Shown here one piece after another: positions 1 through 64,000 of a DNA stretch of 64,000 nucleotides. The stretch covers positions 2,543-66,542 of the forward strand of contig JAJZFJ010000244.1 of the NCBI GenBank assembly GCA_021805395.1. The letters run 5' to 3'. The notes beneath the pieces were generated by a model that saw only the letters and a program-made list of their open reading frames with translations, was not told where the DNA came from and did no database searches. This stretch comes from a bacterium (GTDB lineage: Bacteria > Armatimonadota > Chthonomonadetes > Chthonomonadales > Chthonomonadaceae). A program made the translations under genes and the position numbers. Every line of letters begins with the position of its first letter. Position 1 is the first letter of the stretch.

Positions 1-903
1 ATCATCCCAATACCAATTGGGGCTAGTACAGGTGCTAACATTAGGGGAATATGTAAATGACAATGGAGTTACAGCCATTGGCTCAGGTCCAATTGGAGTT
101 GTTACGTTCCAATTACTGTAGTTAGTTCCTGATATTGACCAGTCGCAAGATGAGCATGTAAATCCTCCAGGAAGTTGAAGAGTAGCATTACACAGCTGTC
201 CGGACAAAATCTCATCCTGGCCATTCACTGATGTAACTCCAGACACCACAAGCGGATTGCAAATCGATGCAGAATACCAAACGGTTGCTTGTGATGGTCC
301 AAAAAATGGGCAGGAAGCGAAAGGGGAACAATGAATTGTAATACTGCCATCGGATGCAGGTTTTACAGAACTATATGATGTTCCTTTTGACACCCCAGAA
401 TACATCACAGGGTATGGTCCATATGGAGTTGGAGTACTTGAAGTTTGTTCCGAATTTCCCAACCCATCGTCGCATGAACCATCTTGAACAGGTGAAAACC
501 AGCTTGCATTACATGTCTGTTCTACAATCACAGCATCAGGTGGTGGTGAATTATTAGATCCAGGGTCCCATATAAACTTGACAGTAATATCACCTGAACA
601 GGATGCAGGTCCAGATCCACCTCCGCCATAACCAGGGGTTTGTAAACCATATTTGGTACCTCCTGGAAATTGAAATGTTGTTTGTGTACCGCCAGAATAG
701 ATTGGAGGACCATAAGATCCATTAGTTGGTGGTGATCCAGCATAAGAACATTGTATGGGTAGTAAGAGATACACTAATAAAGCTCTCAGAGAGACTCCAA
801 CTAATGTACGAATTACACGGCATAATAGTAGAGTAACTATCGGAATCCTATCTGATTTAGTTGCAATACTATTGTATGTAGATCTGTTAGGGGGGGGGGG
901 CAA
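1..903 (-). CDS. secreted Cys/Gly/Pro/Ser/Thr-rich protein of unknown function. The C-terminal part lies beyond the left window edge and the start codon is ambiguous
   Basis: Not in the ORF track because it has no ATG and runs off the edge. My minus-strand translation (codon first bases at positions divisible by 3) is open from 921 down to 1: ...IPIVTLLLCRVIRTLVGVSLRALLVYLLLPIQCSYA/GSPPTNGSYGPPIYSGGTQTTFQFPGG...CSGDITVKFIWDPGSNN...CDWSISGTNYSNWN... It has a signal-peptide-like h-region with an A-x-A-like site. The best in-frame start candidate is TTG 903..901, which abuts the C11 run. No family recognised. Confidence 0.5.
   Translation of the reverse strand, partial: MPPPPNRSTYNSIATKSDRIPIVTLLLCRVIRTLVGVSLRALLVYLLLPIQCSYAGSPPTNGSYGPPIYSGGTQTTFQFPGGTKYGLQTPGYGGGGSGPASCSGDITVKFIWDPGSNNSPPPDAVIVEQTCNASWFSPVQDGSCDDGLGNSEQTSSTPTPYGPYPVMYSGVSKGTSYSSVKPASDGSITIHCSPFASCPFFGPSQATVWYSASICNPLVVSGVTSVNGQDEILSGQLCNATLQLPGGFTCSSCDWSISGTNYSNWNVTTPIGPEPMAVTPLSFTYSPNVSTCTSPNWYWDD
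890..900. repeat. homopolymeric G11 tract (C11 on the coding strand, encoding Pro residues)
   Basis: Direct count: g at 890 plus the ten g of block 891-900. It lies between SD AAGGAG (933-938, minus) / TTG 925..923 and the long minus-strand ORF. Confidence 0.95.
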
Positions 904-1309
904 GATGGTAGTTATTAACGTTCAATGCTTTTCTCCTTGTGCCTTCCTCAAATGGCACAAACGGTAATAGAAGGAAGAGATAGAACGGAGAGTGCAATTC
1001 GTTTGCATCTCTCGCATCAATTATAGACTAAATAATTGATATCTGTAAAGGACAATAGAATCTATTTTTGGTTATCCATGACCTCCTTTAGTCATTGGTT
1101 AGCTTGCTTATAAGTACTGCTGGTATGTGTTATTAACCTGATAGCTAACCATCTGCAATTTAAAACAATACTATGGTTTGCAAAGTTCCCGATTTCCAAA
1201 AATTCATTTCTAACAGGCAATCATTATCATAAAGAGTGCATGGCAAGAGCAAAATTAGTCCATACTATAGGCATATAAATCATCGCTGATTGCAAGGAGA
1301 ATAGAAACT

Positions 1310-2236
1310 ATGACACAGGGATATATTAATACTGGTCTGCCATTGAATACTTTAGGCAGGACTGGCATTGAAGTGACTAAGTTGGGCTACGGTGCAATGG
1401 AAGTTCGAGGTACTCGTATATGGGGCGGGCGACCCGTAACCGATGAGGAGGCGGGTGCCATCCTTAACAGTGTGCTGGATGCAGGCATAAACTTTATCGA
1501 TACTGCAAACGACTATGGCAGGAGTGAAGAGTATATAGGCCGTTTCCTGTCCCACCGTCGGGCTGAGTTCACACTGGCCACCAAGTGTGGCTGCACGGTG
1601 GTTCGCAAGGATGACACCACGGACGAGACCCCTCACGTATGGACTCGCGAGAACCTGTTTCGTGGTCTGCATGAGAGTTTGGAGCGCATGAAGACAGACC
1701 ATGTGGACCTGATCCAGCTCCATAATCCCTCGGTAGAGCAGTGTGAGCAGGGTGATCTGGTTGCTGTGCTTCAGGAGATGAAGCAGCAGGGCAAGGTTCG
1801 ATGGATTGGCTGCTCCTCCACAGAGCCTCACCTCTCTGTTTACATTGGCTGGGGTGTTTTCGACGCCTTTCAAATTCCCTACTCGGCTTTAGAGAGACAG
1901 CATGAGGAGCTGATCCAGAAGGCCGCCGATGCTGGGGCGGGGGTGATTGTACGAGGTGGCGTGGCGCGTGGTGAGCCGGGTGAAGGGATGGGTAACCAGG
2001 ACCGGTGGGGCTTCTGGGAGAAGGCAGGGCTGGATGAACTGCTGGAGGAGGGTGAGTCGCGTACACAGTTTCTGCTTCGTTTCACCAATTCGCATCCTGG
2101 AATGCATACAAACATCGTGGGCACTAAAAACCCGAATCATCTTCAGATGAATGTGGAAGCGGCAATGAGGGGCGCGCTATCCCCAGAGGTTTATGCAGAA
2201 GCTAAACGCAGATTAGATGCAGCGAATGTCTCCTGA
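1310..2236 (+). CDS. aldo/keto reductase family oxidoreductase
   Basis: 308 aa. Motifs LGYGAMEVRG, INFIDTANDYGRSEEYIG, TKCG and DLIQLHNP are typical of AKRs. AAGGAG-like SD (caaggagaatagaaactATG). Confidence 0.9.
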   Translation: MTQGYINTGLPLNTLGRTGIEVTKLGYGAMEVRGTRIWGGRPVTDEEAGAILNSVLDAGINFIDTANDYGRSEEYIGRFLSHRRAEFTLATKCGCTVVRKDDTTDETPHVWTRENLFRGLHESLERMKTDHVDLIQLHNPSVEQCEQGDLVAVLQEMKQQGKVRWIGCSSTEPHLSVYIGWGVFDAFQIPYSALERQHEELIQKAADAGAGVIVRGGVARGEPGEGMGNQDRWGFWEKAGLDELLEEGESRTQFLLRFTNSHPGMHTNIVGTKNPNHLQMNVEAAMRGALSPEVYAEAKRRLDAANVS

Positions 2237-2786
2237 AAGTTTCGATTCTAACAGGCATGAAGAAGAAGCCTCCTGCCTTTTCATGCGACGCCCAGATCTA
2301 ACGGGACTCCCTTTGCCAATGGAGCTGCCGACAGCCTATTTCTGGAGAGAGTATTCTCAGGGGGATCTGGATTCTCTGGCAAAACTGCTGGGAGATGCGT
2401 TTGAGGACTCTTCCTGGACACCCGACAAGGTAATGGATGAGCTTATTCTGCCAGATAACATCACCACGTATGTGGTCGCTCATCATTCGCGAGTGGTAGC
2501 GACAGCTTCAGCCAGGATATCACCTGTAGAGTTTCCCGGTTCAGGCTATCTTCACTGGGTGGCAGTGTCTCCAAATCATAGAGGCATGAAACTTGGAATC
2601 GCAGTTACCGTAGGAGTATTGAATGCATTCATGGCAATGGGCTGTAAGGATGCCGTACTTGAAACACAGGATTTCCGGCTGCCTGCAATCAAAACGTATC
2701 TGAAGCTTGGCTTTCAAGCGGAGCACAGGGTTGGTTCTCATCTGAAGCGCTGGATAGATGTCAACATTGCACTTGGCATGATGTGA
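2217..2786 (+). CDS. GNAT family N-acetyltransferase (start uncertain)
   Basis: C-terminal half carries the GNAT acetyl-CoA fold pattern (YLHWVAVSPNHRGMKLGIAV...AIKTYLKLGF). ATG 2217 overlaps the AKR gene by 20 nt. Alternative starts are 2283 (MRRPDL) and 2319 (MELPTAYFW). None has a clear SD. Confidence 0.75.
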   Translation: MQRMSPESFDSNRHEEEASCLFMRRPDLTGLPLPMELPTAYFWREYSQGDLDSLAKLLGDAFEDSSWTPDKVMDELILPDNITTYVVAHHSRVVATASARISPVEFPGSGYLHWVAVSPNHRGMKLGIAVTVGVLNAFMAMGCKDAVLETQDFRLPAIKTYLKLGFQAEHRVGSHLKRWIDVNIALGMM

Positions 2787-2863
2787 TTTCTTAATATTGA
2801 TTATGTGAAATAGCCTGTTTCGAATGCATCCAGAGAGTTGTATATGGTGGATAAGGAGACAAG

Positions 2864-3439
2864 ATGATGCAGACTGATATAAACAATATAACACTCTTAT
2901 TATGGATTGCAGTAATCATTCTCTGGGTAGTTAGATCATTTGGCAACAAGGCTACTCTTAGAAAACTGCCCAAACAGATGAAAATTCAATATGTTGCAAG
3001 TATAGCGGCTGTTGTTATTGTGTACATCGCTGCAGTTCATAATAATATTCTTAATAAGCATTTTCTGCCCCAATCCGTTCCTGTCTCTCTATTTGGCTTT
3101 ATATTAACCGCGCTGGGTTTAGGTTTGGCAGTTTGGGCGAGATTCTTTCTCGGATCTAACTGGAGTGCCAACCCCACTGTGAAGATGGATCACAATTTAA
3201 TTATTGAAGGACCATACAGATTTGTGCGTCATCCAATTTATGCTGGATTTCTTCTTGCGATTCTAGGTACCGCGTTTGAACAAACCCAAACTCGCTCCCT
3301 GCTGCTGTTTATCTTTCTGTTTATAAGCTTCGTAGTAAAAGCACGTATAGAGGAGAAATTAATGATAGAGACATTTGGCAGTCAGTATAAAGAGTATATG
3401 CGTAATGTGAAGGGCATAGTTCCGTATTTGTGGTGGTAA
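2864..3439 (+). CDS. isoprenylcysteine carboxyl methyltransferase (ICMT/PEMT-like) family membrane protein
   Basis: 191 aa, multi-TM, with signature GPYRFVRHPIYAGFLL. SD AAGGAG lies 5 nt upstream of the ATG. Confidence 0.85.
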   Translation: MMQTDINNITLLLWIAVIILWVVRSFGNKATLRKLPKQMKIQYVASIAAVVIVYIAAVHNNILNKHFLPQSVPVSLFGFILTALGLGLAVWARFFLGSNWSANPTVKMDHNLIIEGPYRFVRHPIYAGFLLAILGTAFEQTQTRSLLLFIFLFISFVVKARIEEKLMIETFGSQYKEYMRNVKGIVPYLWW

Positions 3440-3501
3440 GATCAGTCCCTGAATGGGTGTCATCGTACTGAACGCGAAAGATCTGTCTTCGAATTTGGCT
3501 G

Positions 3502-4440
3502 CTACGAGGTTAGAACTCCATGGGGCAGCACTGCATGCACACCACAAAGCTTATTTACCACTTGGGTAATCCGCAGATCTACCACGAGACTCGCGAGCAT
3601 GAGTGCCTCTGTCCTCTTCAGATGATGAAGTTCATCCATGAGCTGTAACATGGAGTCCAGGGCTAAGACTGTTGCTTCGTTCAGATCTTCATGAAAGCCA
3701 AATGTCAGCCAGCCTGATGGAGTGTTTGCACGAGGCAGGCTTAGCTGTTTGTTCTCATGCAGTACAAACTCAAGTTCAACCTGTTCCATAGGGCATTCCA
3801 GTGCTACGCCAGAGACCTCGCCATCTCCCTGAACAGCGTGACCATCGCCCACTGAGAAAAGGCCCCCCGGTACAGCAATTGGCAGGAAAAGGCTGCTGTT
3901 TTCCACTAACTCCTTACAGTCTATATTCCCACCCGTATGGCGAGGAGGTGTCGTCGAAAGGATACCTGGCTCGTCAGCAGGCATTCCCATTAATCCCATA
4001 AATGGCTTCAGCTTTAAAGTATGACCATCAGCCGAGTAGGCAGCATTTTTGACAAGATCAATTTTCCATGCAGTGAACAATCGAGGCATGCCTGATACTT
4101 CCAGGCGGTCATTAACGGGGCTTGGAAAGCCTCCACCAATTGACCAGCCCCAATTAGCAGGTACTACTTTTCTAATTTTTATCTCTAATACCATGCCAGG
4201 CAAAGCACCTCTAATGAATATGGGGCCACACAGTGCGTGCCCAATATCGAAATCTGGATGACGGTCTGGAAATTTATCTTTCGGGTTAAACGGGTCCTCC
4301 TGTTCCATTAACCACCAGCCTGCATCCAGAGTTTTGTAGGTAACAATATCCCCGGAATCGATTGTAAGTACAGGCTTCATCTCACGCGAAAAATGTCCAT
4401 GAAGATTGGTTCTTGTTGGAAGAATATGGTGATGTGTCAT
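3502..4440 (-). CDS. acetamidase/formamidase family protein
   Basis: 312 aa. Motifs CGPIFIRGALPGMVLEIKI and TGGNIDCKEL...LFLPIAVPGGLFSVGDGHAVQGDGEVSG match the FmdA/AmdA family pattern. Confidence 0.85.
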   Translation of the reverse strand: MTHHHILPTRTNLHGHFSREMKPVLTIDSGDIVTYKTLDAGWWLMEQEDPFNPKDKFPDRHPDFDIGHALCGPIFIRGALPGMVLEIKIRKVVPANWGWSIGGGFPSPVNDRLEVSGMPRLFTAWKIDLVKNAAYSADGHTLKLKPFMGLMGMPADEPGILSTTPPRHTGGNIDCKELVENSSLFLPIAVPGGLFSVGDGHAVQGDGEVSGVALECPMEQVELEFVLHENKQLSLPRANTPSGWLTFGFHEDLNEATVLALDSMLQLMDELHHLKRTEALMLASLVVDLRITQVVNKLCGVHAVLPHGVLTS

Positions 4441-5570
4441 TGTGGTGTGGAAGGGTTATTTTCTGCACCGGGTGGAGCTGTGTAGGGAGGGAGCGTGTTA
4501 TCGAGTGCCTCTTTCACGTAGATACCAAAGTATGAAGTAGGCGTATAGTTCCAGTCGTTGATAAGGTCAGGGCTGGCTGATGGATGCATGTCCCATGCAG
4601 TCCAGTTCCAGTGATGCGATTCGAGTGCCTGCAATACTTCACGGATCCATATAAAGTTCGTATTGCTTGGAGGGTTAGGATTTGCTCCAAACTCGCTGAC
4701 GATAACAGGGATTTTCGCCGTGGCTGTCTTCATCTCTTTAAGCCATTGGGCAAAGGTCTCCCCTTTGAAAGGATAGTTATGGTTTGCATATATGACACCG
4801 TTGCCATTGGGGTCTGAAAGCTGATATCCGTTCAAGAATCCAGTCATGTCGTAAGCCCAGTTAATCCCACCTGCAACAACCACATTTTTGGCTCCTGTGC
4901 TCCTAACGGCATTAAGAAGCGTCTGCATACCCACTGCTCTGTAGGTCATGCTTTTACCTGTCTTTCTGTCATTTTCAGTGACAGGGCCGCCATATTTCCA
5001 TACTTGCCAACTGATGTCATGAGGCTCATTATAGAGGTCAAACAGGACTCCAGGATAGTTCCTGTATACCCGGGCGAAACTCTTCCAGAATGCAAGGGTA
5101 TTCTTGTCCGGCATCTTATGCTGACCTATCTGATTACCCCATACACCTTCGTCTGACCAGTGCATGTCCAGGATGATGTAACTTCCAAGAGAGTTACAGG
5201 TATGCACAATCTTCTGGATGAGTGTGCGGTAATGTTTGCCCTTAAACTGCTGGCCACGCGCTTTGCCAAACCATCTGTCCTGAGAAAGAGGTAGACGTAT
5301 GATGTTGGCATGCCAATCCTTAACTGCAACATGAATGGTTGTAAGGATATGCCCCTGCCCATCACTTGTCCATTCCATACTGGCGGCATCTACTCCTCTC
5401 AGCCATACAGGCTGGTTGTTGCTATTCATTACCTGAGTGCCCTGAATATGAAGCGGCAGAGGTAGTGCTGCATTTGCCGGGAGAGGAGAGCTTATTGTGC
5501 TCCCAAGCAGGTATGTACTTGTAACTACTCTTTGCAGGATTGTGAAAGTATGGGAAAACCGTTTAAGCAT
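4437..5570 (-). CDS. secreted glycoside hydrolase family 5 (cellulase family)
   Basis: 377 aa with an N-terminal signal-like segment. Catalytic acid/base context DLYNEPHD and nucleophile context VSEFG, plus HWSDEG. Its stop overlaps the start of the downstream gene (ATGA at 4437-4440). Confidence 0.85.
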   Translation of the reverse strand: MLKRFSHTFTILQRVVTSTYLLGSTISSPLPANAALPLPLHIQGTQVMNSNNQPVWLRGVDAASMEWTSDGQGHILTTIHVAVKDWHANIIRLPLSQDRWFGKARGQQFKGKHYRTLIQKIVHTCNSLGSYIILDMHWSDEGVWGNQIGQHKMPDKNTLAFWKSFARVYRNYPGVLFDLYNEPHDISWQVWKYGGPVTENDRKTGKSMTYRAVGMQTLLNAVRSTGAKNVVVAGGINWAYDMTGFLNGYQLSDPNGNGVIYANHNYPFKGETFAQWLKEMKTATAKIPVIVSEFGANPNPPSNTNFIWIREVLQALESHHWNWTAWDMHPSASPDLINDWNYTPTSYFGIYVKEALDNTLPPYTAPPGAENNPSTPQ

Positions 5571-5931
5571 CTCTTCTCTGCTCCTTCTTCTACAGTGAAA
5601 TGACGAGGAGACCTCGGATACCGTCGCATGGATTATGTAAATTTATTCAGGTAGACAGTGTATGCAAGCCATTCAGCAATTTGTAAAGCGGCTTCCAACT
5701 TTGCTGGGGCAGCACTATGTAACTAGAGTATACATCAGGTTCAATGAGATATGACGGAATTCATCCTCAATTGTGTTACGGTTCACTTTTCGATTGGTTT
5801 GCTAATTCTGAATATCTCATGAAACCTTAATATATCCTTAATTATTTGCACTGCATAATCTATTGGAACTGCCATACTCATTCGACTTTGTATGAGCTGG
5901 CGGATATTCATATGATATCAGGAGGACCTCG

Positions 5932-8655
5932 ATGCGAGGACGCATACTTGCTATTGGAGTGATACTTGGGCTGCTACTTTCCAATCCCGGCATCTGCTCC
6001 CAGCCCGTCTATTTACATGCACCTTCGGTGAACTCTTATGCCGATTTAAACCCTGCTGGCACTACCATTCTGCCTACAGGACGACTGTTGCAGCCAGATG
6101 GACGCTCGATGCCTGTGGCGAAATGGCCACACGGACTTGCAATCAGCCCGGATGGTAAAACTGCCTATGTATCCAGTGGGGTGCCTGGAGAGTTCATCTA
6201 CAACTGGGCTAGTGCAAACCCGATGGTTAAAACAGTTATTCCAACCCATAAGTCGGAGGGTGGATCTGCGGTATTCTCTCCAGACGGCAAATACCTTTAC
6301 AGAGCAGCGGGAGACGATGGCGGGATCTACAAGTTTGATGTGGCTACTGGTGCGGAGACAGCCTTCTATACAATCAATGGCGATGTGAATGGCAGCAGAT
6401 ATTCCAACAGTGTAACCCAGTGCATTCGCTTAAGTGCCGATGGGTCCACCCTCTATTGTGCAGATGTGGCTAACTTCCGCCTGGTAACTCTCAACGCTTA
6501 CACAGGTAAGCTTCTAGGTTCCGTTAAAGTTGGCTACTATCCATATGCCCTCGCTGTTGCTGGAAACAGGGTTTATGTTGCCAATATTGGAATGTTCCGA
6601 TATCATCTCGTACCCAAAGCCCCAGCTGGGTATCCTCAACGCGGCCTTACACACCCTCCTTTTGGAGTACCGTCCAGGCAGGCCAGATCAGGAGTCAATA
6701 TGGAGGGGCGCGATGTTCCCGGGCTAAATGATCCCAATGCGATAGCCACCTACTCAGTTTGGGGCGTGGATGTCTCTAACCCTTCCAGCCTGAAGGTAGT
6801 TGAGCGTGTGAAAACAGGTGTTCCTGTTGGACAGAGTGTTGACGGTAGAAAGGCGATTGGAGGCAGTGCACCGAACTTTCTGCTGGCATACGGTCATACT
6901 ATCTATATCTCGGATAATAATGATGACCTGATAGAGCAGCTAGATACCCGGACAGGTGAAATAGTACATCGCACTCTCATTTCACCCTCACCACTGGTGG
7001 CAAAGCTGCGAGGAGTTGAGCCTGCAGGAATGGCTATCTCACCTGATGGTTCCAGACTATATATTGCTGAGATCGGCATTAATGCCATTGGAGTGATGGA
7101 CACACATACTGGCGAAATAGTTGGTCAGATCCCTACAGCATGGTACCCATACAGAGTTGGAATCTCAAAAGATGGATCCCATCTGTGTGTAATCTGCTTC
7201 AGAGGTTATGGTTATGGGCCGAATGCAGGTCTGGAAAAGCCAAACAGTCCATACCTTGGCATGATGGGTTCGTTTACAAGCCTGCCTACGCCTACTGACT
7301 CTGCTCTGAAAGAGCTTACTCAGAGGGTATTGATATGCAATGGCTTTATAAACAGGATTGCCGATCTCCCCTCAATGGAATCTCCTGTAATCCCCACAAC
7401 CCCAGGTGTGAAGTCACCAGATATCCGCACGGTTGTGTTCATCCTAAAAGAGAATCACACATACGATACAATATTTGATCATATCCCTGGTGCAAGATCG
7501 GATCCCTCTCTACTACGGTGGGGATTACACCAGGACATATCAGCTCCTGGCGAGCCTACTTTACATGATGTGCCGGTAATGGTTAATCATAATGCCCTTG
7601 CAAGAGAGTTTACGGTGAGTGACAACTACTATATGATGCCCGAGATGTCTGGTATGGGGCACAGATGGCTCGTGGATGTTAAGCCCAATAACTGGTGCCA
7701 GATGCTCTATACTCTCGGGTGGAACTGGATGCCAGACAACCGCGCTCCCGGAAGACTGGTGCCATTTGATTCCAATGCAGGTATGGCGCCAGAAGACTAT
7801 CCTGAGGCAGGATCGATGTGGGATCACCTTGCAAATCATGGAATCACGTTCAGGAATTATGGAGAAGGTTTTGAGTTTGCCGGCGTGCTTGAGGATGATA
7901 AGGAAGCACCCACCGGGGCACGCGAGACAGTAAACATACCTATGGAGAAGTGCCTGTTTGACAACACATGCTTCGGGTTTCCACTATTCAACATGAATAT
8001 TCCCGACCAGTACCGAGCACACTGGTTTGAAAAAGATATCACAACAAACTACCTAAACAAAGGCAAACCTATGCCTCAGTTCCTGTGTGTGGATCTATGT
8101 AACGACCATGGCACCGATCCCAATCCCAAACGTGGATATCCTTATGTTGCTTCCTGGATGGCAGATGACGACCTGGCTCTTGGCAGAATCGTTGACTTTC
8201 TTTCGCATACACCAGAGTGGAAACATATGGCGATCTTCGTAACCGAAGACGACTCTGGTGGTGAGCCAGACCATGTGGATAGATGCCGTGGAGTTGAGTT
8301 GATCATTTCGCCCTGGGTGAAGAGACACTATGTGAGCCACAGGCATACTACCATCGTAAGTATGCATCGCACAATGTATGAGATCTTCGGTCTTGGTCCG
8401 TTGAATATCGATGATGCAGTTAGCAACGATTTTTCTGACTGTTTCACAACCCATCCCGATTTCACACCTTATAACGTTCTACCTGTTGATCCTCAAATTT
8501 TCGATCCGGCGAAAGCAGTTATACCAGGCGATCCTGACTATGCAGATGCCAGGCTCATGCCATCAATAACGATGGATAATCCTGTTACCGAAGCTTATGT
8601 AGATAATCATCCTGGCAGCAAACCTGCCAAAAAGATTGAGAAACGAGTGAACTAG
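5932..8655 (+). CDS. secreted bifunctional-type protein: N-terminal YncE/YVTN-like beta-propeller plus C-terminal phosphoesterase (PLC/AcpA family) domain
   Basis: 907 aa with a signal peptide (ILAIGVILGLLLSNPGICS). Repeated SPDG..LY blades (ISPDGKTAYV, FSPDGKYLY, LSADGSTLY, ISPDGSRLYI, ISKDGSHLCV). Phosphoesterase signatures VVFILKENHTYD and FVTEDDSGGEPDHVD. Confidence 0.7.
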   Translation: MRGRILAIGVILGLLLSNPGICSQPVYLHAPSVNSYADLNPAGTTILPTGRLLQPDGRSMPVAKWPHGLAISPDGKTAYVSSGVPGEFIYNWASANPMVKTVIPTHKSEGGSAVFSPDGKYLYRAAGDDGGIYKFDVATGAETAFYTINGDVNGSRYSNSVTQCIRLSADGSTLYCADVANFRLVTLNAYTGKLLGSVKVGYYPYALAVAGNRVYVANIGMFRYHLVPKAPAGYPQRGLTHPPFGVPSRQARSGVNMEGRDVPGLNDPNAIATYSVWGVDVSNPSSLKVVERVKTGVPVGQSVDGRKAIGGSAPNFLLAYGHTIYISDNNDDLIEQLDTRTGEIVHRTLISPSPLVAKLRGVEPAGMAISPDGSRLYIAEIGINAIGVMDTHTGEIVGQIPTAWYPYRVGISKDGSHLCVICFRGYGYGPNAGLEKPNSPYLGMMGSFTSLPTPTDSALKELTQRVLICNGFINRIADLPSMESPVIPTTPGVKSPDIRTVVFILKENHTYDTIFDHIPGARSDPSLLRWGLHQDISAPGEPTLHDVPVMVNHNALAREFTVSDNYYMMPEMSGMGHRWLVDVKPNNWCQMLYTLGWNWMPDNRAPGRLVPFDSNAGMAPEDYPEAGSMWDHLANHGITFRNYGEGFEFAGVLEDDKEAPTGARETVNIPMEKCLFDNTCFGFPLFNMNIPDQYRAHWFEKDITTNYLNKGKPMPQFLCVDLCNDHGTDPNPKRGYPYVASWMADDDLALGRIVDFLSHTPEWKHMAIFVTEDDSGGEPDHVDRCRGVELIISPWVKRHYVSHRHTTIVSMHRTMYEIFGLGPLNIDDAVSNDFSDCFTTHPDFTPYNVLPVDPQIFDPAKAVIPGDPDYADARLMPSITMDNPVTEAYVDNHPGSKPAKKIEKRVN

Positions 8656-8796
8656 TCATCTTAAGGGATGAGATATCCAGTTATGCGAAGGTATTGAAAA
8701 AACAGGCTTATCATACATGGCAGCATGAATGGTAAGCCTGCAGTTTTATGAATATACAAACATAACTCATTGGTTACAGTATGGTAGACTTAAGCT

Positions 8797-8925
8797 ATGA
8801 CATCCCCAGTTAACAGACAGGTGGAACAAGTTAAGAAGCAGCGCATAAATAACCAGCAGACTATAATTGGGCTGGTGGTGGCAGCAGTTGTTGCAGTCGC
8901 AATCACACTCCCTCTTCGCAACTGA
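8797..8925 (+). CDS. possible 42-aa tail-anchored small membrane protein (speculative)
   Basis: My translation: MTSPVNRQVEQVKKQRINNQQTIIGLVVAAVVAVAITLPLRN. A charged N-terminus is followed by one clean TM helix, and it sits directly upstream of the TPR gene. No convincing SD, and it competes with an antisense 65-aa ORF (8790..8987). Confidence 0.25.
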   Translation: MTSPVNRQVEQVKKQRINNQQTIIGLVVAAVVAVAITLPLRN

Positions 8926-8961
8926 CTCCAAACAAATACCAATAAACTGAGAAACTCAAGC

Positions 8962-10005
8962 TTGAAACAGTATGAACTTTTAAGCAAAGAGGAGACACTG
9001 CAGAACAGATTGAAGCGAGCAGCTTTAATGGTGAAATCGACACCTGCTAATGTGGCAGCCAGGGCACAGCTGGCCTATCTGCTCTCACTAAGTGGTGATT
9101 TGCACAACGCTGAAACAGAATGGCAGGCAGCAATTCACCTTCAGCCCCATAACCCAGTGCTCTATGTGGGTATGGGTAATACCTATTCTGGCAGCGGCAG
9201 GCTAGATCTTGCAGTCATTGCCTATCAGCATGCAATCCAGTTAAACCCCGATAACGTGGATGCCCTGGTTAATCTCGACAGTATCTATAACAGGCTGCAA
9301 TGGTGGTATCCCGCTGAGACACTGATGGGCGAGGCAATTCGCAGACATCCGAACTCCATGAGAGAGCAGTTAGGCTATGCATCATCACTCTACCTGTCCG
9401 GCGATTACAGGAGATCTCAGTCTCAGATACTTTCTGCACTGAAGATATGGCCTCACAATGAGCGTCTGCTTCTGCCACTGGCAGAGGTCTATCGCATAGA
9501 GGGCAACACAACAAAAGCACAGAAATGTGTGATTGAAGGCTTGCTGCATGATGAAAATTCCACACCGTTGCTTGTTGAGAAAGCCAGAATTCAGCTGACA
9601 ATGGGACAGCCAGAAGAGGCACTGGGAACACTTTTTGAGGTAATGCGTACTGTGCCCGGATCATTACAGATCTACTATATTGCTGCAAAAGCTTATCTAC
9701 TCATGTCCCGGCCAGCAGATTCACTTAAGTATCTGAAAGAGGTCTCACACATACATCCTGATTACCGTCAAACGGACAAAATGATGGGTTCCCTGCTGAT
9801 AAAAGAGGGAGAGGGACATGCTGGAGAATCACTTCTTGCAAGATACAGAGCCATCAGCACCCAGAAGGCTATGATCGAAAAGTTGATTGGTCGAATTACA
9901 AAGAACTTTTCAGACTGGCACGCTCATCTCGCTTTATCGGCTCAGTATTGCAGGCAGCGCAAATACCCGGAAGCTGTGTGGAGTACAGACAGACACTGCT
10001 GCTGA
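8962..10005 (+). CDS. tetratricopeptide (TPR) repeat protein, apparently frameshifted near 9975-9982 (see findings)
   Basis: 347 aa as called, with a TTG start. Multiple TPR-like units (AQLAYLLSLSGDLHNAETEWQAAIHLQPHNP, VGMGNTYSGSGRLDLAVIAYQHAIQLNPDNV...). TPR-like sequence continues in another frame to a TAA at 10101-10103. Confidence 0.75.
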   Translation: MKQYELLSKEETLQNRLKRAALMVKSTPANVAARAQLAYLLSLSGDLHNAETEWQAAIHLQPHNPVLYVGMGNTYSGSGRLDLAVIAYQHAIQLNPDNVDALVNLDSIYNRLQWWYPAETLMGEAIRRHPNSMREQLGYASSLYLSGDYRRSQSQILSALKIWPHNERLLLPLAEVYRIEGNTTKAQKCVIEGLLHDENSTPLLVEKARIQLTMGQPEEALGTLFEVMRTVPGSLQIYYIAAKAYLLMSRPADSLKYLKEVSHIHPDYRQTDKMMGSLLIKEGEGHAGESLLARYRAISTQKAMIEKLIGRITKNFSDWHAHLALSAQYCRQRKYPEAVWSTDRHCC

Positions 10006-10353
10006 ATCCAGGCAATCAAGAAGCGAAGAGCGGGCTAAAGCTGTCAAAGTACCAGATCCAGGTTTCATACACAGGATCGCAACCCGAATCACACCATAGC
10101 TAAGAGCAGCGTTTAGATTGGCCAAATCCCATATAGTTATCAATTTCTCTCTGGTGAATGCATAACGTGGTTTCCCATCTCTGTTCAGCAGCTATATGTA
10201 ACATAAAGCATTAACGAACATTATTCGTATATCGATATGTTTTTTCAGATTCAGCTATAATTTCAGATATCAATTGCAATCTTAAACTCACAAGTGTCAT
10301 AATTCATCTCTTAGCCTACGCTGTACTCATCATCCCGAATTGGAGAGACCCTC

Positions 10354-12027
10354 ATGAACTACAAGACCTTATCCATACTCACCAGTTTTCTTCTGAGTGG
10401 ACTGTTATCTGCGGATGCTTATGCTGCACAGTCTGGAATGCACTCAGATTCGTTCTTCCTAAAGGTGAATGTAAGCGCGAACAGACATCCAATTAGTCCC
10501 CTAATATATGGTCTGAACGATATAGGCTCTGATCCTGATATGTTCGCCGGCTGGAAGGCGATTGGAGTGCCGGTTATGCGATTGGGTGGTGATGCAACTA
10601 CTCGCTATAACTGGAAAATAGATTCTACAAACTCAGGTGGTGACTGGTATTTTATGGCGGGGAACGGTGAGGCAAACCCTGTGCCAAGTGCTTCAGTCGA
10701 TGCGTTCATCAACCGTACGAAGCAGTGTGGTGGAAAAGCGATTGTCACTATACCTATTATCCCATTGATCGACAGTGTCAGCCAGACTAACTGCAGCTTT
10801 CCTGTTTCGCTATTTGGTCCACAACAGTCTGTAAACCCCTACGTACATCCTGTGGTGAATGGGAAGCAGACAGATGCAGGGAACGGGATAAGACAGGATG
10901 GTTCCAAGATAGTCCTGACACCGCAGCAGATGCTAAGAATTAACCAGCCTAACAGCCCGTCTTATCAGGTTGCCTGGGTGAAATATCTTGTGAAAAAGTA
11001 CAAAAATGCAGACCACGGAGGCGTTGCCATTTTTCAGATGGACAATGAGCCGTCAGGCTGGGCAAATACAGACCGGGACGTAGTTCCAGTTCAGCCCGGA
11101 TATAGTGAGATCATAGCTCGAACTTTGCAGTATGCGGCAGCGGTCAAAAAGGCAGATCCAACTGACAGCATATTAGGTCCAAGCGACTTTGGCTGGGCTG
11201 TCTATAAGGGCTCGCCGGAAAAGCATGGTGGGTTGTGGAATGCTGAAAGATATCTTGTCGCCATGAAAGCCTATCAGGACAAGTATGGGGTACGACTCTT
11301 GAACTACTTTGATGAACATTACTATCCTTTCACCCAGACTGGTCAGTCGTCGGGAGCTTTACAGCCTGCAGGGGATGCGGCATCACAGAAGATTCGGCTG
11401 GAGTCAACAAGGTCACTCTGGGATCCAGCATATGTTGAGAAGAACTGGATCGGTCAGTATTCAGGGGCAATCAAGCTCATACCCCGTATGCAGGGATGGA
11501 TTAAAAAGTACTATCCTGGCACCAAGACGGCAATCACAGAATACAACTGGGGTGGTCTGGAATCCATGAATGGGGCAATCACCGAGGCGGATGTACTTGG
11601 CATATTTGGCAGGCAGGGGCTGGATCTGGCTACACTATGGGGTCCACCCACGCCCGATCAGCCAGGCGCATTTGCTTTCAGGATGTACCGCGACTACAAC
11701 GGTGAGGGTGGCCGGTTTGGCAGCGAATCGGTGGAAGCGGACAGCACCAATCAGAATGCATTAGCCATCTATGCAGCTGAACGGCACAGTGACAAAACAC
11801 TCACGTTAATGGTTCTGAACAAGACGCACCATGTAATTACCAGCAGACTGACAATAACAGGATTTCGTGTTGGAGGAGTTATGAAGGGGTATCTTTACTC
11901 ACAATCGGATCTATCTCATATTGTTCCCACGAAAGTGGCAACCCCCGTGAGTGGTACTGGACGCTACTCTTTCCCTGCCTACTCCATCACACTGATTGTT
12001 ATGCACGGTACTAGCGTGAAGGTATAG
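10354..12027 (+). CDS. secreted glycoside hydrolase, GH44-like (clan GH-A)
   Basis: 557 aa with signal peptide ...SGLLSADAYA. ISPLIYGLN and RLGGDATTRYNW resemble the GH44 N-terminal signature as I recall it, and MDNEP is a clan-A catalytic acid context. Family recalled from memory, not searched. Confidence 0.6.
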   Translation: MNYKTLSILTSFLLSGLLSADAYAAQSGMHSDSFFLKVNVSANRHPISPLIYGLNDIGSDPDMFAGWKAIGVPVMRLGGDATTRYNWKIDSTNSGGDWYFMAGNGEANPVPSASVDAFINRTKQCGGKAIVTIPIIPLIDSVSQTNCSFPVSLFGPQQSVNPYVHPVVNGKQTDAGNGIRQDGSKIVLTPQQMLRINQPNSPSYQVAWVKYLVKKYKNADHGGVAIFQMDNEPSGWANTDRDVVPVQPGYSEIIARTLQYAAAVKKADPTDSILGPSDFGWAVYKGSPEKHGGLWNAERYLVAMKAYQDKYGVRLLNYFDEHYYPFTQTGQSSGALQPAGDAASQKIRLESTRSLWDPAYVEKNWIGQYSGAIKLIPRMQGWIKKYYPGTKTAITEYNWGGLESMNGAITEADVLGIFGRQGLDLATLWGPPTPDQPGAFAFRMYRDYNGEGGRFGSESVEADSTNQNALAIYAAERHSDKTLTLMVLNKTHHVITSRLTITGFRVGGVMKGYLYSQSDLSHIVPTKVATPVSGTGRYSFPAYSITLIVMHGTSVKV

Positions 12028-12035
12028 AAAGAAAG

Positions 12036-12656
12036 TTACCGCACTGCTCGAACGTTTGCAATGAAATCCCTCAGCCTGGCAGGATCTTTCTTGCCTGGCG
12101 CACGTTCAACGCCGCTGGACACATCTACTGCAAAGGGGCGAACCGTGGAGACAGCCAATGCCACGTTATCTGGGGTAAGCCCTCCTGCCAGGATGATTGG
12201 CGTGTGGAAGGTGTCGATTACGCGTGTGGCAAGCCCCCAGTTAAACGTTGCTCCTGTCCCTCCAAGGGCACCTGCATGGTAAGCATCCAGCAGCAGAGTG
12301 TGAGGATGGTCGTGCTGTAATATGGAAGCAATCTCATTCAGGCTGCCCTCGTCCTTCACTCGTACAGCGCGAATCAGTTTCATGCCTTGTGGGATGGAGC
12401 TGGATATGGGTGAGTAGATCTGCACAGCCTGAAAGAGCGAGAGATCTGGAACCTGAGCAGTGGAGCTGCACACTGCGACTGCTGTGACAAAAGGTGGTAT
12501 GGAGGACAGGATGGAAGCGATGAGACCGAAATCCTGTACAAATCTTGGAGTATCCGGCACAAAGATGAAGCCAAGGGCATCTGCCCCTAGCTCAACCGCT
12601 AGCCTGGCATCCTCCATGTTCGTGATACCACAGATTTTTATGCGAGTATGAGTCAT
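12036..12656 (-). CDS. trpF: phosphoribosylanthranilate isomerase
   Basis: 206 aa. IKICGIT...DA..AVELGADALGFIFVPDTPRF and the C-terminal VDVSSGVE...PGKKD are classic TrpF. Confidence 0.9.
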   Translation of the reverse strand: MTHTRIKICGITNMEDARLAVELGADALGFIFVPDTPRFVQDFGLIASILSSIPPFVTAVAVCSSTAQVPDLSLFQAVQIYSPISSSIPQGMKLIRAVRVKDEGSLNEIASILQHDHPHTLLLDAYHAGALGGTGATFNWGLATRVIDTFHTPIILAGGLTPDNVALAVSTVRPFAVDVSSGVERAPGKKDPARLRDFIANVRAVR

Positions 12657-12722
12657 CTATGAGTAGTTGTAATTACTTTCTAGTTATTGAATTATCTATA
12701 AATACCCTATTTCAGAGTACAT

Positions 12723-12760
12723 AAAAAAAACCTGCATTCTTTCAAAAATTAGAATGCAGG
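12723..12760 (-). terminator. rho-independent terminator for the pseudopilin / small lipoprotein transcript
   Basis: Perfect 10-bp stem CCTGCATTCT (12731-40) / AGAATGCAGG (12751-60) with a 10-nt loop. On the minus strand it is followed by T8 (A8 at 12723-12730). It lies 40 nt downstream of the 12800 stop. Confidence 0.8.
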
Positions 12761-12799
12761 ACAGATTTTTAATTTCAAACATTTAGACAGGATGGTTAT

Positions 12800-13006
12800 T
12801 TAGCTTTTAGGTGGTGCCACCAACGGTGGGAGTTTATGGTGAGGAAAATTATGTGCAACTGGCGGAGGAGCGACCGCTCCTGGTGGTGGAGGCGGCGCTG
12901 CTGTTTCAGTAGGATCTGAATGACTGCAGCCGCTGCAAATCCACGCTGCACAAAAAATACCTGCAAAATACCTGATACTTTGTTTATGACTCGATATAAG
13001 ACGCAT
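12800..13006 (-). CDS. small proline-rich lipoprotein (68 aa)
   Basis: MRLISSHKQSIRYFAGIFCAAWICSGC/SHSD... has a lipobox-like SGC, then PPPPPGAVAPPPV. Strong SD (AAGGAG-aaaca-ATG). Preferred over the overlapping 12796..13029 frame, which has no such signals. Confidence 0.6.
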   Translation of the reverse strand: MRLISSHKQSIRYFAGIFCAAWICSGCSHSDPTETAAPPPPPGAVAPPPVAHNFPHHKLPPLVAPPKS

Positions 13007-13020
13007 TGTTTCTCCTTTAT

Positions 13021-13045
13021 CCAGCTCATTTACTAAATGAGCTGG
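13021..13045 (-). other. intercistronic stem-loop between the pseudopilin and lipoprotein genes
   Basis: Perfect 11-bp inverted repeat CCAGCTCATTT (13021-31) / AAATGAGCTGG (13035-45) with a 3-nt loop. It is followed on the minus strand by ATAAAGGAG (the SD) rather than a U-tract. Confidence 0.7.
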
Positions 13046-13060
13046 ATGGAAACCTGGAAA

Positions 13061-14002
13061 TTACATATCTGTTCCTGATTTGCTGGTGGACCAAAGATAC
13101 TGGCTTAGATCTGTGATGCCTACAGAACCATCAGGACTGTTTACAGTCCAGTTTGTGCCAGCAGCCAGAGCACCTGGTGTCATCCATTTCGTATGACCAT
13201 CACAGAATGCAACATTCCCACCTCCTGAGTGACGAATGTCGAACTCGTTAGTAGAAGAATCTAGTGAACCGGTAGGTCCACCGATTCCAATGTTACTTTC
13301 AAATGCATCATTATAACCCCATGCATCCAGTCCGCATGCACTGGAATTAGGTCCAAAGTCCGCAGGGGAATCAACCATATTGCTTGGGTAAAATTCTTGT
13401 GTACCAGGACCAGATAAAATTACATTTGGTTTGGTATCTGTGGCAAGAACCGTTTGAGCAGGAACCTGAATCTGAGCATCAGTAACAGGAATTCCAAAAC
13501 TGGCTAATGCATTTGGCAGTAGATCGGCTGGATTACAGTTTGGATCTGGTTGTAGATAGTCGAGATTTAATCCATAGTTTACAAAGTATGAACTCCACGA
13601 TTGATCGCCATTAGTAGGTGTGCCAGACCATTGATGGTAGAAATCAGCCTCAAGGTCTGGACAGTGGAATACTGAAGCTCCTCCTGACAAAGGAGACTTT
13701 ACGTATGGCTCAATGGTAGAGCACCAGTCGAGGTTATTGGGATCATCAAACCACCACCAGCCAGGTTGAATAGCTCCTTTGGCGTCATTGATGACCGGTA
13801 CCATCCGCTCATCGTAATCCTGCTCATACTGAAGAATCCCGAGTGAAATCTGATTGATGTTGGAGAGACAAGCAATTGCGCGTGCCTTTTCTCTAGCCTG
13901 AGCAAAGACCGGGAAGAGGATAGCGGCAAGTATAGCGATGATTGCGATAACAACTAACAGTTCAATGAGCGTAAAACCTTTATTTGTGCAGGTTTTCATC
14001 AT
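13061..14002 (-). CDS. type II secretion/type IV pilin-like pseudopilin with prepilin N-terminal cleavage/methylation motif and C-terminal H-X9-DG (DUF1559-type) domain
   Basis: [40 protein letters not shown], and near the C-terminus [12 protein letters not shown] (H-X9-DG). Start moved to ATG 14002 (SD GAGGAGG-aaaat-ATG), because the 14203 start in the track would overlap the upstream regulator by 143 nt. Confidence 0.85.
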
Positions 14003-14060
14003 ATTTTCCTCCTCAGGGCGTCTAAATATTGACGCCATAAAATGTGCTGGCATCTCTGGT

Positions 14061-15236
14061 TCAAATGGGTGGGCATACACCAGAAGCAAGTTTGCACGTT
14101 GATGAGCGAATGAGAAGGGGAGCTTCCAGAACATGGTGTTGTGACGCCTCTGGGAGCATCCCCTGTACCCTCTGCATAAGTAATCGAGCAGCATGTGATC
14201 CAATTCGCTCGAATGGTTGGCATGCAGTGGTTAGGGTAGCATCTGTATGGGTCTCAGTCTCTACCCCGTCAAATCCCGCTAGAGCCATCTCTTGCGGAAT
14301 GCGTATGCCACGGGAAGTCAATACACGCTGCATTCTCATGGCTATAATATCGTTAACAGCAAATATGGCTGTGGGTGGTGATGGAAGGCCAAGCAGCTCA
14401 TCCAGCATCAGGTTTGCTTCCACATCTGTCTGATCAGTGCTCTCACTGTACAGCTTCAGATCAAGTTCCTGGGAATAGGGGATACCGTGTTTTGCCAGGG
14501 CAATCCTGTAACCTTCCCTGCGTTCTTTGACTGTGGATGCAGTGTCCAGGTTACTGATGTGTGCAATTCTGCTGTGTCCCTGGTCAATCAGATGGTTTAC
14601 AACCACCTCCGCTGAGTAGATGTTATCCACACCCACATAATCTGCATCAAAATCTCTGGGCGGTCTTCTATCTATAAACACAAGTGGAATACCTGCCTGC
14701 TTGATGGTGTTCAGCGCGGGAAGGCTTGCACTTCCTCCGAGGCACCACAGGATAATTCCTGTAATGTCTTCATCGCTTGCCATACGCAGCAGAAACTGCG
14801 ACTCGGAGCGCATAGCGGCATCCCAGGAAGGCTCGGTGGCACCTGTAACAATCAGTCTGTAAGCATCATGGTCCAGGCCGCTGTTTATTCCGTTAACAAT
14901 GCTAGCGGTGGGAGCATAACCCGATAGTGGCCAGATCCATAATCCAATCGTCTTTCGACGGGTTCTCATAATAGGAGAGTTATTAGAGGATTCACCTATT
15001 CTGTTCACTACGGGACGGCAGCGTAAAGAACAGGAGATAAGATTTCGATTCTCCAGCTCTTTCACCACAGATTTCACCACATTTCGACTGACGCCAAATT
15101 CCACAGATATCTCTCTCTCACTGGGAAGCCATCTCCCATGAGGATATTCTCCAGACTGGATTCTATACTCTATGGTTTCTGCAATATGTCGAACAGATGG
15201 AGAAACTGAACCAGTTATGGTACCTTTGGTTGCCAT
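14061..15236 (-). CDS. AraR-type transcriptional regulator (GntR-family wHTH N-terminus plus LacI/PBP1-type sugar-binding domain)
   Basis: 391 aa. N-terminus [46 protein letters not shown] is a GntR HTH. The remainder has a LacI-like periplasmic-binding fold pattern (IGLWIWP..., [22 protein letters not shown]). Confidence 0.8.
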
Positions 15237-15684
15237 GATGCGCCAATTATACCAGATACAATAAAAATGTCAAGCGATATTTTTATTTTATTTCCTTTAC
15301 ACGAACTTATTCAGATCATTAACTGGATCCGCTAGCCATGCTGGCATATTTGGTATCTGCTGTTACTTCCCCAGTCATTTATTGTATGGATGTAACAATA
15401 CAGGACATAAAGTTAACGGGCAGTCTAATTTAACCTGATTTCAAAACTGTTCAGTTCTAGTATTAGTTCTAAATATGGGAGTGGTTTTCATTTTCTCGAA
15501 GTATAAATCTGCTTCCCATGCAATTTCATGTTCCGGAACTGTTTAGAGGATATTTATCTATTTTGTAACTGGTTGAGAACAGTTGTAATAAAGATGATGC
15601 GAAAGTGAGGTCACACCGAGTATAATTCTTCCACTGCATTTATTTTAGAGTAATGCAAAACAACTACATGGAGCACTGTTTCCT

Positions 15685-16323
15685 ATGGATTCCGCTGCAC
15701 TAAACGTACTTTGGGCTAACTGCGTGGAGCGTTTGAAGGATCGCAGTACCAGCCAGCCATTCTGGGAGGCTTTAGAAAACTGTAAGCCTATCACCCTGGA
15801 GGATGGCGTTCTGATCCTGGGTCTTTCTGTTTCCAAGTCTAACCTGATGGGATATTTGCAACAGAGCGCCAACCAGCATATTATGCGCGAAGTTACTCAG
15901 GAACTTTTTAATCAGAATCTGGTAGTCAGGGTGATCGAGGGTGATACAGCGGATGACTGGAGCCTTGTTAAAGCGAGAGAGCTGCGGGTTGCCGCCATCA
16001 GGTCAGACGATGGTAAATCCCGAATGGTATCCGATCGTCAGGCAGAAGGCTGGGAGGGGCTCTATGAGCAGATTGCTCGTCTCTATGCTCAGTCACCCAT
16101 GCGGGCAATGCCTCAGGGCAAGGCTCGTTATGCTAACGAAGCGCTCTACGTAGTGTCGGAGGCGATGGATAACCTTTACGGTGCACAGCCCGATGAGATC
16201 GCAGAACGGGGACTTGCAAGGGTATTGGAACGCATCGCAAACGCTTCGGACATTCCTGCATCTGTACTGGCTTTTGAACTGGAGAGACTGCGTGCATGGA
16301 GAGTAACGAACTCCGCAAACTAG
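15685..16323 (+). CDS. DnaA N-terminal (domain I)-like protein without an ATPase or DNA-binding domain
   Basis: 212 aa. Residues about 6-85 (LNVLWANCVERLKDRSTSQPFWEALENCKPITLEDGVLILGLSVSKSNLMGYLQQSANQHIMREVTQELFNQNLVVRVIE) follow the spacing of DnaA domain I (compare B. subtilis [52 protein letters not shown]...). No Walker motifs. Confidence 0.5.
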   Translation: MDSAALNVLWANCVERLKDRSTSQPFWEALENCKPITLEDGVLILGLSVSKSNLMGYLQQSANQHIMREVTQELFNQNLVVRVIEGDTADDWSLVKARELRVAAIRSDDGKSRMVSDRQAEGWEGLYEQIARLYAQSPMRAMPQGKARYANEALYVVSEAMDNLYGAQPDEIAERGLARVLERIANASDIPASVLAFELERLRAWRVTNSAN

Positions 16324-16327
16324 GGAG

Positions 16328-17068
16328 CTAGTCGTTCATCTCTGCCAGGCCAAACAGTCTGTCAGCATTATCAGAAAGTATGCGTCTTCTATCCCCTGGC
16401 CGTAAGTTCAGATCGTCCAGGAGACCTATTAAGGCAGCGGGATCCATTGCAGGCATACCGCTGCCAAATACCATTCTTTGAGGACCAAGTACTTCCAGAG
16501 CATAAGGGATTTTTCGAAGATCAGGAGGTCCTGAGATTTCCAGCATGATATTCGTCATCTGATGAGCCGCGCCAACTGCGGAGCGCCAGTCTGGACCACC
16601 CATACCCAACAACACAAAGCGGTGCATGGTGTAGCTTTTTGCAAGATGGAGTGCAACCTCCACGCAATCTCCATTCGGCGTATGGATATAGATAGGTTTC
16701 TGAAACCTCCGGCAGGCATTTAAAATTTCTTCCGCTATAATTGGCTTTAATGGTTCATTTATAAACTGGTTAACAAGCATTGTGGCAACAAATCTTCGGT
16801 TACCCAGAAGGTCTCTAATGGATTGTATGGATGCTGTTGGACGTCCAAGATGAGCAGTGAGGCAGCCATAGAATTCAGGATGTTCATCCAGTGTGCCCTT
16901 CAGCATCTGGTTTCCTGTGAGAGGATCTACATTTGCCGCATACGCCGAACATACGATAGCACGTTCTATGCCCCGCTTGGCAAGAAGCTCTGAGACTTCG
17001 GAGGCCGAACGGCAGTAGCCTGGAACAAGTATTTCACCCAGGTTAACCCGACAGTCAAATGCGCACAT
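16328..17068 (-). CDS. amidohydrolase-2 (PF04909-like TIM barrel) family protein with a degenerate metal site
   Basis: 246 aa. The C-terminal pattern RMVFGSGMPAMD...ILSDNADRLFGL matches the family ending (ilfGSDyP...NA.rll.l). The N-terminal FDCRVNLG sits where iDcHvH is expected. Confidence 0.6.
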   Translation of the reverse strand: MCAFDCRVNLGEILVPGYCRSASEVSELLAKRGIERAIVCSAYAANVDPLTGNQMLKGTLDEHPEFYGCLTAHLGRPTASIQSIRDLLGNRRFVATMLVNQFINEPLKPIIAEEILNACRRFQKPIYIHTPNGDCVEVALHLAKSYTMHRFVLLGMGGPDWRSAVGAAHQMTNIMLEISGPPDLRKIPYALEVLGPQRMVFGSGMPAMDPAALIGLLDDLNLRPGDRRRILSDNADRLFGLAEMND

Positions 17069-17085
17069 TGTGGTTCACCTTTCTT

Positions 17086-17817
17086 CTATCTTATACCAAG
17101 GGTTCTTATCGCATTTTCCCGCATTACAAGTGATGACGATTTCTCATCCAGTCCGGCTGCCTCTAAAACCTGAAGTGCGGATGCTACTGATCGCACAGGA
17201 GCGCCGCTGCCAAACAGCACCCTTTCAGCTCCCAATGACTGGACCATATATGCTATGGCTCCGGTTGCTATGAGGTGTGATGTCTCAATTAACCACGTGG
17301 GACAGTTTTTCATTACCAGAAATGCTTCCGAGAGGACTGTACTATCTACGGAAGCTAAAATAATCGGTGAGGGATAGTCGTTAGCAAGTGACATTAAAGT
17401 TGTAATCTGACCCGAAGCCGAGATGTCCACCATGATGGGATGGGGTTTTTCCATGCGTTTAAGCAGGCTGAGAATTGCTCGGAAAGGGGCAAAATCGACT
17501 GGCCATTCCTGAATCCCTGGAAAAAAGCGAATCAGACAGCAGTCTTCAATCTGCATTGTGGCCACGGGAGAAAGGGTTCCGTAGAAGCGTTTGGGATTCA
17601 GGGTTGCTACTGGAAGCAGACTGGAGTTACTGGCACAGGTTGCGCGCGTTTGCGTGTTCCCTGTATCTGGATCGATAAGTATGCCAGTGGTGGAAAGCGT
17701 GCATGCGTTACCGATTCCATGACGCTCCATCATGTTCTGGAGAGTCTCAAGTGTCATGTCCGCATTAAGTTGAGGTAAAGATCCGAATAGAGTATTTACA
17801 TCTATAATATCATCCAT
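17086..17817 (-). CDS. amidohydrolase-2-like family protein, paralogue of the downstream gene, with a degenerate metal site
   Basis: IIDVNTLFG at the N-terminus, and RVLFGSGAPVRS...VMRENAIRTLGI at the C-terminus. Start moved to ATG 17817 (MDDIIDVN), because the 17943 start would overlap gltX by 107 nt. Confidence 0.6.
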   Translation of the reverse strand: MDDIIDVNTLFGSLPQLNADMTLETLQNMMERHGIGNACTLSTTGILIDPDTGNTQTRATCASNSSLLPVATLNPKRFYGTLSPVATMQIEDCCLIRFFPGIQEWPVDFAPFRAILSLLKRMEKPHPIMVDISASGQITTLMSLANDYPSPIILASVDSTVLSEAFLVMKNCPTWLIETSHLIATGAIAYMVQSLGAERVLFGSGAPVRSVASALQVLEAAGLDEKSSSLVMRENAIRTLGIR

Positions 17818-17836
17818 TGACTTCTCCAGTTCAGCA

Positions 17837-19366
17837 TTATACCCGGTCGAAAACTCTTTGCAATCGTAGAATTGTTGTTTCGCGCCCCAAACCCCATATT
17901 GCTTCAAAAAGACCAGGTCCAACGGTTCTGCCCGTAACTGCAACCCTGGTTGGATGGATCACCTCAGAGAACTTAAGCTCTAACTTGTCACCTATTTCGC
18001 GAATAACTTTCTCAATTCCTTCCACTTCCCAATCTTTGAGATTTGAGAGAAGGGTTATCTCTTCTAGCAGCATAGGCTTAAGATGCTCAACTTTGAACCA
18101 TTTTGCCACTGCCTTTTCTTCGTAGCCCGACGGATAGTCCAGATCCTTAAAAAAGTAGGCTGTGAGATCTGCAACCTCAGAAAGAACCTTCATACGCTCA
18201 ATTTCAAGTGGGATTACTCGCCTGGCAATCTCGAGTTCCTCAGCAGTTGGCTCGGCGGAGATTAGACCGGCTTTGATGAGATAGGGAATACACAGACCAA
18301 TAATGCGACCCTGAGGACTTTGTCTGATGTATTGACCATTGATCCATTTCAGCTTGTCATAATCGAAAATTGCTGGATGTTCAGAGATTCCCTGCAGGCT
18401 GAACCGTTCAATGATTTCTCCAATGGAGAAAAGCTCTCTGTTTTCATCGCCTGCAGACCATCCTAGAAGTACCAAAAAGTTGAATAGAGCTTCTGGAAGG
18501 TAGCCTTCCTTCACAAAATCCATAAACTGTGTTGAGCCATGCCGTTTGCTTAACTTTTTACGGTCAGCGCCAAGGATGAGCGGCGGATGAGCGAGCTTTG
18601 GTGCTTCCCAGCCGAATGCATTTATGACAGCTACAAACTTTGCCGCACTCGAGAGCCAGTCATCTCCTCTTATCACATGAGTAATCCCCATAAGGTGATC
18701 ATCCACGGCACAGGCGAGAAAGTATGTAGGAAATCCGTCTGTTTTTAAAAGTACCTGATCATCCTGAGTGCGATTATCATACACGATATCGCCTTTTACC
18801 ATATCATGCACAATCGTTTGACCTTCCAGCGGCATTGCAAGGCGCACCACATAGGGCGGCTCGTGACCAAGCTCCGCCAACCGCTGTGCATACATTCTGG
18901 ATCTGCCAGCTTCATCTCTGCAGGTGCGATCATAGCCGGTGGGCATATTCTTTGCCTGCTGATCCATGCGCATAGCCTCCAGCCGCTCACGGCTGCAGTA
19001 GCACTTGTAGGCATGACCAGACTCTATCAGCATCTCAGCATGAACCTTATAGCTCTCAAGACGCTCGCTTTGTACGTATGGACCTGCACTCCCCCCACCA
19101 ACCCACCACTCATCGGGCACGGTTCCAAGGTATCTAAGGCTCTCTTCAATCTCCCATATACCTTCAGGCAGATATCTACCAGGTGTGCGGTCGGTATCTT
19201 CCAGGCGGGCTATAAACTGGCCGCCCTCCTTGCGTGCAAGGATCCAGTTGTAGATAGCTGTACGAAGATTACCCACATGGGGCGAGCCAGTTGGGCTGGG
19301 GGCATAACGAACACGAACAGACATAGTAGAAAACTCCGAAGGGGCAGAGGAGTGCCCCTTCACCAT
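17837..19366 (-). CDS. gltX: glutamate--tRNA ligase
   Basis: 509 aa. HIGH-type motif SPTGSPHVGNLRTAIYNW and KMSKS-type KLSKRHG. An alternative start at ATG 19324 (MSVRVRYAPSPTG) is preceded by GGAG. Confidence 0.93.
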   Translation of the reverse strand: MVKGHSSAPSEFSTMSVRVRYAPSPTGSPHVGNLRTAIYNWILARKEGGQFIARLEDTDRTPGRYLPEGIWEIEESLRYLGTVPDEWWVGGGSAGPYVQSERLESYKVHAEMLIESGHAYKCYCSRERLEAMRMDQQAKNMPTGYDRTCRDEAGRSRMYAQRLAELGHEPPYVVRLAMPLEGQTIVHDMVKGDIVYDNRTQDDQVLLKTDGFPTYFLACAVDDHLMGITHVIRGDDWLSSAAKFVAVINAFGWEAPKLAHPPLILGADRKKLSKRHGSTQFMDFVKEGYLPEALFNFLVLLGWSAGDENRELFSIGEIIERFSLQGISEHPAIFDYDKLKWINGQYIRQSPQGRIIGLCIPYLIKAGLISAEPTAEELEIARRVIPLEIERMKVLSEVADLTAYFFKDLDYPSGYEEKAVAKWFKVEHLKPMLLEEITLLSNLKDWEVEGIEKVIREIGDKLELKFSEVIHPTRVAVTGRTVGPGLFEAIWGLGRETTILRLQRVFDRV

Positions 19367-19382
19367 TGCATCAGAATTGTGA

Positions 19383-21275
19383 CTACTTAAGCAGATACTT
19401 GCGCTTGCTCTTGTCGAACCCTTGGGCTACTTTTTTCGGATCGAAAACCCAGGCTCCATTTCTCTGGTAGAAGCAGTGATATGCTGACAATATGGATGCA
19501 ACTGCAAGGCGAGATGTTCTGCGCACGATGTTGACTTCCGTGTGCATCGTAACGAACTCCATACCCTTCTTGTAGTGCTCCATAATTTCACGAATAATCT
19601 CGTAAGTTGGCAGCTTTTCAAGTTCCGCGCGCTCCTGCAGTGCTAACAGATCGTTCAGTCTTGTTCTTGAGAAGAACATATTAGGCTCGGTCTCTTCGTT
19701 GTAGGTCACCACAAATCTGTCATCTTCCTTGCGCTCAAGCGTGAAGGTTGCTCCAGAGTCCACTTTAATCTGCTGGAACCAGTCTAGCAGGCCATAGAGA
19801 AGTCTTGTCTCATTGTTAACCCATACATGTGCAACCTGATTTCCTGGAAGTTCAAAATCTACCACGAGTATTTTGGGTTCCCTTGGGAAGAAGCTGTTAG
19901 GGAAATGTGCCAGCGGCATGGTACCAATCTGTTTGTGATGGTACTTAATTACCAGTCTCGCAGAGGATGGGGGAGAGGTATCCTCTGATAGAGTAGGCTC
20001 CTCGTCCATAACGTCCTGCACAACTGGCAGAAGGATATCTCTATCCAGTCCGCCTTCCAGTCCCTCAATTTCTAGTAAGACATCGATCTCTTCACCATCG
20101 GCATCCAGATACCGCTCGTCTTCGAATAACAGAAGTGCAGGTACAGTATTGACATAGGGTGGAACGTTATCGATATTTGTGAATCTGTCTGACCCTACCC
20201 AGAGGATGCTGTCTTCTGCTTTGAGTGAATCGATGACTGAATTTAGATCCTGCTCAAAAGTTGTCATCGATGGAGTGATCTCAAGGATCGATGCAAGAAG
20301 TTCGGTAGCTGTGGTAAATCCATCATTCTCCTGTATGGCATCAACAAATTCCCCAAGCAGATCTCCGGTTATCTCCAGCGGTTCAGCAACAACCTCAACC
20401 TCTACTTCGGCATTGTCGCTCACATCCATTTTAGCTATGGCAGGCAGATACTGTGAAAGGGTAGCAGCATATTTCCTGCTAATCCATGTGCCGTTTGTGA
20501 GATAGATGGCGTCACTTTCAAGTGCCAGTGCAGCGTAAAATTTTGCTGCATCAAAACCATCTCTATCTCTCTGATATGCCAAAAACTGAATGGCTTTGGA
20601 TCGAATTGGCATATTCAGTTTTTCCAGAAAGTCAGTAATGGTTGCAGGATCGGTTGAAAGACCACAGCTCTCTGCGAGAGCTGAATGATGCAATGTTTCT
20701 TCATCTGAAAGGAAGTTGTAGAACAGGATATCGGCATCCTGATCCTCCACCACCTGATATGGCTGATGGATGTAGGTAAGGTCTGTGCTCAGCAGCCATT
20801 CGGCTGGTGCAATAAGCTCGTTATTAACGTAAAACATTCTTGAACCCTGTTTTACGAGACGGCTTACTGTCTCTTCATATACTTCCAGTGGTCTGCCATA
20901 CATATATTGGAGTTCAGTAGCCAGGCTTTTAATCGTCAGTGGAGTTCCTACTGAATTGAATATGACATGCAGATTGTGATCCACTGTGCGCTGAGAATCG
21001 AGGAATCTGCTCCACACTGTCCATCGTCGGTCACGTGCTGGTGCTCGGGAAAAGGCAGGGCTGTTATCAACGGTAAATCTTTTACGATCATGGAGCATTG
21101 TAACTCTGATTACTTGCAGGTCTACTCCTTGGAGATACACATTCTGAACGAGATCGGATGCCTTTACACTTTCACCAGATTTGATAATGGCACGATGTAA
21201 GAGATCACCAATGTAGAGCAGTGTCAACTGTTCAGGTGTCATGGTTCGAGTTTCAGGGTTTGCAGCAATGGCCAA
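19383..21275 (-). CDS. 630-aa hypothetical protein with several winged-helix/HARE-HTH-like modules (speculative)
   Basis: Long clean ORF between rimO (28-nt gap) and gltX (16-nt gap). An acidic central region separates repeated segments that end in a conserved aromatic (e.g. ...LVKQGSRMFYVNNELIAPAEW, ...LKAEDSILWVGSDRF, ...YQRNGAWVFDP). No family recognised. Confidence 0.6.
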   Translation of the reverse strand: MAIAANPETRTMTPEQLTLLYIGDLLHRAIIKSGESVKASDLVQNVYLQGVDLQVIRVTMLHDRKRFTVDNSPAFSRAPARDRRWTVWSRFLDSQRTVDHNLHVIFNSVGTPLTIKSLATELQYMYGRPLEVYEETVSRLVKQGSRMFYVNNELIAPAEWLLSTDLTYIHQPYQVVEDQDADILFYNFLSDEETLHHSALAESCGLSTDPATITDFLEKLNMPIRSKAIQFLAYQRDRDGFDAAKFYAALALESDAIYLTNGTWISRKYAATLSQYLPAIAKMDVSDNAEVEVEVVAEPLEITGDLLGEFVDAIQENDGFTTATELLASILEITPSMTTFEQDLNSVIDSLKAEDSILWVGSDRFTNIDNVPPYVNTVPALLLFEDERYLDADGEEIDVLLEIEGLEGGLDRDILLPVVQDVMDEEPTLSEDTSPPSSARLVIKYHHKQIGTMPLAHFPNSFFPREPKILVVDFELPGNQVAHVWVNNETRLLYGLLDWFQQIKVDSGATFTLERKEDDRFVVTYNEETEPNMFFSRTRLNDLLALQERAELEKLPTYEIIREIMEHYKKGMEFVTMHTEVNIVRRTSRLAVASILSAYHCFYQRNGAWVFDPKKVAQGFDKSKRKYLLK

Positions 21276-21303
21276 GGGAATATTTCTCCTTCAGATACTT
21301 CTG

Positions 21304-22728
21304 TTAGAACGTTTTAAAGATTGAATGATTGGTTTGTGGAAGTCTGTCAGCATCAAGCGATACAGCAACAAGGTCATAGGATGAAGCATCGATGATAAGA
21401 GCATTGACGAATGTACCAGGAAGTGCCATGCAGTCCTGAATATATACCTGTCCATCGACTTCTGGACCGTCTCTGAACGAACGACCTACGGCAGTGGTGG
21501 GACTGTTTGGATGACGGCTTTCGATGAGCACCTCCATCTCCCTGCCAATCCACATTTGGTTTCGGGCTTTTGATATCGCCTGCTGTCGTTCTAGAAGTGA
21601 ATCTCTTCTGGCGTTTTTGACTCGACTAGTGATCCTTGGTTTCATTTCTGCAGAAGGTGTGCCCTCTTCCACAGAGTAGGTAAACACTCCTAGTCTGTCG
21701 AACTGTGCTTCATCCACGAAACTTTCCAGATTAGCGAACTCCTCTTTCGTTTCACCCGGGAAGCCCACAATGAATGTGGTACGAATGGCTACATCTGGGA
21801 CAATCTCACGAAATTTGTGTATCAGATCCAGATATGCTTTCCCTGTCATTGGTCTTCGCATACGTCTCAGCATCGCATCATCCGCATGCTGTAGGGGCAT
21901 ATCTATGTAGTGGCATACTTTGGGGGTGTCTGCAATTGCTTCGATGATTCCCCTGTCAACTCTTGATGGATAGCAGTAGAACAGGCGGATCCAGTGCAGT
22001 TTATCCACTTTGGACAGAGCTTGCAGCAGTTCAGGTAGACGCATTTTACCATACAGATCGTACCCATATTGAGTAGAATCCTGTGCTATCAGATTGATCT
22101 CTTTCACCCCTTGGGATGCCAGGAGTTCAGCCTCTTCAACGATGGTCTCGATGGGTTTACTGATATGCTTTCCACGAAAAGATGGTATGGAGCAGAATGT
22201 GCACGCATGGTCGCAGCCTTCCGAAATTTTAAGGTAGGCAGACCATGGGTAACCAAGTCGAACCCTGTTCGGGTTAGTGACCCATTGATGATGAGGTTTG
22301 ACATTGATTTCCTGGATTTGTGAGGTTCTGATTATGCTTCGATCAACAACATCCCCAATGGATCCAATTTGGCCCGTACCTAAAAAAGCATCCACTTCAG
22401 GAAGTTCATTTGCAAGCTCATCTGGGTAGCGCTGAGCCAGACATCCAGTAACAATCACTCGGCCGATCTCGCCTCGCTTTTTTCTTTCGACGGCTTCAAT
22501 GATTGTGTTCACAGACTCTTCACGAGCAGATTCAATGAATGCACAGGTATTAATTACAACTACATCCGTGCTACGTGCTACATCACTGGGAGAGTGCACT
22601 GAATTCACGGTAAAACCTTTTGCCTGGAGAATGCCAAGCATCTCTTCGCTGTCGACCTCATTTTTGGCACACCCGAGACTGATCATACTGAGTTTGCCAG
22701 TTTGGGTAGGTGAAATTTGGTCTAACAT
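21304..22728 (-). CDS. rimO: ribosomal protein S12 methylthiotransferase (MiaB/RimO family radical SAM, with TRAM domain)
   Basis: 474 aa. ISLGCAKNEVDSEEMLG (MTTase N-domain), radical SAM cluster CDHACTFCSIP, and a C-terminal TRAM-like segment. Confidence 0.88.
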   Translation of the reverse strand: MLDQISPTQTGKLSMISLGCAKNEVDSEEMLGILQAKGFTVNSVHSPSDVARSTDVVVINTCAFIESAREESVNTIIEAVERKKRGEIGRVIVTGCLAQRYPDELANELPEVDAFLGTGQIGSIGDVVDRSIIRTSQIQEINVKPHHQWVTNPNRVRLGYPWSAYLKISEGCDHACTFCSIPSFRGKHISKPIETIVEEAELLASQGVKEINLIAQDSTQYGYDLYGKMRLPELLQALSKVDKLHWIRLFYCYPSRVDRGIIEAIADTPKVCHYIDMPLQHADDAMLRRMRRPMTGKAYLDLIHKFREIVPDVAIRTTFIVGFPGETKEEFANLESFVDEAQFDRLGVFTYSVEEGTPSAEMKPRITSRVKNARRDSLLERQQAISKARNQMWIGREMEVLIESRHPNSPTTAVGRSFRDGPEVDGQVYIQDCMALPGTFVNALIIDASSYDLVAVSLDADRLPQTNHSIFKTF

Positions 22729-23149
22729 CCTCGCCTCTTTAATAATTTAAGAACTCATTATACCATATTGAGACCTACCGGTTGGAGGTGACCTATAAAG
22801 TACGCGATTAAGGAAGTACAGGTGAATATTTCGGAAATCGTAATTTGATGATGAACTTCTCAAAAGCCTGCTGCTCAATTTCGAAAACGATTCAACTGAT
22901 CTTCCACCGAGCTAAATAAAATATTATAAGCAATATATTGCCATGCGATATTGTGTGACATCATTAGTTTGAACAGGATTATTATCATGATATGGTAAAC
23001 ACATATTAATTCACAATTTCATGATCACAAATCTCAACGTAAACGGCATGACTTGAGATATACTTTTGAATCATTGCTAAATACTCATCTCTCTGCCAAT
23101 TTGTTATTTCTGACTGCATGAACTATGCGATAATTTATCAATTTTTAAA

Positions 23150-24400
23150 TTAATGCAGAATGGATGTATCTATTCCCAATTTTTGAAGTGCGCTGTAGTA
23201 TGCTTTTGGTTTCTTGCGTCCATAGAAATAGTTGGTAACCAATCCTGAGGGGCTGATTATAAGAGTGGTAGGAATGGCATGCACATCATATAATCGGGTG
23301 GCGATAGAATTTCGTTCATCAGTATGAGCTGGGTCAAACACGATATCTGACTTGTCCTCTGGATGCGATTTTAAGAATGCTTGACACCATGACTGCTTCT
23401 CCCAGCTGGCAACTGCTAAAACCACGACGCCCTGTGAAGCTAGCTTGCGGTTTATGTTTTCAATGGTTGGCATTAGATCCATGCATGGACCACACCAGGT
23501 AGCCCAAAAATCTACTACGACGACATGACCAAGATATTGTGATAACTTGACTTTCTTCCCACCGGGTGATAATACTGTGAAGTTAACTTCTGGCTGTCCC
23601 ACATATTTTGTGATCATCTGCTTTGCAAAATTATTATCTGACTCAATTGCTTCTTCTCGCTTGAGATTTTCCTGCTTTTGCCATGCTTTCCATTTTTTCT
23701 TTACAGCTTCTGGATAGTGAAAGTAGGTGGCATACTTAGAATAGTTAGGAGGAATAAAATTGAATGCTGCTGCGGGAATGATAGGATTTACCTTCTGTGC
23801 GACTACTCTATCTGTATTCCAACCAATGGTAATACTTGTAATCAGGTGATCTAATGGATTAATAGCAAGTTGAAATTTAACAGGGGAGTTGGTTCCTTCA
23901 ATACCACTGAGCGTTTCTATAGGATGATGTGCATCACCTCCGGATTCCGCTGTCCAGTGGAATTGTGAATTGTCCGGAAATGTATTGCGGTTATGAGTTA
24001 ATATCCCTGCTATAAAGTATGTAATTGGATCAAGGTTAAAGGCACTATTGATACGAAGACTGCTGATATTGGATGGTTCTTTTTGAATGACATACTGGTT
24101 GTAGGACACTAGAAAAGTTTTCTCAAAAGATCCATTGCATGCGTAAATTCCCTTGCCATTCCTTATCATTAGCTTGTCAGGAGCTTGATAAGCCAAGCTG
24201 GTAGTTTCTTTGCTCAGTATCTTACCAGAACCTGGAACCTGATCCTTAAACACTACTACCATTTTGTAGCTGTGCAGTGAGTGGCACGCAGCTATTACCT
24301 GATTGATTAAGCTGTTTGCATCAATTGAATCACTCTTGCCTTGCAGACTGGCTGAGATAAGGATTAGCAGAAGTCCACACTGCTTTATGCTCTTGTTCAT
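23150..24400 (-). CDS. secreted TlpA/ResA-family thiol-disulfide oxidoreductase with an N-terminal LolA-like extension
   Basis: 416 aa with a signal peptide. C-terminal thioredoxin fold with VVDFWATWCGPC. The N-terminal roughly 230 aa are of unknown, beta-rich character. Confidence 0.8.
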   Translation of the reverse strand: MNKSIKQCGLLLILISASLQGKSDSIDANSLINQVIAACHSLHSYKMVVVFKDQVPGSGKILSKETTSLAYQAPDKLMIRNGKGIYACNGSFEKTFLVSYNQYVIQKEPSNISSLRINSAFNLDPITYFIAGILTHNRNTFPDNSQFHWTAESGGDAHHPIETLSGIEGTNSPVKFQLAINPLDHLITSITIGWNTDRVVAQKVNPIIPAAAFNFIPPNYSKYATYFHYPEAVKKKWKAWQKQENLKREEAIESDNNFAKQMITKYVGQPEVNFTVLSPGGKKVKLSQYLGHVVVVDFWATWCGPCMDLMPTIENINRKLASQGVVVLAVASWEKQSWCQAFLKSHPEDKSDIVFDPAHTDERNSIATRLYDVHAIPTTLIISPSGLVTNYFYGRKKPKAYYSALQKLGIDTSILH

Positions 24401-24564
24401 GCTGTTAATTGCCTATTAGTGTATCCGTATGTTGGTTGCGAACAAAAGATTATAGCTGATAACTGCCGCGGAAATAGTGGTTTCTAACTTTTTAGAAAAA
24501 AGTTACCAGTATTAGACTACAATCCGCAGCAATTGCATGGATGTTATCGTTACTGGAGCTAGAG

Positions 24565-24611
24565 CGAAATAAACAATAGTGGGGTCCCATCTCTTCCGAT
24601 GGTGACCCCAC
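24565..24611 (-). terminator. rho-independent terminator downstream of hsp20
   Basis: Minus strand: GTGGGGTCACCATC-ggaaga-GATGGGACCCCAC, a 13-bp stem with one bulge (24579-24611), followed by TATTGTTTATTT. Confidence 0.75.
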
Positions 24612-24652
24612 TTTACCTAATCTAACCGGAAATAGCAACCGATTGACAAAAA

Positions 24653-25159
24653 CTAGCTGCCAACATTTACCTGTACTGTTCGTGGGCGTACTGTTTCTGC
24701 TTTTGGTAGATGAAGCTCGAGAACGCCATGTCGATAGTGAGCCTCAACTTTATCTGGATTTATCTCGATTGGGAGATTGTAGTTAACATGGAATGTACCC
24801 TGTTTTGTGCTCCACCAGCTAACTCTATGCTGAACAGCACCTTCCTTCTGGTAAACAGGTTTTCTCTCTCCTTTAATCGTCAAGGTGTCTGCGGTAGCTT
24901 CCACACTGACATCTTCAGGCAATACACCAGGAATAGGCAGTACAAACACCAGCTCTGCATCGGTCTCAAAAAGATCAGGGCTGATATCCAGCTCGTTTTC
25001 GCCGGAGATAATTCGTGAGATCGGAGTGTAGCCCATAAAGCCTGTCAACAGATCGTCCATTTGTCTTCGTATTGAGTTGATATCGTTCCAGGATGAAACA
25101 CGATGCATAGGTTCGGTAGCACGCACTGCGATGTTCGCACTGTTATTTTGTCTGGACAT
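24653..25159 (-). CDS. Hsp20/alpha-crystallin family small heat-shock protein
   Basis: 168 aa. Alpha-crystallin domain pattern (PDLFETDAELVFVLPIPGV.PEDVSVEATADTLTIKGERK...F.V.Y.LP..I..DKVEAHYRHGVLELHLPK). SD GGAAGGAG. Confidence 0.9.
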   Translation of the reverse strand: MSRQNNSANIAVRATEPMHRVSSWNDINSIRRQMDDLLTGFMGYTPISRIISGENELDISPDLFETDAELVFVLPIPGVLPEDVSVEATADTLTIKGERKPVYQKEGAVQHRVSWWSTKQGTFHVNYNLPIEINPDKVEAHYRHGVLELHLPKAETVRPRTVQVNVGS

Positions 25160-25231
25160 TGTCTAAATCTCCTTCCCCTGTGGGTTAGTTTTGATGAAGT
25201 CAATATACGACTCAAAATTTATATCGGTTGT

Positions 25232-25272
25232 ATACACTAAATTCTGAACACCATAAGGTCAATTTAGTGTAT
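25232..25272. promoter_or_regulatory. perfect 12-bp inverted repeat (candidate operator) upstream of hsp20
   Basis: ATACACTAAATT (25232-43) - N17 - AATTTAGTGTAT (25261-72), plus a third TACACT half-site at 25273-78. It is centred about 93 nt upstream of the hsp20 ATG. The spacer contains TTGACC on the minus strand. Confidence 0.45.
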
Positions 25273-25514
25273 TACACTCACTAATACGGAGTAAAAAATG
25301 AGAATGTTCCCAAAGACTAGCAATTTTATAGGAAAGTGCTGATTTTTTTGTTATCTTAGGATATCGAGGAAGAGGGCTATCTGCTGACATAAGGCATGGA
25401 GAGATATTGCAGGCAATGAGTTCAGGTAAAAGGGTGGTATGGCACTCCATTGCAGGAATGCCATGCCAGTAACAGAAGAGTGAAGTAAAAGAAGGTATGT
25501 GATTCTTTTGTTGG

Positions 25515-27509
25515 CTATTTTGCTGAGAGAGGTATCAATGCAGTGGCGTTAGGGACAAATGCTAGTGCACTGCGTGATGCTTTTCCACTTTCAGTATAAG
25601 ATCTATCACATGCTGAACAGAATGTGCATGGATCAGTATGGCAATCTGCTGTGAACTGTGCCTTGCGGGATTTCCTGTCCTCAGCGCGGAGGTAGCTTTT
25701 TGTAACACCACAGTCGATATGGTCCCACGGCAAAGGTTCGCTGTATTCTTTATACCTGTTAGCAAAAAAGCTTCCATCTATCTGGCAGTCCGCAAGAGCC
25801 TGCATCCACTTGTTGAAATCGAGGTACTCATCCCAGGCATCAAATACCTGGCCACGTCTCCATACAAGTTCAATAGCACTGGACAGTCGTCTGTCACCAA
25901 GAGACAGAATTGCCTCCAGATGCGTTGAGTTAGCTTCGTTTGGTCTGTAGTAAACAGCTCTGTCTTTAATAGTTTTTTTCAGGAGCTGCTGTTTACTGTT
26001 AATCAGGTCAATACTGTCCTGGCCGTGCCATTGAAATGGGGTAAATGGCTTTGGAACAAAAGCGGAGACACCAATTGTAATTTTAGGCGTTTTTACACCG
26101 CACCTGCGAGCAATACCCGCACACTTTTGTGCCAGTTCACCAATCGCAATCACATCGGATTCCTCTTCAGTAGGAAGGGATATCATGAAATAGAGTTTTA
26201 TCCGTTGCCAGCCGTTCTGGAATGCAGTGTTGCATGCTTTAAACAGATTTTCTTCAGTTACTCCTTTGTTCGTAACATCTCTCATTCTTTGTGAGCCGGC
26301 TTCAGGGGCAAATGTAAGTCCTGTTTTTCTAACCTTGTTTATCTCTTGCACCAACTCCACACAGTCCTGGTCAGCACGCAGCGATGGCAGTGATACTCCC
26401 ACTCGGCTGTCTGCATATTTGTCTATAAGTTGATGAACAACATCACCTACCCGGGAATAATCTGCAGTAGAGAGTGATACAAGGGAGATGTCTTCATGCC
26501 CGGTGTTCTTAACCAGTTCTGCGGCAAGGATGGACAGCTTTTCAGGTGATTTCTCACGAACAGGTCGTGTTATCATACCAGCCTGGCAAAATCTGCAGCC
26601 TCTCGTGCAGCCTCTCATTACTTCAAGGGATATCCTGTCATGCACCACTTCAATGAAGGGTATGATAGGTTTGGTTGGGTAATCAAGAGCTTCCACGTCC
26701 TTCACCCACTGCCTCACAATAACAGGCGGGACATCTGGATGGTTTGGCTTAACAGCAACGAAACGTGGCATCGTATCGAATGCAGCTTCAGCCATCTCAG
26801 ACGAGATACCATTTACTGCTAAACGGCACGAACGCTCTTCAGAAGTTTCGTAGACAGCGTCATAGAACCTTGGCACATAACAGCCAGGAATCTGGGCGAA
26901 CTGCAACAGCATCTCTTCTCGATCAAGGTGTCGGTATTTCTGGTATGTGGATGTGATATTATCCATGACAGCTTCCGATTCGCCAATCACAAACACATCT
27001 ATAAAAGGTGCCATTGGCTCAGGATTAAACGTGGCATGACCACCTGCAAACACAATAGGCCAGTGCGAGCCATTTTGCTGTCTTGAATCCCTGTCTAACG
27101 AATGAATCGGTATTCCACCGAGATCCAGCACATTCAGCACATTCGTATATGACAGTTCAAAGGAAAGTGAGAAGCCTATAAGATCAAACTCGTTTATAGG
27201 CGTCTTGGTTTCCAGGCTGAAGAGAGGGCAGCTGGCTGCACGCATTGCTGCCTCCATGTCTGGCCATGGGGCATACACCCGTTCTGCCAGGCATTGTTCA
27301 CTGCTGTTTAGTGTGTGGTATAGAATACTGAGCGCGAGATTTGACATGCCAATTTCATAGGCATCTGGAAAGCATAGTAGGTAGCGGACATCAACCGAAT
27401 TGTGATCTTTGACAATTGTATTAAGTTCGCCGCCAGTATAACGTGCCGGTTTTGCTACTGTGGGGAGTATCTCCTCAAGTAAATCGATAATGCGTTCTGA
27501 ACTGTTCAC
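25515..27509 (-). CDS. B12-binding-domain radical SAM protein (TIGR03960-like)
   Basis: 664 aa with a GTG start and SD AGGAG. N-terminal KPARYTGGELN, radical SAM cluster CTRGCRFCQAG, and a large C-terminal extension typical of this subfamily. Confidence 0.8.
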   Translation of the reverse strand: MNSSERIIDLLEEILPTVAKPARYTGGELNTIVKDHNSVDVRYLLCFPDAYEIGMSNLALSILYHTLNSSEQCLAERVYAPWPDMEAAMRAASCPLFSLETKTPINEFDLIGFSLSFELSYTNVLNVLDLGGIPIHSLDRDSRQQNGSHWPIVFAGGHATFNPEPMAPFIDVFVIGESEAVMDNITSTYQKYRHLDREEMLLQFAQIPGCYVPRFYDAVYETSEERSCRLAVNGISSEMAEAAFDTMPRFVAVKPNHPDVPPVIVRQWVKDVEALDYPTKPIIPFIEVVHDRISLEVMRGCTRGCRFCQAGMITRPVREKSPEKLSILAAELVKNTGHEDISLVSLSTADYSRVGDVVHQLIDKYADSRVGVSLPSLRADQDCVELVQEINKVRKTGLTFAPEAGSQRMRDVTNKGVTEENLFKACNTAFQNGWQRIKLYFMISLPTEEESDVIAIGELAQKCAGIARRCGVKTPKITIGVSAFVPKPFTPFQWHGQDSIDLINSKQQLLKKTIKDRAVYYRPNEANSTHLEAILSLGDRRLSSAIELVWRRGQVFDAWDEYLDFNKWMQALADCQIDGSFFANRYKEYSEPLPWDHIDCGVTKSYLRAEDRKSRKAQFTADCHTDPCTFCSACDRSYTESGKASRSALAFVPNATALIPLSAK

Positions 27510-27783
27510 GGTGCTCTCCTGATTGTCTAAAATGGAAACACTGGCATACCAGATGATCCGGATCTTACAGTTCTTAGTGTACCACTCCTCGGGGAAGAAA
27601 GGCGATAGGGCATGTTTGCGAGTGTTATCCCTTAGTCAGGATGCAATCATTTCAAGCCTGATATTCTGCAGATTTCCCCATCAGATCTTGTATATGACAG
27701 ACTTTAATATCTAATACTTGAGTACGGTTTCCAAACCTGTAATACGTCCAATCATCAATTATTCAGATAATGTGTGAATTTGG

Positions 27784-28947
27784 TTAGTGCAGAGAGATAA
27801 TTGTTCTTGAGAGTTCTGCAGGTGTAAGATGTCCTACATACGTGATATGCACAACTTTGCCTCTGTCTTGCTGGTTCCACATAAGAATATAGCCTTTAGG
27901 GTGTTTAGGAGGTTCCAGCTTTTTCCAGAATGCTACTTTTGGTACAATGCGTTCATATAGACTGAAATGGTTTGCACCATGTGAAAATCTTATGAGGACT
28001 GCATTCTGTCTGTTTACGTGGAGCACCCATAGACCTGAAATATAGTATCCATTTGGCAGCAAGTCTGGATCAAGTATATGGAATGGCACCTGTGGCTGAG
28101 CTTCTGAGACAGTACCGATGGAAGGAAGATCACCGGGGAAGGTGGGAGTTATATTGGTGCCAGGCGGTATAGCATCCCTTGTGAAGTCTCGTAAGGTAAG
28201 CCCGGCAGCGTTACCTATGAGTATGTGAGTCAAATAGGAATCTGACACCATACCGTTCTTGTTCCAGACTTCTCTCTTCATAATGATGCCAGTGGAAGTA
28301 TCGATCCAAAGTTTGCGCTGAACATCAACCGATGGGTTGCTGCTTATCGTGATGATGGCACATGTGATGCCCGCGACTCTTTCCCAACCGGTCTGGCGAA
28401 CGATTAGCTTCCCTTTCTGGATCATTTTCAGAACAGCTTTCTTTCCAGCTCCACCATTCACCACAGTCCAGAAGGAAGCAACAGCGTCGTGCCTCCTTGC
28501 ATAGTAGTGTATGTATGTGCCCGGAGCAGTAATGATAAAGTCTCCAGCAAGCCCTGGAGGTGAAAGAAAATCGATACGCTGTCTGATTCCCATAAGAGAT
28601 GCAACAGTTTCATTCGCAGCATGAACTCCCTGTTGTGTGTGCTGATCAGCAAGGTATGTTGTTTTAGATAGAAGAGCACGCTTGAGAATTTGAACTGCTT
28701 TTGGGTCGCTGATATTCTTTCGGTTCACCCTGGGCTGAATTACTCTTTGTGGATGAAACGGTTTATAGTGATGAAACCTGGGAGGAATCCAGCCGGGTCT
28801 TGTATGGCGCGGACCACCAGCAAGCAGCTGGATGGGTATGAAGATACATAACAGGGTAACAATGATGCCACAAATTACAGCTCGAAAACTGGACATATCC
28901 ACAGCATTATTCAATTTAGATTTGTCCATGATTTGCATTTCAATCAA
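27784..28947 (-). CDS. membrane-anchored RseB/MucB- or LolA-fold-like protein, third gene of the ECF sigma module
   Basis: 387 aa with an N-terminal TM (AVICGIIVTLLCIFIPIQLLA) and a beta-rich periplasmic part. It lies 18 nt downstream of the anti-sigma gene. The fold assignment is inferred from context and composition. Confidence 0.5.
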   Translation of the reverse strand: MIEMQIMDKSKLNNAVDMSSFRAVICGIIVTLLCIFIPIQLLAGGPRHTRPGWIPPRFHHYKPFHPQRVIQPRVNRKNISDPKAVQILKRALLSKTTYLADQHTQQGVHAANETVASLMGIRQRIDFLSPPGLAGDFIITAPGTYIHYYARRHDAVASFWTVVNGGAGKKAVLKMIQKGKLIVRQTGWERVAGITCAIITISSNPSVDVQRKLWIDTSTGIIMKREVWNKNGMVSDSYLTHILIGNAAGLTLRDFTRDAIPPGTNITPTFPGDLPSIGTVSEAQPQVPFHILDPDLLPNGYYISGLWVLHVNRQNAVLIRFSHGANHFSLYERIVPKVAFWKKLEPPKHPKGYILMWNQQDRGKVVHITYVGHLTPAELSRTIISLH

Positions 28948-28965
28948 TCCATAGTGAAGAAGCAG

Positions 28966-29529
28966 CTATGGGATTGCTGCCCCTTCGTTTGTGGTAGTAC
29001 TGTGCATTGCCAACTGGTCTGCAGATGGATCATCCAGAGGATTTTCAGCGGCATGCATAAGTAACTGTTCAACAACTACATGAGAAGGAACTTTTTTTGT
29101 TGGTGAAGCAGGATTCAGTTTAACGTCAATTGTTGGATGAGCGAGTGTAGAGAAGAGCAAAACTGCCCCAACAGCCACACTCATGCCAAACGCCTGCACC
29201 GGATGCGTACGAAGAATTGAGCGCAGTGAGATTAAGGCACTTTCAATCTGTGAAGCAAAAGTTCTAGGCGCTCTTGCAGCATCTATTTCATCCAGTTTAC
29301 TATGGAGTTTGGCCATAAAGAAATCTGGTGTGTCGTTTCGTTCCAGGTTGTGGATAAGATCCAGAGCACCTCGCATCTCCTTCACCACGCGCTCGCAATC
29401 TATACAACCTGCAAGATGTCGTTCAAGTTCCCATGTCTGTTGTGCAGAAAGTGTGCCATCCATATAGGAGTGTATGTTGCTTTCTGATACATGATCATTC
29501 TGTAATGATTGTGTTGTATTCTGTTTCAT
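28966..29529 (-). CDS. anti-sigma factor (zf-HC2 type) with one TM helix
   Basis: 187 aa. H-x3-C-x2-C motif HLAGCIDCERVV and a central TM (AFGMSVAVGAVLLFSTLA). It sits directly downstream of the ECF sigma gene. Confidence 0.8.
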   Translation of the reverse strand: MKQNTTQSLQNDHVSESNIHSYMDGTLSAQQTWELERHLAGCIDCERVVKEMRGALDLIHNLERNDTPDFFMAKLHSKLDEIDAARAPRTFASQIESALISLRSILRTHPVQAFGMSVAVGAVLLFSTLAHPTIDVKLNPASPTKKVPSHVVVEQLLMHAAENPLDDPSADQLAMHSTTTNEGAAIP

Positions 29530-29579
29530 AATTTTCTCGGTTTCAATTTCAGATTCGCATCGTCACTTTTGCACGTTAA

Positions 29580-30176
29580 TCAGGTTCTGAGATAGGGCGC
29601 CAGCTTTTGCCTGAGTACGTTTCTTCCATTGAACAGCCTGGATTTCACTGTTCCAAGAGGGCATGCTTCCACTTCGGCTATCTCCTCGTATGTCAGGCCC
29701 TCAATGTCGTAAAGCAGCACAACAGCCCGTAACTTGGTGGGCAGATCTAGCAGCGCGCTTTCCAGAATAGATCCCAGCTCACTATTTAGCAGTAAACTCT
29801 GAGGATCAAAACTTAAATCGGGTATCTCTCTATCTGTGTCTTCTTCACCATCATAACTGTTCACCAAACGCGTAGTATTCTCTGAAGTACGCTTCGATTT
29901 ACGACTGTGATCGATGCACAGATTAGTGGCAATTCTAAAAAGCCATGTATTCAGACTGGCTCTACTCTGAAACGAGCCGATTGAAAGGTAAGCACGCACA
30001 AAAGTCTCTTGTGTTAAATCTTCTGCGTCAGCGACATCACTAACCATTCGACGCACAAAATTGTACACCTTTGCTTTATAGCGAAGGACGATTTCGTTGA
30101 AGGCTGCCCTATCTCTGGCCTTAGCCCTCTGTACAAGTGCAAGGTCAGGATGCATAATACTCCCCACTGCTACCAT
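29580..30176 (-). CDS. RNA polymerase sigma-70 family, ECF subfamily
   Basis: 198 aa. Region 2 (FNEIVLRYKAKVYNFVRRMV..DAEDLTQETFVRAYLSIGSF...WLFRIATNLCIDHSRK) and region 4 (LPTKLRAVVLLYDIEGLTYEEIAEVEACPLGTVKSRL). Confidence 0.92.
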   Translation of the reverse strand: MVAVGSIMHPDLALVQRAKARDRAAFNEIVLRYKAKVYNFVRRMVSDVADAEDLTQETFVRAYLSIGSFQSRASLNTWLFRIATNLCIDHSRKSKRTSENTTRLVNSYDGEEDTDREIPDLSFDPQSLLLNSELGSILESALLDLPTKLRAVVLLYDIEGLTYEEIAEVEACPLGTVKSRLFNGRNVLRQKLAPYLRT

Positions 30177-30216
30177 TTAACATCTCCTGCAATAGTAAGT
30201 ATCCTCTCCTGATAGC

Positions 30217-30243
30217 TAGACGGAATCAAACCTCATTTGTTCA
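30217..30243 (-). promoter_or_regulatory. candidate ECF-type autoregulatory promoter (TGAAC-N16-CGTCTA)
   Basis: Minus strand reads ATGAAC-aaatgaggtttgattc-CGTCTA. There are exactly 16 nt between AAC and CGT. The -10 element is 41 nt upstream of the sigma ATG, whose SD is AGGAG. Confidence 0.5.
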
Positions 30244-30264
30244 TTGTGCACACACCAACTATAA

Positions 30265-31764
30265 TTAGATCCCGTAAATTTCAGAGTACTTATTATTCAA
30301 GTAATCTATTAGTGGTTTAGCGGTAATTTTAGTTCCTGTAATCTTCTCCACCAGATCGAAAGGCTGGTATCTCATCCCCTGTGAGTGCACGTTCTCTCTT
30401 AACCATGTGAGGATCGGAGCAAATTCTCCGTTGAGAATCAGCTGTTTTGGGTCTGTGAGATCCATGCTTAGTTTGTCCCATAGTTGAAGTGAAATCACAT
30501 TCCCTAACGTATAGCACGGAAATCCTCCAAATCCACCAGTCCAGTGGACATCCTGCAAACAGCCTTCAGCATCCGAAGGGGGTGTAATTCCAAAATACTC
30601 TTCCATAGCGGAATCCCACGCATCAGGGATGTCGTCCACATCCAGATTACCCTCAAGCAGAGCGGATTCAATTTCAAATCTAAGTAAAACATGCAGATTA
30701 TAGGTAGCTTCATCTGCTTCCACTCGAATGAACGACGGTTTAACGCAGTTTACTGCCCTGTACAGCTCCTCTGGATCACAATTTGAGAATGAGGGGAAAT
30801 ACTCCCGGAACCTGGGCATTATGTGAGTGCAGTATTCCCTGCTTCTGCCCACGATGTTTTCCCACATGCGTGACTGACTCTCATGTACCCCTGATGAAGC
30901 CGCTTTGCAAAGTGGTGTGCCTGCGTATTGAAGTGGAAGTCCCTGTTCATAAAGTGCATGTCCAGCCTCATGCATACTCGCATAGAATGCGGCGGAGAAA
31001 TATGCTGCGTCATACCTTGTTGTGATCCTTACATCTTGTGGTGACATGCTTATGCAGAAAGGATGCACTGTGGGATCCTGTCTCCCCATGGAGAAATTAT
31101 ATCCTATCTCTTTCACAGCAAAAGTGGTGAGAGCTCTCTGCTTATCAAGATCGAAGTCACCATGCAGACAGGATACATCCACACTGTTGCCACTCTCTTT
31201 GATCCTGCTTATAAGTGAGATTAGAGCCGGTTTTAGCTCGGAAAACACTGCTTTTACCTGGGCATGAGTTACGCCCGGCTCACTCTCCTCCAGTAATGCG
31301 TCATAGGGATGGTCTTTATATCCTAACAAATCTATTTCACGCATAGTCAGTTCAAGCGTCTTTTTTAAAACCGGAGCAAACATATCGAAATCACTGCGTT
31401 CTCTCGCTTTCACCCATGTGTTATATGCAAGGGTAGAATGGCGAGACTTCTCTTCCACAAGGCTGGCAGGTAATTTTGTCCCCCTGTCAAAATCCCTCCG
31501 TGCGATGCGCAGCATTGTTCTGGTATCACCGTTCTCATCCTCACTGGCATATTCTGCTTCACATTTAGAAAGGAGATCCTTCATTTCATTACCCGTTGAC
31601 AGCTCGTGAACGATGGACTGAAGGGTAGCTGCCTGCTCAGCACGTGCAGATGAGCTTCCTTCAGGCATATAGGTTAACTGATCCCAAAATAACAGGGATG
31701 TTGCTTCCGATATGTTGACTATTTTGCTATAGAGTGTTTTAAAGTCGGAAAATGATGAGGACAT
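30265..31764 (-). CDS. carboxypeptidase Taq-type metallopeptidase (family M32)
   Basis: 499 aa. HEAGHALYEQG zinc motif, HESQSRMWEN and IRVEADEATYNLH are M32 hallmarks. Confidence 0.92.
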   Translation of the reverse strand: MSSSFSDFKTLYSKIVNISEATSLLFWDQLTYMPEGSSSARAEQAATLQSIVHELSTGNEMKDLLSKCEAEYASEDENGDTRTMLRIARRDFDRGTKLPASLVEEKSRHSTLAYNTWVKARERSDFDMFAPVLKKTLELTMREIDLLGYKDHPYDALLEESEPGVTHAQVKAVFSELKPALISLISRIKESGNSVDVSCLHGDFDLDKQRALTTFAVKEIGYNFSMGRQDPTVHPFCISMSPQDVRITTRYDAAYFSAAFYASMHEAGHALYEQGLPLQYAGTPLCKAASSGVHESQSRMWENIVGRSREYCTHIMPRFREYFPSFSNCDPEELYRAVNCVKPSFIRVEADEATYNLHVLLRFEIESALLEGNLDVDDIPDAWDSAMEEYFGITPPSDAEGCLQDVHWTGGFGGFPCYTLGNVISLQLWDKLSMDLTDPKQLILNGEFAPILTWLRENVHSQGMRYQPFDLVEKITGTKITAKPLIDYLNNKYSEIYGI

Positions 31765-31788
31765 TCATAACTCCTGCGAATGTGTGAT

Positions 31789-33396
31789 TCAAAGTTTGTG
31801 AGCAGCGAAAACAGGGCCAAATGCTGCGAGATTAGCATACTTCTGGGAAGAAAATCGTTTAAAGTTCTCTACGAAGAGGCTGGCCAGTCGAGTTGCCTGT
31901 TCATGATATTCCCCAGGGTTGGACCAGTGTTCTACTGGATTTACTATCTGTTGAGGAACACCAGGAATCTCCACAGGATACGATAACTGGAATACTGGAT
32001 CAGTAACACGCTGAACTGAATTCAGCTCCCCATTCAGTACAGCATTCAGTATGGCTCGGGTAACCTCGAGCGGTATCCTGCTTCCGACTCCAGGAGGGCC
32101 GCCTTGCCAGCCAGTATTGATGAGCCACACCTTTACATTGTGCTTTTCTATTTTGGCGGATAGCATATCTGCATAAGTCTCAGGGCGAAGAGGCAGAAAC
32201 GGCTGGGCAAAACAGGCACTAAACGTAGCTTCGGGTGAAGAGCTTAGTCCACGCTCAGTTCCTGAGACCTTAGCTGTGTATCCACTTAGAAAATGGTACA
32301 TAGTCTGTTCTTTGGATAGAAGACTAGCTGCAGGCAATACCCCAAATGCATCCGCAGTGAGAAACACAATGTGCTTAGGCTGTTCCGCGATGCCGGACAG
32401 ATTTACATTCGTGAGGGATTTGATGGAATATGCTGCTCTGGTGTTTTCCGTGTGAGACCTATCGTTGTAATCTAATATTCGGGTTGCAGGGTTACAGGTT
32501 ACATTTTCAAGAACAGATGCAAATCCAATCGCATCCCAAATTTGTGGCTCTTTCTCCCGAGAAAGCCCGATGCATTTGGCATAGCAGCCACCCTCAATAT
32601 TGAATACTCCTGTCTCCGACCAGCCATGTTCATCGTCTCCCAAAAGGAGTCTGTTAGGGTCTGCAGAGAGTGTAGTTTTACCTGTTCCGCTCAGGCCGAA
32701 GAACAGGGCGGAGTCTCCATTAATACCTGAGTTGCATGAACAGTGCATTGGAAAGACATCCTTTTGAGGCAGGAGAAAGTTTAAAATGGTAAACACACAC
32801 TTTTTGATCTCTCCAGCGTACTCAGTGCCACCAATCAGGACAATGCGTTTATCCAGGTTCAATACAATAAAGGTCTCTGAACGCGTTCCATCTTCAGCAG
32901 GGTTGGCTTTGCAGCCAGGTGCAGCAAGAATAGTGAAGCCACCAAACTCTCTATCTTCGATGCCATTGTTAAGATTCCATCCCTGGGCTGGCTCCTGAAT
33001 TAGCAGTTGACACCCGAAGAGGCAGTGCCAGGCACGCTCAGATACCAGATGAATCTGTATTTGATAGTCTCTATCTGCACAGGCTGCAAGCTGTACACCA
33101 TAAGAGGGCTTTGAAGAGAGGTAATCCTGCATCTTTTTATGCAGTCTATCGAACTGATTTTCCTGGAGGGGATGATTCACGCTGCCCCACCATATTAAAT
33201 CTCTTGTGAGATCTGTCTCTACTATATATTTATCTTGCGGAGATCTTCCACTAAACTCTCCTGTATCTACAACGAGAGCACCATTGGTTGCAAGAATACC
33301 TTCATGGTTTAAGATTGCGTGTTCCAGTAGTTCCGGAACGGATAGGTTAAGATACAAACTGTTTGACATGTCTGATTGCTTTGTGTTTTCCAGCAT
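31789..33396 (-). CDS. pckA: phosphoenolpyruvate carboxykinase (ATP)
   Basis: Near-collinear match by eye to E. coli PckA (GRSPQDKYIV, FFGLSGTGKTTLS, GDDEHGW, GGCYAKCI, FLTADAFGVLP, YHFLSGYTAKV.GTE). Start set at ATG 33396 (MLENTKQ, SD GGAGG 9 nt upstream) instead of 33582, giving 535 aa. Confidence 0.93.
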   Translation of the reverse strand: MLENTKQSDMSNSLYLNLSVPELLEHAILNHEGILATNGALVVDTGEFSGRSPQDKYIVETDLTRDLIWWGSVNHPLQENQFDRLHKKMQDYLSSKPSYGVQLAACADRDYQIQIHLVSERAWHCLFGCQLLIQEPAQGWNLNNGIEDREFGGFTILAAPGCKANPAEDGTRSETFIVLNLDKRIVLIGGTEYAGEIKKCVFTILNFLLPQKDVFPMHCSCNSGINGDSALFFGLSGTGKTTLSADPNRLLLGDDEHGWSETGVFNIEGGCYAKCIGLSREKEPQIWDAIGFASVLENVTCNPATRILDYNDRSHTENTRAAYSIKSLTNVNLSGIAEQPKHIVFLTADAFGVLPAASLLSKEQTMYHFLSGYTAKVSGTERGLSSSPEATFSACFAQPFLPLRPETYADMLSAKIEKHNVKVWLINTGWQGGPPGVGSRIPLEVTRAILNAVLNGELNSVQRVTDPVFQLSYPVEIPGVPQQIVNPVEHWSNPGEYHEQATRLASLFVENFKRFSSQKYANLAAFGPVFAAHKL

Positions 33397-33617
33397 AAAG
33401 AACGTCCTCCATTGCACGTTCGCGGATTCTGGATCTATCCAGTAACAGGCTTCATTGTCTGTCGGCGTCCGCAGATTGAAGTGTACCCCATACAGGGTAT
33501 TAAAACCTCCTGCATATATGGAATGAGCATTATAGCAGGAGTGAAATTCCAGTGAGAATATCAGTTCTGTAACTGGGTACATACCACCAAATTATAAATT
33601 GTGAGATGAGATACTGA

Positions 33618-35798
33618 ATGAGCACATTTAACGAGTGTGATACTACCGGGACTTGTCAGAAAGCAGAAATGAGTACGACAACATCACTGAGTAATCTTGT
33701 CCAGCATCTCCAGGGCAACTCCATCATCGTACTGGTATCGGCGGACAACATGGCTGATAACAGTTCTGTAACCGAACCCTTGCTGGTTAAAGTGTTCAGT
33801 GATGCACTATTCACAACTACCCAAATCAATATTCTTCCACTCGACACCTGCTCCTGGGCGGTTACCTGTGGACTGGTGGGGGATCCTTATGATCCTGAAT
33901 TTTCACTTTACGTTCATACAATATGCAGAAGGTTTGAGACGGAAATTGCACAGGCACTGCGCGATCAGGGGATCCGTACAAGTGCACTGAAAATCACCCC
34001 CATAGCATCCATGCGCAAGTCTGGAGTAGTGCAGGGGAATCTCAATGAGATGAACTCTCTACTTGAAGTAATTGTGAATGGCAGATTAAGAACACAGTTC
34101 CAGCCTATTGTGAACCTCAACAGCGGCAGAATAGCAGGTTATGAGGCGCTCATTAGGGGAGACAGCAATTCACCTTTAAGAAGACCTGGCGACATGCTGC
34201 ACATTGCAGAGAGATCCCAGATGATCTCCTGGTTTGATATGGCATGTTTGGAACAGTGTTTCAGTAAAGCTAGTGAGCAGGGGCTGAAGCATCCTCTGTT
34301 TGTTAACATTGAGGCAGAAGGCTTGGAAGCAATTCACCTGCATTCAAATTCTCTTGCCGAGCGAGCCTTTAAATACGGCATTAATCCGGATCAGGTTGTA
34401 GTAGAGATTACTGAAAGGCAGGCACTGGGTGATTTCCCGAGATTAATAGAGGGCATAAAGCATCTGAAAGATCAGGGGTTCAGATTTGCTGTGGATGATG
34501 CCGGAGCTGGTTACAATAGTCTTGAAATCATTGTAGATCTAAAACCAGATTACGTGAAGGTGGATCGCAGGCTTGTAGCGGGAATTGACACGAATGGTAC
34601 CAAGCGCGGCTTGATTGCGTCATTGGTGCGCTATTCCAGACAAATTGGAACATCAGTTTTAGGTGAAGGTATCGAGACACAGGCTGAACTTGAGACAATG
34701 ATTGATCTTGGGGTCAACTATGCTCAGGGTTATCTGCTGGCACGTCCTTCCAATACTTTTGATGGGATAAGCAAAGATCTCAGAAAACAGATCATTCAAC
34801 GGTCTGAATCGAGAAACAGCATGCAGATAGGAAGAAGCCGCAGCCTTTCATCCATGATTCATGCAGGCACAACAGTTACGATAACCGAGCCAGAATTATG
34901 TGCAAGAAAAATGTTTATCAAAGATGCATACCTAACGAGTATTGTGGTTACAGAGGAGACAGGTGTTCCTGCAGGGGTAATTCTCCGACAGGATATGGAT
35001 TTTGATAAGAAGCAGGAAGAGAAAGAAGATGTCTCGATCGCATCATTTATGAAGACAGATATTCTCTGTGTGGATGAGTCTATGCTGGTGATTGATCTGC
35101 CTAAAATAATATCCCGCAGGGGTGGAATTTCTCTCGATCGTGATATTGTGGTGGTGGATATGAATGGCAAATTTGCCGGCGTCATTCCTATGAGAGACGT
35201 GCTTGAAACTCTCAGCACGCAGCAGCAGTCGGCTCAACGGTACTCTGATTCCCTGACTGGATTACCTAATAAAGTGGTACTGGAGCAGGTCCTTCGAGAT
35301 CGCATTGCCAGTAAATGTCCACTAGGCATAGTACGGGCAGATGTGATGTATCTGGATAACTACAATCGCGTTTTTGGTACGGCTCATGGTGATGAACTGA
35401 TAAAAGGACTGGTGGATCTGTTATCTGAAATGCAGAAATCAGTTGGTAGTTCAGAAGATCTCATTACCCACATGGGTGGAGATGATTTTGTGGTTCTAAC
35501 TACACCAGACAGGGTGCATATTTACTGTGATGGTTTGAAGGATGGGTTTGACAGTTTAATCAACAACCTTTATTCAAACCATACAATCCGAAATGGATAC
35601 ATGGAGTTGGAAGAGGGACATGGAGTACGTAAAGTACCTTTGTGTACTTTGGCTTTGGCTGGTATGACAGGAAGAACGGTTAAGATGACTAACTCGACAC
35701 AAACACTTGACAGCCTGCATAAGCTTTTAAGAGTTGTGCAGGATCGATTTGGAGGCGGGATTCTAATCGACAACATTCCGCTGCCAAAAGCCGCATGA
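33618..35798 (+). CDS. c-di-GMP signalling protein: unknown N-domain, EAL phosphodiesterase, CBS pair, then a degenerate GGDEF domain
   Basis: 726 aa. EAL-domain residues appear intact (YEALIR, FVNIEAEG, EITERQ, FAVDDAGAGYNSL, VKVDR, GEGIETQ, QGYLLARP). The C-terminal GGDEF domain starts at DSLTGLPNK but its active-site motif reads GGDDF. Confidence 0.85.
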   Translation: MSTFNECDTTGTCQKAEMSTTTSLSNLVQHLQGNSIIVLVSADNMADNSSVTEPLLVKVFSDALFTTTQINILPLDTCSWAVTCGLVGDPYDPEFSLYVHTICRRFETEIAQALRDQGIRTSALKITPIASMRKSGVVQGNLNEMNSLLEVIVNGRLRTQFQPIVNLNSGRIAGYEALIRGDSNSPLRRPGDMLHIAERSQMISWFDMACLEQCFSKASEQGLKHPLFVNIEAEGLEAIHLHSNSLAERAFKYGINPDQVVVEITERQALGDFPRLIEGIKHLKDQGFRFAVDDAGAGYNSLEIIVDLKPDYVKVDRRLVAGIDTNGTKRGLIASLVRYSRQIGTSVLGEGIETQAELETMIDLGVNYAQGYLLARPSNTFDGISKDLRKQIIQRSESRNSMQIGRSRSLSSMIHAGTTVTITEPELCARKMFIKDAYLTSIVVTEETGVPAGVILRQDMDFDKKQEEKEDVSIASFMKTDILCVDESMLVIDLPKIISRRGGISLDRDIVVVDMNGKFAGVIPMRDVLETLSTQQQSAQRYSDSLTGLPNKVVLEQVLRDRIASKCPLGIVRADVMYLDNYNRVFGTAHGDELIKGLVDLLSEMQKSVGSSEDLITHMGGDDFVVLTTPDRVHIYCDGLKDGFDSLINNLYSNHTIRNGYMELEEGHGVRKVPLCTLALAGMTGRTVKMTNSTQTLDSLHKLLRVVQDRFGGGILIDNIPLPKAA

Positions 35799-35858
35799 GT
35801 CCTGCTGTGCCTGAGAAGTAACTGTAGTGGAGTAATAAGCGATTAGCTGGTAGAATAT

Positions 35859-37817
35859 ATGCCAGTGCATAATATGAAATCCACACCAAATATATTACTC
35901 TTACGCCTTCTCCTGTATACAGTTTTCTTTTTGGGCACAGCGAGGTATGTGACTGCTGTTCCTAACTCGAAAATTGATGCTGAACTGCAGCAAGCAATAC
36001 GTACTGCTCCGCCACAATCCAAATATCCTCACTGTGATTGTGTTAAGCTCCTGGATACTGGTGACATATCGCTTAAGCCAGATGGAACTCAAATAGCAAC
36101 ATACCGTGAGACTTTTATTTTATATAACCGGACAGCCCGAGATTATGGTGAGGTGGTTTTACCATACGATGCCGATTATCAGCAGATAAGGCTGATAAAA
36201 GCTCAAACAGTAGAACCAGATGGCACAGTACTTACACTCAATCAAGATGAGATTAAGCTTGGTGGGCAGGCTGGCGAATTTGCTCTCTATTCAGATGCAA
36301 TGGCACTCATGTTCTCCATGCCAGGGATTGAAAACGGAAGCATTATAGATTACCGTTATCAGGTGATATCTCACCCAGAGATCATGCATGGCAGATACTC
36401 ACTCTACTGGAGTTTTAATGCTACAGTCCCTGTGATTCGGAGCCGCCTCACATTGAGGTGTTCTACTGCGGATATGCCAGCATTCAGAATATTGAATGCC
36501 AAAGGTTCCGAGCTTTCAGAATACAGGAAAACTCATGGCTCAGCAACCAGTATTGCCTGGGAGATGCAAAACATTCCCAGAATCAAAATTGAGCCTGCAA
36601 TGCCTCTTTCTCCTCAGATCAGGATAGCAGTCGAGATTAGCACCATTCACAGCTGGCAAAGCATTGGCGACTGGTACTATCACCTTGAACAGCCTGCATT
36701 CAAACCTGACAACGCACTCGTTGATCTGGTGAAACGCATAGATAAAGGATGCACTACCAAAGCCCAGTGTGCTGCAGCACTTTATGGCTGGACAGCAACG
36801 CATATACGTTATGTGGGGCTGGAGTTTGGCCTTTCCGCATATCAGCCGCATACACCGTCCATGGTTTTAAAGAATCTGTATGGGGACTGTAAAGACAAAG
36901 CCACTCTGCTGATTGCCATGTTGAGGATTGCTGGAATAGGAGCAAATGCTGCAATGCTTGAGAGTGGAGATAATCTGCCGGTTGACCAGAACTTGCCATC
37001 GCTAAGTTCATTCGATCATGTTGTGGTGAGAGCGGATGTTGGCGGCAAAGTGGTATGGATGGATCCAACGGCCAGCTTCTGCAGTTATGGTGATATACCT
37101 ACTGCAGATAGAGGTGCAGAAGCACTGGTAGTAGCAAAGCAGGATAGTAAATTTGACACAGTTCCCAACTACAGGGCAAGTACTAATGGATCAGGCATTA
37201 CAGTAATAGAAAATGTACAACCTGACATGTCTGCGGTCATTGAAATAACCGCTATATTTCGAGGCGATGTAGAGCAGGAGCTGGAAGCCACGTTATTGCA
37301 GACACCTGAAGGTGATGTGAAACAGGTAGTACAGAATTTGGCATCGAATTTAGGTTTGTCAGGAACGGTACAAAAGTTCGCAATATCAAACAGACATTCA
37401 CTCACATTTCAAATAACCTTAAAGGCAAATCATATTGGAACTGCTGTATCTAATCTCCAGCTTTTGCCAATCTTCAACTCAATGAGCGGACCAGGAGAAA
37501 GTAATCCATACACTGAAAGCAAAAGAGTTTGGCCAATCGTATCTGCTCAGAGCTCTCACCTTACAACAACCACCACTATCAACCTGCCTGCCGGCTGGAA
37601 ATTCACCGGAGTCCCACATGAAGTCAACTACTCCGATCCTCTTCAGTCATACCGTTGCAGCTGTGAGCTATCGAGTAATGCTTCTACGCTTGTCGAGAAA
37701 GATTATTATCGACAGGAAGCAGGATCAGCAGGGCCAGATAGTTACTCACTTTTCCAGAAATTCTGGACGTCTTTGCTAAAAATTCAATCTCTAACTGGAG
37801 TAGTCCAGCGTAGTTAA
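35859..37817 (+). CDS. secreted DUF3857 / transglutaminase-like cysteine protease-fold / DUF3858-type protein
   Basis: 652 aa with a signal-like N-terminus. Transglutaminase core triad context YGDCKDKATLLIAMLRIAGI ... FDHVVVR ... WMDPT. Confidence 0.75.
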   Translation: MPVHNMKSTPNILLLRLLLYTVFFLGTARYVTAVPNSKIDAELQQAIRTAPPQSKYPHCDCVKLLDTGDISLKPDGTQIATYRETFILYNRTARDYGEVVLPYDADYQQIRLIKAQTVEPDGTVLTLNQDEIKLGGQAGEFALYSDAMALMFSMPGIENGSIIDYRYQVISHPEIMHGRYSLYWSFNATVPVIRSRLTLRCSTADMPAFRILNAKGSELSEYRKTHGSATSIAWEMQNIPRIKIEPAMPLSPQIRIAVEISTIHSWQSIGDWYYHLEQPAFKPDNALVDLVKRIDKGCTTKAQCAAALYGWTATHIRYVGLEFGLSAYQPHTPSMVLKNLYGDCKDKATLLIAMLRIAGIGANAAMLESGDNLPVDQNLPSLSSFDHVVVRADVGGKVVWMDPTASFCSYGDIPTADRGAEALVVAKQDSKFDTVPNYRASTNGSGITVIENVQPDMSAVIEITAIFRGDVEQELEATLLQTPEGDVKQVVQNLASNLGLSGTVQKFAISNRHSLTFQITLKANHIGTAVSNLQLLPIFNSMSGPGESNPYTESKRVWPIVSAQSSHLTTTTTINLPAGWKFTGVPHEVNYSDPLQSYRCSCELSSNASTLVEKDYYRQEAGSAGPDSYSLFQKFWTSLLKIQSLTGVVQRS

Positions 37818-37918
37818 AATGAGATATTACAGGAAGTCACTTATTATGCTGAAAGAAAGTGCATTGAGAAGCTCGGCATTTACGATGATTTATAAGGTTA
37901 TAATAGTTACGGAATCTG

Positions 37919-37967
37919 TTGACATTGTTAGAAGACCTTTACATATTCCTTTGTACTAATGTATAAT
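37919..37967 (+). promoter_or_regulatory. candidate sigma-70 promoter region for rpsT
   Basis: TTGACA (37919-24), 17 nt, CATATT (37942-47), with a consensus TATAAT further downstream at 37962-67. SD AGGAGGA at 37978-84 precedes GTG 37990. Confidence 0.4.
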
Positions 37968-37989
37968 TGAGTATCACAGGAGGATATTC

Positions 37990-38271
37990 GTGCCAAATAT
38001 CAAATCAGTTAAAAAAGATGTTATCAAATCTCGTAAAAACCACGAGCGAAACATCTCTGCAAAATCTGCAATGAAAACATTCATCAAAAAAGCCAAGTCT
38101 GCAGTAGACACTGGCGATGTTAAATCAGCAGATACAGTCGAAGCTGTGAGACTTGCCTGTAAAGCAATTGACAAAACAGCTGAGCGTGGAATAATTCACA
38201 GAAATCAGGCATCACGTCGTAAATCCCGCCTTATGAAGCATGCAAACAAGGTGGCCTCAACCTCAGCCTGA
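37990..38271 (+). CDS. rpsT: 30S ribosomal protein S20
   Basis: 93 aa with a GTG start. MPNIKSVKKDVIKSRKNHERN...KTFIKKA...KAIDKTAERGIIHRNQASRRKSRL is a typical S20. Confidence 0.95.
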   Translation: MPNIKSVKKDVIKSRKNHERNISAKSAMKTFIKKAKSAVDTGDVKSADTVEAVRLACKAIDKTAERGIIHRNQASRRKSRLMKHANKVASTSA

Positions 38272-38293
38272 TGACCAGCATCACCTCATTTTC

Positions 38294-38331
38294 AGAACCA
38301 TACTCTTCTCATGAGTATGGTTCTTTTATTT
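38294..38331 (+). terminator. rho-independent terminator of rpsT
   Basis: AGAACCATACTC (38294-305) - ttctcat - GAGTATGGTTCT (38313-24), a perfect 12-bp stem followed by TTTATTT. Confidence 0.9.
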
Positions 38332-38474
38332 CGGAGCATTTGTCAGTGATATGCCAAATGTACCAGCTATTAATAATGTGTCTTAATGGGGAAAGCCGAG
38401 AGCAGTAACTCACCAACGCTTGAAATTCTCTCTAAAACTGGGCAGCACTTTGGAATGCAATGTGCTGTTGTAGG

Positions 38475-39587
38475 CTAGCAGTTAGCTATCTGTATTACCA
38501 GCAATTGAAGATTGCGAACCACATCCGCACTAAACAGTGAGACTTCTTCCGTTGAGGACCCTTTGTTTGCCAAATCACATAACAGCAGTTTCTCCTGTGC
38601 CGTTCGTAACTGGGAATAACTCCAGTTTCTGGCACTGGCAAACAGTTCAGATGCTTTGAACGAGATTTGAACGATAGATCCTTCTGCCGGCAGTATGTCT
38701 AGTGCATTGGCTGGGAGTGCCCTAACATTTCCAGGTGTGAGGCCCATTTCAGCCAGACTGCGAGCCTGCCATATCAGGCGTATCTGTCGGCCGAGAATTG
38801 CCAAAAACTTTCCTGCAACTGCCTGCGGATTATTGTCATGCCTGTGCATCTCCCCAAGTAACGAGAGACTTTTGTCCAAATTGCGATGCATCACAGCCTC
38901 TACAAGCACAAAAAGAGTGTCTTCAGAAACGGATTGACACAGTAGTTCAACATCGTCTGATGTAATCTTATCACGTGAATTCGTGTAATCTATTAGTTTT
39001 GAGAGCTCTATATCAATTCTCTGCAACTCTCCGCCGGTAGCCTTAATAAGTTTGGGGATTGCATCTAAATTTAGCGATTTGGAATGTGGTTTTAAGTAAT
39101 CAGAGATCCAACGGGTAAGTTCTGGTGTTTGGAGCGTTTTGAAAGAAACCAGACATCCATTCTGTTTCATCACCGCATCGAATTTGGGCGAGATAGCAGT
39201 TTTTCTCTTGTTGTCATCCTCACCTGCAGCAGCCACAAGAATGAGGCAGGACGAAGGCGGTAGAGCAGCTATTTTTTCGGCAAGCCGCTCTGCATCTGCA
39301 CTCCTGTTACGTTCCCGCAGCACCTCTGCTCCACGGAGGATCACAACCCTTCTATCAGATCCAAACGGCACCTGCGATGCTGCACCAATAACTGCATCAA
39401 CAGATGCATTGCTACAGTTCAGTATCTCGAGGTCAAAGGCGGTCCACTCCTTTGTCACAAGTGAATTGGAGAGGGTAAACAGTGCACGTTCCTTCAACAG
39501 ATTTTCGGCACCCCATAGTAATATGGAACGGCATTGAAGTGCATCAAGAATTTTGTTTGGCTGGATAGGGTTATAGACTAGTTCCAA
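38475..39587 (-). CDS. holA: DNA polymerase III subunit delta
   Basis: 370 aa. ILLWGAENLLKERAL, QVPFGSDRRVVILRGAEVL, and the usual rpsT-holA divergent synteny. Confidence 0.8.
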   Translation of the reverse strand: MELVYNPIQPNKILDALQCRSILLWGAENLLKERALFTLSNSLVTKEWTAFDLEILNCSNASVDAVIGAASQVPFGSDRRVVILRGAEVLRERNRSADAERLAEKIAALPPSSCLILVAAAGEDDNKRKTAISPKFDAVMKQNGCLVSFKTLQTPELTRWISDYLKPHSKSLNLDAIPKLIKATGGELQRIDIELSKLIDYTNSRDKITSDDVELLCQSVSEDTLFVLVEAVMHRNLDKSLSLLGEMHRHDNNPQAVAGKFLAILGRQIRLIWQARSLAEMGLTPGNVRALPANALDILPAEGSIVQISFKASELFASARNWSYSQLRTAQEKLLLCDLANKGSSTEEVSLFSADVVRNLQLLVIQIANC

Positions 39588-41761
39588 CGAAAATTACCTG
39601 CAGGCATGACAATGTCGGTCTTCCTGACCTTTGAAAGGAATAGTTTAAGGGAAGCTGCAGCTTTTTCTGCGGTTGCTATGTCTTCCTCTGAGATCACAAC
39701 TCCTGAGTAGATTGATCTGTTGTATAAATCAGCTAATGTAACCAGGTTGTCACGTTCTTCATTCAGTGCAGGCATGCTCAAAAACAGGTGAGATGTGTAT
39801 TCATCTGGAGTGAGGTGTCTGGGCCATACAATTCCTAGTTGTGACAGTCGTTGTACAACCTGAAGAAATAGTATGGCAATCCTGCCATTTGACTCAGGAA
39901 TTCCTCGTGGAGATTTAGTACGCTTAAAGGAAAAGTGAATCCTGTCTATCACCTCATTTTTGATTAAAACCATAAGAAGAATTAAGAGAAGTGTAGTAGG
40001 GGCTGTCATTTGATTGACATGTGTGGTAAGCCATTTTAGAAATGGTATACGCTCGGCTTTCTTTTGCGACTGACCGGTAATATCTTTTGCCCCATCAGTT
40101 GCATCAAACGGTACCCAACCAACTCCGGGGAAGAACACCTCTGCCCAGATGTGGAGGTGCCGATCACGCAGTGTGAACTCATTCTGTGATTTTTCATCGC
40201 CGGTAATAAACCCGGATGCGAGACGCGCGGGTATTCCTGCATACCTGCACAGCATCACCATTGCTGCCCCAAAGCTATCACAGTACCCCTGATGGGAATG
40301 AAACAGAAAAAAGTTTACAGCATTGATATCTGCGGGACAAGCGGGAGCATTCAGATTATAATCACAGTGGGCTGCAATGTAGGTTTTAATTGCTTCTGCC
40401 TTGTCATAGTTGTTAGTTAATCCCTTACAGATCTGTAATGCCAATTTTCTGGATGCAGGATCCCCAACTGTTTGCATGCAGTCATTTCGTATATTGAATG
40501 GGACGCTGCTGAGGGACTGAGGTGCTGCCCTAAGGATTTTAGGATCTGTGCAGGCGACAATGGATTTTATTCGGTAGACCGACTTCATTGGCAGGTCTTG
40601 CGCCGTAGTAAGCGAGTTATAGTCGTCCTGGAAAAGACGTGTGTTCGCAATTCTTACACGTAATATCTCACCAGCTCCAAAAAGTGAGTTTATTCTATCA
40701 CCAAGCACTGTAAAGTACTGAATTACTGTTGTGGCGTCTTTCATCTTACTTGGAGAGATGTCATCCACACCTACAGGGATGGTGAAGTTATTTTCCTGCG
40801 TTCCGTCACTGTATGTTTCAGCCTCACCATAGATAGTAGTTAAATGATCATTCGCCTTCACGAAACTGTGTCCAGAGAACTGGTTGTAGGTTGCTCCTCG
40901 CCAGTAAAATCCTCCTTCTGAACTGTGAACTCTCATCAGAGGTGTGTCGTTTGAAGTTGTTGGTCCCTGCCCCAGTGCAACCCGCTTTTGTAAACTGAGC
41001 TGGTCTGATGATGAGAGATGCTTGAGGAGTGAAGCTGTCTGGGCGAACACACCAGGCGCTGTTACCGATTGTGAAATTTTAGTCCCGATCTTCAAGATAG
41101 GGAAGTACAGCAGAATACCCAGAATTAATGAAAGCGATATACATCCTAACGCCAGCAGCATTTGTGCACGAAAGAGAACAGGAGTTCTGAATGTGAGACC
41201 CTCTCTTTGTGCTGATAGGGTTCTAAGATAGTTTTCGTGAATCATCAGGAACGTGCTGACTGCAATAAAAAGCATGAAATCGTATCGTACGGCCGGAACC
41301 GGCTCGTGCACACTTACTATTGAGAGAGCAGTCATAGCGGGTACGCAGGCAAAAAGGACAACCGCATCTGTGCTGAGAGTGAACGAGTGCAGTACAGCTA
41401 TCCATACTACCACAGCTTGTACAACCAGCTGATGATCGCCTGTCACTTCAGAGGGAATGAGAAGATTAATTACATTGTTATTAGAAAATAGCGCATAAAT
41501 GAGTACAGATATGGCTGCCAGAGCGGGTATCTGCAAAGCGCGGAGTGGAACCGAATATGTTCTGCACAGGAAGCTTGTGATGTACCCTAATGCCGAGATT
41601 GCTATGGATACTAGTGTGAAAGTTTGATCTTGAAGAGATATGTTCACCGCTAGAATACCAGTACATGTTACAATGAACCCTGCAATGTACAACCATATTC
41701 CTGGCATCCGTTCTTTAACGGAACTACTATCTACAACTTTTTGTATAAAGGTACTACTCAT
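39578..41761 (-). CDS. transglutaminase-domain membrane protein (TgpA-like: DUF3488-type polytopic N-domain plus TGase core)
   Basis: 727 aa with about 6 N-terminal TM helices. TGase core GYCDSFGAAMVMLCRYAGIPARLASGF ... HIWAEVFFPGVGWVPFDAT. One C-terminal TM. Confidence 0.85.
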   Translation of the reverse strand: MSSTFIQKVVDSSSVKERMPGIWLYIAGFIVTCTGILAVNISLQDQTFTLVSIAISALGYITSFLCRTYSVPLRALQIPALAAISVLIYALFSNNNVINLLIPSEVTGDHQLVVQAVVVWIAVLHSFTLSTDAVVLFACVPAMTALSIVSVHEPVPAVRYDFMLFIAVSTFLMIHENYLRTLSAQREGLTFRTPVLFRAQMLLALGCISLSLILGILLYFPILKIGTKISQSVTAPGVFAQTASLLKHLSSSDQLSLQKRVALGQGPTTSNDTPLMRVHSSEGGFYWRGATYNQFSGHSFVKANDHLTTIYGEAETYSDGTQENNFTIPVGVDDISPSKMKDATTVIQYFTVLGDRINSLFGAGEILRVRIANTRLFQDDYNSLTTAQDLPMKSVYRIKSIVACTDPKILRAAPQSLSSVPFNIRNDCMQTVGDPASRKLALQICKGLTNNYDKAEAIKTYIAAHCDYNLNAPACPADINAVNFFLFHSHQGYCDSFGAAMVMLCRYAGIPARLASGFITGDEKSQNEFTLRDRHLHIWAEVFFPGVGWVPFDATDGAKDITGQSQKKAERIPFLKWLTTHVNQMTAPTTLLLILLMVLIKNEVIDRIHFSFKRTKSPRGIPESNGRIAILFLQVVQRLSQLGIVWPRHLTPDEYTSHLFLSMPALNEERDNLVTLADLYNRSIYSGVVISEEDIATAEKAAASLKLFLSKVRKTDIVMPAGNFRWN

Positions 41762-42965
41762 TTGATCCGTATCGTTTCGTCTGTTCTTCAGATAGAGTTC
41801 GCTGGAACGTGTGTACGTTTACAGCTGAAAGTTCTGCTATAAAGGCATCAGATTGCGCAGATTCCGAGGTTTCCAGTTGTGCTCTCACAACAGCTACTGT
41901 AATCCCACTGCCAGTGTATGCAGCAAGTGTTTGAGCAATTGACGGATCTGATGAGTGACAGATAATGATAATCAGGCTTCCAGGACGAAGGTACCCAATT
42001 CCATCTTCAAGAACCTGTTTGATATCGCAAACAGCATCCCTGTCTGCACGTGCCAATGCATCCAGCATGATGAGATGATGCTCATCTCCTCTGCCTTCTC
42101 CAGTATCTCTAAACAGAGTGTTCATACCTGGAGAAGTGGTGATTAATCTGACAGTGGCTCCAGAGCGAATAATGTGATCTGCAACTCCGGCTGCCAGTCT
42201 AGTCTGGTAGTCAAGCAATGGAGTTTCGTTGAGGGTACTGTCCCTATTCAGACTCTCCACAATGATCACTACATTGGATGTGAACGTTTCCTCGAACTCT
42301 CTCACAATCATTTTACCGGTTCGTGCAGTTTGTCTCCAATGGATTCTTCTCAATGGATCTCCTGCGATATAGGGTCTCACTCCATCTGGATCAACGCTTA
42401 CACCTCGCATCACCGAAAAGAGGAATTCCTGCCATCCGAACCTTTCTGCGCCAGAATCGGGCAGATCTCCAGCATGGATTGGACTTGGATAGACTACTAT
42501 CTCGTCAGTGCTTTTAATGCTGAGCGAAAATGAAAAAATACCCATCGGATCCAGGGCGGTAGCATAAAATGTATCTGGAGTATAAACTCCCCTGCGCAGA
42601 AATCTGATGTGACTGATTTGACCAGCATCTCCCTCAGAGGGAACATTCATGAGTGGTGTGTCATAGTCTTGAGGAACTATCATAATGGGCCAATTATCGC
42701 GAAAGGAGAGAAAAAATCTCGGAATTCTTGAGGAGTTATGCACCAGGTAAGTTACTGTGCCTGTTTCACCTTCCCAAGCTACCGGAGGAAGCCTGCGCTC
42801 AAACTGTAGTCCCTTTAGAGTAAGCCATCCCATTAAATAAGAGGAAGCGGGCAGGGCAATGAGCAGGGCTGAGATGAAAAATAGCTGAAATGCATGCAGG
42901 GCAACGGCGACAGCCATCAGGCAAAGAGCGCCAAATCCCAGAGTTACCCATTTTAAGATCTGCAT
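41754..42965 (-). CDS. DUF58 domain protein (vWA-like, MoxR-associated)
   Basis: 403 aa with two N-terminal TM helices and the motif context DPDGVRPYIAGDPLRRIHWRQTARTGKMIVREFE, typical of DUF58. It overlaps the downstream gene by 8 nt. Confidence 0.85.
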   Translation of the reverse strand: MQILKWVTLGFGALCLMAVAVALHAFQLFFISALLIALPASSYLMGWLTLKGLQFERRLPPVAWEGETGTVTYLVHNSSRIPRFFLSFRDNWPIMIVPQDYDTPLMNVPSEGDAGQISHIRFLRRGVYTPDTFYATALDPMGIFSFSLSIKSTDEIVVYPSPIHAGDLPDSGAERFGWQEFLFSVMRGVSVDPDGVRPYIAGDPLRRIHWRQTARTGKMIVREFEETFTSNVVIIVESLNRDSTLNETPLLDYQTRLAAGVADHIIRSGATVRLITTSPGMNTLFRDTGEGRGDEHHLIMLDALARADRDAVCDIKQVLEDGIGYLRPGSLIIIICHSSDPSIAQTLAAYTGSGITVAVVRAQLETSESAQSDAFIAELSAVNVHTFQRTLSEEQTKRYGSNE

Positions 42966-42975
42966 CTACAATTCC

Positions 42976-43932
42976 TTACCTGGAAAATTGTCCAGCAGGA
43001 ACATTCACTGAATTTAGAATTTCCTGGATACACGCACTAGCTGTAACACCTCTCACTCTCTGTTCGGGGCGAATTATTACCCTGTGGGATAGCACCGACG
43101 GTGCCAGCCGTTTAATATCATCAGGCTTTACATACTCTCTACCATCCATCGCAGCTGTTGCCTGTGAAAGATGCATCAATGAGAGTGCACCACGTGGTGA
43201 GGAACCTAGCAGAAGAGAAGGATGAAGTCTCGTTCCACTGATGATATCGAGGAGATAGTTTCTAACACTCTCTTCTACATAAACATCTCTCACCACATGC
43301 TGCATCTGCTCTACTTCATTTGCATCTGTTACAGATTCAATGCGGTCAACAGGATGAGAATGCTGCTGCCCGTCCAGAATTTGAGCCTCTGCAGCTCTAT
43401 TTGGGTATCCAAGAGTAAGTCGGGCCATAAATCTGTCGAGCTGAGCCTCGGGAAGAGGGTACGTTCCCGACATCTCGATATTGTTTTGCGTGGCAATAAC
43501 AAGAAAAGGCGTTGGAAGTTCGCATGGCTCACCATCTATTGTTACCTGGTGCTCTTCCATACACTCTAGCAGTGCTGACTGCGTTTTGGGAGTTGTACGG
43601 TTTATCTCATCGGCGAGTACCACACTTGCAAACACGGGGCCTTTGCGAAGCTCGAATTCACCTGTTTTCTGATTAAAAATAGAGGAGCCAGTGATATCGG
43701 AAGGCAAAAGATCAGGAGTGAACTGGATACGTTTGAACTGTAAACCAAGAGCTTTCGAGATCGCTTTTGCAAGAGTTGTTTTTCCAACTCCGGGAATATC
43801 TTCTATAAGTAGATGACCGCCGGCAAGAAGTACTGCGACGCAAAGATTTACGGTATCAGTTTTTCCAACCACAGCTGTCTCAACCGCATGAACTACTTCT
43901 TGAGCCTTGTTAGCAACTTGGGTTGGATCCAA
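42976..43932 (-). CDS. MoxR-family AAA+ ATPase
   Basis: 318 aa. Walker A EDIPGVGKTTLAK, Walker B VLADEINR, and FLVIATQNNIE...PLPEAQLDRF. Confidence 0.93.
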   Translation of the reverse strand: MDPTQVANKAQEVVHAVETAVVGKTDTVNLCVAVLLAGGHLLIEDIPGVGKTTLAKAISKALGLQFKRIQFTPDLLPSDITGSSIFNQKTGEFELRKGPVFASVVLADEINRTTPKTQSALLECMEEHQVTIDGEPCELPTPFLVIATQNNIEMSGTYPLPEAQLDRFMARLTLGYPNRAAEAQILDGQQHSHPVDRIESVTDANEVEQMQHVVRDVYVEESVRNYLLDIISGTRLHPSLLLGSSPRGALSLMHLSQATAAMDGREYVKPDDIKRLAPSVLSHRVIIRPEQRVRGVTASACIQEILNSVNVPAGQFSR

Positions 43933-44018
43933 TCAACACCTCCAGATTATTACATTTGGTTAATACGAACAGACACTGTAGATATTAAAGATTTAGAGCA
44001 AACTATCCTTCTATTATC

Positions 44019-45131
44019 TCATAAAGGAGTATCATGATGTAATTGTTTCATCATTAGTTTGAAAGCAGTGTAGCCTGCAGCAATTGCTGATTTAAAGAAG
44101 AGGGGATCCTGTTTAGACCCTCTTCCCATAGTTGTTACTTCAAAAGGAAACTGTGACATGATTTTATCATAATCCTGGCTCTCTAAATCAGTATGAGTAA
44201 TATGGTGCTGGGGTGAAATCAGTTGAATTGCTGACTGCACATACTCTGATTCGTCCCGGGAGAGAGAAGGAATTGGTACCACTACGGATTTCAATACTAC
44301 ACTGTTGAGCACGGTGAGACTATGGTGGCTTATTCCAAGGTGCCTTTGGCGCGAATCACCGCTGCTCATTCTTAGGGCAGCAACTGGTACCCCACCCATT
44401 GCAGATGCAGCATTGAGCGCTATACCCTGGTCGATGCCTGAAAAGCCTAGAGGTGTAGCCGTTCCAGCATTACCTGGACCTTGTGCAACCACAACTATGT
44501 CTGCCTTAAGGATCTGATTAGCCATTTGCAGGGCTGAGTAGATATTGATTGCCTCGTAATCCCCTCCAAACGCCTGTCCGCAGGTGATAACAGATTGAAC
44601 GATACCTTCGGTTTTCATAAGAGGTATAAGGTTACTAAACATGGCGGGCAGTGCTGCACCATCGGTCATGATATAGACAATATTTACTGGTGTTCTTTGA
44701 GCAAGTGATGCTGAGCGGGCTGCATACGCGATGAGTGGCACCATACTGTGAAGCTCGGCGCATACTACAGGAAGGCCAGAGAGAGAGTGCACATCAAGCA
44801 GGGCATTGTGATGTATGCTCTCCTGAGCTTCACCTGATAAGACAGGAGTCTGTAACGGAGTGTATCTCAATTTAAGGATGTGAGCGTCCGTGAGACTTTG
44901 TTCAATCTCTACAGTTTGAAGTGCCATCACAAAATCGAAACCACCTGTTCCCAAACCTAATTTCACGGCAGTTACATTTATGAGGGCATTCATGCCAGAT
45001 GAGGCTCTTCCTGTGAGAGCAGGGTAGTTGATTGCTGTATGAATGGTTTCATTACACAGCACCTTCACAATCTGTCTGTCGTTTTGATCCTCAGTTATCG
45101 CTTCAATTGTGCCCCAAAAGCGCGCTATCAC
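44019..45131 (-). CDS. DUF3866-like protein
   Basis: 370 aa. N-terminal pattern ...YPALTGRASSGMNALINVTAVKLGLGTGGFDFV and a later GGD motif resemble my recollection of DUF3866. Not searched. Confidence 0.5.
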   Translation of the reverse strand: MIARFWGTIEAITEDQNDRQIVKVLCNETIHTAINYPALTGRASSGMNALINVTAVKLGLGTGGFDFVMALQTVEIEQSLTDAHILKLRYTPLQTPVLSGEAQESIHHNALLDVHSLSGLPVVCAELHSMVPLIAYAARSASLAQRTPVNIVYIMTDGAALPAMFSNLIPLMKTEGIVQSVITCGQAFGGDYEAINIYSALQMANQILKADIVVVAQGPGNAGTATPLGFSGIDQGIALNAASAMGGVPVAALRMSSGDSRQRHLGISHHSLTVLNSVVLKSVVVPIPSLSRDESEYVQSAIQLISPQHHITHTDLESQDYDKIMSQFPFEVTTMGRGSKQDPLFFKSAIAAGYTAFKLMMKQLHHDTPL

Positions 45132-45143
45132 TTTAACAGACCT

Positions 45144-46181
45144 CTATCTTGTATTGGTTACCTTATTCAGTCCCCGTGGATGATCAGGATCCATCCCTCG
45201 GCTGATTGCCAGATGGCATGCCCACAACTGGCCAAATAAGATATAAACTAATGGACTAACATACTCGTGTACATTTACAGGAATCTTGATTGGGCTTTGT
45301 GCCAGACTGAGTATGTTCATTTTTTCGGAAACAATGATTAGCTCTGCTCCTTTTGCATTGAGCGTCTCAGATAGTTCATAGATGGATTCGAATGCCTTAC
45401 CAACTGGTGCAAAAACAATCACAGGGAATCCGGTTGTTATCATTGCAATTGGGCCGTGAAGAAAATCTGCACCAGAGAACGGCCTGGAGACGAGATAACT
45501 GGTCTCAGTAATTTTTAGTGCAGTTTCTAATGCAGTCGATAAATTGATTCCTCTGGCTAATACCGCACATTCCTGCATATACCTGTATCTCTCAACATGT
45601 TTACTTACCTCGGAATCGATCTCGAGGCACGTTTGCATTTTAGCGGATATTGTGTTCAGTTCATCTAATATCTCAGTGCAATTCGAGAATATTCCGGTTA
45701 GAAGTGATACCAGGGCTAGAGAACATGTGTATGTTTTAGTGGCAGCGACTGATTTTTCTACACCTGAATGGCAAAGCAGAACATGATCTGAAGCCTGAGC
45801 GATTGGAGAATTTTGCTCATTTGTTATACATGCTGTGACTGCTCCTCCTGCACGGGCAGATATTAATGTTTGTACAACATCTTCTGACTGGCCCGATTGC
45901 GAGATGCCTAATGCTAGCGTATGATTGAGCTTCATGGAACAGTTGTACATAGTGAAAACTGAAGGAGCAGCTAGAGTTACTGGCACTCCACATATTATTT
46001 CTATGAGGTATTTGGCGTACGTTGCTGCATGATCTGAAGTCCCTCTCGCTGCAATCAGAACGTGGTTAATTTCTCTGTCATGCATTACTTTGGACAGTCT
46101 GTTAACACTTTCCATTTCGGCATCCATCGCAAGTTTGACAGCATCCGGCTGTTGATGTATCTCTTCCAGCATCCAGGACAT
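45144..46181 (-). CDS. SIS-domain sugar-phosphate isomerase/deglycase (GlmS-C / AgaS / FrlB-like)
   Basis: 345 aa with two SIS repeats (IAARGTSDHAATY..., GISQSGQSEDV ... VFAPVG...). N-terminal MLEEIHQQPDAV is typical of this group. Confidence 0.8.
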   Translation of the reverse strand: MSWMLEEIHQQPDAVKLAMDAEMESVNRLSKVMHDREINHVLIAARGTSDHAATYAKYLIEIICGVPVTLAAPSVFTMYNCSMKLNHTLALGISQSGQSEDVVQTLISARAGGAVTACITNEQNSPIAQASDHVLLCHSGVEKSVAATKTYTCSLALVSLLTGIFSNCTEILDELNTISAKMQTCLEIDSEVSKHVERYRYMQECAVLARGINLSTALETALKITETSYLVSRPFSGADFLHGPIAMITTGFPVIVFAPVGKAFESIYELSETLNAKGAELIIVSEKMNILSLAQSPIKIPVNVHEYVSPLVYILFGQLWACHLAISRGMDPDHPRGLNKVTNTR

Positions 46182-46307
46182 TATTCACTACTCCTAACAC
46201 ATTATTTAGATGGTTTGTCACATATACTGCATTTATGATTTAGATTATGACATGAAATAGATACAATCACCGAATTTTTTGTCACATTGCACAAAATACA
46301 GTTATGA

Positions 46308-47486
46308 TTACTGTCCAAAATTCGAAAGCATGTCCATCGAATCCAAAACTAACTTACATAGAAGCTCATGTTGTGAAATGCCACATACGTCCCTTAACAC
46401 TTTAACAATCCCATGATTTCTAATCTGATTTTGCAGCATAAGAGATGCTTCATCGCCATGCTCCTGATAGAGGAGAGCGGCTGCAATTCCAATTGAGAGT
46501 GCTTCAGGAGAGATCGCATGCTTCTCTACAAGCCGTGCAGCTCCAACCAGGCGGTCGTTTGCCTGGAGCTTCCTTAAAGGATCACGTCCAACGCGTTTGC
46601 AGGTATCACCCAGAGCGGTACAAGCAAACCTGTCCATAAGCGAATCCCGGTAGTCGATCAACTTATCATTCTGTAGCTCATACTCGGCGGCTAATGCAGC
46701 TATCACATCATTCATTGCATTGACAACTATTTCACGGATAGCTGAAATCTGTACCACTTCTGCGATTGTTTCAATGTGTACAAGTGAACCAAGGTAGGCT
46801 AACATTGCATGAGCGCAGTTATGAAGGAATAGTTTTTGGGCAATTATAGAATCGAAGTTATGTTCAGCCTGAATTCCTGAAATCCGAGGAAGCGGTGCAA
46901 CTAATGCATCTGCATCTACAGGAAGTACAGCATACTCTTCGGTTGAAATAGTAAGCTTGTCTGTGGTGTGATCTCCGATCGATGCCACCGGAGTCATGCG
47001 TCCAATAACAGTACGAACAAACCCTGCTTTTGCAGAGAAGCTATCGGCATATTCTTTTGAAATCAGCTGCTGTGTATAATTTCTAAGTGCTGTCTCTGCA
47101 TGAGGCAGATTTTCACATACGAGGATATTTACTGGTGGAGCATTCACCATTAAGCGTTTGTTTAACCCTGCTGCGAGTGGAACAGCAAGATGCTGAAGGG
47201 CAGATCCGCCGGCGGCAGTAAAAATCAGCTCAGCATTTTCGATAATGGAAGAGATGCCTTCTGTTTCAGTGGCGTGAATTGCCCTGACAGGTGAGATTTG
47301 CCGCTCTGAGTTTTGACCGCACACTATTTTCAAAGTATACTGTCTTGCAATCTCAAGCTGTGAAACCAGATTTGCATCGGTATCTACAAACCAGCAGAGA
47401 AATCCGCTGGCAGTGCAGAGATCACCCAGGAAACCTCTTCCAACACTGCCGGCACCAAAGATGAGGACCGATTTTTGATTGATCAC
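46308..47486 (-). CDS. mannitol-1-phosphate 5-dehydrogenase family (long-chain mannitol dehydrogenase) protein
   Basis: 392 aa. FGAGSVGRGFLG (compare E. coli MtlD FGAGNIGRGFIG), ILVCENL, LFLHNCAHAMLAYLG, VGRDPLRKLQANDRLVG. The GTG start shares one base with the upstream stop (TAGTG). Confidence 0.8.
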   Translation of the reverse strand: MINQKSVLIFGAGSVGRGFLGDLCTASGFLCWFVDTDANLVSQLEIARQYTLKIVCGQNSERQISPVRAIHATETEGISSIIENAELIFTAAGGSALQHLAVPLAAGLNKRLMVNAPPVNILVCENLPHAETALRNYTQQLISKEYADSFSAKAGFVRTVIGRMTPVASIGDHTTDKLTISTEEYAVLPVDADALVAPLPRISGIQAEHNFDSIIAQKLFLHNCAHAMLAYLGSLVHIETIAEVVQISAIREIVVNAMNDVIAALAAEYELQNDKLIDYRDSLMDRFACTALGDTCKRVGRDPLRKLQANDRLVGAARLVEKHAISPEALSIGIAAALLYQEHGDEASLMLQNQIRNHGIVKVLRDVCGISQHELLCKLVLDSMDMLSNFGQ

Positions 47487-48727
47487 TAATTTACAGAACT
47501 TTTCCTTCTACCCAATCGCATGGCCTCACGAATTCTCTTTGTTACCCGATCAGTAACATCAGGAAAAACTGTTTGACCACAGAGCAGCATGGTTGCAGTT
47601 TGAGTCGCAGATGGTCTGTTTACTCCATTCCTGTAACAGAATGAAGGCCATTGGTAGAAGATTTTTGAAAGTCTCAGTGCAGCATTAAAGTTATCGGCGA
47701 AAGTATCTGTGATGATTTTTGAGTAGTTTACTGTGTTGTTTTCAAGTATGCATGTGGCGACAATTTTGCCGCTGCGTAATGCATGCAGTATTCCATCTCC
47801 AAAGAACGGGTTCACAAGTCCGGCAGCATCACCAGAAAGGAAAACATTACCTTCTCTGTTTTGCATTGTATTCTGTCCGTGCCAGAGAGGAAGAGGATAT
47901 GAATGATAGATTAGCTCATCGGGGTTGTAAGGAACATTCAGAGATGTGAGATAGTTACATATAACATTTTGGAGAAACTCCTTTGTGCCAGTTCTTTCTT
48001 CCTTCTCATTTTTCTTACTGCTAAAAAAGCCCGCTCCAACATTGAGATGATCACTTTTCGGAAATACCCAGGCATAGCCTTTTGGAACAGCTCCAAACTC
48101 GAGATGCAATACCTCAGGTCTTAAATCGGGATGACCACTTTTCCAGTCGTGTGGTACTTCAGCTTCCATTGCAATAGCGAGAGACCGCTCTTTTCTAAGT
48201 CCAATCTGCCTTGCAACAATACCATTCACCCCATCAGCACCAACCAGCTTGTCACAGGTTGCAACCCACGTCTCACCATTATGATGAGCTTCCACCTGAA
48301 CCCTTCCATCTGGCAGACAGGTTATCTGTTTCACTGTATGTTCATCCAGCAGCTCTGCACCACTTGCTTCAGCGCGTTTTGCTAGTGCATTATCGAAAAT
48401 ATCTCGGCGGACCATCCATAAAGACAGGTTGGTATTGTCACTCACATTCATCGGCATGAGGAAGGGAGTCTCAAAATTGAAAGTGTGTCGCATATACCGT
48501 GTATCACACTCGATAAATGCTTCAGGTGCCAGGTCCTTGAGTTCATTAAACTCCAGGATGTCTGCTGCCACCATAGGAATGCCGCCACCACAAGTTTTAT
48601 GTCTTGGCAGCTTATGCTTCTCGAGCAATGCTACTTTCAAACCATTACATGCTAGTTTCCATGCTGCAACACTCCCGCTTGGTCCTGCACCAACAACAAC
48701 CACATCGTAATGCAATGTTAACTCCAA
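47486..48727 (-). CDS. FAD-dependent oxidoreductase, geranylgeranyl reductase family
   Basis: 413 aa. YDVVVVGAGPSGSVAA, KTCGGGIP, GDAAGLVNPFFGDGI. Confidence 0.85.
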   Translation of the reverse strand: MELTLHYDVVVVGAGPSGSVAAWKLACNGLKVALLEKHKLPRHKTCGGGIPMVAADILEFNELKDLAPEAFIECDTRYMRHTFNFETPFLMPMNVSDNTNLSLWMVRRDIFDNALAKRAEASGAELLDEHTVKQITCLPDGRVQVEAHHNGETWVATCDKLVGADGVNGIVARQIGLRKERSLAIAMEAEVPHDWKSGHPDLRPEVLHLEFGAVPKGYAWVFPKSDHLNVGAGFFSSKKNEKEERTGTKEFLQNVICNYLTSLNVPYNPDELIYHSYPLPLWHGQNTMQNREGNVFLSGDAAGLVNPFFGDGILHALRSGKIVATCILENNTVNYSKIITDTFADNFNAALRLSKIFYQWPSFCYRNGVNRPSATQTATMLLCGQTVFPDVTDRVTKRIREAMRLGRRKSSVN

Positions 48728-48919
48728 TGGTCTAATTTAGTATGATGATTCTACCTCTTATCCATCTTCTTTGTCGTTAAATAACATCAGCGATTATGTT
48801 TAGATTGACTTATGATGAAGAATAGAGATGCATAATACTATAAAAGACACTCGCAAACTACTTTAGATAATAGATGCGTAAATTACATAGTACATCGTCT
48901 TCGTATGGAGTTGAATTAA

Positions 48920-50077
48920 ATGCGCAAAATTATGATCATTCTAGTACTTTTTGTAATCGCATTCGCTGCCGGAGCACTTGTTACGTATAGATTAGTTAAG
49001 CAGGATTCTGGCTCGGAGTTAAGCTCTGTTGCTGCATCGAACACTGCATTCACCCCTGCTTCCAACCAGCCATTACAACTTAAGACAAGTGACAGCCCGG
49101 TTGGCAATCCTGGAGCACTTGCAACTGCAGCGGCAGTGATAGAGCCATCGGTAGTCACAATAGACACTGCCTCACAGCAAACTGAATGGAACGACTTTCA
49201 GCAGCCTCTTCAGGTAACTGTTCCTCTGGGGACAGGATCGGGAGTGATCCTTACGTCAAACGGGATTATAGTAACCAATAACCATGTTATAAATGGTGCC
49301 ACCAGAATTATGGTTACATTATATAATGGAAAAAAACTGCCAGGCAAAGTGATTGCTAGCGATCCAGTTAGTGATTTAGCCGTGGTTAAGGTGGACGCTA
49401 CGGGTTTGACGCCAGCCACACTTGGTGACTCTGACAAGCTGGTGGTAGGACAGTGGGTAATCGCCGTAGGTGATCCTCTGCGTGTGGGGACAACTGTGAC
49501 GTCAGGAATTGTGAGTGCACTTCATAACTCTGGCCTGCCACCGGGAGTGGGAGGTGAGCTGGCGTCGTATATTCAAACGGATGCAGCTATTAATCCTGGC
49601 AATTCTGGTGGTGCTCTAGCAGACAGCGAGGGCAGGTTGATAGGAATTAACACAGCACTGAAATCAGAAAATGGTGGATTTGTTGGGATTGGTTATGCAA
49701 TTCCGATTAACGAAGTGAAGAAGGTAGTCGAAGAGCTAATTAGCACAGGCAAGGTTCAGCATCCCTGGCTTGGAATTGCATTCACCTCGCTAAATAGTCA
49801 GATTCGACAGGAGTATAACATTCCTTCCTCGGTTGACGGGGTAATTGTGGGTGGTGTTGATCCTGGTGGACCAGCTCAGATGGCAGGGGTTCAGCCTGGA
49901 GATATTATCACTAGCGTGAACAATCAGGCAATAACCAGCAGTAAGGTGCTTGAACTCGCAATTGTAACGGGAAAGGTTAACTCGCAGGTAAATCTGTCTA
50001 TTTGGAGAGGGGGAAACAACGTTTCTGTGACTGTAACATTGGCACAGGAGCCAGCAATGCAGCAGATGCAGGGCTAG
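48920..50077 (+). CDS. HtrA/DegP-family serine protease (S1C) with one PDZ domain
   Basis: 385 aa with an N-terminal TM/signal. Catalytic His context (VTNNHVI), Asp (SDLAVVKV) and Ser (GNSGGAL). PDZ segment GVIVGGVDPGGPAQMAGVQPGDIITSVN. Confidence 0.92.
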   Translation: MRKIMIILVLFVIAFAAGALVTYRLVKQDSGSELSSVAASNTAFTPASNQPLQLKTSDSPVGNPGALATAAAVIEPSVVTIDTASQQTEWNDFQQPLQVTVPLGTGSGVILTSNGIIVTNNHVINGATRIMVTLYNGKKLPGKVIASDPVSDLAVVKVDATGLTPATLGDSDKLVVGQWVIAVGDPLRVGTTVTSGIVSALHNSGLPPGVGGELASYIQTDAAINPGNSGGALADSEGRLIGINTALKSENGGFVGIGYAIPINEVKKVVEELISTGKVQHPWLGIAFTSLNSQIRQEYNIPSSVDGVIVGGVDPGGPAQMAGVQPGDIITSVNNQAITSSKVLELAIVTGKVNSQVNLSIWRGGNNVSVTVTLAQEPAMQQMQG

Positions 50078-51306
50078 CTTCCATTTTCAGTATCCTTCTT
50101 GTCTGCACGTAATGCGCCTGCAGCACCCGTTCTTAGTGCTTGCAGGTGCATAGGTACTAGTGTGGTGCCGACTTCCTGAACAACTGCTGCGTACTCTGTG
50201 ACCAGATCAGTGATGAGCGTTATTGTCATGCCGATAGCTCCTCCAAGTATGCACGCAGCCGCAACTCTTCCTGCCTCATATGTGCCCGATCCTGGCGGAT
50301 TTAGATAGATTACCGCACCAATAAAGCCTCCTATGAATCCAGCAAGCACCCCATACACCCTCGGTATTTTGGGAACTGAGTATGATAGTGAGATACCAGT
50401 AACCAGCCCCAATGTTACAAAGCCTGCAATATGTTCAATCAAAGAGAACGGTATATAGTCAAGTACAGTTCCCGTCATCCAGTTACGCATAAAATTGAAC
50501 AGAAATATAACTGCGCTGAATGATATCTGCCCAACACCTCCCGCAATAAATCCGAAAAACGTGGATAGTATAAGCAGTAACAAAAGTCTTTTCCAGGAGA
50601 GAAGAACTGCACGGTCTATGAGCTTGAACACTATCTGCAGGCCAACCAGCAGCGAAGCAGCAAGAAAGAATACAACACAGGAAGTCCAGATGGCCACAGC
50701 CAAAACAGCAGTCAGCATCCCTTTCAACCATGCAAGAGTTAATCCAGGGTGATTAGATACCTGAAGAGTGTCGATTTTAATTCTTTCTCCAGGTGATGTC
50801 ATTACACCATTGAAGGAGGATACTTTGCCGTGATCGATTACCTGAACTGTATAGGGAGTATCTTTAACTGTATCGTGTTGTGCAAAATAAGTTACATATA
50901 TTCGGTAGGGTCCAACTGGTGCTCTGCCGTACGGCCAAACTATATGTTCAACAGGGGTTGTAATTAGAGCGTATACATTTGAATTCGCATCGATATCTAA
51001 CGTTCCACCTGAGGGGGAGGGTGTTGTTTTATCTGCATACCAGATTCGGTAACCATCGGGTTCAACGCATGAGAGATCAAGATCGTTTTTGTTATTCCAG
51101 AGGAGCGCAATTTCCACAGAACCTGAATGACCCCCCGCAGCAGCAACGCGTTGTGAAAGGCTGTTGCGATTTATTAGCACTCGGGTCTGTACCTTTTGCA
51201 AAGCATGATACAAAGGTGGAATCTGTAATAATTTACCAGCTATAACTGCTCCAACAATGCACGAAACAGCACCTAAAACTGCGAACACAACACGAAACTG
51301 CTTCAC
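50074..51306 (-). CDS. membrane protein: N-terminal TM, DUF2135 (YfaP)-like beta-sandwich, then a C-terminal glycine-rich polytopic domain (about 6 TM)
   Basis: 410 aa with a GTG start and SD AGGAG 9 nt upstream, 2 nt after the upstream stop. SVEIALLWNNKNDLDLSCVEPDGYRIWYADK...GGTLDIDANS...PVEHIVWPYGRAPVGPYRIYVTYF resembles the DUF2135 pattern (L.W....DLDLhv..P.G..i.y......GG.LD.D......PE.i.....G.Y.v.V.yy). Confidence 0.6.
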   Translation of the reverse strand: MKQFRVVFAVLGAVSCIVGAVIAGKLLQIPPLYHALQKVQTRVLINRNSLSQRVAAAGGHSGSVEIALLWNNKNDLDLSCVEPDGYRIWYADKTTPSPSGGTLDIDANSNVYALITTPVEHIVWPYGRAPVGPYRIYVTYFAQHDTVKDTPYTVQVIDHGKVSSFNGVMTSPGERIKIDTLQVSNHPGLTLAWLKGMLTAVLAVAIWTSCVVFFLAASLLVGLQIVFKLIDRAVLLSWKRLLLLLILSTFFGFIAGGVGQISFSAVIFLFNFMRNWMTGTVLDYIPFSLIEHIAGFVTLGLVTGISLSYSVPKIPRVYGVLAGFIGGFIGAVIYLNPPGSGTYEAGRVAAACILGGAIGMTITLITDLVTEYAAVVQEVGTTLVPMHLQALRTGAAGALRADKKDTENGS

Positions 51307-51308
51307 TA

Positions 51309-52886
51309 TCAGTCTCTCCTGAGAATGCTTCTAGTGAAAGACTGAGGAGGAACTGGACTCGCAGCCGCGGATTTCTGTCTGGATGGCTCGTTCTCCTGAA
51401 CAATATCTTCCAGTTGCTGCTGGATACGCGATGTCTCACCGACAACTGCAGCGCGTGATGCCTGTCTTCTGGCATGAAGTTCGTCAGTTAGTTTGACATT
51501 TGCAGCATCTGCTCTCTCTAATTGAGCCTGTGCTATCTGCTCCTGTATCTCACGAATGCTGTCCTGCAGGTATTTCACACGATGTGCCAGATGGATAGCT
51601 CGCTGAACTTCAGGGTCTCTTCTGCGTGTGTCCGCCCACAAGGTTTGGCGATGAAGCAGCCAGGATTCCGATAGGGTAGTCTGTCCATCTCTCCATGCCC
51701 GCACAGCCTTGTAAAGGAGGTATGGGCAGCTGATAAGTGTACCGATTAACAGATAGACGAAAAGTGGTGCCTGAGTGGGAGGGACAGCACCAGGAGCACT
51801 GAATCTCAGTGATCTCATGAGTTGCTGCTGGTGAAGCATGTGCAGCCCAAGTCCTTCTGCTGTGATTTCGGCTATAGCGAGTACAAAGAGTACTGCGGCA
51901 AATCCAATTGCTACTGTCTGCTCCCCCTGGATGGAAGGTGGAGGTGGTTGTGAATCATTGGAACTGGCATCGGGTCGTGTTCCACTATGGGAAAAGAGAG
52001 CAACAGTGTAGTGGACAACCTCTCCCATAAGGTAGACGATCACAAATCCCAGAGCAGCACTTACGGCAATTCTTGCTAGACCATCTGCCCTTAGAATGGT
52101 ATCAATGTTCATAAGACCAATTAAGGTGCCCAAGCAGAGTGCAAGCACAGAGCCTGAAACGAATGGAGCCACAAACTGCATAACGAAGGATATCAGCATG
52201 CTCATGAAGTCACCCTGTCGAGGAGGTTGAACCCCATGCTGTCCAGCAAGTTCATGAAGTTCGGGTACTTCCGCGTCAAGTGCTTCGTCCACTAATTGGG
52301 CGGTGATCTCGGGAGATGAAGCAGTTGAAGTTGTGGAATTCGGGTTTGTGGAGGGAGTGTATGAGAGATCTAATGAGATACCGGCTTTTGCAGCGGATTC
52401 TGCCAGTTCCTGTCTGGTATCGCTTATATTAGCTTGCTGGTCTTTAAGTCTGCTTCTCAGGGATTGAATGTGTAAATCCAGCCTTGCAGTCTCCTGCTCA
52501 GAGATTTGCTGTGATCTGGCAAGGTGTCTTTTAGTTTCGTTCTCTACATCCAAGTGCTCATTTGCAGCAGCAGCTGCTCGAGTGAGATACTGCCACTTAA
52601 GCAGCCATGCTCTCTGAGGCTGGTCAGGGATGAGCTTGAGAAAGTTATCCAGCATCATCTCATTCCGCTTGGGATCTTCTTCTGGCCTGTCTACAGAGGG
52701 AACCGGTGGGATGTGCCATATCACCTCATTCTCTGGTTTTCCATTCCAGAATAATGAGGTCCTCACTGGAGCATCCACGGTTTGCTGTTTCTCTCTTACT
52801 GGAGGTGATACTCCATTTACCACCGCGTGGTCTGTTGTAATTTCTGTATCTTGTTCCACGTTAGTTTCCCTGCGTTGAATTCGCAA
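51309..52886 (-). CDS. hypothetical polytopic membrane protein flanked by two long coiled-coil segments
   Basis: 525 aa as called (TTG 52886, overlapping the upstream gene by 26 nt). Alternative starts are GTG 52859 and ATG 52658. Heptad-like, Q/E/R-rich helices lie before and after a block of about 4-5 TM helices. No family recognised. Confidence 0.6.
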   Translation of the reverse strand: MRIQRRETNVEQDTEITTDHAVVNGVSPPVREKQQTVDAPVRTSLFWNGKPENEVIWHIPPVPSVDRPEEDPKRNEMMLDNFLKLIPDQPQRAWLLKWQYLTRAAAAANEHLDVENETKRHLARSQQISEQETARLDLHIQSLRSRLKDQQANISDTRQELAESAAKAGISLDLSYTPSTNPNSTTSTASSPEITAQLVDEALDAEVPELHELAGQHGVQPPRQGDFMSMLISFVMQFVAPFVSGSVLALCLGTLIGLMNIDTILRADGLARIAVSAALGFVIVYLMGEVVHYTVALFSHSGTRPDASSNDSQPPPPSIQGEQTVAIGFAAVLFVLAIAEITAEGLGLHMLHQQQLMRSLRFSAPGAVPPTQAPLFVYLLIGTLISCPYLLYKAVRAWRDGQTTLSESWLLHRQTLWADTRRRDPEVQRAIHLAHRVKYLQDSIREIQEQIAQAQLERADAANVKLTDELHARRQASRAAVVGETSRIQQQLEDIVQENEPSRQKSAAASPVPPQSFTRSILRRD

Positions 52887-53574
52887 TGAGCATTCTAAAC
52901 TTATTTAACCCTGTCTCTGCATCATCTGGTCCTGTTACAATTAATCGATTTCCCAAAATAGGTGCCCATCTTCGTTCAAGCATCGATCTGAAGCCGTTCT
53001 GTGACGTTGCTCCACAAAACCAAACCGCTTTCACATCAGGGTCAGCACTGATGGATTTAAGTGCGGTAACTGTCTCTTTAGGATCCTGATCCTCTCCATC
53101 CGTTAACAGCATAATTGCAACTGGCCGGTTAAGCGTTGTGTTTGTTTGGATTGTGGCTAGCATATCTTTCAGTACAATTCCAGGATGGGTGCCATAGGTT
53201 GTTGGATGCTGTTTCATGATGAGATCTTCCGTTGGCCATAAATCTTCCGCATGATTTGGTACAATATCACTGTACTGATGAGAATTAACATCGTATGACC
53301 AGAAGATGACATGTGAGCCGTGAGGAAGAGCTTCAGCTACGGTTTGATCCAGGATTCCGAATACCTGCTGCCTTAACTGTGTATGGACACTCCCTGTATC
53401 ATCCGCACCCACTAATAAAACAATTGGTTTAATGTTTGAGCCTGAGTGAAGTATAAAATAGCCAGAGATAGCCAGTAAGGCAATTACTACAATTGCGGAC
53501 GTGCCCGCTATCAGTTCCTGACTGCGGCTGGTACCACCGCTCCCACTCTTTGCCCGGGTGCCTTGTCTACGCAT
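52861..53574 (-). CDS. TM-anchored von Willebrand factor A (vWA)-like protein with a variant MIDAS
   Basis: 237 aa with SD GGAGGAG. An N-terminal basic tail plus TM (AIVVIALLAISGYFIL), then PIVLLVGADDTGSV (D-x-T-x-S in place of D-x-S-x-S), ...TYGTHPG..., ...VAIMLLTDGEDQD. Confidence 0.6.
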   Translation of the reverse strand: MRRQGTRAKSGSGGTSRSQELIAGTSAIVVIALLAISGYFILHSGSNIKPIVLLVGADDTGSVHTQLRQQVFGILDQTVAEALPHGSHVIFWSYDVNSHQYSDIVPNHAEDLWPTEDLIMKQHPTTYGTHPGIVLKDMLATIQTNTTLNRPVAIMLLTDGEDQDPKETVTALKSISADPDVKAVWFCGATSQNGFRSMLERRWAPILGNRLIVTGPDDAETGLNKFRMLIANSTQGN

Positions 53575-53670
53575 TACTCCTCCAATATAAACGCCTGTCA
53601 GGTGTTCAGTACCACTCGGTTAAAATAGTTCTATCCGAGAGAGTGTGAACAGGATAACCACAGTTTTAAT

Positions 53671-54552
53671 TTAATTCAGCAAGCCAGAAGCGGATGCACC
53701 TGTAGATATGGTGAAATCTTTTGTGATGTTATACTTTGTGCAAACAGCTGCTAGTTGAGCATCGGCTGCACTGGCTGATGAGTCGGCAGACATGGATGCT
53801 GCTCCCAGCATGCCAGATAGTGTTTTTATTGCTCCGCTGGGATCTGTGCTAGCCTGAGCAATGGAATCATGAACTTTCTGGAACATACCCTGACAATCTG
53901 CAAGGTGCTGATAATAAGCTGAATAGAGAGCATCACAGGCAGTGGGAGGTGTTCTCTGCTGAAACTCATTTGTGAGCTGCTGCCACTGCTGGGTTATTTG
54001 CCCGCTATCCTGGTTCACTTTTGGCAGGAACGTTTTTGCTTTGGCCGTGCTGCTGGCAGCATTTATCTCATTGGCATCCATATTTCCATATGAACTTAGT
54101 GCAGCTCCCATTTCTTCTCCTATAAGCTGCTGTTTTGTCAGCTCAATCTGTTTCAGAAAAGCAAGATAGTCTGATATGGCGGAGTTATCGGGCGGAGCTA
54201 CCTGTGCAGCTGGCTGTTGAATCTGAGGTGTTGCCTGTGCAACGGCAGGCGCCTGAACCAGTGTACTTGATGAACTTGCAGCCGGTGCCTGAACCATTGT
54301 GGTGTTGGCACTTTGAACAGGCTTCTGAAGCATGTGGGAAGCTGCATATCCACCAAAACCTATGAGTAATAGAACGATTACTGTTGCTGCGAATACCTTA
54401 CCATATGAGGATCTTTTGACAGGAGCTGGACTGACACTGTTTTGGAATACCCTGGTTGGATTGGATGCCGGACTTACTCCAATTGGGTTGCCACACCGCA
54501 GACAGAAACGGGATTGAGCCGGAACTTCGGCGCTGCATCTGGAACATTTCAT
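53671..54552 (-). CDS. zinc-ribbon / single-TM protein with a Q/A/P-rich linker and a Cys-containing helical ectodomain
   Basis: 293 aa with SD AGGAG. MKCSRCSAEVPAQSRFCLRCGNPI (CxxC...CxxC zinc ribbon), TM VFAATVIVLLLIGFGGYAA, repeated LVQAPA linker, and a helical C-terminal domain with 3 Cys. Confidence 0.65.
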   Translation of the reverse strand: MKCSRCSAEVPAQSRFCLRCGNPIGVSPASNPTRVFQNSVSPAPVKRSSYGKVFAATVIVLLLIGFGGYAASHMLQKPVQSANTTMVQAPAASSSSTLVQAPAVAQATPQIQQPAAQVAPPDNSAISDYLAFLKQIELTKQQLIGEEMGAALSSYGNMDANEINAASSTAKAKTFLPKVNQDSGQITQQWQQLTNEFQQRTPPTACDALYSAYYQHLADCQGMFQKVHDSIAQASTDPSGAIKTLSGMLGAASMSADSSASAADAQLAAVCTKYNITKDFTISTGASASGLLN

Positions 54553-54868
54553 TATTCACCACTCCTGGGCTTGAATAGTTAGTGATTTCAAAGTTATTAC
54601 ATTAAGCATTATAGTATAAATACTGCACATAGTGTTAATTTCCATCCTCGATGAAACAATAGAAGAACAGAGATAGTTCTGAGTTGAATCTAGCTGCGCC
54701 CCATAATAACATATACGTTTGCATCCATATTTTTGGAATAGGTGACATCAAATCAATGATATTCAGACGATAGGATAGTAGATTGCGTTTCATATTATAA
54801 CTTTAACTACCTCATCAGTATGCTTATATCAGTATAAGAAGAGCTGGTAGAACATGAAAAGCTTGAAT

Positions 54869-55567
54869 TTATGAGGGATTGGGGATGTGCGATAGCAGTG
54901 ATCGCAGTGAGAAATCTTTTAGCGATTCGACAACAACATCTGCTGCTTTGATGTTGCCGTGAATGGTCAGACGGTTTGGAACCGCGACACAGAGTATGCC
55001 TGCTGCAACAGCAGCTGCAATTCCATTTGGTGAATCTTCAAATGCCACTGCTTCATGACAAGCTATTGCCAAAGCATCCAACACTGAAAGATAGAGTTCA
55101 GGATTGGGTTTTCTATGTAATACTTCATTCCCGCAGCGGATTACGTCGAAATATTGGATAAGATTGAGACTGGACAGATGAGATTTTACCCAGCTTTGAT
55201 CTGAACTGGATGCCACAGCGAGTTTCATATTCAGCTCCCTGGCGGTTTTGATCAGGTCTATAACTCCTGGCAGTACTTCTTCGGCACTCATCAACTCGTT
55301 AAAGCGAAACCGTCGTCTGTTTCGTATTGCTGTTCTGTCAATCAACAATCCTGTACGCTCCTCTAACATGTCGTACGGAGTGTAGATTGCTTCTTCTGCA
55401 CCGCGTCCTATATATGCAGCCCATTCCGATGCTGAAAACTCCAGCCCATAATCCTGGAATATTTCATACCATGAGAGATATTCAGGGTATTCGGTGTCTA
55501 AAATTAGACCATCAAAGTCTAATATGAGAGCTTTAATTCTGAATTGTGGCTTCAACTTTGCTATCAA
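54869..55567 (-). CDS. HAD-superfamily hydrolase (beta-phosphoglucomutase-like, subfamily IA)
   Basis: 232 aa. Motif I LILDFDGLILDTE, motif II VASSS, motif III/IV ...KPNPELYL..., AFEDSPNGIAAAVAAG. Confidence 0.88.
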   Translation of the reverse strand: MIAKLKPQFRIKALILDFDGLILDTEYPEYLSWYEIFQDYGLEFSASEWAAYIGRGAEEAIYTPYDMLEERTGLLIDRTAIRNRRRFRFNELMSAEEVLPGVIDLIKTARELNMKLAVASSSDQSWVKSHLSSLNLIQYFDVIRCGNEVLHRKPNPELYLSVLDALAIACHEAVAFEDSPNGIAAAVAAGILCVAVPNRLTIHGNIKAADVVVESLKDFSLRSLLSHIPNPS

Positions 55568-55586
55568 CTATCTTGGACCTTGGCCA

Positions 55587-55880
55587 TCATTTCGATGTGT
55601 ATGCTTTGATCAACTCAGTGACTTCTATTCCGTTTATCTTCATGCCATCGAGATCACAATCGGAAACACTCATGCCAGAAAGTCTACAGTCAGTAATAAT
55701 TACCCCAGACATATTGATATCAGTGAAGGTGGTGTTGAGCATATTTATGTTTGTAAACGTCGATCCACTTAGATTAATATCTTCAAAACTTGCTGTGTTT
55801 AGATCACAGTCCCGAAAAGTCGATCCGGACAGAACTGAACGATCAACATTCAGGATATCGGTCGTATTTTTGATCTCCAT
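55587..55880 (-). CDS. pentapeptide-repeat protein
   Basis: 97 aa from ATG 55880 (SD GGAG 8 nt upstream). Contiguous A(D/N)LxX-type repeats: LSGSTFRDCDLNTASFEDINLSGSTFTNINMLNTTFTDINMSGVIITDCRLSGMSVSDCDLDG. The 143-aa version in the track adds a non-repeat N-terminus. Confidence 0.75.
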   Translation of the reverse strand: MEIKNTTDILNVDRSVLSGSTFRDCDLNTASFEDINLSGSTFTNINMLNTTFTDINMSGVIITDCRLSGMSVSDCDLDGMKINGIEVTELIKAYTSK

Positions 55881-56037
55881 TTTTAACGCTCCATTTCTAG
55901 TACGGCTTGATAAGATTACCTGATACCAGAATAAATCTGATTGGATAAACTGCTTTATATTATTCACGGATGAATCTGTTTCAGATTTCCTGGCTGTCAA
56001 AGTGGCATCAGGAAGCATAATATCCTGACATTAGTGG

Positions 56038-56868
56038 TTGTCACTTTGCCAGATGCATTATAATAGAAATATGATGGTATCACATAACAAGAAAAACAGC
56101 AGTGATCACTCTGTTAAATCACATTCTCTGATCCGTATCTTTGCCAAACTTGCCTGGGATAGAATAGGTTTGTGGATAGTTTCAAGCCTGTCCATGTTTG
56201 CCGAATTTGCCATTTTACTGATACTGCTCCAAGTTCTTCCTGGAGCGAGTTTACTGCGGATTGCTATTATTCTTGTAGGTGCAATGTTCAGTATTCCGCC
56301 TCTATATGCTGGCATATGTAATGCAGTCATCAAGATTGCTTCGGGAGAAGGTGGAACAATAGCGGATGTATTCGCAGGGTTTCAAAAATATTATGGGCCA
56401 GCAGTAAGATTAGGTGTTGTTAATGGAATTATTGGAGTAGTTCTGGCAGCTAACATACATTTCTACTCACTCTGGCATGATAAATTTGCTCATATTGCCC
56501 TCGTTATCTGTGTATATGTCGTCGTCATATACGGTTTCACGTTTGCCTATCAGATGCCTTCACTCGTAATGCAGGAGCAGGGCATATTCGATGATCCAGA
56601 CAGAAAAGCAAGAAGAGGTGCATTTGCTGCTATCCGAAGATCTGCATATCTTGCACTTGGCAATCCCTTACAAACCCTCTACCTGGTGATATTTTCTTTT
56701 GTTCTGGTGGTTATTGGTAAGTTAATTGTTGTGATTGGAGTACTTTTCTTGCCTGCCTATCTTGGTTTAGCAAGTGTGCTGTTTACCAGGAATCTTCTTA
56801 TCAAATATGGGATACTGCCACCATATCCTGATATTGAGACAGGCGATCCTGGCTTGCATATAAACTGA
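56038..56868 (+). CDS. polytopic membrane protein, DUF624/YesL-like
   Basis: 276 aa with about 6 TM. The segment PPLYAGICNAVIKIASGEGGTIADVFAGFQKYYG resembles the DUF624 core. Start uncertain because there are several in-frame Met codons. Confidence 0.5.
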   Translation: MSLCQMHYNRNMMVSHNKKNSSDHSVKSHSLIRIFAKLAWDRIGLWIVSSLSMFAEFAILLILLQVLPGASLLRIAIILVGAMFSIPPLYAGICNAVIKIASGEGGTIADVFAGFQKYYGPAVRLGVVNGIIGVVLAANIHFYSLWHDKFAHIALVICVYVVVIYGFTFAYQMPSLVMQEQGIFDDPDRKARRGAFAAIRRSAYLALGNPLQTLYLVIFSFVLVVIGKLIVVIGVLFLPAYLGLASVLFTRNLLIKYGILPPYPDIETGDPGLHIN

Positions 56869-56873
56869 TTGGA

Positions 56874-57818
56874 GTGGATTTACCAATGCGCTTAACATGT
56901 GTGGGAGTTCTGGTAGCGGATGCAGTCGGATGGAAAATTGATTCACTCCCTCCACCCGGACACCTTGTATTTGTTGACGGAGTTGCACTTCATATTGGAG
57001 GCAATGCTGCAAACGCAGCTATTGCTGCTGCAAAATTGGGAGTGGAAACTGCCATTGTCGGGCGAATTGGAGCGGATGGATTTGGAGGATATATCCGAGC
57101 TGCTCTTCAGCAAGAGAGAATAGATACCAGAGGGCTGATCGAAGATCCGTCCGCACCAACCTCCGCAACATTGGTGATCACGCATACAGATGGCGAAAGA
57201 ACTCTTCTGCACAGCCCAGGATCAAACGGTCTTCTCAACATTGCAGATGTTCCACTACAAAGTATGCATTCCGGTGATATTATGCATATTGCGAGCGCAT
57301 TTCTGCTAAGCGGAATGGACGGCGAGCCCATGGCGGAACTGTTGAAGAATGCGCAGAGTGAGGGTGTGATAACCAGCCTGGATACAGCATGGGATCCTAG
57401 TGGATACTGGATGCAAAAACTTGCACCTGCACTTCCATATCTGGATTACTTTATGCCCAGCTACGAGGAGGCGAAAATGCTGGCAAATCAGGAGCCGGAT
57501 CCTTCCAGACAGGCAGCACTGTTCCATAGTATGGGAGCAAAAACAGTCGCCATTAAACTGGGGGAGAGAGGGTGTTTGATAAGGAGACAAGATGGTGGCG
57601 AGATATGGGTTGAAAGCTTTAAAACAGATGTCGTAGATACTTTAGGAGCAGGTGATGCGTGGAGTGGGGGCTTCCTGGCTGGTTTGAATTTGGGTTATTC
57701 CCTTGATAGATGCGGTCAGTTGGCCAATGCAGTTGGTGCATGCTGCGTGAGTGGAGTTGGTGCCACCACAGGACTTCGTTCTCTACAAGAGACGCTTGAG
57801 ATTATGGATCGACGGTGA
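56874..57818 (+). CDS. PfkB-family carbohydrate kinase (ribokinase-like)
   Basis: 314 aa. GG dipeptide region HIGGNAANAA and the C-terminal signature DTLGAGDAWSGGFLAG. Alternative start ATG 56886. Confidence 0.88.
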   Translation: MDLPMRLTCVGVLVADAVGWKIDSLPPPGHLVFVDGVALHIGGNAANAAIAAAKLGVETAIVGRIGADGFGGYIRAALQQERIDTRGLIEDPSAPTSATLVITHTDGERTLLHSPGSNGLLNIADVPLQSMHSGDIMHIASAFLLSGMDGEPMAELLKNAQSEGVITSLDTAWDPSGYWMQKLAPALPYLDYFMPSYEEAKMLANQEPDPSRQAALFHSMGAKTVAIKLGERGCLIRRQDGGEIWVESFKTDVVDTLGAGDAWSGGFLAGLNLGYSLDRCGQLANAVGACCVSGVGATTGLRSLQETLEIMDRR

Positions 57819-58984
57819 ATACAGCTGCGTCTGGCATGAGAGTGGTCATGTTCACACCGATGAAGATACGCTGTGGTATTTCAGACTACAGCCAGCTGCT
57901 TATTTCTGCTTTGCAGCAGAATAGTCAAATTTCACATGTCTCAATCATAGAACCACCAAAAAATGCTGTAGTTCCATCCACTATCAGGGCATTGGCAAAG
58001 TACAGAGCACTGGATCGGTCGTACCGTGCTAAAGCAAGAATGACTCATCTGGATATGCTGGATATTACCCATGTACAGCACCAATACTTCTTTTTTGGAG
58101 GAGTAGCAGGGTTTAAGAACCATGCGACTACTTTTTATAAGAGTGCTAAAAAACCTCTGGTCGTAACGGTTCATGAGATAGCTATGCCGCCTGAAAACTG
58201 CGGGCGTACGGTAGAAACGGTTATTCGAAATGCTAATAGAGATAACTTTCTTCACCCTGCAATCTCTCACCTCATTGTGCATACTTCTCTAGACAGGGAA
58301 CGGTTACTAGATATGGGAGCTAAGCCAGACAGAGTGATTCACATTCCCATGGGCATTCCTCCTTCCGCTGATATGCCTGATGTGGATTTTGCAAAAAGGC
58401 AGTTGAATCTAGCTGGCAAGAAAGTAGTGACACTGTTTGGATTTCTGGCAAGAAACAAAGGCCATCATGCTGCATTAGAGATGATCCAGATGCTGGATGA
58501 TGATGTTTTTCTGCTTCTGGCTGGAGATCAGCATCCAGATGATCAGACACCGTACGTGGAAACACTGAAAAAGATGATTGAAGAGATGCAGTTACAAAAC
58601 CGTGTTAGAATCACTGGATTTATCCCTTCAGAAGATATTCCCACAATAATGGCTGCAACAGATGTTGCGATTGCGCCCTTTATCAAAGGATCCGGGTCTG
58701 CTTCACTCTCTCAGTTGCTTGGGTACGGAAAAGCTATCATTGCATCTGATATTGAGCCAAATAGAGAGATAGCTGCGCATCAGCCTCCGCCACTTTTACT
58801 GTTTCCTTCAGGTGATTCCAGGGAGCTGGCACATCTGGTTCAGGAAATGCTTAAGGATGTCCAGTCGAGAAAGGCTCTTGAGAACCGTGCCCTGAAATTT
58901 GCAAAGGAGAGAAGCTATCAGCAGATGGCGCAACAGACCGTGGAGGTCTATCGAGAGGCCGTTGCGATGCAATCTGGCCGGTAA
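57815..58984 (+). CDS. glycosyltransferase family 4 (GT-B fold)
   Basis: 389 aa. The GTG start overlaps the pfkB stop (GTGA). C-terminal domain pattern FGFLARNKGHH..., FIKGSGSASLSQLLGYGKAIIASD (E-x7-E region degenerate). Confidence 0.8.
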   Translation: MNTAASGMRVVMFTPMKIRCGISDYSQLLISALQQNSQISHVSIIEPPKNAVVPSTIRALAKYRALDRSYRAKARMTHLDMLDITHVQHQYFFFGGVAGFKNHATTFYKSAKKPLVVTVHEIAMPPENCGRTVETVIRNANRDNFLHPAISHLIVHTSLDRERLLDMGAKPDRVIHIPMGIPPSADMPDVDFAKRQLNLAGKKVVTLFGFLARNKGHHAALEMIQMLDDDVFLLLAGDQHPDDQTPYVETLKKMIEEMQLQNRVRITGFIPSEDIPTIMAATDVAIAPFIKGSGSASLSQLLGYGKAIIASDIEPNREIAAHQPPPLLLFPSGDSRELAHLVQEMLKDVQSRKALENRALKFAKERSYQQMAQQTVEVYREAVAMQSGR

Positions 58985-59005
58985 TAGCTGTTGACATGGA
59001 CAGTC

Positions 59006-60460
59006 TCACACAGCGGCGCCTCTTCCGGCAGCCTGCGCGATATGTGGGCCATGTTCTGTTTCCCAGCATCGACGTGCATCTGGAAAGATCTTTCCGGGAT
59101 TACAAAGCTCGTTGGAATTAAAGACAGCTTTCAAGTTTTGCATCAGTGCAAGGTCATCAGGGTTGAAGAGGACTGCCATGGCATCCAGCTTCTCCACACC
59201 GATGCCGTGCTCGCCAGAGATTGAGCCTCCTACCTCTACACATAGCCGCAGTATCTCCTCTCCAGCCAATCTAACATTCTCTACCTGCAACGGGCTGTTG
59301 ACATCGAACATGAGGTTCGGATGCAGGTTTCCATCTCCGGCGTGGAACACATTTCCAGAGAGTATTCCATACTTGTCGGAGATAGCTTTCACCTGTTTCA
59401 AGACTTCAGGAAGTTTAGTCCGTGGGATTACACCATCGTGGGTTACCATTGACAACCCGAGCCTGCCTAATGCTCCAAATGACTGTTTGCGAGCTTTCCA
59501 TAACAGTGCACGCTCTCTCTCTGAGGAGGCAACCCGTACCTCTCTTGCTCCATTAAGCATCGCTATCTCTTTCGCACGATCTGCTTCGGCATCCAACCCT
59601 GCCTCCAGACCATCAACTTCTATTATCAATACTGCTACTGCATCATCTGGGAAACCCAGGTGAAACGCTTCCTCACATGCTTTGATTATAAAAGTGTCAA
59701 TCATCTCCAATGCAGCAGGCAGTACGCCTGCAGCTACGATATCTGAAACGGTTCGGGTTGCATCCTCAACCTGCTCAAAAATAGCAAGTAGTGTACGTAC
59801 CTGTTGCGGAATAGGTGTTAATCTAACGATGACTTCCGTTACGATGCCCATGGTGCCTTCAGATCCTACGACGATACCCACAAGATCATAGCCATTGGGA
59901 TTTTCGGCTTTGCCACCAAGCTTCACAATTTCACCGTCTGGCATCACCATCGTTAAGCCAGTCACATGGTTCGTTGTTACTCCATATTTAAGTGTATGAG
60001 GACCGCCTGCATTCTCTGCTACATTACCTCCAACTGTGCAGGCACCCTGACTGGAGGGATCTGGAGCATAGTGGAATCCCTTCGCTTTCACCGCTTTGGT
60101 GAGGTACGTGTTCACAACACCAGCCTGTGCTGTCAGGCGTCGGTTAACGTAGTCTATCTCCAGGATCTGGTTAAGGCGCGTGGTACATATCAGGATGCCT
60201 CCACACATGGTTGTAGCTCCTCCTGACAACCCTGTACCGCTTCCTCGTGGAGTGAATGGAATATGCATTCGATTGCAAAGCTTAACTATTTCGCTCACAT
60301 GCTCTGTGCTGCGTGGCAGTGCAACTGCGATAGGAGGGTTTCGTACAGGAGCATAGCCATCACAGTCGTATGCCTTCAGAGAGGATGGATCTGTTAGTAC
60401 ACCTTCCGTTCCGATTATTTTCTGCAGCTCAAGTATAAAATTACCGTTGCGACTTTGCAT
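59006..60460 (-). CDS. FAD-linked oxidase, glycolate oxidase subunit GlcD-like
   Basis: 484 aa. FAD_binding_4 pattern PIAVALPRSTEHVSEIVKLCNRMHIPFTPRGSGTGLSGGA and C-terminal GGSISGEHGIG.EK. Confidence 0.88.
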   Translation of the reverse strand: MQSRNGNFILELQKIIGTEGVLTDPSSLKAYDCDGYAPVRNPPIAVALPRSTEHVSEIVKLCNRMHIPFTPRGSGTGLSGGATTMCGGILICTTRLNQILEIDYVNRRLTAQAGVVNTYLTKAVKAKGFHYAPDPSSQGACTVGGNVAENAGGPHTLKYGVTTNHVTGLTMVMPDGEIVKLGGKAENPNGYDLVGIVVGSEGTMGIVTEVIVRLTPIPQQVRTLLAIFEQVEDATRTVSDIVAAGVLPAALEMIDTFIIKACEEAFHLGFPDDAVAVLIIEVDGLEAGLDAEADRAKEIAMLNGAREVRVASSERERALLWKARKQSFGALGRLGLSMVTHDGVIPRTKLPEVLKQVKAISDKYGILSGNVFHAGDGNLHPNLMFDVNSPLQVENVRLAGEEILRLCVEVGGSISGEHGIGVEKLDAMAVLFNPDDLALMQNLKAVFNSNELCNPGKIFPDARRCWETEHGPHIAQAAGRGAAV

Positions 60461-60499
60461 GTTCGCTCCTGTTCAAAATTTGTGCTACGTTTATACGTC

Positions 60500-61603
60500 C
60501 TATTCAGACATCTCGCTTAAATCAATCCTTCTACCTTCTTTTGCGGAACGATAGATTGCAAGGATCACAGCAACAGGTTTCCTTCCTTCACGGGCATCCA
60601 CAACAGGAGTCGAGCCTGTATGAACAGCTTTAAGGAAGTCTTCAATCTGGGCCCTGTGGGAATCACCCCAAACGGCGGCTGGATCGGATGCTGTGGCTGC
60701 TGCAGCAGTGGTATCATCCTTCACCGCGGATGTGCCTCCCTGTGCTACTTTGAGTGCATGTTCAATTGCTGCTTCACCTTCTATCTTTTCTCCAGATTTA
60801 AAGTGCATTGATTTTAGTCGATCGGCTTCAATTACAATACTGCCTTCGGTTCCATACAGGTCCAATCGCACAGCGTGCCCGGGGTAGCATGCTGTGGAGG
60901 CAGTGATTGTGCCAATTGCGCCATTTTCAAATTCCAGTGCGGCAACTACCAGATCTTCGACCTCAATGCGCTCATGTGCTGCGGTGCGGGTGAGAGCATA
61001 CACGCTCTTCACATTACCCGCAAGCCACTGCAGCAGGTCAACAGTATGAACACCCTGATTCATGAGAGCACCGCCGCCATCCAGTGCCCATGTACCACGC
61101 CAGTCACCAGAGTCGTAGTAGTCCTGGGTTCTGTACCACTTGACAGAAGCATCTGCCAGCACGAGTCGGCCCGGTTTGCCTTCGTGTAATGCATCCCTTG
61201 CAGCAATTGTGCCGGCATCAAACCTGTGCTGACTGATCACTGCCACCACCTTTTTACACTCGTCTGCGGCACGGATGAGTCTGTCGCAGGCTTCCATGGA
61301 GATGTCCATGGGCTTTTCGATAATGACGTGCTTGCCAGCTCTCAATGCTTCAATGGCTAAGTCTGCATGCGTACCGGAAGGGGTACAGATACTAACCCCA
61401 TCCACTGCTGGATTCCGGAGAAGCTCTGTGCAGGAGGAGTACAGGGAGTCAATTCCATGCTTGGTACCCAGCGCACGTGCTTTCTCTATAAGGGTGTCGG
61501 CGAGAGCTACCACCTCGGTTCCTTCAATTTGACCAATCGCACCGATATGCGTGGGAGCTATCACGCCACACCCTACTATTCCAAACCGAAATGGAGATGC
61601 CAT
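60500..61603 (-). CDS. Gfo/Idh/MocA-family NAD(P)-dependent oxidoreductase
   Basis: 367 aa. FRFGIVGCGVIAPTHIGAI Rossmann start, and GKHVIIEKPM, the canonical EKP motif. Confidence 0.9.
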   Translation of the reverse strand: MASPFRFGIVGCGVIAPTHIGAIGQIEGTEVVALADTLIEKARALGTKHGIDSLYSSCTELLRNPAVDGVSICTPSGTHADLAIEALRAGKHVIIEKPMDISMEACDRLIRAADECKKVVAVISQHRFDAGTIAARDALHEGKPGRLVLADASVKWYRTQDYYDSGDWRGTWALDGGGALMNQGVHTVDLLQWLAGNVKSVYALTRTAAHERIEVEDLVVAALEFENGAIGTITASTACYPGHAVRLDLYGTEGSIVIEADRLKSMHFKSGEKIEGEAAIEHALKVAQGGTSAVKDDTTAAAATASDPAAVWGDSHRAQIEDFLKAVHTGSTPVVDAREGRKPVAVILAIYRSAKEGRRIDLSEMSE

Positions 61604-61800
61604 ATTTCACTGTCCTCATGGTTATGTAGTACTGATAGCTTCTACATTCCCACTGGTAACTCCTCTTGATACGGCAATTGGTAAGGCTGCCCGGTCAAAT
61701 GACATTAGTTAATGAGAAAAACTTTGTAGGTATTTTGGGAATCAGTGGCAATATGAATGTTACTATTTAGTCTTTAACTACTAGATCCTCTTCTGGATTT

Positions 61801-61828
61801 ATCGTGGCCGTCCGGATGCGGCCACGAT
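61801..61828. other. isolated GC-rich perfect hairpin in an AT-rich intergenic region
   Basis: ATCGTGGCCG (61801-10) - tccggatg - CGGCCACGAT (61819-28). A 10-bp perfect stem with no U-tract on either strand. Confidence 0.6.
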
Positions 61829-62083
61829 ATGGCATACGAAGTTCGTGATTAAGCAAACTGATTCCTCATGTATCATAGAACAATAATGCTTGATAAAATA
61901 AAATTATACTTATATGCATTTTATTATTACATTATGTAAATTCCATTCATTAATTGATTAAGTCATGCTGTATATCTCTTTAACTCATAAACATCAATAA
62001 GCATACTATATTCCAATATTGCCTTAGATCCATTTGTTTAGATTAAAAATGATACCTCTTCTGTTCTTCGTGAACCCTGAATT

Positions 62084-62128
62084 CCCGCCTACTTCTCCAG
62101 TGAGAGAAGAGGCGGGTATTTTAATTTT
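62084..62128 (+). terminator. orphan rho-independent terminator-like element on the plus strand
   Basis: CCCGCC-t-a-CTTCTC-cagtga-GAGAAG-a-GGCGGG (62084-62116), followed by TATTTTAATTTT. No annotated plus-strand gene ends upstream of it. Confidence 0.6.
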
Positions 62129-62250
62129 AAAATTACAATAATAAACAGTAATAGATTAATAATATAATTATAATTCTGATAATATGAATTTAGTAAATAT
62201 CATAAATTAACAAATATCAATGTTTCTTATTTTCATTTTATCATTTAATG

Positions 62251-62267
62251 GATTCACATTGTGAATC
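62251..62267. promoter_or_regulatory. perfect 17-bp palindrome (candidate operator) upstream of the adhesin-like gene
   Basis: GATTCACA-t-TGTGAATC, about 190 nt upstream of ATG 62456. Confidence 0.4.
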
Positions 62268-62455
62268 TTCATTTTATATCAAAATTTAAGTATAATATCA
62301 TCGTATAATGGATCAAGTGAAGAAGTAATATAATTCATTTGACATTAGTACGTAACAGAAGATCAATAGATTCTAGGAAATTTCAGACACCAAACTATAA
62401 AAGGAGGTAACGGCTTGTCGACTGAATTTGATTTCATTCGACCGTCGAAATCACT

Positions 62456-64000
62456 ATGGGGTACCAAAGAATCAGGTTTAGTCGCAGACATTTGAGTAAC
62501 AAGCGAGATGCACTCTCTCCTATCAGATTACATCACCAATTATCGCCTAATCTAACAATAATGTTAGGTGTGGCTGGTGTTGTATTGAGTACATCTGCAT
62601 TTGCAGGGAATGTGACATGGGTTGGCAATGGAACTAATAACTATTGGGACAATTCATCCAACTGGTCGCCATCCACTCCTAATGGAACAGATAATGTGAT
62701 CAACTCAACAGGTGCAACCATTGATGTAGAAAATGGAGGTACTTTTGGCACTTTTGTTACAAATGGTGAGTTGGATCTTACAGGCGGAAGTTTTACTGGT
62801 GGTGAGAAAAACAGCACTCTTCAAGTCAATGGATTATTGAACATTGAAGGAGGTACACTGCAAGGTGTAGATGTTTTAGCTCCTACTGGCGGACAATTGA
62901 TTACATTTCACAGTAATGCAAGTAATACCCTCATTAATGACACCTTTGAAGCTGGAACCAAGCTGGATTTTGCCTCACAGTTATTCGCAATGAGTTTTGT
63001 GGAGGGAATCACTAACTTTAACGGAACTACATCCTTGGCTTCACCAGCCATAATTAATATTCAGACAACTGCATCGAATGGTGTATCTGTTCTCACAAAT
63101 AACGGAACTATTCAGGGTGCAGGTACAATTTTAGGAAATCAGGGTCTAGTTAACAATAACACCATTAATGCAGATACCAACAATCAAACGCTTCTTCTTG
63201 AGCCATCTTCTATAACAAACTCTGGAATACTAGAAGCAACAGATGGTGGGTTGCTGAATTTGAACTCAACTACCACTAGTAGTGGGATGATTACAGCATC
63301 AGGGAATGGCAGCAAAGTTGATATTAACGGAACGTTAACAGATAGTGGAGCCATTACAGCTAACGGGAGCGGAAGCGAAATACAGTTAGAAGGTACCTTA
63401 ACCGGCAACGGCGATCATCTGAATGCTGAAAATGGTGGTTTACTTTTGGTGAATGGATCGACAATTTCAGGATCTGTTAATGTAAACACAGGTAGTTTGA
63501 GTTTTGCTGATAATAGCAACAATGACCTTCTAAACGCCACGATAACTGGCAATCTAGATTTTGTATCTCAACTTAGTGCCACCAGTTATGTGGAAGGAAC
63601 AACTACCTTCAATGGTACGACTTTCATGGCTCCCGATTGTGCGATTGGAATTCAAACCACAGCATCAAATGGAGCATCCACTCTCACAAATAATGGTGCC
63701 ATTCAGGGAGCAGGTATCATTTTCGGCAATCAAAGTTTAGAGAACAATAACACCATCAATGCGAATATCAATTCTCAAACTCTTATGATTGAACCTGCCA
63801 GCATAACTAGTTCTGGGATAATGGAAGCCACAAATGGTGGAGAGTTGAACATAAATTCCAATTTCACAAACAGTGGTAGCATATCAGCAATTGGTGCCGG
63901 TACTCAGGTTATCTTAGGCGGAACTGGCACCAATACGGGCACTATTTCGGCATCAGGAAATGGCAGTCAGGTTGCTCTTATAGGAGCGTTAACAGATAGT
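62456..64000 (+). CDS. large secreted repeat protein, autotransporter-passenger/adhesin-like beta-helix (autotransporter-associated beta-strand-repeat type). The 3' end lies beyond the right window edge
   Basis: Not in the ORF track because it has no stop in the window. My translation: MGYQRIRFSRRHLSNKRDALSPIRLHHQLSPNLTIMLGVAGVVLSTSAFA/GNVTWVGNGTNNYWDNSSNWSPSTPNGTDNV..., followed by N/G/T/S-rich beta-helix-like repeats. The frame is open from 62432 to 64000. Confidence 0.75.
   Translation, partial: MGYQRIRFSRRHLSNKRDALSPIRLHHQLSPNLTIMLGVAGVVLSTSAFAGNVTWVGNGTNNYWDNSSNWSPSTPNGTDNVINSTGATIDVENGGTFGTFVTNGELDLTGGSFTGGEKNSTLQVNGLLNIEGGTLQGVDVLAPTGGQLITFHSNASNTLINDTFEAGTKLDFASQLFAMSFVEGITNFNGTTSLASPAIINIQTTASNGVSVLTNNGTIQGAGTILGNQGLVNNNTINADTNNQTLLLEPSSITNSGILEATDGGLLNLNSTTTSSGMITASGNGSKVDINGTLTDSGAITANGSGSEIQLEGTLTGNGDHLNAENGGLLLVNGSTISGSVNVNTGSLSFADNSNNDLLNATITGNLDFVSQLSATSYVEGTTTFNGTTFMAPDCAIGIQTTASNGASTLTNNGAIQGAGIIFGNQSLENNNTINANINSQTLMIEPASITSSGIMEATNGGELNINSNFTNSGSISAIGAGTQVILGGTGTNTGTISASGNGSQVALIGALTDS
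62900..64000 (+). repeat. tandem in-frame repeat of about 597 nt (199 aa) inside the adhesin-like gene. The second copy is cut by the window edge
   Basis: Copy 1 from 62900 (ITFHSNASNTLINDTFEAGTKLDFASQL...IQTTASNGVSVLTNNGTIQGAGTILGNQGLVNNNTINADTNNQTLLLEPSSITNSGILEATDGG...). Copy 2 from 63497 (LSFADNSNNDLLNATITGNLDFVSQL...IQTTASNGASTLTNNGAIQGAGIIFGNQSLENNNTINANINSQTLMIEPASITSSGIMEATNGG...). Confidence 0.8.

Follow-up and report, generated by a model that had tools for sequence, protein, structure and literature searches.

Four co-directional genes in an Armatimonadota genome, here called A to D, raise the question of whether they constitute one membrane system and, if so, of which kind. The window analysed is the whole stretch of 64,000 nucleotides. 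The earlier note on this DNA proposed an undescribed multi-component membrane system of four proteins without assignable function. Profile and fold searches give no characterised system either, and the system is conserved, but it comprises three genes rather than four.

Organisation of the locus and its products

The four minus-strand ORFs and their tight spacing were confirmed at the coordinates first proposed (Table 1). A start of C at TTG 52886 gives a 26-nt overlap with B, and a start at GTG 52859, the one favoured by homologues and by other gene callers, a 1-nt gap; C and D are 2 nt apart. Shine-Dalgarno (SD)-like motifs are found ahead of A (AGGAG), B (GGAGGAG), and D (AGGAGAG); C has only a weak AGGGAA, ahead of GTG 52859. 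Terminator-like sites were not found in the intergenic gaps of the locus. The A-B spacer has a weak sigma-70-like promoter match (53649-53622) and no Rfam match, and is moderately conserved in the sister species, with the TTATCCTGTTCA block kept.

Table 1. Genes and predicted features of the A-B-C-D locus (window positions)
Feature	Position	Strand	Remark
Gene A	53671-54552	minus	293 aa ORF
A, zinc ribbon	54484-54552	minus	CxxC..CxxC, N-terminal
A, TM helix	54328-54396	minus	one
A, helical ectodomain	53674-54192	minus	3 Cys; after Q/A/P-rich linker
A-B intergenic spacer	53575-53670	minus	96 nt
Gene B	52861-53574	minus	237 aa ORF
B, TM helix	about 53449-53514	minus	after basic N-terminal tail
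B, vWA domain	about 52885-53427	minus	periplasmic
B, MIDAS motif	53389-53403	minus	D58-x-T60-x-S62
Gene C	51309-52886 or 51309-52859	minus	from TTG (525 aa) or from GTG (516 aa)
C, N-terminal motif		minus	LFW..PP
C, long cytoplasmic helix	52383-52619	minus	residues 81-159
C, four TM helices	51690-52208	minus	residues 218-390
C, E331-x3-E335	51855-51869	minus	ExxxE within TM region
C, cytoplasmic coiled coil	51390-51689	minus	C-terminal
Gene D	50074-51306	minus	410 aa ORF
D, TM1	51226-51291	minus	
D, periplasmic beta-sandwich	50752-51135	minus	DUF2135-type; residues ~58-185
D, TM bundle	50191-50724	minus	glycine-rich, five helices; residues ~195-372
D, cytoplasmic tail	50077-50190	minus	short, basic

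The domain sketches made earlier for A (zinc ribbon, one TM helix, Q/A/P-rich stalk, Cys-containing helical ectodomain) and for B (basic tail, one TM helix, vWA-like domain) hold. Pfam matches of A are sub-threshold (Zn_Ribbon_1, E 1.6e-4; DZR, E 6e-4). The MIDAS of B is intact: D58-x-T60-x-S62, G128-T129, and T158-D159-G160-E161 are invariant in an alignment of 21 homologues. In profile searches against the PDB, B matches integrin I-domains (integrin alpha-1 I domain, E 2e-4), and its best Pfam match is vWA-TerF-like (E 7e-4, sub-threshold). The anchor of B is a TM helix here and a lipobox, typical of lipoproteins, in three clades. This exchange places the vWA domain, with its complete metal site, in the periplasm.

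Gene C encodes an orphan family, with 126 clusters among 1.84 billion (1.84e9) representatives, no Pfam match, and no fold match in the PDB or among viral models (BFVD). Its AlphaFold2 model (pLDDT 80.3) retains the long helices placed earlier on either side of the TM block, of 79 and about 120 residues, but the block itself counts four TM helices instead of five. These helices are the best conserved part of the protein and carry invariant motifs. E331 is retained in 81% of the family and E/D335 in 93%, and close homologues all share E280, E331, E335, and H343. The periplasmic loop 1 (TM1-TM2) is acidic and loop 2 basic, and the loop charges favour an N-in/C-in topology.

The outline of D as one TM helix, a DUF2135-like sandwich, and a Gly-rich membrane domain stands, except that the C-terminal domain has five TM helices instead of six. 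Hydropathy, AlphaFold2 helices, and positive-inside counts place five helices C-terminal to the sandwich, six in total; the AlphaFold2 model has low confidence (pLDDT 49.6) and was used for secondary structure only. The window protein is below the Pfam threshold for DUF2135 (E 0.037; 14.6 against 22 bits), which is matched by 17 of the 36 D family members (best E 2.4e-5). The sandwich weakly resembles the subtilisin C-terminal beta-jelly-roll 3afg. Conserved Gly residues are numerous in TM4-TM6, where Q260 and R347 are invariant.

Conservation of B-C-D and its relatives

The order B-C-D was found in 36 distinct, non-identical Armatimonadota loci (at least 36 genomes), from members of Chthonomonadales and Fimbriimonadales. 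Spacing is usually 0-20 nt, mostly 0-5 nt between C and D and often 1-15 nt between B and C. The flanking genes are unrelated housekeeping genes that depend on the lineage (nuoA, purH, dnaA, der, ruvB, queF, nadA). The type species of the lineage is noted for dispersed operons (PMC4959169); the B-C-D linkage nevertheless holds in that lineage. Because the same order recurs in 36 non-identical loci, the arrangement is well past chance expectation. Matrices of pairwise identity for B, C, and D are correlated (r = 0.96, 0.93, and 0.87; Mantel p 5e-4), a correlation also expected from shared species phylogeny alone. The three genes are inherited as a unit.

The quartet as such did not recur beyond a sister species. 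Gene A adjoins B only in the source species and its sister species (~88% identical), where A is 92% identical and the gap to B is the same, ~97 nt (L095). A is a lineage-specific local neighbour, outside the conserved module.

Among distant C homologues (~25-30% identity), B lies directly upstream in L097, L099, and L101, and D is kept alongside in L099; two distant lineages have B-C without adjoining D. One distant B-C pair adjoins relaxase and T4CP genes. B-C is the core of the module, because distant C homologues always have B next door. Since D is missing beside B-C in two lineages, and D relatives without B or C are present in other phyla, a three-way complex is not obligatory. No recognisable output enzyme is encoded in or adjoining the trio: kinases, phosphatases, cyclases, and NTPases are all missing.

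Direct fusions between a vWA domain and the D-type membrane module occur in Verrucomicrobiota and Planctomycetota, often near PP2C phosphatases. For example, VWA (PF00092, 4e-17) is inserted into a D-type sandwich in Limisphaerales (L032, L034), and Coraliomargarita (L062) and Gemmata (L073) have VWA joined to the TM bundle of D. In Gemmata and Coraliomargarita, D relatives adjoin both vWA and PP2C genes, and in Microcystis a PP2C gene; a GAP1 conflict-system protein is encoded near the D relative of Gemmata. Homologues of the D sandwich occur in 328 phage records and phrog_1735, and in 15 plasmid records, there as the sandwich domain only, with no full-length copy. C has zero matches among plasmid records.

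Comparison with known systems

No known system fits among those tested, i.e., Bat/MoxR, the TerY-P triad, yfaP/alpha-2-macroglobulin, 5:2 motors, and PADLOC defence systems. Bat aerotolerance-type operons encode MoxR AAA+, DUF58, the TM-vWA proteins BatA/BatB, and BatC/BatD, thus several membrane proteins including a membrane-anchored vWA and a beta-sandwich/TM-helix protein. B-C-D likewise combine an anchored vWA protein with a beta-sandwich and TM-helix protein, but no MoxR or DUF58 gene is found in any B-C-D neighbourhood, BatA/BatD Pfam matches are absent, and C has no Bat equivalent.

In the summary that PMC10542128 gives of Anantharaman et al. 2012, the TerY-P triad combines a TerY-type vWA with a PP2C phosphatase and a Ser/Thr kinase, and is a predicted metal-sensing phosphorylation switch; TerY-P-like modules have been reported as defence systems (PMC10542128). 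B-C-D resemble it as a multi-gene module centred on vWA/MIDAS, in the sub-threshold vWA-TerF-like match of B, and in the vWA and PP2C neighbours of D relatives. They differ in that PP2C and kinase genes are absent nearby, in that the vWA of B is periplasmic and membrane- or lipid-anchored where that of TerY-P is cytoplasmic, and in having C and D, which lack a counterpart in the triad.

The likeness to E. coli yfaP/yfaS is limited to the DUF2135-related sandwich, below threshold in the window. D has an additional five-helix membrane bundle, and yfa-type genes, alpha-2-macroglobulin included, are absent around B-C-D. The analogies drawn earlier to yfaP/alpha-2-macroglobulin and ternary vWA systems are not upheld in the gene neighbourhoods, which hold housekeeping genes that vary by lineage.

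Similarity to 5:2 motors (MotAB, ExbBD, TolQR, GldLM, ZorAB) is superficial. C is polytopic, with a conserved acidic residue inside the membrane and a long helical domain in the cytoplasm (cf. ZorA, GldL), and stands beside B and D, likened to single-TM proteins with periplasmic domains. However, the fold search with C gives no match to this family, of which it lists only ExbBD (7ajq), with TM-scores of 0.11 and 0.20 and E about 1, and the two weak PADLOC matches of C involve an 'Effector' model and LmuB rather than ZorA/ZorB; B and D have none. A role of B as MotB-like plug or proton-carrier helix is excluded, because its TM helix lacks conservation and several clades have a lipid anchor in its place.

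Possible roles of the module

Chance adjacency or mis-called ORFs are effectively refuted, since order and spacing recur in 36 loci and the homologues of B, C, and D keep invariant motifs. It is also very unlikely that A-B-C-D form one operon and one system, as the earlier note had it. In favour of it, all four genes run in one direction and the A-B gap lacks a terminator-like site, the sister species retains A and the spacer, P0006 has a Zn-ribbon+TM module fused to a D-type sandwich, and one distant B-C pair has a Zn-ribbon/TM gene 2.8 kb away. Against this, neither BLAST nor an architecture search finds A within 10 kb of the trio in any other lineage, the upstream neighbour of B varies between lineages, and the 96-nt spacer with its promoter-like site contrasts with the 1-2 nt gaps within B-C-D. 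Regarding function, a conflict or anti-phage system, in which the periplasmic vWA and sandwich would detect invaders or a damaged envelope, with C and/or D as membrane-disrupting effectors, is distinctly unlikely. The phage homologues of the sandwich, the TerY-P-like vWA-PP2C pairs and GAP1 protein near D relatives, and the relaxase and T4CP genes beside one B-C pair would agree with it. Whereas defence islands tend to be mobile and patchily distributed, the trio lies amid varying housekeeping genes, and its members diverge in step across two orders; neither C nor full-length D is found on plasmids, nuclease, NTPase, or other typical effectors are absent, and PADLOC gives nothing meaningful, with no match for A, B, or D and two weak coiled-coil ones for C (E 0.003-0.006). 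The conflict-system flavour suggested earlier is unsupported for the Armatimonadota trio; D relatives in other phyla do lie in vWA/PP2C neighbourhoods.

A structural scaffold of the envelope or cell cycle appears unlikely as well. The coiled coils of C would form a membrane-attached cytoskeletal element, which B and D would connect with components of the periplasm or cell wall, e.g., in envelope integrity or division. Vertical inheritance amid core genes, one copy in the 64-kb window, the very long helices of C, and the classic use of vWA domains in adhesion and tethering are consistent with this; division or cell-wall genes are not found in any B-C-D neighbourhood, and the intramembrane acidic motif of C is hard to reconcile with a pure scaffold. 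An ion channel or transporter is also unlikely. C and/or D would oligomerise as a cation pore, using the intramembrane Glu of C and the glycine-zipper helices of D. The alpha2-delta protein is an auxiliary subunit of voltage-gated Ca2+ channels, and B might by analogy be an anchored extracytoplasmic regulatory subunit docking via its MIDAS: both have a tethered extracytoplasmic vWA with complete MIDAS, paired with a polytopic membrane protein that has conserved acidic residues at its outer face, but C and D have no homology to channel alpha subunits. The family-wide retention of E331/E335 and the other invariant residues in the well-conserved TM helices of C, the conserved Gly, Q260, and R347 of D, the intact MIDAS and variable anchor of B, and potential divalent-cation sites in all three argue for a channel. 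No likeness in sequence or fold to any channel or transporter was found (Pfam, NCBIfam, PDB), and a simple pore leaves the long cytoplasmic coiled coils unexplained. The conserved TM helices of C and the glycine-zipper helices of D would suit a channel or transporter just as well as the sensing and tethering complex proposed below, which counts against the latter.

B, C, and D are coupled in translation as a three-gene module, which most likely encodes one inner-membrane complex; A would be a neighbour gained separately. Tentatively, and with the balance slightly against it, this complex may be a metal- or ligand-dependent periplasmic device for envelope sensing and tethering, coupled to the cytoplasm via the C coiled coil. 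In the mechanism that we infer, a divalent cation bound to the MIDAS of B would clamp an acidic residue of a partner, i.e., the acidic TM1-TM2 loop of C, its ExxxE site, or the Asp-rich sandwich of D, or alternatively of an envelope ligand. Binding or release would be signalled through the transmembrane bundles of C and D to the cytoplasmic coiled coil of C, which may act as output or scaffold. Equivalent D-type modules in other phyla may be wired to vWA/PP2C phospho-signalling neighbours. B-C-D, without A, is an uncharacterised membrane-protein module of Armatimonadota, a little-studied phylum.

Gene Layout and Conservation

The four co-directional ORFs described in the earlier note were confirmed on the minus strand, transcribed in the order A (putative zinc ribbon and TM helix), B (vWA domain with MIDAS motif), C (coiled-coil protein with four TM helices) and D (TM helix, DUF2135-type sandwich and Gly-rich TM bundle). 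The spacings that it gave are exact: A and B are 96 nt apart, C and D 2 nt apart, and B and C either overlap by 26 nt, if C starts at its TTG, or lie 1 nt apart, if it starts at GTG 52859. Since the start in homologues and in independent gene calls is always the equivalent of this GTG, the shorter form of C is adopted. The claim that each gene has its own Shine-Dalgarno sequence holds for A, B and D, C having only a weak motif of this kind. No terminator-like site was found in the intergenic gaps of A–D, the sole minus-strand match lying within C, and promoter-like matches, all weak, occur upstream of A and inside the A–B spacer; the counts of promoter- and terminator-like matches do not exceed those of shuffled sequence. 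The base composition of the region is not unusual, and an Rfam scan of it gave no match. Downstream, a convergent gene encoding a PDZ-containing serine protease of the HtrA/DegP type abuts D stop to stop, with no spacer, and is not kept beside D in other lineages. Upstream, genes for a HAD-family hydrolase and a pentapeptide-repeat protein lie 316 nt from A on the same strand and are conserved in the same species only.

Coordinates of the genes, motifs and homologous loci discussed in the text
Feature	Sequence	Positions	Strand	Description
A	window	53671-54552	minus	ORF, 293 aa
B	window	52861-53574	minus	ORF, 237 aa
C, from TTG	window	51309-52886	minus	ORF, 525 aa
C, from GTG	window	51309-52859	minus	ORF, 516 aa; adopted
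D	window	50074-51306	minus	ORF, 410 aa
D C-terminal tail	window	50077-50190		basic motif
HtrA/DegP-type protease	window	48920-50077	plus	convergent with D
HAD hydrolase and pentapeptide-repeat genes	window	54869-56018	minus	upstream of A
P0006	L009	5263-6867		534 aa
Tandem D paralogue	L032	11407-14265		Limisphaerales
Tandem D paralogue	L034	11410-14268		Limisphaerales
D-type gene cluster	L073	5596-19925		Gemmata
D-type gene cluster	L062	6832-17160		Coraliomargarita
D-like gene cluster	L046	5191-14847		Microcystis sp. BLCC-F210 chromosome
Sandwich-containing protein	L096	1789-3798		Serratia phage Kevin, 669 aa
Distant B-C pair and neighbours	L101	3416-9273		

Close homologues of D were few in a word-indexed search, and their contigs carried a trio of 236-242, 516-518 and 396-403 aa in three unrelated neighbourhoods. 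A genome scan with the D alignment gave 284 relatives, of which 80 were retained, and co-occurrence was assessed at all loci by tBLASTn and then by HMM searches using a profile for each protein of the trio. The order B-C-D was found in every Armatimonadota locus with sufficient upstream DNA, in Chthonomonadaceae, Chthonomonadales, Fimbriimonadales/Fimbriimonadia and unclassified Armatimonadota, and complete Fimbriimonadales genomes carry the whole trio. C and D are mostly 0-5 nt apart and B and C often 1-15 nt, and the trio is flanked by lineage-dependent housekeeping genes (nuoA..., purH, dnaA, der, ruvB, queF, nadA). Many classical operons are reported to be dispersed in Chthonomonas calidirosea (PMC4959169), which makes the retention of the trio notable; in this cultured species, where the C gene alone was looked at, a C homologue was found. 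Across the 36 non-identical loci, the pairwise identities of the three proteins are tightly correlated (r = 0.96, 0.93, 0.87; Mantel p = 5e-4), which is consistent with inheritance as a unit and would also be given by shared phylogeny alone.

The gene upstream of B differs from lineage to lineage. A occupies this place only in the window's own species (several metagenomes) and in one sister species, whose A, B, and C are 92%, 88%, and 86% identical to those of the window. No A homologue was found within 10 kb of the trio in other lineages, and an architecture search for ORFs with a zinc ribbon and a TM helix near the trio found, besides the window itself, a single unrelated case. The four-gene envelope operon proposed in the earlier note thus survives as a conserved and undescribed membrane module of three genes; co-occurrence beyond this genome holds for B-C-D, in 36 non-identical loci, and for A reaches no further than the sister species.

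Domain Composition of the Proteins

The CxxC knuckles of A (C3-x2-C6 and C17-x2-C20) are visible in its sequence, and its match to Pfam Zn_Ribbon_1 (E 1.6e-4, 21.8 bits) lies below the threshold of 25. In one protein, P0006, a zinc ribbon at the N-terminus is combined with a Pro-rich linker, a single TM helix, a DUF6777 domain and a D-type sandwich, so that the head of A's architecture and the ectodomain of D are found within one chain.

Protein B has a basic tail followed by a single TM helix and a vWA domain, whose MIDAS is invariant in 21 homologues (D58-x-[T/S]-x-S62, G128-T129 and T158-D159-G160-E161, or TDGE) and recurs in distant B proteins (L097, L099, L101). Its profile matches integrin I-domains (E 2e-4) and its best Pfam match is vWA-TerF-like (E 7e-4, sub-threshold); judged by sequence, B is a bona fide vWA/MIDAS protein at the domain level. 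The TM segment is not conserved across homologues, and in one Chthonomonadales clade and two distant lineages a lipoprotein signal with its lipobox Cys stands in its place. Either anchor places the vWA domain outside the cytoplasm, i.e., in the periplasm.

Protein C is an orphan. When 1.84 billion cluster representatives were searched exhaustively by HMM, a family of only 126 clusters emerged (70 at E <= 1e-30), in which no Pfam or NCBIfam domain exceeded threshold, the window protein yielding coiled-coil noise only. In the AlphaFold2 model (44 sequences, pLDDT 80.3), the N-terminus is disordered and is followed by a helix at 61-75, one of 79 residues at 81-159, two short helices within 187-208 and four TM helices (218-247, 260-292, 313-353, 366-~390), the last of which runs on into helices 366-413, 416-453, and 459-490. 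Conservation is highest in the TM helices (LALCLGTLxG, LGFVIVYLMGE, AExTAEGxG..LH, IGTLISxPYLxYK), and E331, E/D335, and K384 are retained in 81%, 93%, and 90% of the family; the two acidic positions make up a conserved motif within the membrane, ExxxE. Loop charges across the family, with loop 1 acidic and loop 2 basic, indicate an N-in/C-in topology, which places both coiled-coil halves in the cytoplasm. Foldseek searches with the model gave coiled-coil noise only, both in PDB (best E 0.04, TM-scores <= 0.25) and in BFVD, and the sequence profile had no useful match in PDB. A short cytoplasmic motif at residues 35-53, 'LFW..(x)..W..PP.P', is conserved, and reads 'EDLFWHTPP' in very distant homologues.

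In protein D, a first TM helix is followed by a beta-sandwich and then by a TM bundle. The sandwich, encoded at 50752-51135 of the window, has the invariant pattern W..N.DLDL...P.G...GG.LD.D.N...PVE.I.WP...AP.G.Y.V.V, and the bundle the invariant residues Q260, G304, R347, G355, and G359; hydropathy, AlphaFold2 helices and positive-inside counts agree that the sandwich is followed by five TM helices and that the C-terminus is cytoplasmic. Against DUF2135 (PF09906; gathering threshold 22 bits) the window protein reaches 14.6 bits (E 0.037); matches at E <= 0.01 were obtained for 17 of the 36 members of the family (best 2.4e-5), the Pfam model spanning only ~35 residues of the domain. On these matches the sandwich is probably DUF2135-related at the domain level; a literature search on DUF2135 found no paper. 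D also matches phrog_1735 of PHROGs (E 4e-19), the function of which is not known. Apart from a weak match to the Ca2+-binding beta-jelly-roll of subtilisin 3afg, which suggests a PPC-like fold, the D profile retrieved nothing useful from PDB, and the sandwich may bind Ca2+. The D structure prediction (5 sequences) is of low confidence (pLDDT 49.6), and Foldseek gave no meaningful match with it, only a weak similarity of the sandwich to fervidolysin. A lipoprotein N-terminus was rejected, since the conserved Cys16 stands outside a lipobox context and is missing in Fimbriimonadales. The cytoplasmic tail carries a short conserved basic motif, 'P-M-x-L-x-P-x-R...G-x-L-R/K'.

Distant Relatives, Fusions and Neighbourhoods

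Three contexts of distant C homologues (~25-30% identity) were recovered by exact look-up, metagenome scans for such contexts having found none. All three, placed on contigs, have a B-type vWA gene directly upstream of C (HMM E 1e-24 to 1e-28), and D is kept in one of them (L099; 3e-93) and absent in the other two. The invariant pair is therefore B-C, with D as its usual third partner. In L101, the vWA protein of the B-C pair is a lipoprotein, and C, of 598 aa, has additional TM helices at its C-terminus; the pair adjoins genes for a relaxase (Replic_Relax), a T4CP (TrwB_AAD_bind) and a double-zinc-ribbon/TM protein, and so possibly lies on a mobile element.

Full-length D relatives with neither B nor C within 10 kb occur in Verrucomicrobiota (Limisphaerales, Pedosphaera, Coraliomargarita), Microcystis and Gemmata, and many of those outside Armatimonadota have a cytoplasmic extension of ~90 residues with no family assignment. 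An FHA-like identity of this C-terminal extension in the verrucomicrobial and Microcystis homologues was dropped, as neither comparison of the profile with PDB nor a Pfam scan gave any FHA similarity. Several near-identical D loci of verrucomicrobial type (within L019-L056) belong to MAGs whose titles read 'uncultured Klebsiella sp.', 'Akkermansia muciniphila' or 'Proteobacteria bacterium', labels that look unreliable.

In Verrucomicrobiota and Planctomycetota, D-type modules also occur fused to vWA domains. The tandem D paralogue of Limisphaerales (~935-953 aa) carries a canonical VWA (PF00092, 4e-17) and a ~270-aa insert inside its D-type sandwich; in Coraliomargarita a VWA domain, and in Gemmata an integrin-beta-like VWA, takes the place of the sandwich ahead of the D TM bundle. 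These fusions are Rosetta-stone evidence that a periplasmic vWA domain and a D-type bundle work together. In both genera, D-type genes are interleaved with extra vWA and PP2C genes, accompanied by GAP1 (GTPase-associated protein 1) in Gemmata and by GYF_2-domain proteins in Coraliomargarita. In the Microcystis locus, genes for a D-like protein of 565 aa and for a paralogue of the D TM bundle that lacks the sandwich lie with genes for a PP2C, a DUF1036 protein and an FHA-PrsW intramembrane protease; three proteins encoded there share an unassigned N-terminal domain, 'MNDLPRQKL..CEGLL.DLCG'. The three neighbourhoods resemble the TerY-P theme. The D sandwich alone is a mobile module, matched in 328 phage records (tBLASTn) and 15 plasmids. 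The phages are Ackermannviridae of Klebsiella, Salmonella, and Serratia, together with phages of Bacillus, Caulobacter, and Microcystis; in the Serratia phage Kevin, the sandwich lies within a hypothetical protein with no Pfam domain.

Known Systems and Possible Function

The Pfam, NCBIfam, PADLOC and PHROGs hits are all sub-threshold and agree with the domain sketches of A, B, and D in the earlier note, and its view that no described system has exactly this architecture was borne out by each comparison made. TerY-P, a predicted metal-sensing phosphorylation switch (PMC10542128), requires a PP2C and a Ser/Thr kinase by the vWA gene, whereas the trio neighbourhoods have neither: the corresponding Pfam families are absent from the called neighbours in L001-L007 and L090-L093, and the 64-kb window contains no Hanks-kinase motif. 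The TerY-type vWA domain is, moreover, cytoplasmic, and that of B extracytoplasmic. A Bat/MoxR-vWA operon was discarded because no MoxR-type AAA+ or DUF58 family was found among the precomputed Pfam hits of neighbours in any context examined. The analogy with yfaP/alpha-2-macroglobulin clusters, drawn in the earlier note, did not hold, the trio neighbours giving no match to the alpha-2-macroglobulin (YfaS-type) family. A stator role for C, as in the 5:2 motors (MotAB/ExbBD/TolQR/GldLM/ZorAB), was rejected for want of any fold or sequence match, C matching neither the ZorA nor the ZorB model of PADLOC; the partner in these motors has a conserved acidic ion-binding TM helix, whereas the TM helix of B is dispensable and gives way to a lipoprotein signal in several clades. 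Against the anti-phage models of PADLOC-DB v2, A, B, and D had no matches and C two weak coiled-coil matches (E 0.003-0.006).

B-C-D is an undescribed, conserved three-gene membrane module, co-inherited and tightly spaced, which we classify as a variant of vWA/MIDAS-centred membrane modules; two of its components lack characterised relatives, and it could be categorically new. As to how it acts, the MIDAS cation of B may clamp a carboxylate on C, in acidic loop 1 or at the ExxxE site, on the Asp-rich sandwich of D or on an envelope ligand, and the clamping event would be relayed via the membrane bundles to the coiled coil of C. This transmission mechanism, taken as a whole, is tentative and has somewhat less than an even chance of being right. 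The trio might instead be a channel or transporter in which the vWA protein is an auxiliary subunit, which we consider unlikely, or a structural scaffold, for which the prospects are poorer. A conflict or defence system, set beside the PADLOC comparison, is improbable. A true four-gene system including A, as the arrangement in the window and the sister species would have it and the lineages with other genes upstream of B would not, is very improbable, and that A–D form no system at all is scarcely credible next to the constant B-C-D order.

A broader reading, speculative and probably wrong in its full extent, is that a D-type Gly-rich membrane module with a periplasmic vWA/MIDAS head represents an unrecognised widespread class of envelope signalling or ion-conducting machines, in which vWA and D are fused in Verrucomicrobiota and Planctomycetota and are encoded in one operon in Armatimonadota. 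If so, the Armatimonadota module would have recruited the orphan C, C would, by virtue of its intramembrane ExxxE, be an ion-coupled transducer of a new kind, and the phage-borne sandwich copies would be mimics or modulators of the machinery.

Conserved uncharacterised operons are common in little-studied phyla. The conservation and fusion evidence for the trio is solid and defines a tractable problem, the proposed mechanism being what we infer from it. If it holds, the trio would be a phylum-conserved envelope complex in which C and the membrane bundle of D have no characterised relative. Through the vWA-D fusions it is linked to a much larger and unstudied group of membrane modules, associated with vWA and PP2C, in Verrucomicrobiota, Planctomycetota, and Cyanobacteria, the sandwich domain of which is also found in phages, and the trio offers a small, concrete system for asking what bacterial periplasmic MIDAS domains sense.
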